Shown here: positions 1-64,000 of the stretch, one piece after another
How positions within the stretch are numbered: position 1 is the stretch's first letter
Layout: every line of letters begins with the position of its first letter
From: a virus
Taxonomy: Duplodnaviria; Caudoviricetes
Direction: 5' to 3' (one strand)
Virus record (IMG/VR): IMGVR_UViG_3300035502_001274
Coordinates: 64,001 to 128,000 of that record
Length of the DNA: 64,000 nucleotides
Made by a program: the position numbers and the translations under genes
Notes under the pieces: model-generated
Database searches by the model: none
Told to the model about the DNA's origin: nothing
Seen by the model: the letters and a program-made list of their open reading frames with translations, nothing else

Positions 1-101
1 GCATCGGAGTTGAGTTTCAATCCAACTTCGTCTTTCATACTTATCAACCTCTGGACTTATTTGCAAAATCTTCAACCAAGAAAGGTGGTGAAATCTAGAA
101 G

Positions 102-1403
102 ATGGGTCATAAGAAACGCAAAACGTATCTTCTCAAGCGTAATCATGTCTTAGAGAAGATCAAAGGACCTCTATCTCAGTTGAATGATAAAACGCTGGCC
201 TCCTATCGATGGGTGCTAATTCCCATCATGAAGACGAGCGCGACTTATATCGCTGTGGATGCTCAAATAATGTCAACCCTAAACTTTGACAGGGCAGACA
301 TTCGATTCCATATGAAGCTCAAGAACCTCTCCAGGGAAAATAACGCCAATAAAAACTTCATGGAGAATGTACTTTGGGATTACTACACAACCACCATCAC
401 AGCTACCAGCTACGAAGAACTATACACGGCTCTCTATAACATCATGGAGTTCCGCTATGTGAAAGAACTCTATGGATGCTCCGATTCCACAGACTTCTTC
501 TGGTTCATTGATGTGGTGGATTTGGAAGTGACGTTCTATAAAGGCCGAAAGAAAACAGGGCATTTCTTTGTGGAAGGTGAAAAGACCGCCGATGAAGTTC
601 CCTTTGACTATGAAGTGGCCGATGCCATGGCCAAAGAGATCATTGATTACTTCGGCTTAGGCATTGTGACAGAAGATGGGAAACACGCCATGCCCAATCT
701 CTACTTCCGTAAAGTGGAAGACGGCATGCGTTGGTATGAGCGAAATGGACCTGTGGAGATCTTCTCCAATATCTCGATGGTCTGCGCGGCTGATTATATC
801 ACCAAAAGCTATGCCATCTGTAAGGCCGACGACTATGACCAGTTGGCGCGGATGAAGAACGCTTCGCTGTATCTCACACCCATTGACTTGAGCTATACCG
901 ATGAGTTTGACCCTGAACTTCTCTCCATAGCAGCCTTCTATAAGCTGCCCAAGTATAACATTGGAGAGTGGAATGGGAATGAAGACACCTATGCCGAACC
1001 TGGAACCCAAGTCTTTCATGATTTGGGCTCAGCTTGCATTGATGTGGTCAATATAGAGGCGCTGGACGTCAACGACATCATTCATATGATAGACAGTCTA
1101 GGGTTCATTCTCAAGGTTTTCCATGAAGGAACGGCAATGCATATCGTGACCAACTCTGAGACCACAGCCGAGAAGTATGACCATTTGGAAGATCAAGATC
1201 TTTTCATGCCTACCAAGAACTATACGAAGGATCCACATCTCATGTCTACGGTCTTGGCCAATCTCGTTGTGGAGTTGGATTGTGGTAGAGACAGTCCACA
1301 GGAAGATCATCAGCTCATCATTTACACGGACATCTTTGAAGATGAGATGCCCAAGTTGAAGGAAGTCGCTTATTTGCTACGACTTGACGATCAACCATTT
1401 TAA
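102..1403 (+). CDS. hypothetical phage protein
   Basis: 433-aa ORF, AAGGTGG RBS upstream, phage-like codon usage; no family recognised. Confidence 0.75.
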   Translation: MGHKKRKTYLLKRNHVLEKIKGPLSQLNDKTLASYRWVLIPIMKTSATYIAVDAQIMSTLNFDRADIRFHMKLKNLSRENNANKNFMENVLWDYYTTTITATSYEELYTALYNIMEFRYVKELYGCSDSTDFFWFIDVVDLEVTFYKGRKKTGHFFVEGEKTADEVPFDYEVADAMAKEIIDYFGLGIVTEDGKHAMPNLYFRKVEDGMRWYERNGPVEIFSNISMVCAADYITKSYAICKADDYDQLARMKNASLYLTPIDLSYTDEFDPELLSIAAFYKLPKYNIGEWNGNEDTYAEPGTQVFHDLGSACIDVVNIEALDVNDIIHMIDSLGFILKVFHEGTAMHIVTNSETTAEKYDHLEDQDLFMPTKNYTKDPHLMSTVLANLVVELDCGRDSPQEDHQLIIYTDIFEDEMPKLKEVAYLLRLDDQPF

Positions 1404-1414
1404 TTCTCAGCCAG

Positions 1415-1421
1415 ATATCAT
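1415..1421 (+). promoter_or_regulatory. early-type promoter motif ATATCAT
   Basis: Motif recurs in many intergenic regions just upstream of non-structural genes. Confidence 0.6.
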
Positions 1422-1456
1422 TAAGATAGTTACTAATACAAGGAGGAAATTACACC

Positions 1457-2251
1457 ATGAAACTGAAAGACTTGGACGACCTGAAGGACTTGGAGACGCG
1501 ATTCAATGACCCCGTCTCCATCCTCTTCGATGATGACGAGGATAAGCCCAAGAAGAAAAAGAAGAAAGACAAGGAAAAGAAGAAAGAGAAGAGCGAAAGC
1601 GGCTCTGACAGCTACAAGGAGAGCCTGAAAGAGCTCTCCAAGAAAGAGCTCCGCAAGAAGGCGGAAAAGATGGGCATTGACCTGTCCGACGTCGACACCG
1701 ACAGCAAGAAGGCCATGCGGAAAGCCATTATGAAAGTCCGCAATAAGGCCGTCAAACCTGAGCAGGTCTGGGACGGCACCGATGAAGTCAAAGAATCTCT
1801 GAAGCCGGCCGGTAAACTCAAGCAGGTGGATCCTCGCCCTCCCTACTACTATGATGAGGACAGTGAGGACTTCGTGATTGCCAAGGCGTTGGAGACCGAT
1901 GACATGGCTTGCTTCCAGGCCATGCGGTCTCTGGGCAAGATGCGCCAGGAGAAGCGGCCCGATGATGGGTTTGGTGAGCTCATGGAGCGCATCACCCAGA
2001 AGATCAACGAGGTTGACGTCAAGCAGTTGGAAGCCCCGGCCAAGAAGGAGTCCCACAAGGACGCCATTGACGTCGAGTATCGGGAAGTCAAAGATGAGAA
2101 GCCTCTGAAAGATACCCAGCGGAGCGCCGAAGCTGTTGAGCTGAGCCCTGAAGAAGTGGCCAAGTTCGCCGAGGACGTGGATAAGGCCCTCAGCGCCATC
2201 CAAGATAAGAAGAGCGATGGCCAGCCCCAGAAGAAGAGAAAGAAGAAGTAA
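1457..2251 (+). CDS. Lys/Asp-rich protein with Rho-N/HeH-like helical motif (possible nucleic-acid binding)
   Basis: AGGAGG RBS; LKELSKKELRKKAEKMGIDLS...KKAMRKAI resembles Rho_N/SAP-type helix-extension-helix. Confidence 0.55.
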   Translation: MKLKDLDDLKDLETRFNDPVSILFDDDEDKPKKKKKKDKEKKKEKSESGSDSYKESLKELSKKELRKKAEKMGIDLSDVDTDSKKAMRKAIMKVRNKAVKPEQVWDGTDEVKESLKPAGKLKQVDPRPPYYYDEDSEDFVIAKALETDDMACFQAMRSLGKMRQEKRPDDGFGELMERITQKINEVDVKQLEAPAKKESHKDAIDVEYREVKDEKPLKDTQRSAEAVELSPEEVAKFAEDVDKALSAIQDKKSDGQPQKKRKKK

Positions 2252-2273
2252 TCTGCGGGCTACTTAAAACCGT

Positions 2274-2350
2274 TTACCAAGCGGGCACTAATCGGAGCAA
2301 TTTCCAAGTGGAGAGGGAAAGTGACGATACCGATTAGTGCCCGCTGGTAA
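2274..2350 (+). other. long intergenic stem-loop without U-tail
   Basis: TTACCA(A)GCGGGCACTAATCGG pairs with CCGATTAGTGCCCGCTGGTAA. Confidence 0.7.
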
Positions 2351-2372
2351 TTCATAAGGAGACAGATTAGAC

Positions 2373-3476
2373 GTGATATTTTTATTCAAGGATCATACTT
2401 ACAAGGTCTACAGCGTGATGATGGATGACCATAAATTGGCCAAGAAGTTCCATAAAGATCGCAAGAAGATCGAAGCAGTGTTGGTCGAATGCGCCACCGA
2501 TTGCCACAGCGATGTGTATACTGTGGTGAAAGCGGAGCATTTCAAGACCAACTTCAGACCCTTTAGCATCAAGTACACCATTGGACTCTATGATGTGGAA
2601 AGCCCGCTCGATGAGCAGCAGTCCATCACTAGAACGCTCCACATTGACACCATCTTGGACTACTACAATGCGACAGCCCTCATATATCAGATGCTCTACA
2701 CGGACAACGTTGGTGACATGCTGTCCATTGGGGACCGCAGAGTGACCATCGGCTCTCTGTCAATAGAGACGGGACGAGATAGCATCAAGTGGGATAGCGA
2801 TGGTGAAAACCTGATAGACTTCCTTGCCCGTAATGAAATGGTCTGCGACACGGACAAGTTTCTGGACGCTTCCATTCCCAAGGACTTGGCAATAGAAGAG
2901 GGCGCATATGTAACCCGTTATGATAAGTCCACGGGCAAGCACCAGATGATGTACTATTACCATGATAAGAAGTATTTCCTTTGCATGTATAATGGCAAAT
3001 GGGAATTGAGCTTAGATAGACCGACCCTAAGAGTGGTAGCAGAGGGTGCCATCAGTGTCTATGGTATCTGCATGAATAGCACCGGCTTGCTCTATTTGGC
3101 AAATGATCAGATTGCAGTATCCCTCTATAACTGTGACAGCATCAGCCTCATTGTGGAGCTTGGAGAGTGGTATAATGAAAACCACATCTGGCTCTGCGAT
3201 AAAGAGAAAGTCGCATTGACCTATGAGGGCTGGAATATGGAGGACATTCTCTACATGGGCCTGTATCTCCCACAGATTTGGGACATCGATCGATATCTTA
3301 ATGATATTTCACCGGTCTTTCTATCGGCTGAGTTTGTGCATAATAAGCACTACACCAAGAGAGGCGAGTACCATATCCCTCATAGAGCAGCCGATTTGGG
3401 ATTGGAATTGGATTTACTTGCGATTTTCTCGATGATCTTGACTTCCCAGTCGGAGGATATCTCCTTTGATGATTAG
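2373..3476 (+). CDS. hypothetical protein
   Basis: 367-aa ORF, GTG start after AAGGAG. Confidence 0.75.
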   Translation: MIFLFKDHTYKVYSVMMDDHKLAKKFHKDRKKIEAVLVECATDCHSDVYTVVKAEHFKTNFRPFSIKYTIGLYDVESPLDEQQSITRTLHIDTILDYYNATALIYQMLYTDNVGDMLSIGDRRVTIGSLSIETGRDSIKWDSDGENLIDFLARNEMVCDTDKFLDASIPKDLAIEEGAYVTRYDKSTGKHQMMYYYHDKKYFLCMYNGKWELSLDRPTLRVVAEGAISVYGICMNSTGLLYLANDQIAVSLYNCDSISLIVELGEWYNENHIWLCDKEKVALTYEGWNMEDILYMGLYLPQIWDIDRYLNDISPVFLSAEFVHNKHYTKRGEYHIPHRAADLGLELDLLAIFSMILTSQSEDISFDD

Positions 3477-3526
3477 ACGATCGACATCTTGGTAATTGTC
3501 AAGACTACACAGAAAGCGGTGAATTC

Positions 3527-3739
3527 ATGAAAGACAAGAAGGACCAGAGTGTCGTCCGATCGATCATCAACCCCGAATTCATGGGAATGAGTCCGGCGGA
3601 GATGAACGAGTTTGACGGCATGATCGACAAGCTGGAGAAGGAGTCTCTCAGAAAACTGGAGAAAGCTGACGTACGAAAGAACGATGCTTATCTGAAAGAT
3701 GACATCGTGGAGACCGAGAAGGGCGGTGAGTCCACATGA
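3527..3739 (+). CDS. small hypothetical protein
   Basis: 70 aa, overlaps next start (ATGA). Confidence 0.6.
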   Translation: MKDKKDQSVVRSIINPEFMGMSPAEMNEFDGMIDKLEKESLRKLEKADVRKNDAYLKDDIVETEKGGEST

Positions 3740-4230
3740 GGACCAGCCGCCCTGACGGCATTTCACAAGAGAATAGAAGTCATTCTTTTTTCATCATTCT
3801 GCGTAATGTAGCGGAAGATCAGAAGAAGGTTTCGGCCAACAGCATGAAACTGCTGGTCAAAGATTGCATCTTGGAGACCATCATCCCCATCGTTCTTTTT
3901 TGGGTCATCAATCCCCTGAGCTGGTTCACCTACGTCATGATGTTTTTCTATCTCATGTATATGGTCTTCCACTTCATGCAGCGTTATGGCGAACTGAAGG
4001 ATATTGTGGCAGTTTGCTGCTTCAATGAAGTGGATCACATCATCTATTCCAATGATTATCAGTATCAAGAACTCAGCGTCATGGAACTCACCAACATGAT
4101 GAATGACGCTTTCAGAGTGATTGGAAGGCTGGATGACTTTGACGTGGTGGTAGAGAAAGACCGAGGTATGATCTCATGCCTGGCGCTCTTCTTTGCCGTC
4201 GCCATTGTGTTACTCCGGTTCTTCGCATAA
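3736..4230 (+). CDS. membrane protein
   Basis: Hydrophobic segments IIPIVLFWVINPLSWFTYVMMFFYLMYMVF and C-terminal LALFFAVAIVLLRFF. Confidence 0.65.
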   Translation: MRTSRPDGISQENRSHSFFIILRNVAEDQKKVSANSMKLLVKDCILETIIPIVLFWVINPLSWFTYVMMFFYLMYMVFHFMQRYGELKDIVAVCCFNEVDHIIYSNDYQYQELSVMELTNMMNDAFRVIGRLDDFDVVVEKDRGMISCLALFFAVAIVLLRFFA

Positions 4231-4242
4231 GGAGAGAAAGCT

Positions 4243-4980
4243 ATGTATAATGGAATCAAGAATCAAACCGACCTGGAGAAAGGGAGAGCTGCTGGAGGTA
4301 TGTCCACGCCCCGTGGATTCAAGCCGGCGCATCTGCCAGGTGAAGGCCAGGTCATTCCCCACAGCGATAAACCCGTGAAGGTTTACAAGCCATTTCATGG
4401 GCAGGGCATGGGGCCCATCTACAACCTGCCACAGACGACTCGCTTCTACGATCTGCTGGTCAATCCTGATTTGGAAGGCCTGCGTTATGAGTCCTTTGAA
4501 GATTGGACATTCCCCATTCTGACTGAGCAGGATAACCAGTGGCGGGCCAATCCTGTTCGCAATATTCACAGAGGAAGTATGCGGGTTTCCGACGCTCCCT
4601 CTCAGATCACCGAGAATACACTGACACAGTATCTCTACGTCGTCCTGAACCCCAGTAGACATCTGGTGCAGAGCTTTGGAGAGTTTCCCGGCTCTGTCAT
4701 GCGGGCATCTGACTACCTGGTGTGCGTAGAGGTTGGCAATCCCGTCTCAGGAAGACTGGATGCGGCTTTCATTCAATATGCATTGCCGCTCAATAAGCCG
4801 GTACGGGACTGCATCCAGCTTGCTACCGTCGTTCCCACTGGCGGGAGCTACACCTATCTCTATAAGATCGTGGGTGATGGCGAACTGGAGAAGGACATCT
4901 TTGATCGCTGGTTTAATTCCGGTGATTACTACTTCAACTCTGTCATCTATCCCAAGGTCAGAGGATTTGGCGACAGGTAA
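4243..4980 (+). CDS. hypothetical protein
   Basis: 245-aa ORF, AAGGAG RBS. Confidence 0.75.
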   Translation: MYNGIKNQTDLEKGRAAGGMSTPRGFKPAHLPGEGQVIPHSDKPVKVYKPFHGQGMGPIYNLPQTTRFYDLLVNPDLEGLRYESFEDWTFPILTEQDNQWRANPVRNIHRGSMRVSDAPSQITENTLTQYLYVVLNPSRHLVQSFGEFPGSVMRASDYLVCVEVGNPVSGRLDAAFIQYALPLNKPVRDCIQLATVVPTGGSYTYLYKIVGDGELEKDIFDRWFNSGDYYFNSVIYPKVRGFGDR

Positions 4981-5059
4981 GTACCATGACAGGGAAGACC
5001 TTTTAGAAAGGCCTTCCCTGGATTTTTCATCATGTATGCGTCGGGATTTCATGGGCTAA

Positions 5060-5071
5060 AACAAGGCCTTA
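5060..5071 (+). promoter_or_regulatory. late-type promoter AACA-N6-TA
   Basis: AACAAGGCCTTA; matches the AR9 non-virion RNAP consensus, recurs before structural genes. Confidence 0.65.
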
Positions 5072-5119
5072 ATCATGATAATCCACGGAGATTGACTCGA
5101 GAAGTGAGGTGAATTTGAA

Positions 5120-5800
5120 GTGGATCTACCTGGTATTGTGTATGAAGGCGGTATTGAGAAGACCATCTCCTCGGATGATACGTCGGAGATCATCATGATG
5201 TATAAGCCGAGAGAGTTTTTCAGCGATGCCAATGCATACACCAAGTTCGTGAAGAGTGTGGAACGTGTCGTTCGACATTCTGACGACTATAAGGCCTTTG
5301 TGAACTGGATAAAGAACGTGCTTGGGATGAACTTCTGTCAAGTTTCTTCCAAGATCGTGGAAGGTGATGCTACCATTGAGATGCATCATGGTCCAATCTT
5401 TACCCTGTTTGACTACTGTGCCATTGTCCTGAATGATGCGATCATGAGAGGCGAGAAGATTTCCACTTTTCGCATCGCCGAAAGAGTCATACAGGAGCAC
5501 TTTGAACTGAGAGTTCAGGTTGTCATGCTTGCCAAGACCAATCACGAGGCGATCACCAACAGAGATCTCTTCCTGAATGTGCGGCAGGGCGTGGGTAACG
5601 TGGACGCCTTTATCAAGAAATATGCGCATGCTCTGGACGATGAGCAGAAGTACAAGATCTGGAGCTACATCAACTTCTCCAAGGTGAATGAAACATTTGA
5701 CACCGGCATCTTGGACGCACCCAGTATCACCAAGATGATCAAGCAAGCAGAGAAGAACTCTGCTTCTTATTCTTCTCTCGACAGAGATGACTTCGACTAA
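5120..5800 (+). CDS. HNH-like fold protein, paralog of 24872-25648
   Basis: VERVVRHSDDYK..CQV..IEMHHGP..NHEA pattern shared with the second copy. Confidence 0.55.
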   Translation: MDLPGIVYEGGIEKTISSDDTSEIIMMYKPREFFSDANAYTKFVKSVERVVRHSDDYKAFVNWIKNVLGMNFCQVSSKIVEGDATIEMHHGPIFTLFDYCAIVLNDAIMRGEKISTFRIAERVIQEHFELRVQVVMLAKTNHEAITNRDLFLNVRQGVGNVDAFIKKYAHALDDEQKYKIWSYINFSKVNETFDTGILDAPSITKMIKQAEKNSASYSSLDRDDFD

Positions 5801-5851
5801 AATTTATAAATGACCCTTTCCCTGCCAATTTGTCAGGGGGGGGAGGTATTT

Positions 5852-6313
5852 ATGGACAGAATTGCTGAAATGAGCAACATGATTGCTATGGAGGGCTTGC
5901 TGGACAAGTTCCGCAAACCCAAGACCCTGGAGCAGATTCATAGCGAACTGGAAAAGTTGGCTCGTGACATGCAAGGTGATTTGCGTGCAATCTTCAAGAA
6001 TTACGACTTCTTTAAGAAAGACGATGGCACCATCGTCCATTTCTTTCAAGGCGAAGAAGGCTTCAAACGGACTTGCGATGGTGACTACTGCACCGTCGAA
6101 TTCCGCTGGGAGCTTCTCTTCGATGATGGATATACGTCCGATGACGTCGATAAGATCCTGAAGGATGTTGAGCCTAAGCTGGATAAAGTTGGCGCTAAGT
6201 ACGATAAACGCGCGAAAGCCATTTATCCCAAGTGCTGGATCGACTGCCTGAAGGACGACTTTACCGCACAATTCATCAATTTCCGAGATAAGTGGCTCGA
6301 CGAAGACCAATAA
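5852..6313 (+). CDS. putative internal head protein with AME propeptide
   Basis: Start MDRIAEMSNMIAMEG after GGAGG; N-terminus shared with next gene. Confidence 0.6.
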   Translation: MDRIAEMSNMIAMEGLLDKFRKPKTLEQIHSELEKLARDMQGDLRAIFKNYDFFKKDDGTIVHFFQGEEGFKRTCDGDYCTVEFRWELLFDDGYTSDDVDKILKDVEPKLDKVGAKYDKRAKAIYPKCWIDCLKDDFTAQFINFRDKWLDEDQ

Positions 6314-6355
6314 TTTATTCGCCCTCTCCGATTTCATCGGGGGGGGGAGGTATTT

Positions 6356-6907
6356 ATGGACAATTTTGCTGAAATGAGCAACTTTATTGCCATGGAGGGG
6401 CTCTTGCAGAGTATCAAAGAGCGCATCCATGGCAAGAAAGCCGCCAAATCGGAGCAACCTAAGGTTGACCCTCAGATTGAGCAGCTTTATCAAACTCAGT
6501 ATAAGCCCAAGATTGAAGCATTGGGCAAGACCTTGGCCAACGCTGTCAAATCAATGATGGGCAATTGGGATCATCTTGAGATCGCCGTCCGCGACTCAGA
6601 TCCCGATCTTGGTATCATGGACGATGGTTCTTATATCGTCGCCGTATACCTGTGGCAGTCATACTATGGCCCCGATGGCGACATCCCGCAGTTTTCTGAA
6701 AGGGAGCAAGCCAGGCGCAACGATGATGACAACGGTAAAATCTGCGCGATGGACCTTTGTGAGTCCAACTTCAATAGACTCAAGAGCACATTCGATGCTC
6801 GAGTAAAGGAGATCCATCCCAAAGCGTCCATCGTCGTCGGTACCGATGATATCGACTATCTTGCTATTAACTTTAATAAAGAATGGCTTAAGGACGCCAC
6901 TAAATAA
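6356..6907 (+). CDS. putative internal head protein with AME propeptide
   Basis: MDNFAEMSNFIAMEG, leader homologous to previous gene. Confidence 0.6.
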   Translation: MDNFAEMSNFIAMEGLLQSIKERIHGKKAAKSEQPKVDPQIEQLYQTQYKPKIEALGKTLANAVKSMMGNWDHLEIAVRDSDPDLGIMDDGSYIVAVYLWQSYYGPDGDIPQFSEREQARRNDDDNGKICAMDLCESNFNRLKSTFDARVKEIHPKASIVVGTDDIDYLAINFNKEWLKDATK

Positions 6908-7025
6908 ACGCAGAGATTTAGTAGTCCTCACAATATCTTAATCGAGAAAATACGTTAAGTGATCTGCACATCTATCTCACAATCTAGCAGATCATTGTAT
7001 TCCTTAGAAAGTGAGGTCATTTACA

Positions 7026-8516
7026 ATGGCTAATAGATTCCTCGATAGCCTGTGTGCTGCTCTGGAAAATGAGGAGCCCACGGACGATATCCTGAAGGAT
7101 GTTGGTCAGGCCGGCTCTCCCGATCTGCCCACCCAGAAGGAAGCAAATGACCCTGACGGCAATCCGGACTCCCCGGGCGATAACGACGGCAACCCCGTTG
7201 GCAAAGATGACCCCGATCGCAGTCCTGAAGGTGCCGATCTGCCGGCCGAGAAGGATGCCAATGATCCCAGCGGCAATCCTGATTCTCCCGGCGATGAAAA
7301 TGGAAATCCTGCTCCCGCTTCGGAGTCTGCCATCGATGGCGCTGCCATGGAGCTCTTTGGTAAAGCCAATATTGAACGTACCAAGGACATGAACGTCGAT
7401 GATGTGGTGAAGAAGTTCGTGGAGATGACCAAGGACCAGAATCATTACGATTCTTCTCCCGATGCCACCAATCGGCTGAAGGAGTCCATGAACCAGTATA
7501 ACGAGCAGTACGGCGAGAAGACGGCTATGACCTTGCGTTTCAAGACATATGCCGGCGTTCCCTGCCTGCTGAGCGTTGAGACCAGCAATAACAACGTTGT
7601 CGATGTCCAGTTCGCCATTCCCAATGCGCATAAGTATCGTGCTTTCAGCATGAATGCCATCCGCAAGGCAGTTGGCAAGGACATCAAGAAGAATACCGCC
7701 GCCAATCCCGCGCCTGCCTCCGAGATGGAAGGATTCTCAGAGGATACCCTGACTGGTCTGAAGGGTGAAGTGGAGCTGCATAAGAGCCACAACCTGATCG
7801 AGACAAAGCAGGCAAAGGATGCGAAGGATCCTTCTGGCAACACCGGCGACCCCGCGGCCAACGGTCAGCGGACGAGTACGCCCACCGGTATCAAAGACGC
7901 CACTCTGGACAAGTTTGTCAACGACAGCTATGACAAGAGCGGCAATACTGGTGATCCCTCAAGCGTCAACGGCACTCCCGTGTCGAAGAGCGGCGATTCC
8001 AAGGAACTCGGCAAGAATTCTTGGGAGAAAGCCGCCGATGATAAAGATGGAAATCCCGACAGCCCTGGCGTGAACGGCGACCCGGCTCCCTCCTTTGATT
8101 CTTTCATCGCTGCGTGTGAGCAGTTGGTGATCGGAGACCAGCTCGGCACCGTGATTGTACCCGAATCCATGTCCCTTGAGAGCTATGCCATGGAGCTCGG
8201 TATGGGTGAGATTGCTTCCAGAGCTATGGAAGCCCGCCTGACTGCAGCGGAGAAAAACGCTCTCAAAGACTCCGACTTCGGCCTTCCCAGCGAGCGCAAG
8301 TGGCCCCTGCATGACGAAAGCCATGTCCGGTCTGCCATTCAGAACTTCCATTGGTGCCCCAAGGAGAAACAGCGTGAACTGGCCAAGAACATCCTGAAAG
8401 CCATGCGCAAGTTTGGCATGAAGGATCTCGAGGTCAGCCAAGGCAATCCCTTTGCGGCCTACTATCCGGAAGCGAAGATCGTGCCTCGTAAGAAACCTGA
8501 AAAGAAGGCTCAGTGA
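7026..8516 (+). CDS. repeat-rich putative head protein with C-terminal DUF6582-like domain
   Basis: DP(D/S)GNPDSPG repeats, multiple ALE/ASE/AME/SLE sites; C-terminal LKDSDFGLPSERKWPLHDESHVRSAI motif. Confidence 0.6.
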   Translation: MANRFLDSLCAALENEEPTDDILKDVGQAGSPDLPTQKEANDPDGNPDSPGDNDGNPVGKDDPDRSPEGADLPAEKDANDPSGNPDSPGDENGNPAPASESAIDGAAMELFGKANIERTKDMNVDDVVKKFVEMTKDQNHYDSSPDATNRLKESMNQYNEQYGEKTAMTLRFKTYAGVPCLLSVETSNNNVVDVQFAIPNAHKYRAFSMNAIRKAVGKDIKKNTAANPAPASEMEGFSEDTLTGLKGEVELHKSHNLIETKQAKDAKDPSGNTGDPAANGQRTSTPTGIKDATLDKFVNDSYDKSGNTGDPSSVNGTPVSKSGDSKELGKNSWEKAADDKDGNPDSPGVNGDPAPSFDSFIAACEQLVIGDQLGTVIVPESMSLESYAMELGMGEIASRAMEARLTAAEKNALKDSDFGLPSERKWPLHDESHVRSAIQNFHWCPKEKQRELAKNILKAMRKFGMKDLEVSQGNPFAAYYPEAKIVPRKKPEKKAQ

Positions 8517-8635
8517 TTCGTCACTGCGGCTCCATTTCGTAAGGTTTTAAGGGAAGGTAACCAACGGTTAATTTTGACCGTCCAAGGGAATCATACACCT
8601 GAAAATCTTCGAAACGGAGAAGGAGGCAATTTCGC

Positions 8636-9475
8636 ATGGACTTCGAACGCCGTCTTATTACGAAGAACGTCATTTTTGACGCTCCTCAAAAGATTACGCC
8701 GAAGGGAATCATCATTTACTCATCCGGGTTCCCCATTTACCGCCAAGCTTTGTATAAGCTTTACAACCGTCCAGATTACAGAGCCTCAGTGCACGCTCTT
8801 ATTGATGATGACGGTATCACCCAGACGCTGCCTCTCCACTGGAAAGGCTGGCACTCTGGCACTGGTATCGGCAACTTCGGATATCTGGGTGTGGTGGTTT
8901 GTGAACCCAATCCAACACGCAAGAATTATCTCGCACTGAGAGATTCTACGCGCAATAATCTGGTGCAATATTTAGTGTTTCTATGCAGGTATTGGGCTGT
9001 AGAGCCCGTGAACGTATGCAACGTTATCCAGTTTGCAGGGACTGCCTCTCGAAACCACATCGTTGCATCAGAGATGCTGAAGTCATGCCAGAATCACCAA
9101 AGCTATTTCGGTAGAGTTCCTGGTGATGCTGAATCAGACGATGAAGCATATTGTAACGAGAATTCCATAATTACAGAGGTGAAACAGACTCTGGAACAGC
9201 TTGCCATTCTGTATGGAGATGTAAGGCACGCCACCGAAACGCCGTTGACGCAGATAGGGGTTGGTGACATTGTCCTCTTTACAGGTGGCGACCTGTTTAC
9301 TACACGTGGCAGCTCCACAAGAGAAACCTACGATAAGCGCATGCAGCATGGTATCGTCATCGAGACGGCACCTGCATCCAGGCATGCCTATCAGGTCGCG
9401 TTTCCGAGTGGTTCCACCGCTTGGGTGAATAAGAGCGCCTTGGTGCGATCGACCCTCGGGCACGTAAGTTTTTGA
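8636..9475 (+). CDS. Amidase_2-like protein (apparently degenerate active site) with C-terminal SH3-like domain
   Basis: SVHALID..QTLP..GWHSG..N..YLGVVVCE amidase pattern; GDIVLFTGG...HAYQV...WV cell-wall-binding-like tail; AACC-N6-TA at 8559-8570. Confidence 0.65.
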   Translation: MDFERRLITKNVIFDAPQKITPKGIIIYSSGFPIYRQALYKLYNRPDYRASVHALIDDDGITQTLPLHWKGWHSGTGIGNFGYLGVVVCEPNPTRKNYLALRDSTRNNLVQYLVFLCRYWAVEPVNVCNVIQFAGTASRNHIVASEMLKSCQNHQSYFGRVPGDAESDDEAYCNENSIITEVKQTLEQLAILYGDVRHATETPLTQIGVGDIVLFTGGDLFTTRGSSTRETYDKRMQHGIVIETAPASRHAYQVAFPSGSTAWVNKSALVRSTLGHVSF

Positions 9476-9584
9476 TTAGTCGGGGAAACTCGACAGTCGT
9501 TCCTCATTGGATGAAGTAGATTGAGCTGCGGTCTACTTCATCCGATGCTTAATTCGTTTCCTGTCTGCCCACGCCAATAAAATA

Positions 9585-9630
9585 CAAAAAAGAGGCAAGA
9601 AAGAAGCCAGCGCCCTTTCGGGCGCCAGCC
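9585..9630 (-). terminator. intrinsic terminator after tRNA-like RNA
   Basis: GGCTGGCGCCC-GAAA-GGGCGCTGGCT followed by pyrimidine/T run on minus strand. Confidence 0.6.
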
Positions 9631-9700
9631 ACCCAGCCGGACTCGAACCGACGACCTTCAGTTTATTAGACTGACGCTCTACCAACTGAGCTATGGTCTT
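9628..9700 (-). tRNA. tRNA-like RNA, anticodon AAT (Ile), defective acceptor stem
   Basis: TAGCTCAGTTGGTAGAGC D-arm, TCAGT-CTAATAA-ACTGA anticodon arm, GTCGG-TTCGAGT-CCGGC T-arm; acceptor AAGACCA/TGGGTGG pairs only partly; no CCA. Confidence 0.75.
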
Positions 9701-9844
9701 TTTCTTTCTCATAAAAATGATATATGCGTTAAAGTATAGAAAATACGGGAAGTTTTAAAGTGCTGATTTATGGACCCATGACCAATATCATAAAAGGTCA
9801 GGATCTATAAATCAGCATTTTATCTCAAGGAGGAATATCCGATC

Positions 9845-10411
9845 ATGCTTGGTAAAAGATTACTCGTAATTGATAAGCTGGTTCTCGCTGTGCCCGACAG
9901 TATCCCTAGCAAAGATGGGCGCGAAGAACTGACCATTGATGACATGCTGGAATGGCTGCTGCGGTATCGCAAGACGGCCGACGCTGTCACCCAGAATAAC
10001 CGCTATGGAAACTTCCGCTACTTCAGCGCCGATATCCCCAAGGGCGCCAATCCCAACGATGAATCCACCTATAACATGCAGACCATCCTGGACTATCTCT
10101 CCGAGTCTCCTGAGAAGCATGTCGGCGGCATGATGACCGCTCTCGTCTATGACGACGAGCTGAAGTCTTATCGCAATGCCTACACGCTGGACGAGGACGA
10201 AGAGTTCCAGGAGAGAAAGGCCCAGCTGCTGGAGCAGCGCGCTCGTGAAGCACAAGCTACCGCCGAAGCTGGCTTTGATTACGACAGGGCTTCTGAAGAT
10301 CCCGATGCCGGCACTGCATGTGAAGGATGTGAAGAGCTCTGCGGGGAAACTTGCCCCGACGAAGGTCGAGAGGAGGACGATGGCAATGAAGCTGCATCTG
10401 ATGCAGAATGA
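9845..10411 (+). CDS. hypothetical protein with acidic C-terminus and CxxC cluster
   Basis: AGGAGG RBS; ATATCAT at 9785-9791. Confidence 0.7.
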   Translation: MLGKRLLVIDKLVLAVPDSIPSKDGREELTIDDMLEWLLRYRKTADAVTQNNRYGNFRYFSADIPKGANPNDESTYNMQTILDYLSESPEKHVGGMMTALVYDDELKSYRNAYTLDEDEEFQERKAQLLEQRAREAQATAEAGFDYDRASEDPDAGTACEGCEELCGETCPDEGREEDDGNEAASDAE

Positions 10412-11186
10412 TAACATCATTCACACCTATGACATTCCCATCTTTGGCGAAGAGAGCGACAGTGAGAAGACTCTGAAGAAGTTGCGCAATATCTGGCGCG
10501 ACGCCTGCAACTTCCGGGATAATGTGGACGGCGTTGTCCGTCTCAATTTCCGTGGAGAAGTGGATGCCGCCGGCAAGGAAGCCATTGCTGTGGGCATGAA
10601 TATTGGCCAGTTTGCCAAGATTCTGAGCTACTACGTCAATGCTTACCTCCCCAAGACCGAAGGAGCAGCCGCTGTGAAGAGCATCTTTGCAGAGGAGCCT
10701 GGTCTGAGCCTGGATACGACGCTGGACTGGATCCAGCATACTGGCGAAGTGAAGAACTTCGCCATGGGCAAATATGGCGTCTTCAACTTCCATTTCTATC
10801 CGCCGATGGAGTGGGCCAAGTACAGCATGACCACCATCGCCGGCGCGGCCAGCTTCATGCCGTTCGAGATCCAGGATTACAGTGTCATCTGCAATGCCAT
10901 CACCAAATGTCCCAAGGGAGCTCGTCCGATGGTGTGGCTTAATCCCACCATCATCCAGGCTTTCTGCGAAACGGCAGAGTGTGACATTGATTACGCCAAG
11001 ATGCAGGCTTACGTCTCTTCTTTTGTGATCATTGCAGCTCTGGAGAATGATGGGACCATTGATGATGCGATGGTTACCCAGCTCTGGGAATCTCTGCGGA
11101 ACTTCTGTGAAGATGACTGCAGCATTGAGATGTTGCAAGGTCTTTATGACAGCGCAGAGACGCTTCTTCACACAGTTCTCAAATAA
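10386..11186 (+). CDS. hypothetical protein
   Basis: GGAGG at 10372-10376 supports a start near 10386 rather than 10176. Confidence 0.7.
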   Translation: MKLHLMQNDNIIHTYDIPIFGEESDSEKTLKKLRNIWRDACNFRDNVDGVVRLNFRGEVDAAGKEAIAVGMNIGQFAKILSYYVNAYLPKTEGAAAVKSIFAEEPGLSLDTTLDWIQHTGEVKNFAMGKYGVFNFHFYPPMEWAKYSMTTIAGAASFMPFEIQDYSVICNAITKCPKGARPMVWLNPTIIQAFCETAECDIDYAKMQAYVSSFVIIAALENDGTIDDAMVTQLWESLRNFCEDDCSIEMLQGLYDSAETLLHTVLK

Positions 11187-11269
11187 AATAAGAAATTATG
11201 GACGATTGCTTAACGTATTTAGCAGTCGTCCATTCTTTCACCCAGGGCGACAGATTTAGGAGGGTCTAG

Positions 11270-11461
11270 ATGGAATTCACCTGCATTTGGTATAACATGG
11301 ACCAAGAAGTCAAGAGGGACATCATTGAAGCCAAAGATTCCGAAGAGGCCAGCGCCAAAGTCTACAGCTTATATGGCGGAAACCCGCCCGCGCCTGCATT
11401 GAGCATCATGGCCAGCAGCGGCCGATGCGATATTGGTGGGTATTTCAACTCACGTTGGTAA
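11270..11461 (+). CDS. small hypothetical protein
   Basis: AGGAGG RBS, 63 aa. Confidence 0.6.
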   Translation: MEFTCIWYNMDQEVKRDIIEAKDSEEASAKVYSLYGGNPPAPALSIMASSGRCDIGGYFNSRW

Positions 11462-11474
11462 GGAGAATATTCTC

Positions 11475-11885
11475 ATGACATTTCTCAACGTATTGGGAGC
11501 ATCCTTTGCCATTGGCATTGTGATTCTCCTTGTATTGATGGCATATCGCACTTTTGATAATTGGGCCAATAGAAAGACCCGGCAGAAGGAGATGCTTCTG
11601 CAAAATCACATGTCCATTGAAGAACTTCTGGTATCACTGGAATTCATTCTCAAGACCGAGATGGATCTCTATGAGAAGATGATGGCCAACACAAGCGACG
11701 TGGATTTGACCAATCTCCAGAATTCAGAGTTCAATAGCATCTACCAGAGCTTATCCATGCAATGTCTCAAAGCAGTCTCACCACAATTCTGGGAACTGAT
11801 CGAGATTTACATGGACAGAGAAGCCGTTCAGACCTACATCACACAGCGGGTCTATAACTATCTGGCTGATAAGGTCAGAGAATGA
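11475..11885 (+). CDS. N-terminal membrane-anchored protein
   Basis: AAGGAG RBS; VLGASFAIGIVILLVLMAY transmembrane segment. Confidence 0.65.
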   Translation: MTFLNVLGASFAIGIVILLVLMAYRTFDNWANRKTRQKEMLLQNHMSIEELLVSLEFILKTEMDLYEKMMANTSDVDLTNLQNSEFNSIYQSLSMQCLKAVSPQFWELIEIYMDREAVQTYITQRVYNYLADKVRE

Positions 11886-11964
11886 GAGATATGACAGATG
11901 ACATGAATTTCGTGTCATCTGTCATATCTCAAACTTCCATGTAACTCACTTAAGGAGGACCAAG

Positions 11965-12747
11965 ATGGCCAATTTACTGGGAGCCATGTATCAAGCGGCT
12001 CTTTCTAAGGTGAATGCAATCCGGATAAGCTGTCAAAGATTTACCCTCAGCGCTGATGCTGTCGATCATCTCTCCATTGACTATACGACGATCCCGATGA
12101 AGAAGGAATGTAATCAGGCCGTCGTCTATTACTCTGGGGAGACCATTGCAGCTTATCGTAAACTTCTCAATCTCTATGATAAGATCACCAATGACCAGTA
12201 TGTCGGTATGACAGAGGTGGGAGACCTCGTGACGACCTACATCAGCGGCTGGTCATCTCTGAAAATCATTACAGATCAGAATATTGCGCAGCTGGATGCC
12301 ATGATTGAAAGACGTCGTACCAAACTTACGCAGTACCATACGCTCTTTGATCAGGGCATGAGTGCTTTCAACGTCAAGAATGAAGCCATCGTGGAAATGG
12401 TTGACCATATCAACGTTCCACTGTATCATTACACCACAGAGTTTCCCTATCGTAAAGCATATGCGCATTTCTATAAGAGGCAAAGGGTCAATGAAAAACT
12501 GGTGCAAACGCATATTAACAATGACATTGATCTTCTGGATCAGCTTGCGGATCTTCTGGGCCTACTTTATGCAGGTTGGGAGAAAAGTGGCAAAGGCGAA
12601 GATTATGAACGCTATCGGGATCTGCAAAGACGTCTTATTGTCACGACGCAGAACCTCGCTGACGTACTGGAGCTCGATATTACACTCTACGAAAAATTCA
12701 CAAGACTGAATGAAACTGTCATCAACTTCAAGATCTATCCCAAATGA
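11965..12747 (+). CDS. hypothetical helical protein (probably late/virion)
   Basis: AAGGAGG RBS; AACT-N6-TA upstream. Confidence 0.7.
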   Translation: MANLLGAMYQAALSKVNAIRISCQRFTLSADAVDHLSIDYTTIPMKKECNQAVVYYSGETIAAYRKLLNLYDKITNDQYVGMTEVGDLVTTYISGWSSLKIITDQNIAQLDAMIERRRTKLTQYHTLFDQGMSAFNVKNEAIVEMVDHINVPLYHYTTEFPYRKAYAHFYKRQRVNEKLVQTHINNDIDLLDQLADLLGLLYAGWEKSGKGEDYERYRDLQRRLIVTTQNLADVLELDITLYEKFTRLNETVINFKIYPK

Positions 12748-12787
12748 CATCAAAAAACGAAGACTGCCAAAATGGCAGTCTTCGTTT

Positions 12788-13165
12788 TTACATCTGGCCG
12801 ATATCTCCGCACTGCGGGCGCTTGTAGTTATCTCGGACCACCTGATAGTAGACCTTGTATGCAGCGGTGGAACCGCAAGATGCGGGATCCGCATACTGAA
12901 GGGTGAACACGTGGTCCACGGTCCTGAAATAGAAACTCACCGCGGAAGCGCATGGCAGATGCTTGGATTTATCCTCGAGCTCGGCTTGGAGCTGATCGAA
13001 GTCGTGCTTCTGGATGTCAAGCGCATCGTCAAAGCGGGCCTCAATGTACTCACGTACGACAGCATCGACGCCGTCATTGGACGCCTCGGCTACGGTCATG
13101 GCCAGTCTCGTTGCAAAGGGAATGATCTTCCGGCTAAATTCGGTCAGAATGTCAGTCGTTGTCAT
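12788..13165 (-). CDS. hypothetical protein
   Basis: AAGGAG RBS, flanked by hairpin terminators. Confidence 0.65.
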   Translation of the reverse strand: MTTTDILTEFSRKIIPFATRLAMTVAEASNDGVDAVVREYIEARFDDALDIQKHDFDQLQAELEDKSKHLPCASAVSFYFRTVDHVFTLQYADPASCGSTAAYKVYYQVVRDNYKRPQCGDIGQM

Positions 13166-13234
13166 AAGAATCTCTCCTTTATCGAATTACAGCGTTGCTT
13201 GCAAAAAAAGAAGCTGCCATTTGGCAGCTCCTCT

Positions 13235-13663
13235 TTAAAGGCTAATCAGCCCCAATGCAGGTCTGGGATATATGCGAGTTCTGTGCTCGTCATCATCGGG
13301 CATTGACGGTAGTTTGGTAGCATCTTTGATGGCCCACTCAAATTCCCTAGCAATCGATTTGCGAGCTCTACGGTCCTTTATGGCGACCATATATTCGCCC
13401 AATCGTGCGCTAAGGCTATTGTATAGTTTGATATCTTCGCTGCTAAGCGTCGAGGGCTTGCTAAAATAGCTCCGAGCGCACATCCCATGCAGCGCATAGT
13501 TTGTAAGATCCAGACTCAGTTCAATACCTTGTGAAATAGTCCATTTGGCGTCCATCACTTCCTGCTTCTCAATCAGCATTATGAAGCCATTGACGAGCTC
13601 ATTCCACTCGGCATCAAGTTTCTTTGCGGATTCGGTCATCGAATGATTGATCACGACAGACAA
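13235..13663 (-). CDS. hypothetical protein
   Basis: GAGGAG RBS; 142 aa. Confidence 0.6.
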   Translation of the reverse strand: MSVVINHSMTESAKKLDAEWNELVNGFIMLIEKQEVMDAKWTISQGIELSLDLTNYALHGMCARSYFSKPSTLSSEDIKLYNSLSARLGEYMVAIKDRRARKSIAREFEWAIKDATKLPSMPDDDEHRTRIYPRPALGLISL

Positions 13664-14024
13664 ACTCTCCTCTCAATTTATGTGGCACACGCCACTTCAT
13701 TTCATCTATGATACCCTTGCCGGCCCTACGGATACCATCATTCTCAAAGATTGAAAGCAGATCGCTTATACGCTTTCCAAGAGCCCGAATTGTCTCAGCG
13801 CATTCAGGCTCAATGTTCTGCAAATAGTACTCAGGCTCGTGGTCATACCTCATAATACTCTTGTATGGCTTAATGAGCGCATTGAAATACCCACTGATAT
13901 TTGATGGTGCACAAGTCAGCGGTGATTTTACCAGATCTTCATACGCACTGAGAATACTTTCGCGCTCATCGAGAACAGGCTTCCATAGACTAGCCATCAC
14001 GTTTTCATTTTCCTTTGGATTCAC
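13614..14024 (-). CDS. hypothetical protein
   Basis: GGAGG RBS; 136 aa. Confidence 0.6.
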   Translation of the reverse strand: MNPKENENVMASLWKPVLDERESILSAYEDLVKSPLTCAPSNISGYFNALIKPYKSIMRYDHEPEYYLQNIEPECAETIRALGKRISDLLSIFENDGIRRAGKGIIDEMKWRVPHKLRGEFVCRDQSFDDRIRKET

Positions 14025-14183
14025 CTAATCGCCTCCATTATAGAATTTATCAAATCTTCAATTCGCCATTATGTGAGAAAATACTTCGTCAGAACTCAGC
14101 AAATTACGGCAAATAAAAGACCTCATTTTCGCTAGAATCGATTTTGAGAGGAGGGTCCGTGTGTAGACACGGACCCTCTATTT

Positions 14184-14573
14184 TTATGCCTCGCTGACGA
14201 TGCTGATGACGTAAAAGTGCTTCGGTGTTACGCCAAACAGGTAGGCGGTATCTTCGGGAATGCAGCCATATGCACTGGGATTGAACTGGCCATATCCGGC
14301 CATCGTAATGCCCATGGTCTTCTCGACAATGTCATCTCCAATGGTGACGGGCAGCTTTTGCCAACTGAAAGCACCATTGAGCGCATAGAGGCTGCCAGGC
14401 TGGCAGGCCGGAATTTCCTGCTCCAATGCAATGAGTGCACGAGCGCCGCAGACAGTAGCACTCGGCATCCCATTCCTCATGCTGGCAATGCGGAAACCGT
14501 CAAACACGTTCAGCATCGTTCTCTCATAGTCCGGCACGGTAAACATGCACGTCCAAAATCCTTTCTTTTTCAT
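14184..14573 (-). CDS. hypothetical protein
   Basis: GAGGAG RBS; last gene of minus-strand operon, terminator at about 14151-14185. Confidence 0.65.
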   Translation of the reverse strand: MKKKGFWTCMFTVPDYERTMLNVFDGFRIASMRNGMPSATVCGARALIALEQEIPACQPGSLYALNGAFSWQKLPVTIGDDIVEKTMGITMAGYGQFNPSAYGCIPEDTAYLFGVTPKHFYVISIVSEA

Positions 14574-14583
14574 AAACTCCTCC

Positions 14584-15360
14584 TCAGACGATGATTTGTA
14601 ATAGTGGAATGATGATATTGCGATAATTGAATGTGATGTCGACGTCGTCGATCATATCGTCTGGCACTATGTCCATCATGGTCGGCCCGTCGAATCCATT
14701 CACACGGAAGAGCGCCTCTCTTGTGAATTCTCTATAGTATTCCACATCGAGCTCTCTTTCCTTGTAGTATTTGGCGAACTCTTTGATCCACGCATAAACC
14801 TTGCGCAGATCCATATTGCTGCCCTCTGCCACATCGACGAACTCCTGGAGAAAAGACAGCATGCCGGGTTTCAGTTTCACCAGAGCATGGCCAAAGTCTT
14901 TATCTTCCTGCACGAAGTTCTTGATGTCAATCTGGCCATTTCTCTTGAAGTAGAACTCCAGGCGAGGGCCAATCTGCAAGGCAGCGTGATATTCATTCTT
15001 GGGTCTAAACTTCAGGTGTTCTCCAAACTGAGTTTGCCGGATCGGTCTATTGACCACAAAGACGGCATCCCTTCTAATGGCCAGAATATCCACGTCCCTG
15101 TCTAAGTCATTGGCGTCGATGAAACGATTCACGGCGTCATTGAAGGACGCTTCCAGCGCTTTGGAGAACTCTTTATTTTCACGCATGAGTAAGCCCACTC
15201 GGATGAGGCGCTGGTCTTTCTCCAACGCCTCCAGCTCCCGAATGGTCTCCTCTGGCATGAGGTGATAGGTATGCATAATGGATGTATTGCCGCTCTTGAT
15301 GTCATACTCCGTAATCTGGGAATTGATCAAGAGCGGCAGACCGTCGTTGGTCCAGGTCAT
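14584..15360 (-). CDS. small divergent family-B-like DNA polymerase palm-domain protein
   Basis: EYDIKSGNTSI resembles PolB motif A (DxxSLYPS); ILAIRRDAVFV resembles a motif C variant. Confidence 0.5.
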   Translation of the reverse strand: MTWTNDGLPLLINSQITEYDIKSGNTSIMHTYHLMPEETIRELEALEKDQRLIRVGLLMRENKEFSKALEASFNDAVNRFIDANDLDRDVDILAIRRDAVFVVNRPIRQTQFGEHLKFRPKNEYHAALQIGPRLEFYFKRNGQIDIKNFVQEDKDFGHALVKLKPGMLSFLQEFVDVAEGSNMDLRKVYAWIKEFAKYYKERELDVEYYREFTREALFRVNGFDGPTMMDIVPDDMIDDVDITFNYRNIIIPLLQIIV

Positions 15361-15363
15361 GGG

Positions 15364-16035
15364 TTATCCTCTCCTTACAATGGGACTGGTATGCGCATGT
15401 GCAATGAACGACACTGCGGACGGATAGATGAATAGCACATGAGGATCCATCAGGAGGCTGTCATCGACGAGGATCTTCTCATCATGCTCCTGGTAAGACG
15501 CCGGATTGACTCCAATCATGTAGATACTGAAGTCATTTTTCACGGTCGTGAAAGGCTTCAGTTCATACATGAAATCCACAGCGCCTTGGACGTCGACAGC
15601 CATGAAAGACTTGGGCTCGTCATGAATGACAAAGTTGCCCAGGCGCGGGCGGAATCCTTGATGTCCACGGAAAGCGACGCTTCTCGCAAAGATCCGGTAG
15701 GTCGCTTCTGAGAGAGGAATTGCCACACCAGCGTGGGCAGGATATCTCATCTTGCTGAAACTCTCGCTAACGGAATTGCCAATGGTCTTCAGGTTCGGCT
15801 CCTGATCATCCAAGCAGATCTCGCAGTGGATCTGCTTAGACTCGAAGTTGGAGCAGAACGCAATGCGGGAAGAGTAGGAATTGGTGATATCTTCCCGATG
15901 CGCGTCATACATGGAACCCAACTGGTCCACATACTGCCGAGGGGTCAAAGGGATAGGCCGCTGCTCGCTGATGCGAGCGCCATGGACAGTCCCCATGCAA
16001 TTATGGGTGGCTGCGCTCAAAATAATGCTAGTCAT
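15364..16035 (-). CDS. hypothetical protein
   Basis: 223-aa ORF in operon. Confidence 0.65.
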   Translation of the reverse strand: MTSIILSAATHNCMGTVHGARISEQRPIPLTPRQYVDQLGSMYDAHREDITNSYSSRIAFCSNFESKQIHCEICLDDQEPNLKTIGNSVSESFSKMRYPAHAGVAIPLSEATYRIFARSVAFRGHQGFRPRLGNFVIHDEPKSFMAVDVQGAVDFMYELKPFTTVKNDFSIYMIGVNPASYQEHDEKILVDDSLLMDPHVLFIYPSAVSFIAHAHTSPIVRRG

Positions 16036-16099
16036 ATTCTATACGTTCCTTTCTTGTAAAGCTCCAATGCAGATTCTAGAGAATGAAATGGACGACTTC

Positions 16100-16687
16100 T
16101 CAGTCGAAGTCGTCCATTCCCTGCATCTTCATTACTTCTTCGGGCTCCAGGTCTAAGTGTTTGCCCATGAATTTGATGTGTTTCTTCAAGGTCTTGTAAT
16201 ACTCCCGGTCATGTTTCCGGCTTAAGACCTCTTTAATGGTGCTCTTGTCGAGCTTGTGGTTGATGCCAACGGCCAATTCTACGCCATAGTCGTCGTTGAT
16301 CTTCTTGGCCAGCGGCTCCCAGAGCTTGAAATAGAGTGGTGTTCTCATCACCAGGAAGATATTCAGGTCTTCACCGGCAGTCTTCCATTGACGATAGATG
16401 CAGGATGCCATATAGTGGATCCGTACATTGACACTCTCATCATCCAGCCAAGCTTCCAGATAGCGCTTATAGTGCTTGATCTTGATCTTGGATTCCTGGC
16501 TGTCAGGCTCCAGAATGATCTTTTGCAACGTTGGTGTTGGCGCCAATTCATCGCACTCAGCGCGGCCGCCGAGCTGCTTCATGGCCTCATCATAATGCTG
16601 CGTGGAGTCCAGAATCAGGAAATCCTTATGCCGGACCCACTTATCGATCTTCTTCTTGAAGGACTTTTCGGGACAAATGATGATCAT
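16100..16687 (-). CDS. hypothetical protein
   Basis: 195-aa ORF, overlapping stop/start with upstream gene. Confidence 0.7.
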   Translation of the reverse strand: MIIICPEKSFKKKIDKWVRHKDFLILDSTQHYDEAMKQLGGRAECDELAPTPTLQKIILEPDSQESKIKIKHYKRYLEAWLDDESVNVRIHYMASCIYRQWKTAGEDLNIFLVMRTPLYFKLWEPLAKKINDDYGVELAVGINHKLDKSTIKEVLSRKHDREYYKTLKKHIKFMGKHLDLEPEEVMKMQGMDDFD

Positions 16688-17547
16688 GCAATTTCACTTC
16701 CTCTCTTAATCTTGGGATCGATCACAAAGGTGCAGAGCAACTTATGGTCAGCAGCCAGTTGCTTGGTCTTTCCAACCACTACCTTGATCTCTGCCGCAGT
16801 ATTGATGGCTGACGCCAAATTTCCCAGAATCTGATTCATGCGATTGCTATTGCTGGAGATAATCAGCGTCACGTCATTGTCAAACTGATTCTTGAAATCG
16901 GTCTCAAAGATATAGTACGCGGTTTCCGTGTCGTAGTAAATGGTGCTTCCCAGAGCATCTTTGGCCAACCAGTCCATCTGGATGTTGATGTTGGACGGCT
17001 TATTGCTCTTGCGGCGGTACATCATCCACGGAGTATCGCTTTGCAGCTCCTTCTCAATGTCGTAGAATGGCATGCTGGTCATGGAACTCGGATAGAGTTT
17101 GGTCCAGTCGCTGAAGATGATGGCCCCATGTGTGATGATGGCGTCGTAGAGCACTTCAGCGATACTGGTCTCGTTTCGATTCTCCAGCTTGAAGTAGTCT
17201 TGCAGAGCTCCGCAGATGGCACTGGGCTCCATGCGCAGTCTCATATAGCGGTCCAAGATGTTGGCATTGGCCAATTCATCAATGGTCCTATTGTAGACAT
17301 AGCGATAGAGCGCTTCAATGTCACCATAGTACATGCGTGCATTCTGCTGGTTCTGATGCTCCTGGAGTTGGAGATAGAATCCAGTCTCCAGGATGGTGGT
17401 GTTAAATACCTGATGATGGCCCGGTTCCATGATGATCGGACTCTCGCAGGATCTCGGCGATGTCTTCATATCGGATGCAATCCGCTCCGACATCTTCTCC
17501 AAGGCTAAAGCCGGTTGCAGGTCTTGCTTTACCGAGTTCATGATCAA
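16684..17547 (-). CDS. hypothetical protein
   Basis: 287-aa ORF, GGGAGG RBS. Confidence 0.7.
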   Translation of the reverse strand: MIMNSVKQDLQPALALEKMSERIASDMKTSPRSCESPIIMEPGHHQVFNTTILETGFYLQLQEHQNQQNARMYYGDIEALYRYVYNRTIDELANANILDRYMRLRMEPSAICGALQDYFKLENRNETSIAEVLYDAIITHGAIIFSDWTKLYPSSMTSMPFYDIEKELQSDTPWMMYRRKSNKPSNINIQMDWLAKDALGSTIYYDTETAYYIFETDFKNQFDNDVTLIISSNSNRMNQILGNLASAINTAAEIKVVVGKTKQLAADHKLLCTFVIDPKIKRGSEIA

Positions 17548-18391
17548 TATGCCCTCCCTTCATCAAATTATTCCGGTACATCGTGCTATTGAGCTGACTG
17601 AAGTCTGGTAACTCAAAGCCAGTGACGTCCTTATAGAGCGTATCTTCCACCTTATTGGTCAATCGACGATAAACGTCAATGAATCCAAAGTTCACGGCAC
17701 AATGCTCACATGTAAAGGCTGTGAAATTGGTGGTATATCGCAGGTCTCTACCGCAGATGGGACAGGTCATGGCTTCTTCATTGCCCAGTCTGGGAATCAG
17801 ATAACCGATATCCAGAACGACGAGCTCGCCATTCCTTCGAATGCCCCAATTGCAGAAATTCTTCTCAGCGTAGCCAATATCGGTGAAGATGTAGGCATGA
17901 CTGAGCTGTTCACAAATGGACAGAATGCCGGCCTTATTGGCACGAAACTCCTCTTTGGAGAGAAGCTCGACGTTCTCTGCAATCAGAATGGGCCCATTAC
18001 ACTCATAAACGTGCGGAGAAACCCATTCCAGCTCGGGAGAACGCTTGAATTCTGTCACATTATCCACAATGCCCCGTCGATCGAGGGCAATCTTGTGGCA
18101 ATATCCGTCAGGCCCCAGCAATCCCACTCGATTGGTGCCAGGTCCCAACTCCGAAAACTCATCGCCCACAATCTCCTTCACGACATCGACCTTTTCATTA
18201 TTGCTTTCACAGTCGATCAGGAGCGCGTGCGCATAGAGCTTCTTGATGATGTCAGGCGGATAGAGTCTCAGAATGTGGCTTTTGGGCCTTTCATCATACT
18301 CTTCCTCATCGACATCTACTGCGGGTCTCCCCATCGGACGTCCACTCCCACTCAGGAGCACGTCCATCGGATCGAAATCCTCAATACTCAT
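17402..18391 (-). CDS. protein kinase-like protein with C-terminal zinc ribbon
   Basis: LGPGTNR Gly-loop, HKIA Lys, NVTE, TDIG...NWG catalytic loop, LDIGY (DFG-like); CPIC...CEHC. Confidence 0.65.
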   Translation of the reverse strand: MSIEDFDPMDVLLSGSGRPMGRPAVDVDEEEYDERPKSHILRLYPPDIIKKLYAHALLIDCESNNEKVDVVKEIVGDEFSELGPGTNRVGLLGPDGYCHKIALDRRGIVDNVTEFKRSPELEWVSPHVYECNGPILIAENVELLSKEEFRANKAGILSICEQLSHAYIFTDIGYAEKNFCNWGIRRNGELVVLDIGYLIPRLGNEEAMTCPICGRDLRYTTNFTAFTCEHCAVNFGFIDVYRRLTNKVEDTLYKDVTGFELPDFSQLNSTMYRNNLMKGGHIDHELGKARPATGFSLGEDVGADCIRYEDIAEILRESDHHGTGPSSGI

Positions 18392-19562
18392 CGTCTTCTC
18401 TCCTCTTTACCCGCTTCATGTCTTCAAAGCGGACCGTTCCGCCATTGACGCAGATCTTGTTATTGAGCAGGACCTCTGCCAACCGCTGATCTGCTCGAAG
18501 CGCCTTATTGGCATGCTTGTCGAGCTTCTTCTGCTTCTTGCGAAGCTTCTTCTGATCCTTCTCAGACAAGCCCGGGTCATAGCCCAAACTGGCCATGCCA
18601 GTTCTGATGGCTTTCACACGGCTCTTAGCGACACCTTTGCTGGTCATCGTACCGAGAATATCGACTCCCAGATACGTGACCATCTGCTGATAAAGCTCGA
18701 GCTCGGCGGCCTTGGACTTATCTCTCAGGCAAGTGCCATCATAGAAGATCTTTCCGCCTTTGGCTTCATCTTCTTCAGCGGCAATCTGGCCTTCATGACG
18801 GAATTTTCGTGTCTCCATACGAGCCATCTGTGCCACCAGAGAATCGCCAATCTTATCATGATCGGTGAACTCGGTGTCATAGACGCCTCTGGACACGTTG
18901 GCATAGTAGTTGTCAATGAAATTCATGTTACTACCAATGCCCGAAACGGATCCGCCATTGAGCAGAATTTCACGCCGGTGCATTCTCCGATACTTATCGG
19001 TCGTGCGCTGGAGCAATTCTCGCTCTTTCTTGCTCATCTTGTGATTCAGAGCCCAATCGATATCAGGCTCTTCATCATGAGCGGGCTCTTCTTCCATGTC
19101 ACAAAGCTTCTTCACATATTCCATGCAATCTGCTTCGCTAATGCCATAGGGCGCAAAGGACGGCACAATGCCCTGCTTGAGCATTCTCCGTGCCTTGGCT
19201 CTTCTTAAGATGGGACGATGGTTGAAACTTGGCAGAGGATCCTTCAAAGCACCTGCTTCTTCCAGTTCCACCGCCATGTCATAAGACCCATATTTACCCA
19301 CCAGATAATCCATATAGTCATCATAGAGAGCCACCCACTCAAGATACTTGTCTACGCGCTTGGTGGATCCTCTCATCCGAGCGATATTTCGTCTGGTGAA
19401 TCTAGGGTCTGCTTGGACTGCCTCCTGCCCATAGTCTTCGATGTCGATCCTGAAATAGAGATCTCCAAAATCGTTCATCAAAGGCTCAAAGAGCATTTGA
19501 GGGAAGGCATCATCCATTGCGTGTGCTGCTTGCTCTAGTTTGGCTGCATAGGTCGCATCCAC
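18381..19562 (-). CDS. hypothetical protein
   Basis: 393-aa ORF, first of minus-strand operon; early motif at 19692-19698. Confidence 0.75.
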   Translation of the reverse strand: MDATYAAKLEQAAHAMDDAFPQMLFEPLMNDFGDLYFRIDIEDYGQEAVQADPRFTRRNIARMRGSTKRVDKYLEWVALYDDYMDYLVGKYGSYDMAVELEEAGALKDPLPSFNHRPILRRAKARRMLKQGIVPSFAPYGISEADCMEYVKKLCDMEEEPAHDEEPDIDWALNHKMSKKERELLQRTTDKYRRMHRREILLNGGSVSGIGSNMNFIDNYYANVSRGVYDTEFTDHDKIGDSLVAQMARMETRKFRHEGQIAAEEDEAKGGKIFYDGTCLRDKSKAAELELYQQMVTYLGVDILGTMTSKGVAKSRVKAIRTGMASLGYDPGLSEKDQKKLRKKQKKLDKHANKALRADQRLAEVLLNNKICVNGGTVRFEDMKRVKRREDDEY

Positions 19563-19689
19563 AATTCTAACCCTTCTTTCCTTTGGAATTCCATCTTGGC
19601 TATCGATGGTGATGTGCCATACGTCCGTAGCCTGAAACTACAGCCTCCTTCATCTAAAAATTTGACGTACCAGATAGTTTGACACATAA

Positions 19690-20240
19690 TGATGATATAT
19701 TTTTGAAGATGCTGTCAAATTTGGAAGCTGCGTAAAATTTTACAAAATGGCATTTTAGGCCAAAAATGTACTGTATTAAAAATCTACATCCACATATCAT
19801 ACTATAGGGTGTTAGATTAGAATGGAAGCGCGTTGAACTTGTCATTTTCAACCGCACTTTTCTTTTTTATAGAGAAATTTTGAGGTCATTTTTAGACCTC
19901 AAAATTTTCTCAGAATTTCCAATTTAGATAAAAAATCGCGTAAATTTCTATTTTATAGAAATTTACGCGGTAATTTTACCGTATTAAAATTTTATATCCA
20001 CATATTATACTATGGGGTGTTAGAATAGAATGTACGCGTGACCTTCTTTTTTGGTCACGCACGTAGAATTTAAAAATAATGAAAAATGGTTTCTTTTTGG
20101 GTTCTTTAAGAGATATAAATTTAATACAAAAATCCAGAGAAAATCCATAAAAGAAATTATAAAATCTAGAGAAATTTAGAAGAAATTTAACCTGACTAAA
20201 GAGAGAAGATCCGAAGGATCTTCTCCCTTTAAGTACATAT
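19690..20240. repeat. AT-rich non-coding region with tandem ~52-bp direct repeats and long palindromes (candidate replication origin)
   Basis: Repeats 19773-19824 and 19981-20032; inverted repeats 19872-19911 and 19937-19969 (15-bp perfect arms). Confidence 0.6.
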
Positions 20241-20341
20241 TATTTCCATGAAGGAGGTACACAAATTGTATATCCCAAGAATTTTATTGGGAACGGTAAT
20301 ATCCAAACTCTATTTTCAATAAAGAAAGGAAGTAATAATCA

Positions 20342-21670
20342 GTGGAAGCAAGTATGTGGCCCTATACCAGAGGAGCTGTAGTAGTATACAATGCACCTTT
20401 TAAGAAAGAGGTATGCGAGAGATATGGTATTTTGGCTTCTCATCCGGTATTGATTGTCAATGCAGTTACTCCAGGACCTAGAAAGAACTATCAGTGTATG
20501 ATGTGTACTTCCAAAGTTGACAAGTATCCAGGATATCGGTTCTTTATGAATGCAGCCAATCCCAAGAATAGAATGTACGATGTGATTAGATGCAATCAGA
20601 TTTTTACGATTGAGACTGCCCAGTTAGGGCAGATTATTGGATACCTTCCTCCAGCATTAGTCGAGAAATGCGTAAAGGCGTATGGTTTCGAGATTGGCTT
20701 AAATAATGAGATTCCCGAGTATTATGCCAACGATGAAACGGCTATGGGATGGCTCAATGCAGGAGAAGTCAATGTACCCAAACAGCCTGATGCCTATAAG
20801 GTTCCTGGACAGCCTGTGGGATCGCATAAGAAGATCACAGTAGCTACGGCTTATTCTCCCAGAACGACATCTGATACTCCCTTTAGTGTTGGAGGTATTA
20901 CAACCACTCAGCCTATCACTGTCGATGATGCAAGGGAGTTTATTCCAGGAGATGAAGAGACTTCTTCCAGTATGGGTGGACCCACTACAACGGTATTCTC
21001 TCAGAAATCTGTATCGGAAGAAGTTGCTGAAGAGGAAGCTGCTAGTAAGATGCCAGAAAAGGCTCAAGAAACTCCTATGGTAACAGCTCCTGAGATCAAG
21101 CAGGATGAGGTTCATATCAATGAGCCCAATGCCAAGGCTGAAGTTCATGCGTTGGCAGTGAAGGATCTGGAAGATGAACCGACTTTGGAGTTCATTTCTC
21201 ATCGGCCTGAAACCCAGCCCAATGACACGCTACTTACTCCTGAGGATAAGCAGATGATTGAGGAAACCAGACAGTATCCTTACATCAAGAAGACCGATAT
21301 CATCACCAAAGGTCTGCCTATGCTGACCATGGACGACAAGTACGATATCTGGATGGGCAGACTTTCCGGCTATGCTCTCATCAAGAGAGGCATTGCAAAC
21401 TCCTCATATGCGGCCAAGCAGCTGATGATGTATGTCAACTTTAATACCAAGACCCAAAAGGATCGTCTGGTAGATGGCGTCTATCATCACAATATCGATT
21501 TGCAGTATCTGGGCGAAGCTTATATGCTGGCATTCAGAGTGATGACCGTCAGTGATGTGCGGGATATCAAGATGGGTTTAACGGCCTACGAGACCTACGC
21601 CAAGAAGTTTGGAATGGATATTGAGAAAACCTATATTGGGGAACTTCGCAAAGCCAATCTGATCATCTAA
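20342..21670 (+). CDS. protein with N-terminal PemK/MazF-like domain
   Basis: RGAVVV...HPVLIVN...MCTSK...IRCNQIFTI...IIGYL..ALVEK pattern typical of the PemK fold; long acidic linker; helical C-terminus. Confidence 0.55.
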   Translation: MEASMWPYTRGAVVVYNAPFKKEVCERYGILASHPVLIVNAVTPGPRKNYQCMMCTSKVDKYPGYRFFMNAANPKNRMYDVIRCNQIFTIETAQLGQIIGYLPPALVEKCVKAYGFEIGLNNEIPEYYANDETAMGWLNAGEVNVPKQPDAYKVPGQPVGSHKKITVATAYSPRTTSDTPFSVGGITTTQPITVDDAREFIPGDEETSSSMGGPTTTVFSQKSVSEEVAEEEAASKMPEKAQETPMVTAPEIKQDEVHINEPNAKAEVHALAVKDLEDEPTLEFISHRPETQPNDTLLTPEDKQMIEETRQYPYIKKTDIITKGLPMLTMDDKYDIWMGRLSGYALIKRGIANSSYAAKQLMMYVNFNTKTQKDRLVDGVYHHNIDLQYLGEAYMLAFRVMTVSDVRDIKMGLTAYETYAKKFGMDIEKTYIGELRKANLII

Positions 21671-21721
21671 GGCGAAATTAAGGAAGCTTACTACCTCGTG
21701 TAGTAAGCTTCTTTTTTGATG

Positions 21722-22585
21722 TTAATGAGCGGTGGTCTTCATTTTCTTGAGATAATCGGTCATAAAAGTGCCGTTGTAGAAAGGCAGCATTGAGAAACTC
21801 TCAGCCACCCAAGGGCAGAGCTTATCAATGCGACCCAACTCTACCAGAGCATCATAGTCCACTACATGGACAGAATGCTTCTGAGGCTCTGCTGTGGTAA
21901 TGCAGTCCAGCAGATTGGCCGACGGTGTATTCTCCAAATCGACGTCCAAGAGGAATCCCAGATGAGAACTCATGGTTCCAGGGATCTCCTCAAAGATGGG
22001 AGTAATGCTGGCATAATTCGCGATCCGATCTTGGAGATCAGTGCTCAGTTGCCGCAGCATAACGGGATCTTCAATAGTGATTTCTTCCAAAGCTTCGCGC
22101 AAACCTTCCTTACGAACGCAGTCGTAGATGAAAGGCAGATTGACCCGAGTCTGCGGAGAAGACACGGTATTGGCAATGACGCTGTACTGACAATGGCCCT
22201 GTGGATAGGTGTAAGTGCCTTTCAGGTAGTTGGTGGTCGGACAGTCTTTGGCCAGCTCCAGCATAATGACCTGGGCATTGGTATGAATGCAGAGCGTTGC
22301 AACCAGCTGAACGTAGACACCGTAATATTCGATTTCCCCACGCTCTTTGCCATAGAGAGTTGCCAGAATGCTGTTAGGTGTGACACCCTTTCTGACAGAC
22401 AGGATCCGCGGAATGTCGGATCTGTGGATGCAGACCACCTTCTCATGGTTCAGATTGTAGCAGTAGTCTCTGATTGCGTAAGGAGCAGTCTCTATCTGGC
22501 AACTTTTCTTGAATAAAGAGAAAAGCTGCGCTTCATGATCCAGATTAGCCATCGTCTTCCTCCAATTCGTAAGCGTCGTAGACAT
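21722..22585 (-). CDS. Nudix-like hydrolase (YmaB/COG4112-like)
   Basis: QLVA..., YPQGH, REALEEI Nudix-box remnant, HLGF. Confidence 0.5.
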   Translation of the reverse strand: MSTTLTNWRKTMANLDHEAQLFSLFKKSCQIETAPYAIRDYCYNLNHEKVVCIHRSDIPRILSVRKGVTPNSILATLYGKERGEIEYYGVYVQLVATLCIHTNAQVIMLELAKDCPTTNYLKGTYTYPQGHCQYSVIANTVSSPQTRVNLPFIYDCVRKEGLREALEEITIEDPVMLRQLSTDLQDRIANYASITPIFEEIPGTMSSHLGFLLDVDLENTPSANLLDCITTAEPQKHSVHVVDYDALVELGRIDKLCPWVAESFSMLPFYNGTFMTDYLKKMKTTAH

Positions 22586-23021
22586 AGAGAGAATAGAACT
22601 TCTCGAAGCTGGGAATCACTTCACCATAGTTCTTCATCAGATAGGTGGTGAACTTATCCAGCATATCGAGAATCTTATCGCCGGACCCTATGGTCTCTTC
22701 CGAGATGCCCACCACGATGTAGTCCTTGGACTTCACGTTGATCTCTCCGCCATCGCCACAGACAATGATGATGAGACCAGAAATGGGCTTCAATAGGTCA
22801 GTCTTGCACATGACAGCCACAGCCATCTGGCCATTGGCGATCGCATTGCGTGCCGCCGTATTCTTGGGAAACGTTCTGTTGATGTTTCGTAAGACGTCAG
22901 CAATGCTCAGCATCGTGACATCCATATCGATCGTTGCGAAATTGATTTGTTTGACCTTCTCAGGGAAGATCTCTTTGAGCATCTGATATTTGGGATTGCT
23001 CGAATCCAGAGGCTGACCCAT
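22545..23021 (-). CDS. hypothetical protein
   Basis: AGGAGG RBS; 158 aa. Confidence 0.7.
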   Translation of the reverse strand: MGQPLDSSNPKYQMLKEIFPEKVKQINFATIDMDVTMLSIADVLRNINRTFPKNTAARNAIANGQMAVAVMCKTDLLKPISGLIIIVCGDGGEINVKSKDYIVVGISEETIGSGDKILDMLDKFTTYLMKNYGEVIPSFEKFYSLYVYDAYELEEDDG

Positions 23022-23160
23022 TGATAAGGTCCTCCTTTCAATAAACTTGATAATTCGTTTCTCAGATTATTAAGTCGTATGTTAATGGGTGATTTTCAGG
23101 CATACCGGAGATTTCCACATTTTGATAATCGGCAAAATACTTGAAAGGAGGCCATTTCTT

Positions 23161-23673
23161 ATGGTCAATTTGACACAGCATGACATGGTGAATGGTGCAT
23201 ATTGCACTTGTAGAGATTGCGAAATGACGCATCTCAAGTTCGCGCTGTTGAAGCTTTTGGAATACCTGGTCATCTTCCTGATCGGTGGCACAGTCTATGT
23301 GGGAATTGAGATCCTTTACAGGGGATACAGCCACTGGTCCATGTTTATTGTGGGCGGCATCTGCCTCATTGTCATTGGACTACTCAATGAAGGGCTCATT
23401 CCATCAAGCTGGGGCATTATCAAGCAGATGCTTCTAGGAGCTGTTATCATCACCTGCATTGAGTTCATCACAGGATGTATTGTGAACCTGGGACTTGGAC
23501 TGAATGTTTGGGACTACAGCAATCTGCCGTTGAATATCGCTGGGCAGATTTGCTTGCCTTTCTCCATCATCTGGTTCTTCCTGAGTTATGTAGCAATCAG
23601 AGTTGATGATGAGATCCGTTATCGCTTCTTTGGAGAGGCCAAACCCAAATACGTTCTCTGGAGCACCAAATGA
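23161..23673 (+). CDS. putative ABC-transporter type IV (CmpB-like) membrane protein
   Basis: GG.VY.GIE..YRGYSHWSMF..GG, WDYS..P.N..GQICL.FS..W signature. Confidence 0.75.
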   Translation: MVNLTQHDMVNGAYCTCRDCEMTHLKFALLKLLEYLVIFLIGGTVYVGIEILYRGYSHWSMFIVGGICLIVIGLLNEGLIPSSWGIIKQMLLGAVIITCIEFITGCIVNLGLGLNVWDYSNLPLNIAGQICLPFSIIWFFLSYVAIRVDDEIRYRFFGEAKPKYVLWSTK

Positions 23674-23729
23674 GATCAAAAAAAAGAGACTACTACCATG
23701 ATTGGTAGTAGTCTCTTTCACGGGCCCGC

Positions 23730-24083
23730 TCAACGGCGTTCTGCCCGAAGTTTATAGACCCGGTCCTGGCCGGCCCGCTTCATGGATGCGCACCACATGA
23801 AGTCGAGGCCGCCGATGGTGCAGCCTTCCTCAAAATCATAATTATCCCGTCTGGTATCGCGGGCGAATCGATCATAGCATTCCAAGGCATAATCCTTGTC
23901 TTCACCGGTAATGCCAGCCACTTCGAGAGCTGCGGTGGTTGCTTTCTTCAGCTCGTCAAGTGAGGTGGTCTTTGCTTTCTTTATCAATTTTGAGCTCATT
24001 GATAATTCACTCCTTACTAATATAAAGTAAAGTATAGATGTGTCAGTTCCAGTGTTAAAATTTAATACAGATTTAGCTCTCAA
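23730..24083 (-). CDS. hypothetical protein (start probably near 23999)
   Basis: AAGGAG upstream of MSSKL. Confidence 0.55.
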   Translation of the reverse strand: MRAKSVLNFNTGTDTSILYFILVRSELSMSSKLIKKAKTTSLDELKKATTAALEVAGITGEDKDYALECYDRFARDTRRDNYDFEEGCTIGGLDFMWCASMKRAGQDRVYKLRAERR

Positions 24084-24354
24084 TGTAGGCGACTGTCAGA
24101 CGATAGTATCGAGGGAAAGTTGGCGGCAAGTCTATACTGGCGGTAAACATGAAGCCATAGCCGCCTGCAAAGCTTGCCCATTTCTCAGTATCATCTTCAG
24201 AGTATCTTGCGCGGAAAAGGAAATAGCGATAATCGAGATATACATGAAGTTTCTGAATGAAATTGAGCTTGGACTTTCGGAGACACTGATGAAATAACGT
24301 CTTGAACTTCCTACGAGACAGATTATCTTTCCTTACCATGACAGTGGGTTTCAT
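24073..24354 (-). CDS. hypothetical protein
   Basis: AAGGAG RBS; 93 aa. Confidence 0.55.
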   Translation of the reverse strand: MKPTVMVRKDNLSRRKFKTLFHQCLRKSKLNFIQKLHVYLDYRYFLFRARYSEDDTEKWASFAGGYGFMFTASIDLPPTFPRYYRLTVAYIES

Positions 24355-24412
24355 AATACACTCCTTTCTTGATGAAAATGAAGCTACTACCTTTGATGGT
24401 AGTAGCTTCGCC

Positions 24413-24844
24413 TTAGGTTAAGTAGAGATCGGAAAGGGACTTGATGCGCTCAATGGCTTGGGCCGGTGTATGGCCGTCAAACTCGGGCGCTCTTTCCAAC
24501 TCCTTGCACTGAAACATATCCCAATATGGATCCACATCGTAATGATATGTGGCCTGGCCCTGTGGGGTCTCGATACCCACGATGAACATGCCGTCATACA
24601 TGGGTTCATTTGGATCATTGTGTTGCTTGGACTTCCAGGCCAGTTCTCTGAAAATGGGGTTATTCACCAACGTTGCAAAGAGAATGGCCCGGTGATGATA
24701 GAGCTCATTGAAAGTATGATAGCCGTCAGAGACTTCTCCCACTTCATAACCAGCATCTTTAGCTCTACTGATGATCTTGCTGATCGATTCCGCAGTGTAA
24801 GGGTTGGGAGCAGCCATCTTTTGGCTGAAATCATCGAAACTCAT
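24413..24844 (-). CDS. conserved phage protein (WDGH-like domain)
   Basis: SDGYHTFNELYHHR...AWKSK.H...FIVGI.TP.GQATYH...FDGHT. Confidence 0.7.
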   Translation of the reverse strand: MSFDDFSQKMAAPNPYTAESISKIISRAKDAGYEVGEVSDGYHTFNELYHHRAILFATLVNNPIFRELAWKSKQHNDPNEPMYDGMFIVGIETPQGQATYHYDVDPYWDMFQCKELERAPEFDGHTPAQAIERIKSLSDLYLT

Positions 24845-24871
24845 GTCAGATTGGTCCTTTCTGTAGTGATG

Positions 24872-25648
24872 TTAACTAGCAATGCCCGTGGATAGAGTCT
24901 CCTGGGGAGGTAATGGCGCCGGCTCTTCACCGGCTTCAATCTCCCGCTGACGGGCCAAAGCATCTTTCCATTCCTCCGGAACTTCAGGATAGTTAAATCC
25001 ATCCACTTCCACATAGGTTACCAGAGGGTTATCCAAGATGTCCGATTGTATCTTATTGCACTTCCGTGAAAGGTCCACCTTGAGCTGGATAATCTCTTTC
25101 ACGTAGTCACTAATCCAGGGTTCATACTCGTTGGCAAACAGATCGTATCTTTGATAGATATACTGCAGAGGCAGTGCAATCCGATCAGAGTGTACCAGTT
25201 CATGAGCAGTCACCGACAGAGGAATGAGTCCAACCCAGCCCTTGTAGTGCAGGTCCATGATCTCGTCCGCAATCAGATAGGGGCTCAGAGATTCATCCAA
25301 GTCCTGCCGCTTACTAATCACCGTATCGGTAATCCAAGAGAGCTGGAACGGCTCATGATGGATCTCGATGGAGTATTTCTTCCCGTTTCCATTGACGATG
25401 CCCGGAAACACTTCGCAGTGGGACATGTCAAAGTGCTCTTTGAGATACTTAATGTAATCTCTATATTCGTCAGAGGATCGCACGATACGTTCCACCTTGG
25501 TGACGAACTTGCGACGTTCTCTGGCGCTTCTATCCATGAAGCGAGGACGCTCTGGTCCCTCTTCAATCTGGATGTTAAGGGTCTGCCTTTCCCGCTCTAC
25601 ACGGGGCTTTGTGGCTTTGCTATTTCGATAGAGTACCATCACACTCAC
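24872..25648 (-). CDS. HNH-like fold protein, paralog of 5120-5800
   Basis: VERIVRSSDEY..C...IEIHHEP...AHELVH. Confidence 0.55.
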   Translation of the reverse strand: MSVMVLYRNSKATKPRVERERQTLNIQIEEGPERPRFMDRSARERRKFVTKVERIVRSSDEYRDYIKYLKEHFDMSHCEVFPGIVNGNGKKYSIEIHHEPFQLSWITDTVISKRQDLDESLSPYLIADEIMDLHYKGWVGLIPLSVTAHELVHSDRIALPLQYIYQRYDLFANEYEPWISDYVKEIIQLKVDLSRKCNKIQSDILDNPLVTYVEVDGFNYPEVPEEWKDALARQREIEAGEEPAPLPPQETLSTGIAS

Positions 25649-25734
25649 CTCACATTAAAAACGGCTTCTACGAAAAATAGCTTACGTAGATGTCGTGAGT
25701 TACTGATGTCTGACGGAGCACTTTTTGAAATTTG

Positions 25735-25862
25735 AGGCACTTTTCATTTTCGTGAAACATCTAAGAAATGTTTGTAGTCTTGCCCGCCCGCTCCTTAATC
25801 CTCTATATAAGGTTGAATGCGCCGCAGGCGAGCGCGCCGCCTGCGGCGGCTTAAGCGCCTTC
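25735..25862 (+). other. conserved ~125-nt cassette leader element (copy 3)
   Basis: Shares motifs with 52191-52317 and 52676-52799; GC hairpin GCCGCAGGCG/CGCCTGCGGC. Confidence 0.5.
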
Positions 25863-26375
25863 ATGGCCAACGGAATTTTAGTGCCATTTAACGGCAGTAC
25901 TAATGGTGATGTGCAAAGTATCACCACGTCATATAGCGTATCTGCTACGGTTACGGGAGTTACATCTCTGAGTACTGGCAATAAAGGATCGACACGAGTC
26001 AGCATCAAGTCATTTGATAGTGTCGATGCAGATATTGCTATAATTACAATGCCGCAATTATCGGTTGCTGGTACAACATATTTCAGGTCCGATAATACGC
26101 AGTCTACAGTATGCTTATATTGGGAAATTACAAATTACAGTAGTTCATATACAAGTAGCAAGAGCAATATCGTTACGTATACGACAAATGGAGCATCTGC
26201 AACATTAACAGTTCCATCGTTTCGACTGATGATTACGCATACAACTAGCCCAATCGCAATCTATATCGTTGTGTATTGGACAAGCACGGCTTCGGGAGAT
26301 CGGTATGGCGGTGGATTTACTGCAAAGACATCGTCCAATATCACATTTAATTGCCGGCTGATCACTTTTGCATGA
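25863..26375 (+). CDS. Ser/Thr-rich beta-strand protein, tail-fibre/receptor-binding tip-like
   Basis: AT-richer codon usage than neighbours, S/T/Y-rich, no RBS next to ATG, own terminator 26378-26414. Confidence 0.5.
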   Translation: MANGILVPFNGSTNGDVQSITTSYSVSATVTGVTSLSTGNKGSTRVSIKSFDSVDADIAIITMPQLSVAGTTYFRSDNTQSTVCLYWEITNYSSSYTSSKSNIVTYTTNGASATLTVPSFRLMITHTTSPIAIYIVVYWTSTASGDRYGGGFTAKTSSNITFNCRLITFA

Positions 26376-26422
26376 ACTAAAGGAGACTAGAACCTTCTAG
26401 GTTCTAGTCTCTTTAAGTCGCC

Positions 26423-27136
26423 TTAGAGCATCGCTCTCGTGGGAATGCAAAAGCCAGTATTGGCAGCTTCGGCGTACTCTTCGGTACAGCCGTAGTTATT
26501 GGGCACGATCCGCCCAGTCCACTGGCTATTCAGCGCTCCACATTCTCTGCCAGTCAATCCACCATAGAAGGTGCAATTGTATGGCATGTGAATCTGGTCA
26601 TAGTGATCGGTGGAGGTCATCAACTTGGTGAGCTTTTCGGCGTCCATGTACATGCAGAAGACGATATAGGAATCATCTCGGCAGACATAGATGTCATAGA
26701 AGCGATGATTTTCATCCCTACTGGAGCTCAACTTGAACTCAATGGTGGTTCCTCCAATATCACTTGCCAGATAGTTATTGGTCATCTGTGCCATCTCAAA
26801 GAGGACGTTGGCAGGTGTGGTCGCGATGTGCTCTGGATAGTACCACTTCACAGACTTCTTGATCTTCATGAGATCGGTCACCAGCCGGAAAACATCAGAG
26901 ATGAAAAGTACGTCCATGGACGGCACTATCAGCTTAATACGCTGGAAGCTCATGTGGGAAGCCAGAGCGAAGGCCTCCTTATAGCAGCCAGGCGTTAACA
27001 GGATCAGAATCAGCTCTTGCTGGTTCTCATCCGTGATTGCATAAATGCTGTCCCCATAACACCTCAGGTCCGAGTAGGGCTCTCGATAAATACCGATATA
27101 CCCTGCTGTGCATAATGTAGACATGAGAAATGTCAC
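26423..27136 (-). CDS. hypothetical protein
   Basis: 237-aa ORF, AAGGA RBS. Confidence 0.65.
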   Translation of the reverse strand: MTFLMSTLCTAGYIGIYREPYSDLRCYGDSIYAITDENQQELILILLTPGCYKEAFALASHMSFQRIKLIVPSMDVLFISDVFRLVTDLMKIKKSVKWYYPEHIATTPANVLFEMAQMTNNYLASDIGGTTIEFKLSSSRDENHRFYDIYVCRDDSYIVFCMYMDAEKLTKLMTSTDHYDQIHMPYNCTFYGGLTGRECGALNSQWTGRIVPNNYGCTEEYAEAANTGFCIPTRAML

Positions 27137-27170
27137 ATCCTTTCACTAAGCAGATAAACTACCTCGTGCG

Positions 27171-27536
27171 TTACAGGGGTGTTTTAGTGGAGCCGTTATA
27201 GGAGGACTCTCCCTTCATGTAGGGCGCTACCATGATGCGCAGTTTATCGCCCAGCTTCACCGTGCCAACCAGGCCGTTCTCATAGACGACCTCAATGCGC
27301 TCTTCGCAGGTCTCCACATCTCTGATGATGCCCACGGACTTGACGGCATTGACCATCATATCAATGTCGGCCCAATCTGCCGTCAGAGGCTGATCTGTCA
27401 CGCCATTGATATCCATGAAGAAGTTCACGGTGGGATTGACCGGCCGGTCATCAATCAGCACGATGGTATTTTCGCATCCACGATACTGGTTGGTGGTGCC
27501 AATTCTGGTAGAGTTCAGGATAATTTCATGATTCAT
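27171..27536 (-). CDS. hypothetical protein
   Basis: GGGAGG RBS before MNHEII. Confidence 0.65.
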   Translation of the reverse strand: MNHEIILNSTRIGTTNQYRGCENTIVLIDDRPVNPTVNFFMDINGVTDQPLTADWADIDMMVNAVKSVGIIRDVETCEERIEVVYENGLVGTVKLGDKLRIMVAPYMKGESSYNGSTKTPL

Positions 27537-27678
27537 AATACTTACCTCCCTTAAAAGTTGGAATACCATGTTGTCATCACGGATCTACCTAAAGAGTATG
27601 TCTCTTAAAGTGCGGAGAAATACGTCCAAAAAACACCCTCATAACGTCACAACGTTCAGAAAGGGTGACTCTAATCTT

Positions 27679-30600
27679 ATGGCAAATCCGGATATTTCCG
27701 CGAAGTCATTTCTGAATGAGTTGATGGACATCTCCCTTCATCTGATTTGGAAAGATCCGTATTATGTGGTGGCCAATGAGTCGGCAGAGACCAAGATGGA
27801 AGCCGAAGCCTATGTGGCTGCTCGTAATGGCGATCTCTATTTTAACTCGGTTTACCAGTTTCATGAAGAAGTTCTTCAGGGATTCTTTCCCGATCCGGAT
27901 GAATTGGCCATTGTGCTTCTCAATAAGAGAATGATTCCCGATGAGCTGCGAGATGCCATCGTTCAAGCTGAAGCAGAATATCTGATCGACTATTGGGAGA
28001 ATAGAGATGGTGAGACCAACGCCTACTATAGAATGCTGTTTGGTCTGCCTCCCATAGACACCGATGAGTCTGATTATGTCTATAATACCCGTTACGCTGA
28101 TATCGATATGACCACGCCCATCCATAAGCTGCCCTACACAGAGCGGCTGAAGTTGGAGAATCGTGGCTATCTGGACGAGCTGATGGCCGAAGAGGCCAAC
28201 GCTGATAAACTCTATCTCAAATACCTCGGCAAATATCGCATCTATCCCTATGTGGCACGGCAAGCTGAAAACTTCCAGCTGCTCTATGTGCAACCTTCCA
28301 ACTACGACTACCTGCGCAATGACTTCATCGATACTTATGAAGAAGCACGGAGAATGGTGATTCGTGTCTATTACAATGACGCCTATCGCAATAACTCCCA
28401 CCTCTATGAGGGCTTCTTGGGCATGTGCATTCTCTTCATTACCCAGCAGCGAATGTATGCCAAGTATCTGGAAGCCGATGTGGACCGGAACTTCTATGAC
28501 CTTCAGTCCTTGAAGCTGGTCTACGATGCGTATGGGATGCCCTTCTACTCATCCATTCCTTTGAAGTATCATGAGAAGATCGTGAAGCACATGAATGAGC
28601 TCATCTCTTATAAGGGCTCTACGCAAGTCTTCTACGACCTTTTCGATCTATTTGACTTCGGTAAAATGGACGTCTTTGAATACTTCTTGGTGAAGGAACG
28701 TAAAACAGATAGCGACGGCAATCCTGTCTTCCGGGACAAGGACGGCAATGCACTGTCTGAAGAGGATAAATGGAACCTGCGCTTCGCCAAAGTGGGATGG
28801 AAAGATAACAAGTTCGTCGAGGTCACTGACCCTGACAATGTCGTGGAGTATGACAAGTTGACGACCGTCGATCCTTACTGGGTTGAAGATAGCAACTTGA
28901 AGAAGAAGCTCTATGAGAGCGACTGGAACTATTTCCATTCCAAGTACATGGGCGTTCAGCTGATGTTTGAGCTGTCCAAACTTCTCTTTGAGATGTGCTA
29001 CTTCCTGCATTTGCTGGAAGATAATCGCTCTACGCTCAGCAAGTTGACTACCTACTACTCCATGATTGCCGAAGATGTACCCATCTTTGATATGGTGATC
29101 TACACCATCGCCGTGATGTGCAAGAATGCTGGCTATACTGGAGAAATTCCGTCCGACCCAGCGTCCGTTGCTGCCATATACGGCTTCAACTTCAAGGAAT
29201 ATAACTCCTTGATGAAGATGGGCACTGAAGACATGTCTGATTTTGTGGTCAACTTCAAGAAAGAATGCACCGACTTTGCCAAAGCCAATGCTGCTCTGGC
29301 TGCCGATGATACACTTCTCTGGTTGATTGATCACATTACAGGAGGCGCATTCAACTACCTGGGAGATGATTTCCCCTATAACGAATGGGGATATGCTCCC
29401 AGTCCTGTCTTTTTGAAGGATTACTGGCCGACCCGCAATAGTGTGGAAGCCGTTCGATCCTACCTCAAGGGAACCATTGACGTCCTGAAAAGTGACGCCA
29501 CTCTGTCTGAGTTTGAAATCATTCAGCTCTATCAGAGGCTGGTTACCAAAGACAACTATGAATTCAAAGTCCTGACGGATCCTTCCTTGGGAGACCAGGG
29601 ATATGAGACATTCTTGCTCAAGAATAGGGACTTTGATGAAGAGGACGTGCAAACTCTGCGCAATGCAGTGATTGCATCCTATGAGCACATGCTTGCCTGG
29701 ATGATCAAGTTGCTTGATACCCGGAGAGCGCTCACCTATGATCCTCATATTATGGAGCTCATCAATAACATGAACGTGGATAGCGTCGATGACGTTGATC
29801 GGCTCTATAAGAATATGGAAGAGCTGGACGAGTACCTGTCCTATAGAATTAGAAAGGCCCAGCATAAGGACGAATATGAAGCCTTTGCCAATCTGCGAAA
29901 GATCTTGATGACCACCCATCTGGTGACTGAGACCTTCACCAAGCGGAATGGAGAAGTGGCTTCCACCTATGAAGACCTTCTGCAGGATATCAACTCCACG
30001 CTCTATAATAGACTCAATAACGATGACCTGGATATGGAGACGGAAGAGCAATATGCCATCCAGACGCTAATGAAGCTCTGTGATGATCTGGAACTGATGG
30101 AAAGTATGAATACAGATAACATCAGAAGGATCGTCGAGCATCTCTTCAAGATTCTGGCCTTCATCAAGTCTGCCAAAGTAGACCTGACAGAGTTCCAGAT
30201 CATCTACCTCATCACTGATAGAGGCATGAACTATATCAAACTCATTGGTGAGCTCTGGGAGCAAGATGTTACACATCTGCCCTGGAAGGTCGATCCCGAT
30301 AAGTTCTATCTGTTGGATAATGGAATGCCCTGGGCTATCTTTATCGTCCAGTATTTCTTAGACAGAGTTTATTTGGTAGACCAAAAACATGCCATGAAAG
30401 TCCAGTACTTGCTGACTTCCAGCTTCGAAGATTTGACAGATTTGCTCCTTCAAAATGTGGAGCAGTATGGCTACTCTTCCCTGGAATATCTCTTTGACTG
30501 GTTGCATGACGAAGTCCTGCATATCAAGGTACTGGAAGATGCGCGGTTCTTTGAACTCATCAAGACCGACACAGAAGGCATGACACCCACCAGTGACTTT

Positions 30601-30834
30601 GATTGGAGTACGACCCTGAAGCAGATTGGTGATATGATCGTGAAGATCGCTGACGGGATCATGCTGCAAATCAAGAATAATCACTTTGAGTTGACAGACG
30701 CCCAAGTGGAACATCTCGATCTCATGACCGATGAGTTCCATTTGGCAGTCATCAATGAAGAGCCTATCAACGACGCCATTATGATGCAAGATACCCTCAT
30801 TAAGGTGGAGGATTCGTCAGAGGACGTAACTTGA
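27679..30834 (+). CDS. large virion structural protein (baseplate/tail type)
   Basis: About 1050 aa; late promoter AACA-N6-TA at 27632-27643; NAYYRML.GLPP and KGSTQVFYDL segments reminiscent of jumbo-phage baseplate proteins. Confidence 0.6.
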   Translation: MANPDISAKSFLNELMDISLHLIWKDPYYVVANESAETKMEAEAYVAARNGDLYFNSVYQFHEEVLQGFFPDPDELAIVLLNKRMIPDELRDAIVQAEAEYLIDYWENRDGETNAYYRMLFGLPPIDTDESDYVYNTRYADIDMTTPIHKLPYTERLKLENRGYLDELMAEEANADKLYLKYLGKYRIYPYVARQAENFQLLYVQPSNYDYLRNDFIDTYEEARRMVIRVYYNDAYRNNSHLYEGFLGMCILFITQQRMYAKYLEADVDRNFYDLQSLKLVYDAYGMPFYSSIPLKYHEKIVKHMNELISYKGSTQVFYDLFDLFDFGKMDVFEYFLVKERKTDSDGNPVFRDKDGNALSEEDKWNLRFAKVGWKDNKFVEVTDPDNVVEYDKLTTVDPYWVEDSNLKKKLYESDWNYFHSKYMGVQLMFELSKLLFEMCYFLHLLEDNRSTLSKLTTYYSMIAEDVPIFDMVIYTIAVMCKNAGYTGEIPSDPASVAAIYGFNFKEYNSLMKMGTEDMSDFVVNFKKECTDFAKANAALAADDTLLWLIDHITGGAFNYLGDDFPYNEWGYAPSPVFLKDYWPTRNSVEAVRSYLKGTIDVLKSDATLSEFEIIQLYQRLVTKDNYEFKVLTDPSLGDQGYETFLLKNRDFDEEDVQTLRNAVIASYEHMLAWMIKLLDTRRALTYDPHIMELINNMNVDSVDDVDRLYKNMEELDEYLSYRIRKAQHKDEYEAFANLRKILMTTHLVTETFTKRNGEVASTYEDLLQDINSTLYNRLNNDDLDMETEEQYAIQTLMKLCDDLELMESMNTDNIRRIVEHLFKILAFIKSAKVDLTEFQIIYLITDRGMNYIKLIGELWEQDVTHLPWKVDPDKFYLLDNGMPWAIFIVQYFLDRVYLVDQKHAMKVQYLLTSSFEDLTDLLLQNVEQYGYSSLEYLFDWLHDEVLHIKVLEDARFFELIKTDTEGMTPTSDFDWSTTLKQIGDMIVKIADGIMLQIKNNHFELTDAQVEHLDLMTDEFHLAVINEEPINDAIMMQDTLIKVEDSSEDVT

Positions 30835-30881
30835 TGGCTCCCAAACATCCTGATAATCGTTTGAAATAATAAATTCCTTGT

Positions 30882-31757
30882 ATGAGGAGGCTTTCCCTTA
30901 TGGAAAATATCCGTATGCTGAAGGATGCCATGATTCCCCTGGACAAGATGATGCCCAAGCATAATCAAAATTCCAAGGTGGCCAAGGGCATTCTTTACCG
31001 TGACGACGGCGTGGACGGTTTTGGACGCCGGATCTTCACCAAGGTTGCTGAGAATACAGTGACGCTGGGCGGCGCCATCGCTGCGCTGGAGCGTCTGACC
31101 AATGTGGAGTCCTCTTTCAGGCCCAATACCCTGAACCACATCATGAGCCTGAATGACGGCTACACCTACAACCTGAACTCCACGCCCATCGCTCTATTTG
31201 GATGCGGCATTGGCGGCGCTGGCATGACCTTCGGCGATGTTTATGATCCCGACGTCAAGCAGAATAACATCGCCCAGCTGATCCCCATGATGGTGTCTGC
31301 CAATGAGCTGACCGGCACTGAGGCCGACAAGTACATGATGCGGACTACTGTCAAGACGACCGATGGTACCAAGCTGAACTGCTGGTATCTGAAGGAGTTT
31401 GATACTGTCGCTCGTATCACTTCCCTGTGGAAGGATGCGCCGGCGGAGAACGAAGATGGCTCCGAAATTGTGGAAGACATCTCCGACAGCGAGTCTGAGA
31501 ACGGCGTGGAATCTTTCGCGCAGTTCAAGTTGGCTCTCAACGATGATGACTGCCGGAGCTACTTCGAGGCAATGGGCATGCTGCCCCAGGCCCGCTTCAA
31601 CAGCATCGGCCTGTACGTCGGTGAAAAGGTGATCCTGGACGACGGCAGCACCGATTACGTGAACGTGAGCCTCTTCTCTGTGGTCAATATCAATAACGAG
31701 GCATTGGCCGAGAGAAAGAGCCTGGTTTACTACTACAGAGTCTACGCCATGATTTAA
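30882..31757 (+). CDS. virion structural protein (baseplate/tail type; start probably 30900)
   Basis: Late promoter 30844-30855; ENTVTLGG, LFGCGIGG, YYYRVY C-terminus. Confidence 0.6.
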   Translation: MRRLSLMENIRMLKDAMIPLDKMMPKHNQNSKVAKGILYRDDGVDGFGRRIFTKVAENTVTLGGAIAALERLTNVESSFRPNTLNHIMSLNDGYTYNLNSTPIALFGCGIGGAGMTFGDVYDPDVKQNNIAQLIPMMVSANELTGTEADKYMMRTTVKTTDGTKLNCWYLKEFDTVARITSLWKDAPAENEDGSEIVEDISDSESENGVESFAQFKLALNDDDCRSYFEAMGMLPQARFNSIGLYVGEKVILDDGSTDYVNVSLFSVVNINNEALAERKSLVYYYRVYAMI

Positions 31758-31796
31758 CGGCAAAAAAGAAGACTACCATTTCTGGTAGTCTTCTTT

Positions 31797-32288
31797 TCAG
31801 CCCTCCAGGATGCGAGTATGCACCCAGTAGTTCTTCATTTTGTAGGAGCGATCTTCCGTTACATCGGCGATAAGGCCGTCGAACGGATACTGGTAAGCGA
31901 GCGCTTCTTCCTCACTATCGAATTCCACTTCAGCGTAGTAGAACTCCGAAGCCGAGCCGGCATCCACACGAGCCACCACAACTTCATGCCCGTTATCATT
32001 GTAGACCCGAATTTCTTTCTGAATCGGATCCGCGCCGAACTCCGCAAACATCTGCTGCGTGAACTCCAACCCGACCTCTGTCTCAATCTCGGTGCGAGTC
32101 AGCGTACCCGCACTTTTATAGGTGAGATGGCACCTGGTCTCACCATTGCGAGACAGAGCACGGAGCCGAATCTCCGGCTTCACGGTGATGTAGATCGCCG
32201 AACTTTGGGACGTACTGACAACCTCAGCATTGGGGAAACCGGATACGAGGAACTTCTTCTCGATCTCAACTGGCAATTTGTTATTCAT
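31797..32288 (-). CDS. CYTH (triphosphate tunnel metalloenzyme) domain protein
   Basis: EIEKKF, RLR, LTYK, R.EIE, AEVEF, DVTED.SY motifs. Confidence 0.85.
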   Translation of the reverse strand: MNNKLPVEIEKKFLVSGFPNAEVVSTSQSSAIYITVKPEIRLRALSRNGETRCHLTYKSAGTLTRTEIETEVGLEFTQQMFAEFGADPIQKEIRVYNDNGHEVVVARVDAGSASEFYYAEVEFDSEEEALAYQYPFDGLIADVTEDRSYKMKNYWVHTRILEG

Positions 32289-32358
32289 GGTATGACTTCC
32301 TTCCTTTTAGTATTTCATATAAATGATATTTGCTCAGGTTCTGGGCAAATACTGGAAG

Positions 32359-32898
32359 TCAAGTCTGGTTCCAGAGACTGATGAGAGCATAGCCTCCGTG
32401 ATTTGTCACGTCAAGACCATCACCAAAGACGCGCTTCATTTCTGCGTTGGTTGTGCTGGAGTCGCCTTCAGCGATGATCCACTTCTGGGTCGGATCCCAA
32501 AACTCGCTGCCTTCATGGTCAATGGCATCCACCGTGAAGATGAGCCCTTTATACTTCAGCTTATAGCGAGAGATATGCATGGGCACGAGCTTGTACGTGC
32601 CAACCAGTTCATTGATGAAAGCGCTGCCGGCTTCTGTCGTGACAAATGTTGTGTAGAAGCCATGTCGAGGCCCGATGGTGACGCGACAGGGTCCATCAGC
32701 ATGCAGGACGCTGGGCGCCGTGAGCCTCCGAGGCTCCGTCAAGATGGGACGGAACTTCTCCACTTGAAGATAGCGGTCAATCATATCTAGGAATACGACA
32801 GCACCCTCTTCATGCTCGTAATATTCGAGCTCGGGCACTTCCTCTGCACGCAATAGCCAACGCTTCGGTGCAGTATGCGGTTCATATTTAAGAATCAC
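32359..32898 (-). CDS. degenerate CYTH-like paralog
   Basis: KRWLL, RYKLKYKGLIFTVD, IAEGD, DVTN; lacks the ExExK motif. Confidence 0.5.
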   Translation of the reverse strand: MILKYEPHTAPKRWLLRAEEVPELEYYEHEEGAVVFLDMIDRYLQVEKFRPILTEPRRLTAPSVLHADGPCRVTIGPRHGFYTTFVTTEAGSAFINELVGTYKLVPMHISRYKLKYKGLIFTVDAIDHEGSEFWDPTQKWIIAEGDSSTTNAEMKRVFGDGLDVTNHGGYALISLWNQT

Positions 32899-33697
32899 TT
32901 TTATGGTCCTCCTTCCATTTGATATCCTTAGGTTCGTAGGTCACTTCAAGTATACGGTCTCTCCGTAGGATTGCTTCAGTGATTTTAAGAGCATTCACAG
33001 GGATATCGTATTTCCGATCTTCCAGATGCATTTTCAGCATTTTATTACTGGTGCGGATGGCAACTTTATCATGCTCTTGCAACCACTTTGCCGTAGACTG
33101 GAACGTGCCGCCATCTGTAATGGCCAATCGTACATGAGCCCAATCAAAGTACTGACCAGGAACGGCAGTTCGGACATCTTTCTCAAGTACTACATCTTTG
33201 GGCGTAATGGAGTGGAAGACGCCATTCTTGATCAGAGAGTAATCAATGCAGTTGCGATCGATCCATGCGATGAGCTCTTTAATGGGCTTTCCATCAAACT
33301 CTTCAAGAGCTTGCCAATGTGTACGCAACCAGGGCCTGATGCCGCTATTGTGGCCAACGTCGCTGCAGATCTGCTGGAAAGTCTCTTCGTCGCAGTCCTC
33401 AAAGCATCCAGGAAACAGCGTATGAACCATACGAGCTTTAAAATCTGCGTCTCTGTGGTTAATTGCCCTTGTGCAGGCAATACAATTATGATCATTCAGA
33501 CACCCGTGGCACCCGAAACGACGTTTCCATTTCTTTGGATAATTTTCATTCATTGCCTGATGTTCCGTGGACATGAAAAATCGCACATTGCCGTGAGAGG
33601 ATACGTAGCAGACTTTGTATAGCTTCAGTTGGCTATCATATATCTGGATCACTGGATTTTTAATATCGACTTTTTCGGTGTAGAGTTTATAAGGCAT
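32888..33697 (-). CDS. hypothetical protein with Cys cluster
   Basis: GGAGG RBS, early motif 33733-33739; CHGC...CIAC. Confidence 0.7.
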   Translation of the reverse strand: MPYKLYTEKVDIKNPVIQIYDSQLKLYKVCYVSSHGNVRFFMSTEHQAMNENYPKKWKRRFGCHGCLNDHNCIACTRAINHRDADFKARMVHTLFPGCFEDCDEETFQQICSDVGHNSGIRPWLRTHWQALEEFDGKPIKELIAWIDRNCIDYSLIKNGVFHSITPKDVVLEKDVRTAVPGQYFDWAHVRLAITDGGTFQSTAKWLQEHDKVAIRTSNKMLKMHLEDRKYDIPVNALKITEAILRRDRILEVTYEPKDIKWKEDHKSDS

Positions 33698-33808
33698 TTG
33701 AGTGTGCCTCCTTTCATGTATTTCTCTTGGGAATGATATATGGCCAGTGATTTAGGCGTTTTAACATCCCCATAATCCAAAATACCCAATGAAAGTTGGT
33801 GTGTAAGC

Positions 33809-35032
33809 ATGGCTGTGGCAAGCGCTGCCATCAAAAAAGAGCTACTGAGCAAGACTCGCCAAGAACTGACGGTGTCTTTTCTCATCTCCAAAATTGCCAA
33901 AACCACTAAAATTGAAACAGATGAAAATGGCCGACGCCTTTTCAATGTGAAACTGCCGGAGTGGGATCTCCAGGCCAAAGTCCACCTCAATCCTCATGAG
34001 TACATCAATGAAGAAGCGGTCGATACCACCATTGGTTCCATCATCGTCAATAAGTTGATGATTGAGGGCTACGTGGAGTCCGTGGTGGATAATCACTACT
34101 ACAATGAGGTCATCACCAAGAAAAGCTTTCAGAAGCTGCTGGATCGAATCACCAATGCGTTGATGGATGATAAAATTCCCCTGAATCCCAACGTGGTGAA
34201 GTTCCTGCAGGCTTTTGAGTTCTATGGCTTGATGCTGGCCTCTGCGGTATCGCCTTCGTTGACTAAGGGTGTTATGTCAGTACAGGATGAAGTCCGTGAG
34301 AAGAGAGATGAACTCTTCGCCAAGTACGATGACCACCCGACCATCAATGAAGCGGTTAAGATTGAGGACCAGCTCACCAAAGAGGCCGCCAAGCTTTTGA
34401 AAGATGATCCCGGCATGACCCTGTTTGACTCTGGTTCTCGTGGATCCTTTGATGACAACTACAAGATGATGTCTGTCATGGTTGGTCCTGTGGCCGTCCC
34501 TGGCAGTACTAAGTATGATGTCGTCAAGAATAACTACATCGATGGTGTTGAGAAGTCCGACCTTCCTGCCATTGGTAACACCATGGTCGCTGCTGCCTAC
34601 TCTCGTGCTGTGGCTACCGCTGATGGTGGCTATCTCACGAAGCAGTTTTATGCAGTTTATCAGAGCATTGCCATTGACGAGCCCGGTACTGATTGTGGTT
34701 CCAAAGGCTTCCTGCCGGTGTTTCTGACACCCAAGAATTACGCAGATTACACTTGGCAGTATATCTATGATAATGGCAAGCTGGTTCTGCTGGATGATAG
34801 CACCAAAGACAAGTATATGAATAAGACGGTCAAGTTCCGTTCCCCCATTGGATGCCTCAATCCCAAGCTCTGCAATAAGTGTATGGGAGAGCGCTTCTAT
34901 AAGTTGAACATCAAGAACGCTGGCTTGACTACGGGCCGTATGCCCAACTCTATCATGAACGCCAGCTTGAAGAACTTCCACAATACCAAGGTGAAACTGA
35001 CCACAGTGGATCCCGACAAGCTCCTCATCTGA
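33809..35032 (+). CDS. multisubunit RNA polymerase beta'-like subunit (bridge-helix/Zn part), probably virion RNAP
   Basis: SGSRGS, TADGGYLTKQF (bridge helix), DCGS, RSPIGC...CNKCMG; late promoter at 33763-33774. Confidence 0.85.
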   Translation: MAVASAAIKKELLSKTRQELTVSFLISKIAKTTKIETDENGRRLFNVKLPEWDLQAKVHLNPHEYINEEAVDTTIGSIIVNKLMIEGYVESVVDNHYYNEVITKKSFQKLLDRITNALMDDKIPLNPNVVKFLQAFEFYGLMLASAVSPSLTKGVMSVQDEVREKRDELFAKYDDHPTINEAVKIEDQLTKEAAKLLKDDPGMTLFDSGSRGSFDDNYKMMSVMVGPVAVPGSTKYDVVKNNYIDGVEKSDLPAIGNTMVAAAYSRAVATADGGYLTKQFYAVYQSIAIDEPGTDCGSKGFLPVFLTPKNYADYTWQYIYDNGKLVLLDDSTKDKYMNKTVKFRSPIGCLNPKLCNKCMGERFYKLNIKNAGLTTGRMPNSIMNASLKNFHNTKVKLTTVDPDKLLI

Positions 35033-35124
35033 CAGAAAAGCACCATAGGCTTGATGGCCTATGGTGCTTTTAACTTTTTCCATATATCATTTTGGTGAAA
35101 TCTAATGTAAAGGAGCTTATCAAA

Positions 35125-35616
35125 ATGGCTAAAACAGTTTTACACCAGCACAGTTGTGATGCATGTCATGAGGTCGATACTCATCTCATGTATCAATACA
35201 CCGAAAATGGAGAGATGCATGACCGACATGTTTGCACAGATTGCCTTATTGATGATATCCGGAAAGCTTTCCTCGGATACGTTGGCCGGAAGATCAACTA
35301 CTTTGGGAGAATGACGGATACGCATCTGCGCGCTATCAGCCTCTTGGATATCCTGGAGTTGAATGAAGCCATGTCCATCAATCTGGAGTTTGCCGACGTC
35401 AAAATTCAGCGCATTGAGCCGTTTTGCACGCTGCAGATTGAGGTTTCTCCATCCGCTACGGCCATGGTCGTCATTGTGCGCTCGACCCTCAATAACCAGT
35501 ACCATGCCTATCCCTTCTACGCTAATAACCTGGCACATATGCTGGACATCGTAACAGATGTCTTCAAGAAAGAATTTGAGGGGAATACCTACGGGAAAGA
35601 CATGATACCCTTTTAA
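35125..35616 (+). CDS. hypothetical protein with Zn-finger-like N-terminus
   Basis: CDAC...CTDC; early motif 35084-35090. Confidence 0.65.
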   Translation: MAKTVLHQHSCDACHEVDTHLMYQYTENGEMHDRHVCTDCLIDDIRKAFLGYVGRKINYFGRMTDTHLRAISLLDILELNEAMSINLEFADVKIQRIEPFCTLQIEVSPSATAMVVIVRSTLNNQYHAYPFYANNLAHMLDIVTDVFKKEFEGNTYGKDMIPF

Positions 35617-35629
35617 GGAGAAGTACCCT

Positions 35630-36298
35630 ATGCATCATATCCTGAAGCAGTGCATCGTCAAACCAATCTTTAATTACTTTAAAGAAGGGCGGTTGTGGCG
35701 CATGACCTTCGCCGAATATTTCAAGCAGATGAGTCCCTCTAGCATTCAGAAGGCCATCGATGCTGATCAGGCTAAAACACTCACGCCTGCCAAGTACGCA
35801 GAGCGTGTCCATTTCATTCTGAAGATTGCCGCAAAGGATCCCATTCTCCCCGGCATTGATGGGATCGATACCACCTTACTCAATCAGATTCTGGTCTATT
35901 CCATGTATAAGATGGACCGGGTCAATTTCCTGCTGGTTTCTGGCAAGAAAAATATCAATTTGCACTCTGATGAAGTGCTGAGCATCGCCCTGAGTGACGA
36001 CGCGATGATGCGGTATTTCCCGTCCTTGGATATTCGCAGGGAGTATGCCACCACGGTGCTGATCACCACCATTCTATATTTGGTGGCCATGCACAAGAAA
36101 GTGGAGGCCAATACCCTGCTCAATATGTCGGCGGACCTGAATGCCAAGTCACTCAATGCGGCTGTCGACGTTGCACGGGATATGCTGCAGGATTGCAAGC
36201 GCTTTGGCAAAGGCGCCTATGACCGTTACGTGTTGCGTTTCCTCAATGAGACACGGCAGAGTGTTGGGACGGTCAAGACCCATCAGCGTGCATTCTAA
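35630..36298 (+). CDS. hypothetical protein
   Basis: AAGGAG RBS; 222 aa. Confidence 0.7.
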   Translation: MHHILKQCIVKPIFNYFKEGRLWRMTFAEYFKQMSPSSIQKAIDADQAKTLTPAKYAERVHFILKIAAKDPILPGIDGIDTTLLNQILVYSMYKMDRVNFLLVSGKKNINLHSDEVLSIALSDDAMMRYFPSLDIRREYATTVLITTILYLVAMHKKVEANTLLNMSADLNAKSLNAAVDVARDMLQDCKRFGKGAYDRYVLRFLNETRQSVGTVKTHQRAF

Positions 36299-36455
36299 CT
36301 GCCTGGTAAACACCACGCTAATGCCGTGTTTGCCATATTCACGGCGTCTCCTTTAGCCAATTCTTTCATCATAAAGAATTCGCCAGAAAGTGCCGCCTAC
36401 TCAAATCTGGGTAGGCGGCCTTTTCAACCATAAAATACTAGGGAGGGATTATGTT

Positions 36456-37526
36456 TTGGAGTACGTAATCCGGCCCTCTGCGTTGACCTCCATCTCGCAG
36501 AGCGCTAACTTTTTTGATGCCCTCTCGGCATGTGAACAGATGGAAGCATCTCCCGCCACCGAACTCTTTGGGTTTGGCGATCATGGAAGTCCTGCTTTCA
36601 TGCCCAAAGGCGTCGATCTGCGCAATATCAGCACCGGCTCTGGTAAACTGGTAATGAGCGCCATCGATAACCTGGATCATGCCATCTCTGATTGGGAGCA
36701 TCAATTGTCCAAGGAGCTGAATAACGCCATTGGCGGGCTCTTTGGTGCCAATAAAGACAGAATTAAGCTGCTCAGCGCTGACCTGAAGAAATATCAATCC
36801 TTGGCCGCCGACGCCAATAAAAGATTGAAAACTCCCGGTTTGACTGAGCAGGTAAGAGCGGATTTGATGCAGCAAGAGCAGACTGCCCTGGACCACATGG
36901 AGCAGACAAGAGCTCGCATCAATGACCTCAATGCCAATATTCTCATTCCCAATGAGATCATGCAGGCCGTCAATGAGAGCACTGCTCTAGCCAAAGAAGG
37001 TCTCAATCTGGTTGTGACAGAGTATGCCAGTTATGAGCGTACCATTGAGTCGAAGACCAAGGTCGCCGATTTGCGGTTTGGGATCATCAAGGATGATGCT
37101 TACATCAATGAGATGAATAGGCATCGCATGAACTTGACTGATCCCTATTCCGATATCTTGCAGCGACTCAATACGATCACCAAGCAGGCTTCTCAAATCA
37201 ACGATACCCGCATCACTGGTGCCAAAGTGACTACACCTGTGGAAAATGCGGTCAAGTTTGATCTGGTAAGAGTCAGGGCTCTGACGACCATCTATGAGAA
37301 GTATAAGAAAATCACCAGCGATATTCATCAGCGTCTCAACGTCCTGCGTGCCGAGATGCGCTTGATCATGTCTGGGAAACCTACCAAATACAAGCTGACT
37401 TCGGTCATGATTGCCCAAGAAGTTGTCTTCCTGACGACCTTCTGTCTCAAGTTCAGCGATATGCTGCTGCTCTATATGAGTCCCATCATGGGTGTGATTG
37501 AGTCGGCTGGTAACGTGGCTTATTAA
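36456..37526 (+). CDS. coiled-coil putative head protein (ATE propeptide)
   Basis: TTG start after GGGAGG; AACC-N6-TA upstream; PATELFG motif. Confidence 0.6.
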   Translation: MEYVIRPSALTSISQSANFFDALSACEQMEASPATELFGFGDHGSPAFMPKGVDLRNISTGSGKLVMSAIDNLDHAISDWEHQLSKELNNAIGGLFGANKDRIKLLSADLKKYQSLAADANKRLKTPGLTEQVRADLMQQEQTALDHMEQTRARINDLNANILIPNEIMQAVNESTALAKEGLNLVVTEYASYERTIESKTKVADLRFGIIKDDAYINEMNRHRMNLTDPYSDILQRLNTITKQASQINDTRITGAKVTTPVENAVKFDLVRVRALTTIYEKYKKITSDIHQRLNVLRAEMRLIMSGKPTKYKLTSVMIAQEVVFLTTFCLKFSDMLLLYMSPIMGVIESAGNVAY

Positions 37527-37569
37527 AGGCAGTGAACACCCCAGTACCTTGACGGTACTGGGGTGCTTT

Positions 37570-37802
37570 AAATACCCGGTCATAGGGAGTTGGGCTTCTC
37601 AGAGGGAGACGGGGCCAGGGACAGGCCTCGTGGATGTAAGTGCTGGAGGTACCTACATTGTGAGTCGACCCAGGGTTAGAGGTCATTGGAAAGAAGCCGT
37701 GACCAGGTAAGTGAGGTGCGCCGGCCTACGCGTATGTGGAGACGGACATCCCCTTTGAACACGCACACGATCCGGTTAGCTGATAGTTTACCGCTTATCA
37801 AA
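37570..37802 (-). ncRNA. candidate structured ncRNA
   Basis: No credible ORF; TATTATTT early-like motif at about 37803-37811 on minus strand, terminator 37536-37570, helices TACCTGGTCA/TGACCGGGTA and GGCTTCT/AGAAGCC. Confidence 0.4.
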
Positions 37803-37970
37803 AAATAATACAGATCTGAAATTAAGAGAAAGGAGGAATGCCGTTGATGCACGACATTCCTCCGTTTTGCTGGCCGGTGTTTAACCATATATCATTTAGC
37901 TGAGTATAAAGCATTATGCTGCTATGCTCATCATCTTATAACCTCATATCCAATAGAAAGGAGGCGACAG

Positions 37971-38159
37971 GTGATGACTATCAAGTATTCGATAATCGTG
38001 ATCGAAACACTGGAAATTTCCAGTACACTTCAAGATAACCGATTTGCCGAAGCACGCGAACTCAGAGCTCGCACCAATCGAGCTTGGCATGAAGCGCGCC
38101 ATGGCAATCTGCTTGAGGCTGCAAAGATCGCACATCAATACATAGGCGCAATTTGCTAA
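37971..38159 (+). CDS. small early protein
   Basis: ATATCAT 37889-37895, AAGGAGG RBS, terminator 38169-38202. Confidence 0.65.
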   Translation: MMTIKYSIIVIETLEISSTLQDNRFAEARELRARTNRAWHEARHGNLLEAAKIAHQYIGAIC

Positions 38160-38383
38160 TACTCACATGGAGAGAGCTGGTTCATCAGTTCTCTCCTTTT
38201 TTGGCTCAACACTGGCGTGAACCGCATAGGCCTAATAGATTAGAGTAGCGTTCTGACGAATGTTAAAACCTTAATGACGACATGCTATTTACAATTCGCG
38301 CCACCGTTATACGAGTTAATACCAAATGATAATTATCAAAAGAGACATTGCGTGACCTACGCAATGTCTCTTTAAGGATAGCT

Positions 38384-40260
38384 TTAGATGTTATTCAACG
38401 CCCAGAATGCAGCGATCTCGTCTTTAATCGGCATCATCTTCATTTCAACTCGGCCATTCATACGAGAAATGTACATATTGCGATCTGGCGCCAAATTACG
38501 AGCAAATCTTTTACCTAAATCGAGGCCATAAATACGGAACACGTTCGTTTGATCACCATCGAAATCCGCGTTCATCAGCTGGATTATTGCCGTTGGGATA
38601 GTAAGGCTCTTATCCTCAAAGTTATGCTTCACGCGTTTTACAGTTACCATCATGAAACTGCCGTAGTTAATGGAAGGATTCTCGTTGGTCACGTTAGTTC
38701 GCTACGCCAACGCAGTTCTCTAGTGAACTTCTACATGTTACCATGCAGGACAGATCATATCACCAACTCGTAGATGCATGAACGTACCTACGAGTCGCTT
38801 CGCATTTCCCTTTGAAGGAATTACGACAGGCTAATGTCACCTATCAACCTACCCCAATAGCTTGGGCGGTACTCTACTCGGTTATTCACGGACTAATTAC
38901 TCATTCCGCTATCCTTTCGATGATCGTTGAACCTTTACCCACAGTACTGTGAGCACTTGGCTGCTGATTTTCCTTTGATAAAGATGGAATATCTAAACGG
39001 AATGCATTGTAGATTACCAAAGGATGTCCCAGCAGTTAACGAAGTTTTCCTTACACCTCGCGATGCAAGGCCGCGATATTCACGGTTAATGAGAAGCCAG
39101 ATATACTGGCGGTCATTTTTGATAAGCTTTTCCATGAGGGTGTAAAACGTGGGATTGTAATGGACCTTAGCGCGCTTCCACTCGTTATTGGCCTGCGCCG
39201 CCGTCACGTTCATCTCCTTGCAATACATATTACAGAGCTCATAGCGAAAGAGCTCAAGCGCTGCAATATAGGGAAGCTCAATCTCATTGGAGCGAAGTTC
39301 GCCAGAGTTGGGTGTGATGATGTTACGGCAGCACCAGTCGTAGCGACCGCCAATGACCTTAGACTGGATAACGCCTTTCTTGCCGTCCATGATCTTGAAG
39401 ATAGCGAGGAAGAGTTCCTCAATCTCTTTCTGGCAAGATGCCAGGAGCTTATCAATCTCAATCTGGACGTTTTCGTTAGCGCTGTCTTCCAGGTCAAAGG
39501 TATTCACCTTATTGGTGGTCTGAATGATAGACTGGAAGTAGGTATTCACTTTCTGCTTGAAGAGCTTTTCATCTTTAGCTCCAGGCAATTCAATGCGCAG
39601 AATAGAGCTAAAGACAGGAATGCAGGAAGTAAATACCTTATCACGGTCAGCACGGAGCTCATGGAAGATGGCGGCTTTGGCGGGCTTCTTCTTCTCATAG
39701 TAGTCCAGTACTTCCGTGAAATGCTCATAGAACCACTTCATGCCCTTTCCCACAAAGGGATGAAGCTTCATTTCGGCAATCTCGCGTTCTCTCAGTTCGT
39801 ACGTATCATCCTCAGAGCCATCTCTTTTCCGATAGGGAGATCTTAAGAGACGATCCAGAACGGGAGTTCCATCCACCTTGCCAAGAGCGTCGGAAAGCTT
39901 CATGGCGTAGATGGGAGAGATCACCTTTCTATTATAGTCGAGCATGATCCAGCCGGTCTTTGTGACATCGGCTTCCACATACTCGACAGGGGTACCGCAC
40001 TGCTCGCAAGTCATGCCGGCATACATTTTGCCAATATATTTCCGGCACTTGCAGGAGTAGCGCTCCTGGAAGGCATTTTCATCACCAAAGTCGGTTCCCC
40101 AGAACTCAGACTGGAGGCCGTTCGGTATTTTTCTTTTCTTGGAGTCGTACGCTTCAGCGCTGGAAATGCGAATGCCTTTTCCTGTTACCAGGTCAGCATA
40201 GCACTCGAAGTCCAGGTCTAACGTTTCGACGCTGACTCGCTCAATACGAGTATCGTACAT
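38384..40260 (-). CDS. non-virion RNA polymerase beta' N-terminal/catalytic subunit, spliced: join(39082..40260, 38384..38680), 491 aa
   Basis: Zn finger CKC...CEQC, KKGVIQSKVIGGR, spliced INR|NPSI, catalytic NADFDGD; early motif 40380-40386. Confidence 0.9.
38681..39081 (-). ncRNA. group I intron (401 nt, no homing endonuclease ORF)
   Basis: Exon ends ...CCGU with P1 partner GCGG, intron ends in G; P/Q/R/S-like AACTGCTGGGA, AATCAGCAGCCAAG, GTTCAACGATCA, GATATGATCTG; removal restores frame. Confidence 0.88.
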
Positions 40261-40459
40261 AAACCTCTCACTACCTTTCTTGATTACCTTTCAGATTTTG
40301 GATTTTGCGTGTGTATAGGGTATCCAATTACTTCCTAATGTACAGAAAACATTAAATTCTCACCTCATCTTTCAGAGAGATGATATAGCAACGTTTAACT
40401 TTAAGCGGAACTGCTCTCTAACACCGCAATAATTTACGAAGAATTGGAGGCAATGTACC

Positions 40460-41263
40460 ATGGCATCGACAAATACGACTACGGTCACTACAGAAGACCT
40501 CGAGAAGATCTATAAGGTCTGCTATCTGGTGCTCTCCAAGTTGAAGGGCAAAACGGACCTAAGTAAGAAGAGCTGGCCCACTATTCTCTTCTCTGTGATC
40601 TGCGTCTTGGGTATGATTGGAACCTTGGTGTTCTACATCATCACGTCCAAGATTGCGCCGCTGATGATCTATATGGCATGCGCCATTCCTGTGTTGGCTT
40701 TCGGATTGGCACAGTTCAGCAAGAACCTGGAGACGCTCAATAAAGAGTATAGTGAATACTCTGCGGCCATGTCCAAGTTGCTGCTTGCACTGACCAACAG
40801 CTCCACCGAAAATGTGGACGAACTGACCAGGGGATTGGCTGCCTTGATCTGCGCTGCCACCACCGTGGTAGATTCCAAGGTAGACAAGGTCACCTTTGGA
40901 GATCTGACCCAGATGGACCAGTATAAAGAGGCGCATGTTCTTGCGGAGAATCTGGCCACTGTCAAAGAGACCATTGCTGGTCTCAAGAAGGAAGGTCTCG
41001 ATGTCGAAACTTTATTGGCATCGCTGGACGAAACTTCCTCTACGGAGATTGAGCAAACGTACAGCGAGCTTACCAATATGCTCGATAATATGACGGGTCA
41101 GGGTGTAGATACGGGCACCTCTTCCAAAACCGATAATTCGACCAAAGATGTGTCTCAGACGTCGGAATCTGCTGATGTCTCAGAGAGCGTTTCTGAATCT
41201 GAGTCACATATCATTGAAGTAGAAGATGACGATTCTCGCGAAGATTTGAGTATCGTCGTTTAA
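40460..41263 (+). CDS. late membrane protein, two TM helices (holin-like candidate)
   Basis: Late promoter 40420-40431; two hydrophobic helices followed by acidic tail. Confidence 0.55.
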   Translation: MASTNTTTVTTEDLEKIYKVCYLVLSKLKGKTDLSKKSWPTILFSVICVLGMIGTLVFYIITSKIAPLMIYMACAIPVLAFGLAQFSKNLETLNKEYSEYSAAMSKLLLALTNSSTENVDELTRGLAALICAATTVVDSKVDKVTFGDLTQMDQYKEAHVLAENLATVKETIAGLKKEGLDVETLLASLDETSSTEIEQTYSELTNMLDNMTGQGVDTGTSSKTDNSTKDVSQTSESADVSESVSESESHIIEVEDDDSREDLSIVV

Positions 41264-41293
41264 TCATTTACATGCAGAAAGGACGAATCTAAA

Positions 41294-42262
41294 ATGGCAG
41301 ACATCGTAAACGGAAAGAAGATCGATCGTAAGAAAGATCTCTACAACCACGTGGCGTTCAGCGACCTGTACGCCTACAATGACCCCATCTCTAGCATCTT
41401 AGACCTTTCCAAGACCATCATTAGTAGATACATTGAGAAAGGAATCAACGCACTCAACGTGAAAGGGCCGGCCGTCTTTACCCGTGATAAGCTGGTGAAG
41501 ATCCCCGTAGATCAACTCCGCGATGAAGAGGCCGACCCTGAGAATCCGATGGAGATCTATTTCTCCGTCATGCAGATCATCGAACCCTATGATATTGGGA
41601 TGAGCGATGAAACCCGTTCCAAGATCTTTGAGCGGCTAATGAAGTTCATTACCATCGGCCTGTATCCTCTGGTGTCCGCGCCCATGAGTGAGGACAGCAT
41701 CTACGACACCTTCGAGAAATATGACGGCCTGACTCCCGAACGGGAGATCATCGGCACCATCGTGGATGCCAACATGATTGGCAAATCCATCTATGCAACC
41801 ATTATGTGGAGCATCGACTACGCCAACGATCTCAATGAGGAGACGCTCTATAATAAGGCCGGCGAACTGCGCCTGCGTGACATGACTGCGACGCCTGTGG
41901 TCTGGAAAGAGCGGGATAGCGCTGAAGTTACCAACTTTGGAATTCCCATCTACGAGTTCAGTCCCATGCGGATGACTTTGGCTGTTATCAATCACACCGA
42001 AGGCTTCAGCGATTACATCAATGAGGCCGTAGTGACCGGCAATCTGCGTCTGGACTTTGTGGACCACATGCTGCAACAGTGCAACCAGACTATGTCTGAG
42101 ATCACTAAGCGCATGATTGAACAGCCTGACCCTGAGCCAGCCGAAGTTCCCGACGTTCCGGTCATTGATGCAAGGGTGACCAACGAGTTTGGACATCGGA
42201 TGCGTCTTTATGATGACCCGGACGACTTCACTGGCGTCTATGATGACGAACCTATTATCTGA
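41294..42262 (+). CDS. hypothetical protein
   Basis: 322 aa, AAGGA RBS. Confidence 0.75.
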   Translation: MADIVNGKKIDRKKDLYNHVAFSDLYAYNDPISSILDLSKTIISRYIEKGINALNVKGPAVFTRDKLVKIPVDQLRDEEADPENPMEIYFSVMQIIEPYDIGMSDETRSKIFERLMKFITIGLYPLVSAPMSEDSIYDTFEKYDGLTPEREIIGTIVDANMIGKSIYATIMWSIDYANDLNEETLYNKAGELRLRDMTATPVVWKERDSAEVTNFGIPIYEFSPMRMTLAVINHTEGFSDYINEAVVTGNLRLDFVDHMLQQCNQTMSEITKRMIEQPDPEPAEVPDVPVIDARVTNEFGHRMRLYDDPDDFTGVYDDEPII

Positions 42263-42333
42263 GCAACCAATGAAAGGACTCAACCTACCTTGGGTTGAGT
42301 CCTTTCCTAGTAAATTCACCTGGAGGAAATCCT

Positions 42334-42522
42334 ATGGATATAGATACCATTTACACATTCATACTCGTTTTTGTGGGCATGATAATCTTTGCAGGGTGCT
42401 TCATTGAAGAGTTCAAGCAAGGCCGTGATGTTGCAGCTATCTGCTATGCCATCGTCTCTATTGCACTGGCAGTTATGGCCATTGGCGTTACAGTTTTCGC
42501 GATTTGGAATGGAGCTATCTGA
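42334..42522 (+). CDS. small membrane protein
   Basis: GGAGG RBS; two hydrophobic helices. Confidence 0.6.
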   Translation: MDIDTIYTFILVFVGMIIFAGCFIEEFKQGRDVAAICYAIVSIALAVMAIGVTVFAIWNGAI

Positions 42523-42523
42523 G

Positions 42524-42724
42524 ATGTACATAGAAGTGATCATAGGCTTTATCGTGATAGTGGTCCTATCCTTTATAGTGGGAGTGATTGCCTATCTCTA
42601 TAATAGGGTCAGATTCCATCGGGACTTTTATAACTCGCTCTTCTGGGGTGTTATCCTGGGAGTGGGACTTTTCACGCTCATTATGCTGGCCATGCTGATC
42701 TTAGCTTACTTTAAACCCGTCTAG
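42524..42724 (+). CDS. small membrane protein
   Basis: Two hydrophobic helices, directly follows previous stop. Confidence 0.6.
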   Translation: MYIEVIIGFIVIVVLSFIVGVIAYLYNRVRFHRDFYNSLFWGVILGVGLFTLIMLAMLILAYFKPV

Positions 42725-42749
42725 TCGTGGATTTCATCCGCATATCATT

Positions 42750-43022
42750 TTAGTGTAATAGATGAACCTAATAAGACGGGGATGAATCCTAGCGGGAGTT
42801 AGGGGCCGGTGATATCAGTAGTCATTACAAAGAAACTGCTGTCCTTCGCAGAATCTTGATCGGGTAAACGGATGTTGCCTCACTATGCAGAGTGAGCTGA
42901 GCAAGGTGAAATGATATATCCTGCTCCTTCCGCAATCTACCCACGAATTTCCATCCTGATCAAGATGACGCCGAGGCCGCCTTGGGCTTAACCCTTGGAC
43001 TTCAGCAGTTTCTTTTTTTTTT
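42750..43022 (+). ncRNA. candidate structured ncRNA
   Basis: ATATCAT at 42742-42748, no RBS/ORF, AAGAAACTGCTG/CAGCAGTTTCTT and ATCTTGATCGGG/CCTGATCAAGAT helices, ends in a long T run. Confidence 0.55.
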
Positions 43023-43108
43023 GGCCTTATGAAGCTCTCAACCAGAATTTAAAGATTCCGTGGATTGACTTATTCAAATCCTTTGCAGAAAGGAGAATCT
43101 CACAAGAA

Positions 43109-43618
43109 ATGGACGAGAAGAAACTGAGTTTGGAAGACGTTAAGAGAGCACTGGAAGATCCTTCCGTCAAAGGAAGTTCTGCTAGCAATCTCATTCAGAA
43201 TATCTCTAATATCTTGGGTATTCAAGATCTGGAAGCTGTCGACCAGAGTGAAACCGACAGAGTTCGCCACATCTATTTCCAGGCCATTCGCCTGGAAGCA
43301 GATGACTGGACAGACATGCCGGGTACTGGTCCTCAGAAGGGCATTACGACGTACGTCCAGTTGGCTCCCTTCAAGTTGAAGTGGATCCCCGATGGCACAT
43401 CATTGGTAGCAGACGTGTTGATCGATAAGACGGACTTTGAAGCAGAATGCTTCGATAAATACATTCAGGGCATGGCCGTGAGAGGCAAGAATATCATCTT
43501 CTATGCGACTGCTGCCATTCCGGTGGATATCGTGATTGGGCTGAAATGCGTGGATGCAAATGGCAATGCTGTATTTGTGCCCGATGAATGCTACCGCAAG
43601 AAAAATACGAAAGGGTGA
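43109..43618 (+). CDS. tail-fibre-associated domain protein
   Basis: AACC-N6-TA upstream; W...YVQ...ADV...IIFYATAAIPVDIVI resembles fibre accessory domains. Confidence 0.45.
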   Translation: MDEKKLSLEDVKRALEDPSVKGSSASNLIQNISNILGIQDLEAVDQSETDRVRHIYFQAIRLEADDWTDMPGTGPQKGITTYVQLAPFKLKWIPDGTSLVADVLIDKTDFEAECFDKYIQGMAVRGKNIIFYATAAIPVDIVIGLKCVDANGNAVFVPDECYRKKNTKG

Positions 43619-43667
43619 TTGCGCAGGCAATCACCCATTTTAACACCACCTTAACGTGTAAATCTCA

Positions 43668-45020
43668 ATGGAAAGCGGTGAATTCTTCACTATGGAAAGT
43701 ATTTATACATTGGGAACCAGCAGTGCATCTCATACCTACGGCAACGTAGCGTCTTGGATCAAAGAATACCTGCTGGACTATTTTCCGCAGAACTTTTTCA
43801 CCTATACTTACATCGATTCTAAGGTGGCATGGAAGAATATTGCGGAGGTTCTGGGCAATGGCGAAGATGAGATCAAGAAACGGCATTATCCCTTCATGAT
43901 CATTACGCCCCGCTTCAATCAAAATCCCTCCGATAACTTTATGGCCAATACGCCTCTGACCATCAACATGGACAACACGGTATCGGGCTTGAGACGGAAT
44001 ACGCTCTTTCCGCTCATTGAAGACCGGAAACGGCAGATCGAATTGGCCTATAAGCTCAACGTAGACCGCATCGAGTTTGAAGTGGAGCTGAGACTGCTCA
44101 GTTTGGCACAGCAGCTGGATGTCTATAAGAATCTCCAGAATCAGATCATCTGGGATAGACCGTACTTGATCAACGTTGCCCTGGAATCCATGATTCCCAA
44201 AGCTATGATTGAGTATATTGGCAAGATTGCAGGCATCGATATCACACAATCGACGCCTGAGAGCAATCAAGTGCCCCTGATCATGCACTATCTCAACGGC
44301 CATTCTCGGCTGCCTGTCACCTACAAGGTGAGAAACTCGACCTCGGTTGATGAGTTCTTCATGTATTACCGAACCAGAATGCTCTTGGATTTCTCTGAGC
44401 TGAATCTGGGCGATGGCATGAAGAAGAACTCCATCAGTGAATACTATACTCTGACCTTCAGAGTTACCACAGAATTCAAACTGCCTGGACTTTATGCGCT
44501 CATTGGTGACCATTATCGGAAATACAATGGGCTGAAGTTCGATTCGGTGGTTTCCACACCCAGCATCGGTGGCTTGGACATGATCCCACTCTATACTTAC
44601 ACCAATCTATATGATAGAGATGACATGAATTCCGCCGATGGCTTCCAATTCTATACTTCAACCATCGTCCAGACTGACAAGGACAAGGCTGGGCAAGATG
44701 AGATTATCAAGTTGAATGAGATTGTGCCCACTGACCATATGGCGGTGCTGAATAAGCTCATTCATGACAATGTAACTCCTGAGACCATCTTCCGCTTCCG
44801 ATTGATCAAGAACTCCCATGAGCTGTTGGTCAACTGCGGAAATGAAGAATACGTCACTCCCTGTGAATGGGAGATTGATTGGCATAGAAAACGCATCGTC
44901 ATTCACAATACAGATCCAACGGCAACTTATCGGATTCTGACATATGCCAACTTGGTTCAGATCAACCAGAAGTATGGCGAGATGCAGGATCATATCAAGA
45001 GAGACGTTGGCAAAATCTAA
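43668..45020 (+). CDS. virion structural protein (tail/neck type)
   Basis: Late promoter 43642-43653; 450 aa. Confidence 0.6.
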   Translation: MESGEFFTMESIYTLGTSSASHTYGNVASWIKEYLLDYFPQNFFTYTYIDSKVAWKNIAEVLGNGEDEIKKRHYPFMIITPRFNQNPSDNFMANTPLTINMDNTVSGLRRNTLFPLIEDRKRQIELAYKLNVDRIEFEVELRLLSLAQQLDVYKNLQNQIIWDRPYLINVALESMIPKAMIEYIGKIAGIDITQSTPESNQVPLIMHYLNGHSRLPVTYKVRNSTSVDEFFMYYRTRMLLDFSELNLGDGMKKNSISEYYTLTFRVTTEFKLPGLYALIGDHYRKYNGLKFDSVVSTPSIGGLDMIPLYTYTNLYDRDDMNSADGFQFYTSTIVQTDKDKAGQDEIIKLNEIVPTDHMAVLNKLIHDNVTPETIFRFRLIKNSHELLVNCGNEEYVTPCEWEIDWHRKRIVIHNTDPTATYRILTYANLVQINQKYGEMQDHIKRDVGKI

Positions 45021-45117
45021 AATAAGCCCCCATTTCATGGACTGAAATAGTTCGTGAAATGGGGCTTTTAGGCGTATATTATTTACTTGACAATGCCAAA
45101 GAAAGGAGTATTAAAAT

Positions 45118-45870
45118 ATGGCAGTAAAAGATCTATATGTACCCTATGAGGACTTCAAAGAGTTAGTCCATCAAACAGAAAGCGGCCTGATGCGTGAGAT
45201 GATCAGACGCTTCACCACGCAGTTGGAGCAGAGATGTCGCATTGGCGACGATGACCTGCATCGCCTCGATGACATCACCAGCTGTTATCTCATGTACTAT
45301 CCCTTCACATCTCCCTTTGACCCGGAAAGATGCTGGTCTACCAGTTCTCGCTATGTGAAAGAGCGCGAGTGGTTGGAGGACCACAAAGGCGCACTTGACA
45401 CCTACACCGAGCTGCCCATCTTTGTAGAAGGCAATCGATTTGCCAATTACTACGAGAGAAGGCTCAAGTACTTCATCTCCAGCGCTATGAATCAGGAAGA
45501 GCTGGCGGCCGTTGAGGATTATCCAGTACTGCTGAATCAGGGCAGAAACTGCGCACTTGTCCTCAAGAATACCGAGCATCTCATTGAGGATCTGCAAGTC
45601 TCCAAGTATGGATATCTCTACTTCAGAGACCGTCATGAAAGCGTTATCCAGACAATCAACGGCTCTTATCTGCGGCCCAATAGCGCCGAAGATCTGTCCG
45701 ATTGTCCTGTATATTTCCTGAGCTGGATGCAGCTAGCCGAACCTAAGATCCCCAATCCCGACCGCTATATGACGGCAGTTCACTTCAAGGGCGAGATTGA
45801 GCAGCGCCTGGAAGACCAGCTCAGAATGGGATGTACGACGCTCTATCCTTATCAGTGGCTGGAGTATTAA
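45118..45870 (+). CDS. hypothetical protein
   Basis: ATATTAT 45076-45082, AAGGAG RBS. Confidence 0.75.
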   Translation: MAVKDLYVPYEDFKELVHQTESGLMREMIRRFTTQLEQRCRIGDDDLHRLDDITSCYLMYYPFTSPFDPERCWSTSSRYVKEREWLEDHKGALDTYTELPIFVEGNRFANYYERRLKYFISSAMNQEELAAVEDYPVLLNQGRNCALVLKNTEHLIEDLQVSKYGYLYFRDRHESVIQTINGSYLRPNSAEDLSDCPVYFLSWMQLAEPKIPNPDRYMTAVHFKGEIEQRLEDQLRMGCTTLYPYQWLEY

Positions 45871-45913
45871 GCAAATATCATTTCAGTAGAAAATCCTGAA
45901 AGGAGTTCATTCA

Positions 45914-47908
45914 ATGAAAAGACACGAAAGCATGCTGGAGTTCCAGAAGAGACTGATTCGCGTAGCGCTCCGGTCTCCCAGAAAGGAGGCAATGAACCTG
46001 CTCGGAATCGTCTGGAGCAATCTGGAGGAATTCATCAGAGTACGGATTCCACTGGACGACCACAAAGAAGATCTGATTCCCAAGTTCTTCGAAACGCTTG
46101 AGCTGTTTGATTCCGCCATTCAGCGCAAGTTTCCCAATCTCTACATGAGCAACGACCTTGACAAGGCGGACGATGCTCGAGAGATCATCTATGGATGCGC
46201 TCCCGATGCGAGTCCAGCGGAGCGTCATGAAGCCGCCAAAGCCGTCAGGGACGAGCTTTGCAATGCTGATAATCCGATCGGCCTCTTTAGAAATGGGATG
46301 TTCTATCACGTCAACTTTGTAGATAGACTCCTGTCAGAAGACGGCGAAGGGCTCTGCGTGGGCTGGTATCTGATCGAGGGAGACTCTGCCAAAATTGGGC
46401 CTCCTGAGAACACAGAGGACGAGCTGGAGTCCTTCATGCAAATCAGCAACTGGACCAGATCCAGAATGAGCGCGTTCCCCGATGTCAAGTTCTCGTTCGT
46501 GCCGACGGAATTTGATGACTGCCCGCAATTCGAGTATGAGAAAGGCGACCCTGATATCATGCCGTCCGGCATTCTGCGCTATACCATCAGCTACAGGAAT
46601 CCGCTCTTCCTGTGCTTTGATCAGGTTGCAAAGAAGATCCTGACAAGCGGAGAGCAGATCATTGACGATGGTATGGACTATGAGGCCGATCCGAGTGATC
46701 TCGAGAGTCTCCGGAGCTGCATCGTCGACTGCAAACGGGGCGTGAATACCAAGTTCGAGATGATCAGAACCGGATTCCGTGATGAAAACCTGTTCATCAA
46801 GCACCTGTATGCGAAGCTGTTTGGCATCGATTATGAGTCCAATAAGCTTACGGAAACCCACGAAGTTGTCAAACTTGCTCAGAAGATCCACCGGGGCAAG
46901 AAGAGCAGCGTTCTGAATGAGGCCTGGATGACCATTTACAGAACTGGCGAAGACTTCACTGATGCCAATTATGCGTTCATCATGTTGATTGCGGCGTTGC
47001 TGGGCCCCGATGCGCATTTCCTCATCGAGTGCAGAGCCAGAGGCGATGAGAAGAATAATCTGCTGCTGATGGACGCGCTGAAGTACTTCGATGCTGATGT
47101 GCATCTGATGGCCAACGGTTATGGCGGCTATAAAGTCCATGCGAAGATCTGGACGTTTGCCATGACCAAAAATCATACGGGTAAGGATGCTGAGCGTAAA
47201 GACCGCGTTTATCTGACGGCGTATTCGACCGGCAACTACGTGGAAAGTGCGCAGCATGGATTCTCCGACACGATTCTGATCGAGGAGTTTACCGCAAGAT
47301 ATCCCGCAGACCAGCCCGATTCTATGAAGTTCTGGAACGAGGTAGGCTTCCCCAAGAAGACGGTTATCGATCCAAATCCAGATCCGGATAAACCGACGTT
47401 GGACTGGAAGCCTGGTACGATCAGAAAGCGGCTTCTGGAACAGATCAAAGCCTCTACAGCTATGGCCAATCTCATCACGTTGAGCGGCGAGTCTCGTGAT
47501 CGGGATTATCCGTTCATCTTCATCAAGGTCAATCATCTGACCGATAAGAAGATCATCAAAGCACTGAAGGAAGCCGCTAAAGCTGGCGTTCTGGTCAACA
47601 TCATTGTGCGGACGACCTGCACGATCAATACCCAGGCAATACCCAATATTCACGTCAGAAGTGTCATGGGCAAATATCTGGAGCATGACCGGATGTTCCT
47701 GTTTGGCACTGGAAAGGTAGATGAATGCGTGAGAGTCAGACATGCCTACATCAGCACTGCTGATCTGATGCCGCGCAATCTGGATAACCGGATTGAGTTC
47801 ATGAAGCGTGTTGATGGAACGGCTGCAGGTTTCCTGCTTCACGTGTTCCTGACAATGTTTGAGACCAGCAGCATTCCCGAGGCTGGTTTCTTCAATTTCC
47901 CCGTCTAA
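45914..47908 (+). CDS. ppk1: polyphosphate kinase 1 (divergent)
   Basis: MLEFQKRL, SNLEEFIRVR, IECRARGDEKNN, KVHAKI, STGNY, KVNHLTD, GKYLEHDR, ISTADLMPRNLDNRIE. Confidence 0.85.
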   Translation: MKRHESMLEFQKRLIRVALRSPRKEAMNLLGIVWSNLEEFIRVRIPLDDHKEDLIPKFFETLELFDSAIQRKFPNLYMSNDLDKADDAREIIYGCAPDASPAERHEAAKAVRDELCNADNPIGLFRNGMFYHVNFVDRLLSEDGEGLCVGWYLIEGDSAKIGPPENTEDELESFMQISNWTRSRMSAFPDVKFSFVPTEFDDCPQFEYEKGDPDIMPSGILRYTISYRNPLFLCFDQVAKKILTSGEQIIDDGMDYEADPSDLESLRSCIVDCKRGVNTKFEMIRTGFRDENLFIKHLYAKLFGIDYESNKLTETHEVVKLAQKIHRGKKSSVLNEAWMTIYRTGEDFTDANYAFIMLIAALLGPDAHFLIECRARGDEKNNLLLMDALKYFDADVHLMANGYGGYKVHAKIWTFAMTKNHTGKDAERKDRVYLTAYSTGNYVESAQHGFSDTILIEEFTARYPADQPDSMKFWNEVGFPKKTVIDPNPDPDKPTLDWKPGTIRKRLLEQIKASTAMANLITLSGESRDRDYPFIFIKVNHLTDKKIIKALKEAAKAGVLVNIIVRTTCTINTQAIPNIHVRSVMGKYLEHDRMFLFGTGKVDECVRVRHAYISTADLMPRNLDNRIEFMKRVDGTAAGFLLHVFLTMFETSSIPEAGFFNFPV

Positions 47909-48040
47909 TAAGAAAGAGAAGAGTGACTGCAAAGTCACTCTTCTTTTTTTTGCTATCTTGATGTGTTACCGGAACTTCCGATTAACCGCGTTGTAAAATC
48001 ACACGGTTTACATTTCCATAATCGAAGGAGGAAGATAGCC

Positions 48041-48451
48041 ATGGCACTCGGTCAATATCAAAGAATCGAAGTAGGATTCGATCTGGATGATTTCCATAAG
48101 CCGATATGCTACTCTGGCGTTGACGCTTGGGTGCACCAGATTCTCCAATTAGCATTGATTGAACCTGGTACCATCCCTTCGAATCCCACGATCGGCATCG
48201 GCATGAAGCACTATGACTTCTTGATGATGGACGATCGTCGGAAGTTGGCGTCTGAAATCAATCGCCAGACTCCCATTTTCTTTCCCGACATGCCTTTTGA
48301 AAGCTGCACCGTGGATGTCCCGTCCGATGCTACGGCAGATCAGGACATCATCTATCTGTATATGACCTTCATAGTCAATTCTTCTCTAGAGACTGTGGTG
48401 GTTGCAGTTAAGAAGGGCTACCAATACATTGATTTCGCAATTGCTATGTGA
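48041..48451 (+). CDS. baseplate wedge protein, T4 gp25-like
   Basis: EPGTIPSNPTIGIG motif; AACC-N6-TA upstream. Confidence 0.6.
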   Translation: MALGQYQRIEVGFDLDDFHKPICYSGVDAWVHQILQLALIEPGTIPSNPTIGIGMKHYDFLMMDDRRKLASEINRQTPIFFPDMPFESCTVDVPSDATADQDIIYLYMTFIVNSSLETVVVAVKKGYQYIDFAIAM

Positions 48452-48478
48452 GATTGATTCCGAAATGAGGATTGTCTT

Positions 48479-50041
48479 ATGTCTGAAATGATGAATAATG
48501 ACCTGGAGCAGAAAGCTGCTGCCGCGCTGGCACGTGTGAAAACTGCTCAGGTGGAGTCTCCCAACATTGCTCCGCAACCTGACGACACCATTGCCCCGCC
48601 TCCCTCTGAAGAGGAGATGTCGAAGCTTGGTGCCGCAACTTCTACTGAAATCGATAAATCAGTCGCTGCTGATCCCGATGAAGAGACCATCTTTGCGGGT
48701 TCGTCAGCGGTCACTGCTCCCATCACCGAAGATGACGAAAGCGTGATCCTGACCTCTACGGCCAAAGCGCAGTTGGGCGATATGCCCGCTGCTGACCAAG
48801 ACGCGTTCCTCTCTAGTCTAATGCCCGAGATTGCTCAATATAAGAAGCAGCTCATTCTGGAGCAGGGTATGACCCCTGCCGAGGCAAACATCGCCGCTCA
48901 GAATCGGGCCAAGAATAAGGCAGCAGACGCCAAGAAGACCTGGGATGAAGAGCATCCCGAAGGCGTCGTCGTGACCATCGACAAGTCTCAAGAAGATAAA
49001 GTCGAGTTCACCGACGAAGAACGCCAGAAGATGGTCGTTTCCAAAGCGCTCAAACTGGTTGTCATTGAGAGCCAGGAGCTGGAGACGATCAAGGTCAAGC
49101 CCAGCTCTGATACCATCGCCATGACAGAGCTGCGGGACATCTGCGGCTCTCTGAGCCAGTATTCTGTCCCTCTGCTGGAATATGGCGAATATGCCACCTT
49201 CGCTGGTGCTCAGACTGGTGCACTGGCCAACGCCATCACCAATGAAGATGACGACATGCTCGATATTATCGAGAAGAAGGCGTCTCTGCTCTATAAGTAC
49301 TTCGTACGCGGTACTGTGAATTCCCGTACCGTTGTGGAAGGCAGCAAAACTCGGGATATGACCTACGAGGAGTTCTGCAACTGGTACAAGTACGACGACA
49401 TGGATATGGGAGTCTATGCCATCGTGACGGCCTCTGCTATGGAGGTGTCTGAGAGCACCTACAAGTGCCGCAATGAAGAGTGCCAGAAGATGTTTAACGT
49501 CACCTACAATAACAAGTCCCTGCTGGATCTCTCCGGGATTCCTGACGAGTTCAAGCATCGACTGGAAGATGTGGATGCCGCTCGGTCTTCTGCTGATAAG
49601 ATGCGGACGCTCCATGAGCGCTATTCTCATGGCACCCGTGTGAAGTCTCCCGTCTCCAAGAATATCTATGACATCTCTTCCTGCAGTATTGCGGATGCCC
49701 GCAATCGGGTCGAGAAGTGCATGGATCAGCTGGACGGCACCAATCTGATCGACTTGCTGCTGCTCCTGTACATCGAATGCATCTATGTCTATGACCCGGC
49801 CACCGATGACTACGTTCCCAAGAGCGTCCGTGAGCATCCCAGTGAGGCCTTCGATGTGATCTGCCACATTCACCAGGTGGATCTGGAGCTGCTCTACAAG
49901 TTTATCAGTGAGCACAAGTATACACCTTCGTTCAAGATCAAGGTGAAGTGCCCGCATTGCGGCCGCGAATCCGTCGATCCTATGAACGTGGATGATATGA
50001 TTTTTCTCCATGCCCGCGCTTCATTGACGGAGATTCAGTAA
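48479..50041 (+). CDS. baseplate hub assembly protein-like (T4 gp26-like)
   Basis: CRNEEC and C-terminal KCPHCG...MIF; follows gp25-like gene. Confidence 0.5.
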   Translation: MSEMMNNDLEQKAAAALARVKTAQVESPNIAPQPDDTIAPPPSEEEMSKLGAATSTEIDKSVAADPDEETIFAGSSAVTAPITEDDESVILTSTAKAQLGDMPAADQDAFLSSLMPEIAQYKKQLILEQGMTPAEANIAAQNRAKNKAADAKKTWDEEHPEGVVVTIDKSQEDKVEFTDEERQKMVVSKALKLVVIESQELETIKVKPSSDTIAMTELRDICGSLSQYSVPLLEYGEYATFAGAQTGALANAITNEDDDMLDIIEKKASLLYKYFVRGTVNSRTVVEGSKTRDMTYEEFCNWYKYDDMDMGVYAIVTASAMEVSESTYKCRNEECQKMFNVTYNNKSLLDLSGIPDEFKHRLEDVDAARSSADKMRTLHERYSHGTRVKSPVSKNIYDISSCSIADARNRVEKCMDQLDGTNLIDLLLLLYIECIYVYDPATDDYVPKSVREHPSEAFDVICHIHQVDLELLYKFISEHKYTPSFKIKVKCPHCGRESVDPMNVDDMIFLHARASLTEIQ

Positions 50042-50223
50042 TGAAGCGATTCATGGAGTTCGTAGACGACGTACTCGATGAATTTGACGGGCAATTACGA
50101 TATGACGATATTCTCCATATGACCTACAAGGAGATTGGCTACATGAGAGAGCATCGCAAGAAGCATCATCCCAAAGAAGCCAATCAACTTGCCAAAGCGC
50201 TGATGAATGCACCTTCAGCGTAA
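50041..50223 (+). CDS. small baseplate/tail assembly protein
   Basis: TAATG coupling; DDILHMTYKEI motif like small hub-assembly partners. Confidence 0.5.
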   Translation: MKRFMEFVDDVLDEFDGQLRYDDILHMTYKEIGYMREHRKKHHPKEANQLAKALMNAPSA

Positions 50224-50292
50224 CGCACGATCCATGGCGCTTCTTCCTGGCGGGAGAGTATTCGCATAAATAAGGAAGGAGCTAATCCAATT

Positions 50293-50580
50293 ATGCAATC
50301 AGCAAATACTGCCGCTCATTTTCTGAATTTATGCGATCGGCTTGTGATCGTTTCAGAATTGGTGAGCGATGAAAATCATAACCTGATGGGAGAGGTCTTT
50401 GACTCCCTGATGGATAGAGGCTATCCCTGTCTGGCACAGTTCTGCTCAGACGCTTGGGATATCAAGGACGCTGTTCATCTGTCAGTGGACGTCGGTGAAG
50501 AAGACTGCACTTTTGCCGTTACTCACGCAGATGATACGGCCACCTTGCACACTTACGCCAATCTCGATTTGGCGGTCTGA
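50293..50580 (+). CDS. hypothetical protein
   Basis: AAGGAG RBS; 95 aa. Confidence 0.6.
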   Translation: MQSANTAAHFLNLCDRLVIVSELVSDENHNLMGEVFDSLMDRGYPCLAQFCSDAWDIKDAVHLSVDVGEEDCTFAVTHADDTATLHTYANLDLAV

Positions 50581-50624
50581 AAAAAGAGTCTACTAGGAAA
50601 TTCTCCTAGTAGACTCTTTAAATC

Positions 50625-51032
50625 TCAGGTGATGCTGTAAAGATACCACACGAAGGGCAGAATGATGAGCTGAACCGCATGCAGCGTCTGATCGATAATC
50701 AGATTGATGGCATGCTTATTGGCTTTGGCGTCGTCGATCTTATAATGTGTCAGCGCATAGACCAAAACGCAGCAGAGCATCCAAGCTCCATCGATGAATG
50801 CCGGTATTCCCTTCATATAGATCACGTAGACAAGGTAGGGCAGATTGATGGCAATACTCCACTGGAGAGTATGTGCCAGAAGTGCCGCCTTGTAATCATT
50901 CTCGTACATCTCGTTGTAATTGGGCTGGTTCTTCCACCATTCTTGCTGCTTCATAGAAGCCATGATGCCCTGGTGACCGAAATCGTCACGAATGTGCATG
51001 TATACCGAGAGGATAAATAAGACGAACCACAT
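50625..51032 (-). CDS. DUF3307-like membrane protein
   Basis: H..DDF..Q, HTL.W, HYKIDD.K, DQTLH. Confidence 0.7.
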   Translation of the reverse strand: MWFVLFILSVYMHIRDDFGHQGIMASMKQQEWWKNQPNYNEMYENDYKAALLAHTLQWSIAINLPYLVYVIYMKGIPAFIDGAWMLCCVLVYALTHYKIDDAKANKHAINLIIDQTLHAVQLIILPFVWYLYSIT

Positions 51033-51118
51033 AAGAGTTCCTCCTTTCACGTAATTAACGACTTTGCTATTCACATATTATTTAGGTGAGTCAAGTTAAA
51101 TAAAGGAGGTTTACTTTT

Positions 51119-52087
51119 ATGGCTCTATCTATCAAGCGCGGTGCTAACTTAGAGTATACCGCAGGTATCACCCACGATACCAGATTCCACAGCGACGACG
51201 TCTTTGCGACGGCACTGTTGACTATGGTGGCACGCTACCAGAACGGAATTGATGTTTTTGCGGACAACGACGCATCCTACAAGAACGACCAGCCGGAGTT
51301 CACCGTAGCCCGTCTGCCCATGAAGATCGCCGAGGCCATTAGCAGCGCCTATGATTCCGAGTACATCCCCGGCGAGTACCAGCGCCGACATCTCGTGTTT
51401 GATGTTGGCAATGGCGAGTTCGACCACCACACATCTCCTCGTTTGACCCGGGAAAATGGGATTCCTTACTGCGCATTCGGCAAGCTCTGGATGGCTTTTG
51501 GGCCATACTTTGGGCTGCGCCCTGAGTACGTCAACGCTTTCGATGTGGATTTTGTGCAGTACATCTGCGCAAATGATAACGAAGGTGTACCCAATCCCAT
51601 CAGCTCTACCATCAGCCTGATGAATACGGATGACCCAAAAGACGATGAGGCGCAGCGCGCGGCATTCGACGGCGCCGTAGAGTACGCATACAAGACTCTG
51701 TGGTTTCAGATCAAGAACCTGCTGAAGCGTCAGGAGCAGTACAGCGAAATCACTTCCGGTGGTAGGAGCGTCAAGTGTAAGATGGGTGGGAGCGTCGTCG
51801 TGTATGACAAGTACTACACCGCCTATTCGGTCGAGGAATTGCGGCCCAATGATGTCGCCATGATTTATCCGCACAATAGAGGCGGCTGGGCGCTGCAGTC
51901 TCTGTGTGACCGGAAAGGCCCTGGCCAGCGTATCAATCGCTGGAAAGCTCCTGATGACCTCTGGGGCAAGCCCGAATGGGAACTGCGCCAGAGAATCCAG
52001 GGGCTGCGGTTCTGTCATGCGTCTGGGTTCATGTGTACCTTTGACGACTACGAGGAAGCGCTCGCATTCGCGATGGACTACGTGTAA
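51119..52087 (+). CDS. MYG1 (UPF0160) family exonuclease/hydrolase
   Basis: THDTRFHSDDVFA, DVG.GEFDHH, Y.AFGKLW, FCHASGF. Confidence 0.85.
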   Translation: MALSIKRGANLEYTAGITHDTRFHSDDVFATALLTMVARYQNGIDVFADNDASYKNDQPEFTVARLPMKIAEAISSAYDSEYIPGEYQRRHLVFDVGNGEFDHHTSPRLTRENGIPYCAFGKLWMAFGPYFGLRPEYVNAFDVDFVQYICANDNEGVPNPISSTISLMNTDDPKDDEAQRAAFDGAVEYAYKTLWFQIKNLLKRQEQYSEITSGGRSVKCKMGGSVVVYDKYYTAYSVEELRPNDVAMIYPHNRGGWALQSLCDRKGPGQRINRWKAPDDLWGKPEWELRQRIQGLRFCHASGFMCTFDDYEEALAFAMDYV

Positions 52088-52190
52088 TGCTGAAAGAAAG
52101 AGCTCAAACGAGCTCTTTCTTTTTTGTGATTTGTATGAAATAAATTTCCATAATTTTCCAATTTAATAGTACATATAAGTAACAGTGATT

Positions 52191-52317
52191 GGCTGGGTGA
52201 TCGGCGACGGAGTCGCCGCTGGTTATCGAGTCCTCGCTCCGCCCAGCCTGGTAAACCCGCTTAAAAATTTACGCAGCTGCGTGCGCTTGGATCATTGTGC
52301 TCTGAAGCAGTCCTTAC
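52191..52317 (-). other. conserved ~125-nt cassette leader element (copy 1, followed only by an ORF remnant)
   Basis: 28/34 identity block with 52766-52799; hairpin CGGCGAC-TCC-GTCGCCG. Confidence 0.65.
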
Positions 52318-52369
52318 CTTGAGAGCGAAAAAGTCCTTTGGGAGAAATCCCAAAGGACTTTTTCAACGC

Positions 52370-52675
52370 TTATGAGAAGCTAGTAACGATAAATGCTGTA
52401 ATAGATGTGTCTTTTCCATAATGCTGCATTTTATCGCTTGACATTAAATATACAGCGTTCGATCCATTAGCATATACTATACAACCGACTGCCAACGGCA
52501 CGCCGCTGAGCTGCAAACCTGTTTGATCGCAATACCATACTATAGCTAAAACTCCATTTGGGGATAATGCAATTGCTGTTGAATTTGAACTGCAATTAGA
52601 TGAAAGCCAATAGCCTGTCCAATTCGATATATTTGATGTTACGTTTAGTGCATTACATGAAATGACTTCTGCCAT
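52370..52675 (-). CDS. Ser/Asn-rich small beta protein, fibre-tip-like
   Basis: AT-richer codon usage, no RBS next to ATG, own terminator 52328-52363. Confidence 0.5.
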   Translation of the reverse strand: MAEVISCNALNVTSNISNWTGYWLSSNCSSNSTAIALSPNGVLAIVWYCDQTGLQLSGVPLAVGCIVYANGSNAVYLMSSDKMQHYGKDTSITAFIVTSFS

Positions 52676-52799
52676 GAGTTCAACGGCGCCGGGAGGCGCC
52701 GCGCGTCATCGACCTACATGGTGGTTCGGCCTAGAGCGCAGTTTAAAATTTATTCCGGCCAAATCCGCTTAGATCGTTGCATTCTGAAACAGTCCTTAC
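52676..52799 (-). other. conserved ~125-nt cassette leader element (copy 2)
   Basis: Homologous to 52191-52317; hairpin CGGCGCC-TCCC-GGCGCCG. Confidence 0.65.
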
Positions 52800-52912
52800 A
52801 GGACTGGGATTTTATCTCTTAATCGTCAGAATGTCAGCAAATACCGACGGAAAACAAGGCCATAACGTCTTAGAGTATAATAACGAACCTTTTGAAAGGG
52901 CGTGAAATAAGT

Positions 52913-54352
52913 ATGGCAATTACCGAAGAGCAAGTTGGCAATGCCGTTGACACTGTCAAATTTGCAACTTTGGTCAAGCAGACATATGGCCGTTCTAGCT
53001 TGACGCGCAATGCCAAGGACACCATCGCGCAGTTCCCGGTGATTATCTCAGCGGGTATTCCCACTGATGATGCTGTCATCATTGCCAAAGCCATTGAAGC
53101 GCAGTATGCAGCTTTGATGGTTTCTGTCATCTCGGCCAACTCTGACTATGACCGCGGCAAATACAATAACCCCGCTGACTATCTGCGCACTTTCCACAAT
53201 AACGGCAATATCCCCACACTGTTCCGGACCATGGACTCCCAGCTCCCTGAGGATGTTCATGCAATCGAATGCGAACTCGCCAGTGCTCGTACGATGTACG
53301 CCCTGGAGAGTCTGGTCGACAAGGATCTGGTGATGGAGTGCTGGGATAGCGTCGATGATCGTTTCAATACCAGCTCTCTGAATCATAGCTACAGACCTGA
53401 GAAGCACACACAGGATGCGATGGAAAGCGTCGTGAAGAATCTGCGTGCGCTTCATCGTCCTGCCATGGAAGCCGCTGCTGACGATGTCCTGGCTGCTGCA
53501 GGTGTGGCTGGCAATCGTGCTGGTAAAGATGATATGGGTGCTCCTACCAAAGCTGATAAGGTGCAAACCACACAGCGTATGGTGGCTCGCATGGATCCCG
53601 TTACCAATACTCCCGTTCGGAACGCCAAGAAGGAGATCATCTACGATAAGGTGACCACCAAAGATGAAGTCGTTCGTGCTCCCTCTGCAACTGGTCGTCA
53701 GGAAATCGTGCGCAATGATAAGCTGACTACCCTGGAGCCCACGCTCATCAATCTGCAGCTGAACTCCCATCATGGCAATGCTCCTGTCATCACCCACAAC
53801 GTGGTGATGGGTGTCAAGGCCATGATTCGTCAGATTCCGCAGCAGTATATCGTCTCCAACCTGATTGAGGGTGTGAATAACTCTCGGGCCATCTTTGGGT
53901 ACGTGAAGTTCACTGAGCACCCTGTCCAGACCTTGATTGATCTGGTGACTGGCTGGAGCACTGCACGGGAGACCGCTGTCTCCGACAGAGATATGCGGAA
54001 GTGGATCCAGGCACTGAAACGCCGCAAGACCAGCGATCTGATCGGTAAGATGGCTTCTGGTGAAGGTATGCCTCCTCTGACCACTATCGTGATCACTACC
54101 TATGAGGCAGAGCAGATCGCCGAAGCGACCAATATCGATCTAAACGATCCCTATGCGGCAGCCAAGCTCATCTCCAAGTATTATCTGCTTGGCTTTATTA
54201 TCTATGATTCTGCCACGGGCAAGGTGAAGTCCATCTTTGATGGTGACTCCAACTTCTCCGTGACTACCTTAAATGGCCTGAAGAGCAAGCAGCAAAAGGA
54301 TCAGGAACTGACTCAGTTTGCTTCCTTCCTGCGAGCTTCTGGCAGAATGTGA
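52913..54352 (+). CDS. virion (head) protein
   Basis: Late promoter 52853-52864; ALE/AME motifs. Confidence 0.6.
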   Translation: MAITEEQVGNAVDTVKFATLVKQTYGRSSLTRNAKDTIAQFPVIISAGIPTDDAVIIAKAIEAQYAALMVSVISANSDYDRGKYNNPADYLRTFHNNGNIPTLFRTMDSQLPEDVHAIECELASARTMYALESLVDKDLVMECWDSVDDRFNTSSLNHSYRPEKHTQDAMESVVKNLRALHRPAMEAAADDVLAAAGVAGNRAGKDDMGAPTKADKVQTTQRMVARMDPVTNTPVRNAKKEIIYDKVTTKDEVVRAPSATGRQEIVRNDKLTTLEPTLINLQLNSHHGNAPVITHNVVMGVKAMIRQIPQQYIVSNLIEGVNNSRAIFGYVKFTEHPVQTLIDLVTGWSTARETAVSDRDMRKWIQALKRRKTSDLIGKMASGEGMPPLTTIVITTYEAEQIAEATNIDLNDPYAAAKLISKYYLLGFIIYDSATGKVKSIFDGDSNFSVTTLNGLKSKQQKDQELTQFASFLRASGRM

Positions 54353-54363
54353 GGTGGAGAAAG

Positions 54364-55572
54364 ATGAATCGATTCGATACGTCCATGAAGTCGTACCATA
54401 TTGCCTTGGAGTCTTTCTCCTCCATGGCATTGGACCAGCCAACCAGCGATCGTCTCACCTATAAGAGCGCTGCTATGGAGGCCGTCACTGGTGCCGACTC
54501 CGGAATGGTGCTGGATAAGCTCTATCGCAATATGACAGCCCGTTCCACCATCAACTTCGGCAAGATCCCTGAATCACAGGGCGATCTGACCAAGTTCGTG
54601 CATTACAGAACCATCAAGAGTACGCTGTCCCTGCTCAATAGACAGCTTGCTGAATACAAGATCGTCGAGCTGGAGCAATCTCAGCTGCTGCATGATAACA
54701 TCATTCGGCTGCATGAGGACTTTGCCTATGGTTTCAAGGTGGACTCTCAGTTCCTGAAGACTACCTACAACACCATGGTCTACTCTCTGGTGGAGATGCT
54801 CAATCTCTGCAATGTTGTCTATGTGGACATGCTGAAAGCCCAGGCTGAAGGTCGCCAGTTTGACTATAAGCCTTACAGCGATCTGCTGCTGACCCAGAAT
54901 GTGGCCCGCTTCAATGAGATGGTCAAGTCTGGGGAATGGTCTACCATGATGCTTTCCATCCGTAAGGATGCTAAGAATCTGATCAGCGTCGTATATGACG
55001 GCTCTTACAATGACAAGGGCAGCTTGCTGCATACTCTGGCCGGTATTACCGGTACCGTGGGCATTCCCGGTCTGGCTTTACATGGTCTGGCCAACTCCAA
55101 GGTTGCCAAGGCATCCATGGCCGCCAGAGGCGATACCAACGTCAACATCTCTGATCTGACGGCTGCTGCTAAAGCTGGTTGGACCAAGGTCACCAGCACA
55201 ACTGGTGGCAAGATTGGCATTGCCATTGTGATCATCATTGCCGTTCTCTTTATCATCAGACAGATCACATTTGCGATCTTTCGTGGTGCTTACAAGCTGG
55301 ATGACATGATCGATGACCAGAATAAGATCCTGAAAGCCCACATTGACAACTACTACGATGCAAACGATGCGTCCAAAGCTCCCGAGAAGCAGCGTGCCAT
55401 GTATGAGCGTCTTGCTGGTATTCAGGAAGGCATCCGTACCAAGATCCTCAAGGGTGATGCAGAAGGCCGTAAGGCCATGAAGGAATCCAACGCTAAGGAT
55501 TTCTCTGCGTCTGCCATGCGGAATGACCCTGTTTCCACCGAGGACGCATCTGACGAGGTTTCCCTCGGGTAA
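54364..55572 (+). CDS. virion (head/ejection) protein with hydrophobic segment
   Basis: ALES, AMEA near N-terminus; IGIAIVIIIAVLFII TM-like segment. Confidence 0.6.
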   Translation: MNRFDTSMKSYHIALESFSSMALDQPTSDRLTYKSAAMEAVTGADSGMVLDKLYRNMTARSTINFGKIPESQGDLTKFVHYRTIKSTLSLLNRQLAEYKIVELEQSQLLHDNIIRLHEDFAYGFKVDSQFLKTTYNTMVYSLVEMLNLCNVVYVDMLKAQAEGRQFDYKPYSDLLLTQNVARFNEMVKSGEWSTMMLSIRKDAKNLISVVYDGSYNDKGSLLHTLAGITGTVGIPGLALHGLANSKVAKASMAARGDTNVNISDLTAAAKAGWTKVTSTTGGKIGIAIVIIIAVLFIIRQITFAIFRGAYKLDDMIDDQNKILKAHIDNYYDANDASKAPEKQRAMYERLAGIQEGIRTKILKGDAEGRKAMKESNAKDFSASAMRNDPVSTEDASDEVSLG

Positions 55573-55593
55573 TTCATTAAGGAGGCACTTTCT

Positions 55594-56460
55594 ATGCCCA
55601 TTGAAACGTCTGGAGCATTGCAGCAGAGCAGCGCTTATCTCAGCGGCCTCAAAGCCGTTATTGAGGAGGCCAGCTCGGCGACTTGTGCCGCCTATGATGC
55701 AATTGCTAACGTAAAAGACTACGGCAGCTTCGACACCGCCAAACCCGCAGCCATCGCTGCTGTGGATACGGCGTTGGCGAGCTTAACCGATGAAGTCGCT
55801 ACCAATTTCAGGCTCTGCGGAGAGACACTGAATGGTGCTGCCCACGCCATCTTTGAAGGCGTTGCACCTGAAGAAGATCCCATCACCGAAGACGGCCTGA
55901 GCAAGGTGGATGAGTACCTTCCCACCAACTCTCTGCACCAGCCTGCCTATCTGGAAATCCATGATCTGGCACAGGCCATTCATGAGGCCATGCAGAATGG
56001 ACAGAATCCTGCCGATGTGGAGCCCAATGACTTTATGTATCGGGATCCTAACCAGATGCATGGCCGTACCATTCTGACTCGTACCGTCATCTTCATGAAG
56101 AGACTTCGTGAAGCTGAAGAGTCTGATTGGGTATATTCCATCTTCAACATGCTGGAAGGCATCTCTACGCAGATCGAGCAGACGATCCGTCCGACCCTCT
56201 TTGAGATCAAGGATGCTCTGGAGTCCGATCAGTTGAGAGCTGCAGCCATTGAGCTGCTGAACGACCCCACCAATGAGCAGGCCTATCTGAACACGATCGA
56301 CCTGATGCTCAAAGGTGTTGGCGTAGCTTGTGGTTATCTGGCTGAAGTCAAGAAGGCCGTTGAGTTTTATGAGAAGCTCATTGGCTGCTTGACCGAGACC
56401 GACGATACCATTGCCAAGGCCTACGTCCTCTACAAAGAGGCCAACGAGACCACTTTCTGA
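55594..56460 (+). CDS. hypothetical late protein
   Basis: AAGGAGG RBS; in late operon. Confidence 0.7.
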   Translation: MPIETSGALQQSSAYLSGLKAVIEEASSATCAAYDAIANVKDYGSFDTAKPAAIAAVDTALASLTDEVATNFRLCGETLNGAAHAIFEGVAPEEDPITEDGLSKVDEYLPTNSLHQPAYLEIHDLAQAIHEAMQNGQNPADVEPNDFMYRDPNQMHGRTILTRTVIFMKRLREAEESDWVYSIFNMLEGISTQIEQTIRPTLFEIKDALESDQLRAAAIELLNDPTNEQAYLNTIDLMLKGVGVACGYLAEVKKAVEFYEKLIGCLTETDDTIAKAYVLYKEANETTF

Positions 56461-56506
56461 GTTAAAATCTCCTAGTACCGAATTGGTACTAGGAGATTTT
56501 CATGTC

Positions 56507-59323
56507 TTATAAGGTATCGTCCAGCATACTCATGACGTATTGCTTGAATCCGGGAGACTGCTGGAAGAGCTTGTCCATGAAGGACTGCTCGTTCGTGTCG
56601 TCAAAGGCAAACAGATTGGAATCACGATGCTGTCTGATGATAGAGTACATGGTATTGGGCTTGGGCGCTTTGATCCACTGATTGGTCACCGAGAAGAGAT
56701 CCTCCGTAGGAATACGAAGGCCATCTTCAAAGATCATATCATGCGCGCTGATGCCCATAACGCCGCTATATGCCAAGTTGATGAATCCATTCTCATCACT
56801 CAGCACATCAAAGCGATCGGTGGGGAAGGGTAGATAGACTGCTTCGCCCACAGAGTGCTCGGTATAGCTTCCATTAAAGGTGACCTTGAAGTCTCCATTG
56901 ACTTTCTCAGGGATTTGACCGTCAACTTCATCGCGGGTACGCAGAATGCCATTCACAAATACGATGATTCGAGTGGGATCATCTGCGCCGCAGAAAGACG
57001 GAATCACTGCTTCGGTAGACTGGGAGAGATCGGGAGCCACCGCACGACGCCAAACATTGGCATTTCGCACTTCCACGATGTCTCCGCTATCATATCCTTC
57101 AATCTTGAGAGCCAGATCACGAGATCTTACTCTCTTGGAGAACTTCTGGGTGCTGGAAGTATCCATCAGGTCGTAGCCTTCGCTGGATACAAACACGTTA
57201 CCAGCACGAACTGTCATTTCAATGCCGTCCTTGGTGGCAATGACAACGTCATCATCAGTTTTCAGCTTGGTGCTGAAAGCGGTCGTGGGCTGAATGAGAC
57301 GGAATACCACGGACCGAAATTCACCTTCAGGATGGGTATATCCAACTCGATTAGAGATTCGAGGGTCGAAGATATTGATGCCCAAAGCGTCCCAGTCCAC
57401 AAACTTCTCAGGAATCTGCACCAAGTATTCATCGGCGTAAATACCGTAAGTAATGTCTTTGGGACTGATACGGGTTCCTTCTTCATTGGACACTACCAGA
57501 TCGTTGGCTGAGATGTACTTGAGCGGATAATTATCGCCCAGCATAGATCTCATAAAGTCGCCAGTGATGGTAACTTTGCCACAGACCTGAGCCACATGCT
57601 CATAGAGGTCCACAATGATGGTGGAATCTTTTTTGAGCTGCGCAGATGGGATGGTAATATACTGGTCGAAGTCTCGCCAGTACGTTCTGGTGTTGGAGGC
57701 ATGTACGCCGTCAATATACAGGTCATAGGGCCGGAGATTGTCAGCGGAACGTGCCACGCAAAGCTCTCCATAGGAAGCTGCCGTCAGTTTATCATAGAGC
57801 TCGGTAAACTCCTCGTTGAGCCTGAAGGTCAGCGTTGTCTTTTCAGAGTTGGCAGCATCGATGGGAGTATTGATCTCATCATAGTGCATGCCGGTCTCTT
57901 TGAGCAGCTGCTGCATGATGTCGATCCGATACTCATGAGAAGAGTACATCAGGATCTGCTTCACGAAGTCATTGGCCGAGAACTCATAATGCTTGGGCTC
58001 GAAGTTGGTAATGACATCAGGCAACTGGCCTTCAGCAAACTTCTCAGAGAAGGTCGAGCCGATGTAAGATCGATACATCTCTGTGAAGTCATCGTAGTTG
58101 CTCCCAATACTCTCATCGTCACGGAACCACTCGATGTAGAGCAGATAGCAGTCAGACTGCATTGTGTAATAGTAGAAGTTGGGGAACTTAGCCTCCATAT
58201 CAGTGCAGACTAGACGCCCCAGCGTATCAGTATCCCGGTCATATTCCCAAACTCTGAAGTTGCCGGGGTAGAGCGGAGCCGTTCCGTCCTTGGTGGGGAT
58301 AGAGATCCAGCACCGATCTTTGAAGAATCCGACGGAAACCAACTGCTCTTTTTCATCGAAGTTCTTATCAACACCATCCAGTACGGCATATCCGCCGTCA
58401 GCATTCATGGCCACGACCTTGAGACGCTCTTCATTGATAGTATCGACGTATTCATCGAAGTTATCTTTCAGATACTGGGTCGGGCCGATATAGTTGGGAG
58501 ACAGCGTAAAGCCTGCTTTATGTGCCTCATTATAGATGAAGCACTTAACATTGAAGGTTGCGCTGTAAATGTGATCCTGGAACGCCTGAGAGACTTCGAT
58601 GTAGGGACGTCCATCATCTGTAAACATCAAGACGCCAGGCGTTGCCCGAAGCAGATTCAAGTCTGCGGACATCTCTGAGACACAAACTTTCCAATCGTTG
58701 ATGTCTTCAGCCTTGTAAAACTGCTGACTGGTCTCAAAGTCGTCCAGATAGATGCGGCAGCTCTGCAGCAGATTGAGCATGTTGGTCTCTTTATAGGCGT
58801 AGGATACCTTGGGACGGATCTCCAGAGCCCATCTGCTGGGCGTATAGGGGTTATCATAGTCATTCATCATGAGATCCATCTGTTTCTGAGAGATGCCATC
58901 AGTGGTTCCAATGGGAATGACCAGCCAGGTGCCGTTCTGAACGACTCTGCACTGCAGATTCATGAAGGTATAATCTGCAATGTGGAAGATGAACTGCTTG
59001 GTGAAACGATTATTCTGCAGCATCTCTCGGATGGTAAGCAGTTCCTTACCACGAATGAAATGCTCCAGAATGTACTTTTGATTTCCCGAAAGAAGTCTCC
59101 TCTTGATGAAGTGGGTATAGCTTCCCGCAGGGAAACCCATCTTCGTATTCAGAGCTTCATCACATACAAAGTCAGTCAAAGGACCGCCCATGATCTCAGT
59201 CTGGCAGGTTGCCTTCTGAGCTTCAATGCAATGGTCCCAGGTAGTCTCCAGCACTTGATTGTAAACTCGATCAATAATTTCAGGGTGGTACTGGTTGTCA
59301 AACAGGAAGATGCCTTGATCCAT
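56507..59323 (-). CDS. large virion structural protein
   Basis: 938 aa; late promoter AACACTCCCGTA at 59353-59364 (minus); LYIDG/VFVNG/IFEDG beta repeats. Confidence 0.6.
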   Translation of the reverse strand: MDQGIFLFDNQYHPEIIDRVYNQVLETTWDHCIEAQKATCQTEIMGGPLTDFVCDEALNTKMGFPAGSYTHFIKRRLLSGNQKYILEHFIRGKELLTIREMLQNNRFTKQFIFHIADYTFMNLQCRVVQNGTWLVIPIGTTDGISQKQMDLMMNDYDNPYTPSRWALEIRPKVSYAYKETNMLNLLQSCRIYLDDFETSQQFYKAEDINDWKVCVSEMSADLNLLRATPGVLMFTDDGRPYIEVSQAFQDHIYSATFNVKCFIYNEAHKAGFTLSPNYIGPTQYLKDNFDEYVDTINEERLKVVAMNADGGYAVLDGVDKNFDEKEQLVSVGFFKDRCWISIPTKDGTAPLYPGNFRVWEYDRDTDTLGRLVCTDMEAKFPNFYYYTMQSDCYLLYIEWFRDDESIGSNYDDFTEMYRSYIGSTFSEKFAEGQLPDVITNFEPKHYEFSANDFVKQILMYSSHEYRIDIMQQLLKETGMHYDEINTPIDAANSEKTTLTFRLNEEFTELYDKLTAASYGELCVARSADNLRPYDLYIDGVHASNTRTYWRDFDQYITIPSAQLKKDSTIIVDLYEHVAQVCGKVTITGDFMRSMLGDNYPLKYISANDLVVSNEEGTRISPKDITYGIYADEYLVQIPEKFVDWDALGINIFDPRISNRVGYTHPEGEFRSVVFRLIQPTTAFSTKLKTDDDVVIATKDGIEMTVRAGNVFVSSEGYDLMDTSSTQKFSKRVRSRDLALKIEGYDSGDIVEVRNANVWRRAVAPDLSQSTEAVIPSFCGADDPTRIIVFVNGILRTRDEVDGQIPEKVNGDFKVTFNGSYTEHSVGEAVYLPFPTDRFDVLSDENGFINLAYSGVMGISAHDMIFEDGLRIPTEDLFSVTNQWIKAPKPNTMYSIIRQHRDSNLFAFDDTNEQSFMDKLFQQSPGFKQYVMSMLDDTL

Positions 59324-59467
59324 TCTTACTTCACCCTTTCGGCGATGTATTTTACGGGAGTGTTTTTGAGGGCCTTGTATCGCTGTACTTTCTTTCCGTA
59401 TTTTAGCTCACCTGGGCCAAATATCATTTTAGTAAGAAATACATAAAATGAAAGGAAGTACCTACTT

Positions 59468-59833
59468 ATGGCTACCAACATAAAAATCGACATCTATAGC
59501 ATTCAGAAGACCCAGCTCGAGCAGAAGGCAAAGACCGTAATCCAGGCGAAGAAGGACTACGCAGAGGCCGAAGCGAAACTCGCCGAGGATACCAAGTTCG
59601 TGGAGAGCCAGGCTATCATCGCGAGAGGCCTCATGTCTACGGATCCCGAGCATGCGATGCAATTGTACGACACAATTGCAAACCAGCACAAGATCCTGGC
59701 TAAGATCCGTCAGCATCAGGATAACATTCGCATCACCATTTCCATGATGGAAGAAAGCTTGGCCATGGGGTTCGAGGCTCTGGAAGCTGCCGGCCCTGAA
59801 GGATTGCTGTATGAATGCGATCCTGAGGATTGA
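59468..59833 (+). CDS. small helical early protein
   Basis: ATATCAT 59421-59427, RBS, own terminator. Confidence 0.7.
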   Translation: MATNIKIDIYSIQKTQLEQKAKTVIQAKKDYAEAEAKLAEDTKFVESQAIIARGLMSTDPEHAMQLYDTIANQHKILAKIRQHQDNIRITISMMEESLAMGFEALEAAGPEGLLYECDPED

Positions 59834-59918
59834 GAAAGAGAAAGCTGCGTTTGCAGCTTTCTTTTTTTGAGTCCACATATCATACCCATGCAATCTATAA
59901 GGAAAGGAATTCCCTGCA

Positions 59919-60236
59919 ATGATCTACTTAACCAAAGAAGCAATCCTCAACACTGTCCTGCCTATGATGGAGGACGCCCTTGACACCTACAAAGACGCCT
60001 ACCGGAAGTCTGCTCTGCATGCCAACTATGCGGGCCGGATGCTGGCAAGTGATACCGAGCGAGAGCAGTGCATCTCCTCCATGGTCTCTGCGTCCAAGAT
60101 GCGGGCTCATATCGCTCAAGTCAGTACTGCCATCGATGAGATCAAGGAGAAGCTGGTCGATGAAGCTATCGAAGGCCTGCATATCGATCCTACCAAGATC
60201 TTCGGTGAAGCTGAAGCTCAGATCCTCGTGGTCTGA
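59919..60236 (+). CDS. small helical early protein
   Basis: ATATCAT 59877-59883, RBS, own terminator. Confidence 0.7.
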   Translation: MIYLTKEAILNTVLPMMEDALDTYKDAYRKSALHANYAGRMLASDTEREQCISSMVSASKMRAHIAQVSTAIDEIKEKLVDEAIEGLHIDPTKIFGEAEAQILVV

Positions 60237-60418
60237 GATAAAGATAAAAGAAAGTCGCGTTTGCGGCTTTCTTTTTTATTGGGAGGGGAGGTACAAAAGT
60301 CAGATTTGCAGCTTATTTTTTCACATTAACATACCATACTTATAGCAAACACCTTAAGTGGGAAATCACCAGTTTCCAAACACAAATCTATCACAAATTG
60401 TAAAGGAGAGCCCAAATT

Positions 60419-61339
60419 ATGGCAGACTACAATCAGAACTCCATGGGTGGCAGAGCGGCCATTACCGAGGTCAACACCAATTCGATCGCGCTCTTTGCAC
60501 CCGACAGCACCATGCTTCGCATTGCCTTCAAAGGCGATGCTATGTTCTTTACAATCATTCCCAGAGTCGCTGACCCCAACGGCGGCCGTCCCCGCTGGCC
60601 CAAAGAGATGGGCCGTACCGCATCTTTCCGTGCTCAGCAGGCAAGCGCCCTCTATCAGGGCTTCATGAAGAAGCTTCTGCCCGACATTGAGCAGAAGATC
60701 GATCATCCCGGCTACTGTGTCATTCCTCTGAACCGTGACGCATCCAACCTGTGTGGCTTCTCTTATGCTGGCGGCCAGGCTTGCTTCACCATCTTCAACG
60801 GCGTATCTGCAGATCGTACCTGCTCTGACAGCTACAGCTTCGTATGTGATACCACGCCGGCCATCGACAAGTACAATCCCAACACCGGCACCTATGAAGT
60901 GGTGGAAATCCAGTCTCAGCTGTATGTGATCATCGAAGCTCTGCACTGCTTCTCTCTGCATGCTGCCAATCCCGTAGGCCACAACGTGAAGAATGCGGCG
61001 GCCTGGAGCAATGACATGATGCAGAGCTATCTGCGTGCCATCGCTACTCGTCTGGGCGCCACACCTGGTCAGTATGGCCAGTATCGTGGAGCCGATGGAT
61101 ACAATGGTGGCTACAATGGTGGTGCCAGCTACGGCGGATTTGGCGGAGGAAGCAGCAATCCTCCCTTTGTGCCGGCTGCCTCTGATGCCTATGCGGGTCA
61201 GCCCGCTCTGAACGTGCCCACCGGTGGCAATGAGAACGTGACCTGGTCCACTGGCTTTGCTGAGCAGGCCAACGTTGGTGCCAATGCGGTGCCTCAGCAG
61301 ATTGAGCAGGTCTCTTCGCTGGACAGCCTGATGGGCTAA
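60419..61339 (+). CDS. hypothetical protein with Gly/Tyr-rich tail (possible ssDNA-binding protein)
   Basis: Beta-rich N-domain plus GGYNGGASYGGFGGG low-complexity tail as in SSBs. Confidence 0.45.
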   Translation: MADYNQNSMGGRAAITEVNTNSIALFAPDSTMLRIAFKGDAMFFTIIPRVADPNGGRPRWPKEMGRTASFRAQQASALYQGFMKKLLPDIEQKIDHPGYCVIPLNRDASNLCGFSYAGGQACFTIFNGVSADRTCSDSYSFVCDTTPAIDKYNPNTGTYEVVEIQSQLYVIIEALHCFSLHAANPVGHNVKNAAAWSNDMMQSYLRAIATRLGATPGQYGQYRGADGYNGGYNGGASYGGFGGGSSNPPFVPAASDAYAGQPALNVPTGGNENVTWSTGFAEQANVGANAVPQQIEQVSSLDSLMG

Positions 61340-61409
61340 GGCGCTGAAGCGGGTATGAGTTCATCTCATACTCGCTTCTTTTTTTTTGGTAATATAGAGA
61401 GGTGATCTC

Positions 61410-62171
61410 TTGAATTACGATATGGCAGACTTTCTCCGGCCAATCGCCGGAGGCAATCGCGATGAATACATTCTGGTGGAGTTTCATCGCACCTTAAAGA
61501 ATACCAACATGGCTCTGCTGAATAATCTCTTTGCCAGGGCCAAAGACGATCCTGAGCTGATGCAGATCTTTCCTAAGTTGATCGAGTATGCAAAGATGAC
61601 CTCCGACACTCGTTATGATGCATCGGTGGTTTTCAATAAGCCGCGGGATCTTATCTTCAATCTCTCTGGGGAGAAGCTCAGCGAAGAGTTGTGCCAGCAG
61701 TACGCTGATGCCTTCAAAGAGCCTTACAAGTTTCCCAACCTTCATACCACCAGGATGGAGGTCGTCTTGCATCATCTCTGTGAGCAGGACTTCGTGAAGA
61801 AACTATATATCTTTGCAGACAAGTTTTCAAACGAGATGAAGGCCTACGTTGCCCAAACTTTTGGGGACGTGGGTGTAGGTACACGGGTGGTCGCGTTAGA
61901 GGGTAATTTGGAAGATTGCCTCCTCTCAATGCCGGAGATTACCACGGTTTTCATGAGCAATTTTTCAGATTTGGAGCCAATTTACAAAAGTCATATGGAA
62001 GTGATCAAAGGCAAATACATCATTATTTCCCATGGCTATGGTAACATGGTGCCATCTCAAGACCATAAGCGCCTGGAATATGCCGGCATGAGAACATTTG
62101 CCAAATGGCATAAGAAAAAGATCGCCGACGTTGCCTATGGCTATCCCTATGCCATCTATCGTGCCATCTAA
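61410..62171 (+). CDS. hypothetical protein
   Basis: 253 aa, GAGGTG RBS. Confidence 0.7.
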   Translation: MNYDMADFLRPIAGGNRDEYILVEFHRTLKNTNMALLNNLFARAKDDPELMQIFPKLIEYAKMTSDTRYDASVVFNKPRDLIFNLSGEKLSEELCQQYADAFKEPYKFPNLHTTRMEVVLHHLCEQDFVKKLYIFADKFSNEMKAYVAQTFGDVGVGTRVVALEGNLEDCLLSMPEITTVFMSNFSDLEPIYKSHMEVIKGKYIIISHGYGNMVPSQDHKRLEYAGMRTFAKWHKKKIADVAYGYPYAIYRAI

Positions 62172-62197
62172 TCTCGACAGAAAGGATGATCTAATCA

Positions 62198-64000
62198 ATG
62201 GCCTATAACTTCGATAACCTTGAGAAAGAAATCCGAATGGGAATGAACCTGATTGACCGTGATGAATACACGGCTTCCATTAAGGCCATTTCCCACATTG
62301 CTGCGCAGACGGTCTGCAAGACGCTTGGGCCCTATGCGCATACCACCATCATTGATGATGGCAACTTTACCTATCCCACCAAGGACGGCTGGTCCATCCT
62401 GCAGCGCATTCGCTTCCAGGATCCGACTCACAACTCCATCTTCAATATGCTGAAGAATATCAGCTTCCGCATCGTGGATAAGGTGGGTGACGGTACGACC
62501 ACCGCCATGGTCACCGCAGACCATTTCCTGGACTGCATGGATGAAGCTCTGAAGAAAGATCAGGTTTGGAGCAGCTATCGTCAGGCCGACATTGTGAGCG
62601 CTCTGAACGATGTGCGTGATATGGTTATCAAAGACCTGGAAGAGCATGCTGTTCAGATTGCTCCGGACCCCTCTGAGGAGAGCCCCGATTATCAGAGCAT
62701 CCATGATGTGGCATACATCTCTTCCAACGGGAACGAGAAGCTGGCCAGCATCATGCAGACCATTTACCAGAAGACCGGCAATCCCAACGTCATTGTGGAT
62801 ATGGACGGCGGCAAAGAGATCTCTTATGAGATCCAAACTGGATATCGCTTGGACTGCTCTTTCCTGATGAGTGAGCGGTACAGCAATACCAGCGAGCACT
62901 ATTACAACACCAACGGCCGGGAGCATATGCTGGTCATTTTTGATCATAATGTGACGTATCAGCGTCATGCTGAGATGATCAACTTCCTGTTGGGCATCGC
63001 ACAGCGGACCCAGCGGCCCATCATTCTAATGGCTCCCTACTTTGACGATGTGATTTCGTCTCAGTTCTCCATCATGGTTCAGCAGTCTCTGAAGGAGAAT
63101 CCCAACTCCATTCCGGGCCTGATGATCGTGCAGATTCCTGACGTGACTCGGAAGGCCCAGAAGGACGCTTTCATGGACTTTGCAGCTTTGGCCAGCGTTT
63201 CTCCTGTGACGGCTACGACGGTGAAAATCTTCACCGAGATGCGGCACAACGATACGGCCAAAGAGGAGACCGACAAGATCCATGACAAGATCATGGAAAT
63301 GCCGGAGTATTCTCAGTTCACTACTGCTCAGCAATTGCTGGACAGCTGCTACGGTACTGTGAAGGATGCCACCATTGGCAAGAACTTCTTCACGCTTACC
63401 AACATTAACTACGACTCGGTGCTCTACAAGGAGCGTCTGGCTCTGGTTCAGAAAGAGTATGACGATGCCAAGAAGGCAGCCGCCGAATCTCCCACCAATC
63501 TCAATAAGGCATTCCTGGAAGCATCTCAGCGACTCAATAAGCTGTCTGGTGCTCTGGGCGTCATTCATGTGGGTGGCGTGACCGATTTGGAGCGCCAGTG
63601 CAATCGGGACATCGTGGATGATACGTTCCTGGCGTGTCGATCTGCCTATGAAAACGGTGTCGTGGCGGGGTTGAACCTTGGTGTTCTGGCCTCTATGCAC
63701 CGAGTCGATCAGCAGAAGTTGAGCACGCTGCAGAACTTTGCGCTGAAGGTGCTCCATGATTCCTATGAGAGAACCGCCATGGACATTCTCAGCAATAAGT
63801 ACCATGACGTGGATGCCAAGTGCTGGGACTTCTTTGGTAATCATCTGACGGCATCTGAACTGATCGATACGATGGAAGATGCCATCGTACGCGGCGAACT
63901 GACCTGCTACGACATCGAGGCCGAGGCTGCTTACGACAGTGCCATTCCGAGCGTCTGCAATTCTGTCTCTACGGACATCGAGATCCTGTACGGCATCACC
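62198..64000 (+). CDS. groEL: phage GroEL-like chaperonin (truncated by window end; missing from ORF track)
   Basis: Translated by hand: MAYNFDNL...KTLGPY...PTKDGWS...KVGDGTTTAMV; later ISSNG and IHVGG; open to 64000. Confidence 0.9.
   Translation, partial: MAYNFDNLEKEIRMGMNLIDRDEYTASIKAISHIAAQTVCKTLGPYAHTTIIDDGNFTYPTKDGWSILQRIRFQDPTHNSIFNMLKNISFRIVDKVGDGTTTAMVTADHFLDCMDEALKKDQVWSSYRQADIVSALNDVRDMVIKDLEEHAVQIAPDPSEESPDYQSIHDVAYISSNGNEKLASIMQTIYQKTGNPNVIVDMDGGKEISYEIQTGYRLDCSFLMSERYSNTSEHYYNTNGREHMLVIFDHNVTYQRHAEMINFLLGIAQRTQRPIILMAPYFDDVISSQFSIMVQQSLKENPNSIPGLMIVQIPDVTRKAQKDAFMDFAALASVSPVTATTVKIFTEMRHNDTAKEETDKIHDKIMEMPEYSQFTTAQQLLDSCYGTVKDATIGKNFFTLTNINYDSVLYKERLALVQKEYDDAKKAAAESPTNLNKAFLEASQRLNKLSGALGVIHVGGVTDLERQCNRDIVDDTFLACRSAYENGVVAGLNLGVLASMHRVDQQKLSTLQNFALKVLHDSYERTAMDILSNKYHDVDAKCWDFFGNHLTASELIDTMEDAIVRGELTCYDIEAEAAYDSAIPSVCNSVSTDIEILYGIT

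Follow-up and report, generated by a model that had tools for sequence, protein, structure and literature searches.

What are two homologous minus-strand stretches, copy A (52676-52812) and copy B (52165-52322), doing in the interval that separates a plus-strand MYG1-like gene at 51119-52087 from the virion structural gene at 52913-54352, also on the plus strand, and how do they relate to the small ORFs behind them? The window in which they lie is a stretch of 64,000 nucleotides corresponding to bases 64001-128000 of the IMG/VR record G000 (188,841 bp, estimated to be 76% complete), which we compared with three further records, G001 (69 kb), G002 (83 kb), and L070 (a 16-kb piece of an ENA scaffold of 148.8 kb). 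A preliminary description of this DNA had proposed that the repeats lead in a conserved frame into silent 3' modules, with a control leader as the alternative.

The locus near 52 kb and its copies in related phages

Both sequence reading and alignment bear out the homology of A and B, together with most of the anatomy first described. The common block of 34 nt (52766-52799 versus 52284-52317) differs at 6 positions, all of them transitions as read, and the AT box, the motif TCGAT(A/G)A, and a GC hairpin with a compensatory change (52683-52702 in A, 52202-52218 in B) are found in both copies. The 17-mer core occurs twice in the window, a count that was equalled by 1 of 100 shuffled sequences. 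Furthermore, the 101-aa ORF behind copy A (ORF101) is indeed AT-richer, at 38% G+C, and has no Shine-Dalgarno (SD) site, and a hairpin terminator closes each of the two units. The order of the locus is leader A, ORF101, terminator, leader B, a short open-frame stump, and a bidirectional terminator, with the leaders built on an upstream hairpin (HP1, of which one arm is left in B) and a second hairpin (HP2) further downstream:

52790..52806, minus strand: HP1 of cassette A, a 7-bp stem with a GTA loop, followed by TTTCAGA
52766..52799, minus strand: 34-nt conserved 5' block of cassette A, from the 3' half of HP1 to GATCTAAGCG
52742..52752, minus strand: AT box of cassette A, a degenerate version of the TAAATTTTTAAGCGGG box
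52683..52702, minus strand: HP2 of cassette A, a GC hairpin
52370..52675, minus strand: ORF101, a Ser/Thr-rich orphan gene, SD-less, 38% G+C
52328..52363, minus strand: intrinsic terminator of ORF101, adjoining the next leader (by reading)
52284..52317, minus strand: conserved 5' block of cassette B, with HP1 reduced to its 3' arm
52250..52276, minus strand: box CTGCG-TAAATTTTTAAGCGGG-TTTACC of cassette B
52202..52218, minus strand: HP2 of cassette B, a 7-bp GC stem with a TCC loop
52163..52201, minus strand: payload stump of cassette B, a short open frame running to TAA, without a start codon
52092..52123, no strand assigned: bidirectional terminator closing cassette B and the convergent MYG1-like gene

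In cassette A, the distance from HP2 to the ATG is 7 nt if the minimum free energy stem with its closing G-U pair is taken and 9 nt for the 6-bp core stem. The stump of cassette B may be the remnant of an ORF lost by deletion.

The element is more widely dispersed than had been claimed. A scan of the whole genome and its relatives found additional copies in all four records, giving at least five units in the 189-kb G000 and 14 in the three related records. Besides A and B, these are the following:

25700..25865 of the window, plus strand: diverged leader D, with an early-promoter-like motif, HP1 at 25755-25773, and HP2 at 25820-25848
25863..26375 of the window, plus strand: ORF170 of cassette D, an SD-less, Ser/Thr-rich orphan with 41% G+C
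26383..26422 of the window, plus strand: terminator of cassette D
169603-169776 of G000: copy C, before a 158-aa ORF
357-487 of G000: copy E, before a 166-aa ORF
G001: six copies
L070: five copies
G002: three copies

The units follow a common plan, consisting of HP1, an optional middle part, HP2, an SD-less ATG, an AT-richer, Ser/Thr-rich orphan ORF, and an intrinsic terminator. One leader in L070 comes after a stop codon without an intervening terminator, indicating that cassette units are not always monocistronic.

With respect to the phages themselves, an INPHARED search returned no near relative of G000 among deposited phages, and a locus search with a single protein (that of the virion gene neighboring the A/B locus) gave no matches. 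G000 has proteins at 60-80% identity in common with L070 and G002, and one protein is common to L070 and G001, indicating that all four records represent one phage group; G001 probably covers the part that is absent from G000. G000 is a jumbo phage of an uncultivated clade with multisubunit RNA polymerases of the phiKZ/AR9 type, and a beta-like protein of such a polymerase is encoded in its genome. Its resident genes have strong SD sites of the form GAAAGGAGG, with an SD present in 126 of 189 ORFs, and two motifs recur upstream of its genes. The first, ATATCAT, has 25 intergenic copies, while the second, AACA-N6-TA(A/G) (mostly AACAYCC-N3-TAA), has 21 of its 27 copies in the intergenic 11% of the genome and resembles the AR9 late promoter, AACA-N6-TA/G (PMC5312081). 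ARAGORN found no tRNA in the window.

The cassette ORFs and the question of in-frame fusion

The cassette ORFs are 100-280 aa long and deviate from their surroundings in G+C content (0.38-0.44 in G000 versus ~0.48 for the genome, and 0.32-0.44 across all records versus 0.43-0.49 in the neighborhood). Ser, Thr, Asn, Gly, or Tyr make up 45-54% of their residues and charged residues 6-14%, and most of the ORFs start with Met-Ala/Ser-Glu/Asp/Asn and end in a hydrophobic-aromatic strand. Two families can be followed across records. ORF101 has two relatives with which it aligns from residue 1 to the C-terminus, one of 102 aa in L070 (38% identity, E = 3e-15) and one of 111 aa in G002 (32% identity, E = 2e-9), and both have leaders of their own that differ in sequence. 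The ORF166 family, comprising cassette E of G000 and cassettes a and b of G001, shows 82% identity over the first 105 codons with a dN/dS of 0.047, and its nucleotide homology starts within 4 nt of the ATG, the leaders being unrelated. These comparisons show the cassette ORFs to be real genes, evidently translated from their own Met.

What the proteins resemble is a different matter. Word-index searches gave no homologues of ORF101, ORF158, or ORF170, and an exhaustive search with ORF101 retrieved one true relative in addition to repeat-protein noise. Pfam and PHROGs returned no match for the orphan ORFs, and for ORF166 only families of unknown function; the N-terminal domain of ORF166 also occurs in larger Clostridia-type phage proteins, which are unannotated and have ordinary SD sites. 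A profile search against PDB gave no matches, and fold matches in the ESM Atlas stayed in the chance range (scores of ≤0.83). The AlphaFold model of ORF166 (28 sequences) reached a pLDDT of 62, with no PDB match below E = 1, and that of ORF101 (2 sequences) is unusable, with a pLDDT of 36.

According to the preliminary description, these ORFs may be silent or swappable 3' receptor-binding tips that DNA recombination or joining at the RNA level would attach in frame, at the hairpin, to a separately encoded N-terminal part. The ORFs are small and beta-rich and have few charged residues, as tip domains do, and the ORF166 family combines a constant N-terminal domain with a variable C-terminus. Moreover, the in-frame reading itself (TGA-RAAPPGAVEL-M in A, TAA-PAATPSP... 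in B) is correct as read, and in A, B, and copy f the frame stays open across HP2 after a stop within TCGAT(A/G)A. The same reading nevertheless fails in most other copies: of 15 leaders, 6 (d, e, h3, g3, g4, and E) have an in-frame stop within HP2 or behind it, and the distance from HP2 to the ATG is not fixed (6-16 nt), indicating that the frame of A and B is a coincidence of three copies. Protein conservation from Met1 in the ORF101 and ORF166 families likewise speaks against modules that lack a beginning, as does the 100% identity of the ORF101 locus in both of the other metagenome contigs fetched. A long tail-fiber gene with the hairpin in frame was looked for, and no piece of a leader recurs inside any long ORF.

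The description had seen no recombinase or reverse transcriptase (RT) in the window, and the same holds for the 258 kb of G000 and G001, from which RT (PF00078), serine recombinase (PF00239), tyrosine integrase (PF00589), and Y1 transposase (PF01797) are absent, with positive controls; the fusion would thus be left without RT, invertase, integrase, or transposase. Homology from the start Met, a dN/dS of 0.05, the in-frame stops, and the lack of an RT or recombinase together mean that in-frame fusion is not supported. We regard it as extremely improbable and largely refuted, and the finding offers no new diversification machine. Invertible fiber segments (Mu G, P1 C) and diversity-generating retroelements act on a single gene, whose 3' parts they fuse or rewrite, and depend on an invertase or an RT. 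The cassettes have in common with them that alternative variable protein modules are present in phage genomes, but differ in having neither enzyme (in G000 and G001) nor an in-frame junction.

What is retained from the original proposal is that the small ORFs are variable, each closed by a terminator, and swappable. The control leader, initially mentioned as the alternative, is now the favored reading: the repeats are probably the 5' leaders of self-contained accessory cassettes, similar to morons and to the promoter-early stem-loop (PeSL) cassettes, that have a dedicated expression leader and are swapped as whole genes.

Two hairpins and the possible level of control

Hairpins were tabulated by script, and HP1 is present in 16 of the 16 leaders covered, with seven different stems that are each perfectly paired. 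Most copies have an AGTC/GACT base, a loop of GTA, AAG, or TAAG, and a GTT tail, and two diverged copies have the loop CTA or CTAAGAA. AAGGA-like bases are displayed at the HP1 loop in every case, and, by reading, no conserved leader peptides follow them. The pattern AGTC-N(2-5)-AAG-N(0-5)-GACTGTT has 11 matches in the 341 kb of G000, G001, and G002 versus 0 for a reversed control, and we observe no HP1-type hairpins outside cassettes in G000 or G001. Exact-match scans for HP1 variants in metagenomes gave no matches.

HP2 is a stable hairpin close upstream of the ATG in every leader, with sequences unrelated between copies. Stems vary from copy to copy and still pair fully, with near-full pairing in a few HP2s. 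The part between the two hairpins is variable and dispensable: leaders in G002 measure ~85 nt, barely more than HP1 and HP2 themselves, and the distance from HP1 to the ATG ranges from 70 to 200 nt. Where the TAAATTTTTAAGCGGG box is present, it sits in this middle part (B, C, d, and e) and is confined to cassettes, and the AT box has three occurrences in 189 kb, all of them within cassettes. Leaders fold better than shuffled sequences (z of -2.4 to -3.75), forming HP1, a closed middle domain, and HP2. Furthermore, if the 189 ORFs of G000 are filtered for absence of an SD combined with a hairpin of ≤ -12 kcal/mol within the final 40 nt, the four cassette ORFs and no others remain, and across the cassettes there is no SD, save a possible one in g5 of L070. 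These sequence comparisons show the leader to behave as a modular signal specific to the cassette gene class.

If the repeats are expression leaders, as we favor, each would be transcribed together with its gene, with HP1 located at the transcript's 5' end, or close to it, and exposing an SD-like AAGGA, and HP2 gating initiation at the SD-less start. Such gating would place the cassette class under a post-transcriptional or translational regime of its own, apart from the SD-led residents. As for transcription, cassettes are opposed to their neighbors and preceded by terminators and should therefore be autonomous. Both resident promoter motifs are absent from the leaders, save an early-like motif before HP1 in D and a weaker one in E and h2, and late and early matrices built from the sites of G000 itself do not score in the leaders, except for the early matrix in D and E (~12 bits). 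A sigma-70-like site (10/12) adjoins HP1 in copy A only and is not conserved across copies.

Folding shows no preference for one strand: sense and antisense are on a par overall, the sense strand doing better in 8 of 16 leaders. The stems of HP1 lack G-U pairs, so that DNA hairpins fit as well as RNA. A reading that we judge unlikely is that of a DNA-level hairpin promoter, with HP2 or HP1 extruded as a template-strand hairpin and read by a phage polymerase as at N4 early promoters. With transcript starts only a few nucleotides ahead of the ATG, the lack of an SD would be accounted for. Promoters of the N4 virion RNA polymerase have a 5- to 7-bp stem and a 3-nt loop and tolerate variable stem bases if these are paired, with loop rules of -12A, -11 purine, and -10G (PMC4496689). 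HP2 in G000 and G001 comes close to this form, being a 7- to 9-bp GC stem with a 3-nt loop of TCC or TTC on the coding strand, which gives G-purine-A on the template strand, closed by C:G (6 of 7 perfect triloops). The N4 loop form is present in B, C, a, b, c, and e and nearly so in A (4-nt loop TCCC), and the apex of the g1 and g2 hairpins of L070 has it as well; core stems are pure Watson-Crick with bases free to vary if paired, and GC-rich triloop hairpins are almost restricted to cassettes.

The likeness to N4 promoters has its limits, however. D, E, d, f, g3 to g5, h2, and h3 do not fit the loop form, HP2 in all of these except f being long, imperfect, or furnished with other loops (GAA on the coding strand in h2 and h3), and of the N4 determinants, neither -8G nor +1C is conserved in the cassettes. 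No N4-like polymerase was found: the search for the single-subunit family PF00940 was silent in these incomplete genomes, as was its control, and the largest ORF, a giant of 2833 aa, has lysin-like domains and no polymerase domains. In addition, a hairpin promoter at HP2 leaves the conserved HP1 and the box unexplained.

Termination within the leader has to be weighed as well. Transcription from the HP1 region would then mostly stop at HP2, making the leader a small RNA or attenuator, with the ORF made on read-through only. Roughly half of the HP2 copies have a U-rich run behind them, copy B consists of a leader with no gene, and the excess of structure over shuffled sequences is what such an element would display; small RNAs derived from 5' untranslated regions by premature termination are known from the giant phage 201phi2-1 (PMC11512511). 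Against this, HP2 of A, C, and D has no U tract, and the middle of the leader can be dispensed with, as in the 85-nt leaders of G002. Rfam 15 gave no family match, with only sub-threshold, terminator-like matches at permissive E-values, and attenuation alone leaves the translation of SD-less ORFs unexplained. We therefore consider this reading quite unlikely.

A further step would be to regard the two-hairpin leader as an undescribed expression device of jumbo phages that have their own polymerases, either a template-strand hairpin promoter yielding near-leaderless mRNAs or a structured RNA recruiting ribosomes to SD-less starts in a host whose translation relies elsewhere on strong SD sites, a claim that we hold to be doubtful. 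If it were true, the phage would gain a separately controlled, easily exchangeable gene class. The leader of E. coli rpsA provides an SD-less, structured initiation region with GGA in hairpin loops, and STAB-SD of B. thuringiensis cryIIIA acts as a 5' stabilizer. The cassettes are similar to these in having no SD by the start codon, hairpins upstream, and an SD-like AAGGA far upstream at the HP1 loop, but differ in that the interval between HP1 and the ATG is long and variable.

Exchange of cassettes and likeness to known systems

Cassettes that are otherwise unrelated have in common only blocks of 20-60 nt in the leader, which occur in mosaic combinations. The 5' block of A recurs with a and b (95% identity over 40 nt between A and cassette a of G001), and the box of B recurs with C, d, and e (90-100% identity over 28-41 nt). 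In L070, two pairs of near-identical leaders precede different ORFs, which are unrelated in one pair. G002 and L070 are 97.7% identical over a stretch that runs from gene X across the spacer, HP1, and the leader to a point ~15 nt into the ORF; beyond the ORF, identity of 94.9% covers the terminator and leads on into the helicase. The 139-aa ORF lying inside these conserved flanks resembles neither of the L070 ORFs. The layout is what an inversion of gene X between g1 and g2, two inverted leaders, would produce. Cassette h3 of G002 sits between homologues of G000 126798-128177 and 128359-129534, where G000 has only a terminator, and relatives of ORF101 are found at three different loci.

These comparisons show leader blocks and terminators as constant flanks between which whole ORFs appear to have been gained, lost, and replaced among related phages. 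The end states in these few genomes point to recombination at the leaders, and the repeated leaders would supply portable homology for it, as PeSLs do in T4-type phages. Alternatively, the cassettes could be IS200/IS605-like or integron-like transposable elements that are non-autonomous and rely for their movement on a site-specific enzyme recognizing the terminal hairpins: there are hairpins at both cassette ends, presence and absence at a precise site, and one ORF family at different loci. We find this very improbable, given that the Y1 transposase, integrase, and resolvase were not found in G000 or G001, that no target duplications were noticed, that the 3' hairpins are ordinary terminators of a genome-wide type, and that the mosaic breakpoints within leaders fit homologous recombination.

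As self-contained, exchangeable units, the cassettes invite comparison with two known systems. In T4-type phages, PeSLs serve as mobile regulatory cassettes; an early promoter of sigma-70 consensus defines them, and an SD stands at their end (PMC2839356, PMC4122927). The leaders described here are likewise short, repeated, composite regulatory sequences with a stem-loop (HP1 and HP2 in every leader), are located directly upstream of ORFans in the variable parts of a large phage genome, and mark the points at which indels and ORF replacements between close relatives break. Unlike PeSLs, they have no conserved sigma-70 promoter or recognizable resident-class promoter and, apart from the possible exception in L070, no SD at the 3' end of the motif; they have two covarying hairpins instead of one, the second at the start codon, and the phage transcribes with its own multisubunit polymerases.

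Morons were defined on temperate phages, with a host-type promoter and expression from the prophage (Juhala et al. 2000, reviewed in PMC3594210). The cassettes are similar in being extra genes between conserved genes, with deviant base composition and their own terminator, present in one phage and absent from the same site in a relative (h3 of G002 versus G000). They differ in belonging to a jumbo phage in which no integrase was found and in sharing one stereotyped leader among all units. In genomic behavior, the cassettes agree with both PeSLs and morons, which are the nearest systems described.

For jumbo phages that bring their own polymerases, two or three promoter classes are assumed. The cassettes constitute a third, sharply delimited gene class, with a stereotyped two-hairpin leader and no ribosome-binding site, amid residents with strong SD sites. 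They offer a handle on how orphan genes are acquired, expressed, and exchanged in jumbo phages, and on SD-less translation, or hairpin-proximal transcription, in a host of the Clostridia type. In practical terms, the leader can serve as a marker as well, since the flexible gene pool of related metagenomic contigs can be located with a simple pattern.

Promoter-like motifs and terminators

Across the whole 188,841-bp record (G000), we observe a late-promoter-like motif, AACA-N6-TA(A/G), most commonly in the form AACAYCC-N3-TAA, with 21 of its 27 copies being intergenic, compared with an intergenic share of only 11% of the genome. By sequence, this motif resembles the promoter of the AR9 non-virion polymerase. 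A second motif, ATATCAT, is early-promoter-like and is present in 25 intergenic copies in the whole record; it usually has CCA before it and TTT after it, and often a Shine-Dalgarno sequence 25 to 45 nt downstream. Furthermore, terminators of G000 and of the related jumbo-phage records G001, L070, and G002 have one stem family in common, GA(A/G)(A/G)CTAC...GTAG(C/T)(C/T)TC flanked by an A/T run. In all four records, these terminators look like a repeated signal, which is possibly polymerase-specific.

Examples of these signals in the window
52853-52865 (+), late-promoter-like motif upstream of a virion structural gene
33739, 35084, and the 59421 region, early-promoter-like motif ATATCAT
26383-26422, terminator of the common stem family, one example among many gene ends

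AT-rich, gene-free region of the window

Positions 19700-20250 of the window are AT-rich and without genes, and hold two direct repeats of 101 nt, each with an early-type promoter, as well as a perfect 15-bp inverted repeat beginning CGCGTAAATTT. In the same region, GCTGCGTAAAATTTT (19722-19740) is similar to GCTGCGTAAATTTT, the box conserved in the middle part of some cassette leaders, and the two may represent a common, putative protein-binding site.

Genes associated with cassettes and regions outside the window

Adjoining the cassette pair immediately is a phage-encoded gene:

51119-52087 (+), MYG1-family (UPF0160) protein

In cassette b of G001 (900-1135; L028), one base present in the cassette a counterpart is missing from the ORF166-family payload gene, leading to a frameshift past the sixth codon; the gene is a pseudogene, or else the shift stems from an error in the assembly.

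Outside the window, an ORF of 2833 aa (G000 44156-52657) is similar, at residues about 1960-2370, to cell-wall hydrolases of the PlyCA and amidase types from phages of Gram-positive hosts; its product is likely a virion-borne lysin or a tape-measure-like giant protein. tRNA T-arm-like strings (GGTTCGAATCC) in the flanking sequence, at about 39.3-39.7 kb and 54.3-54.5 kb of G000, are probably tRNA genes, with none found in the window. About 5 kb at 18-23 kb of G000, where all ORFs are short and implausible and Shine-Dalgarno sites are absent, appears to be a large non-coding stretch.
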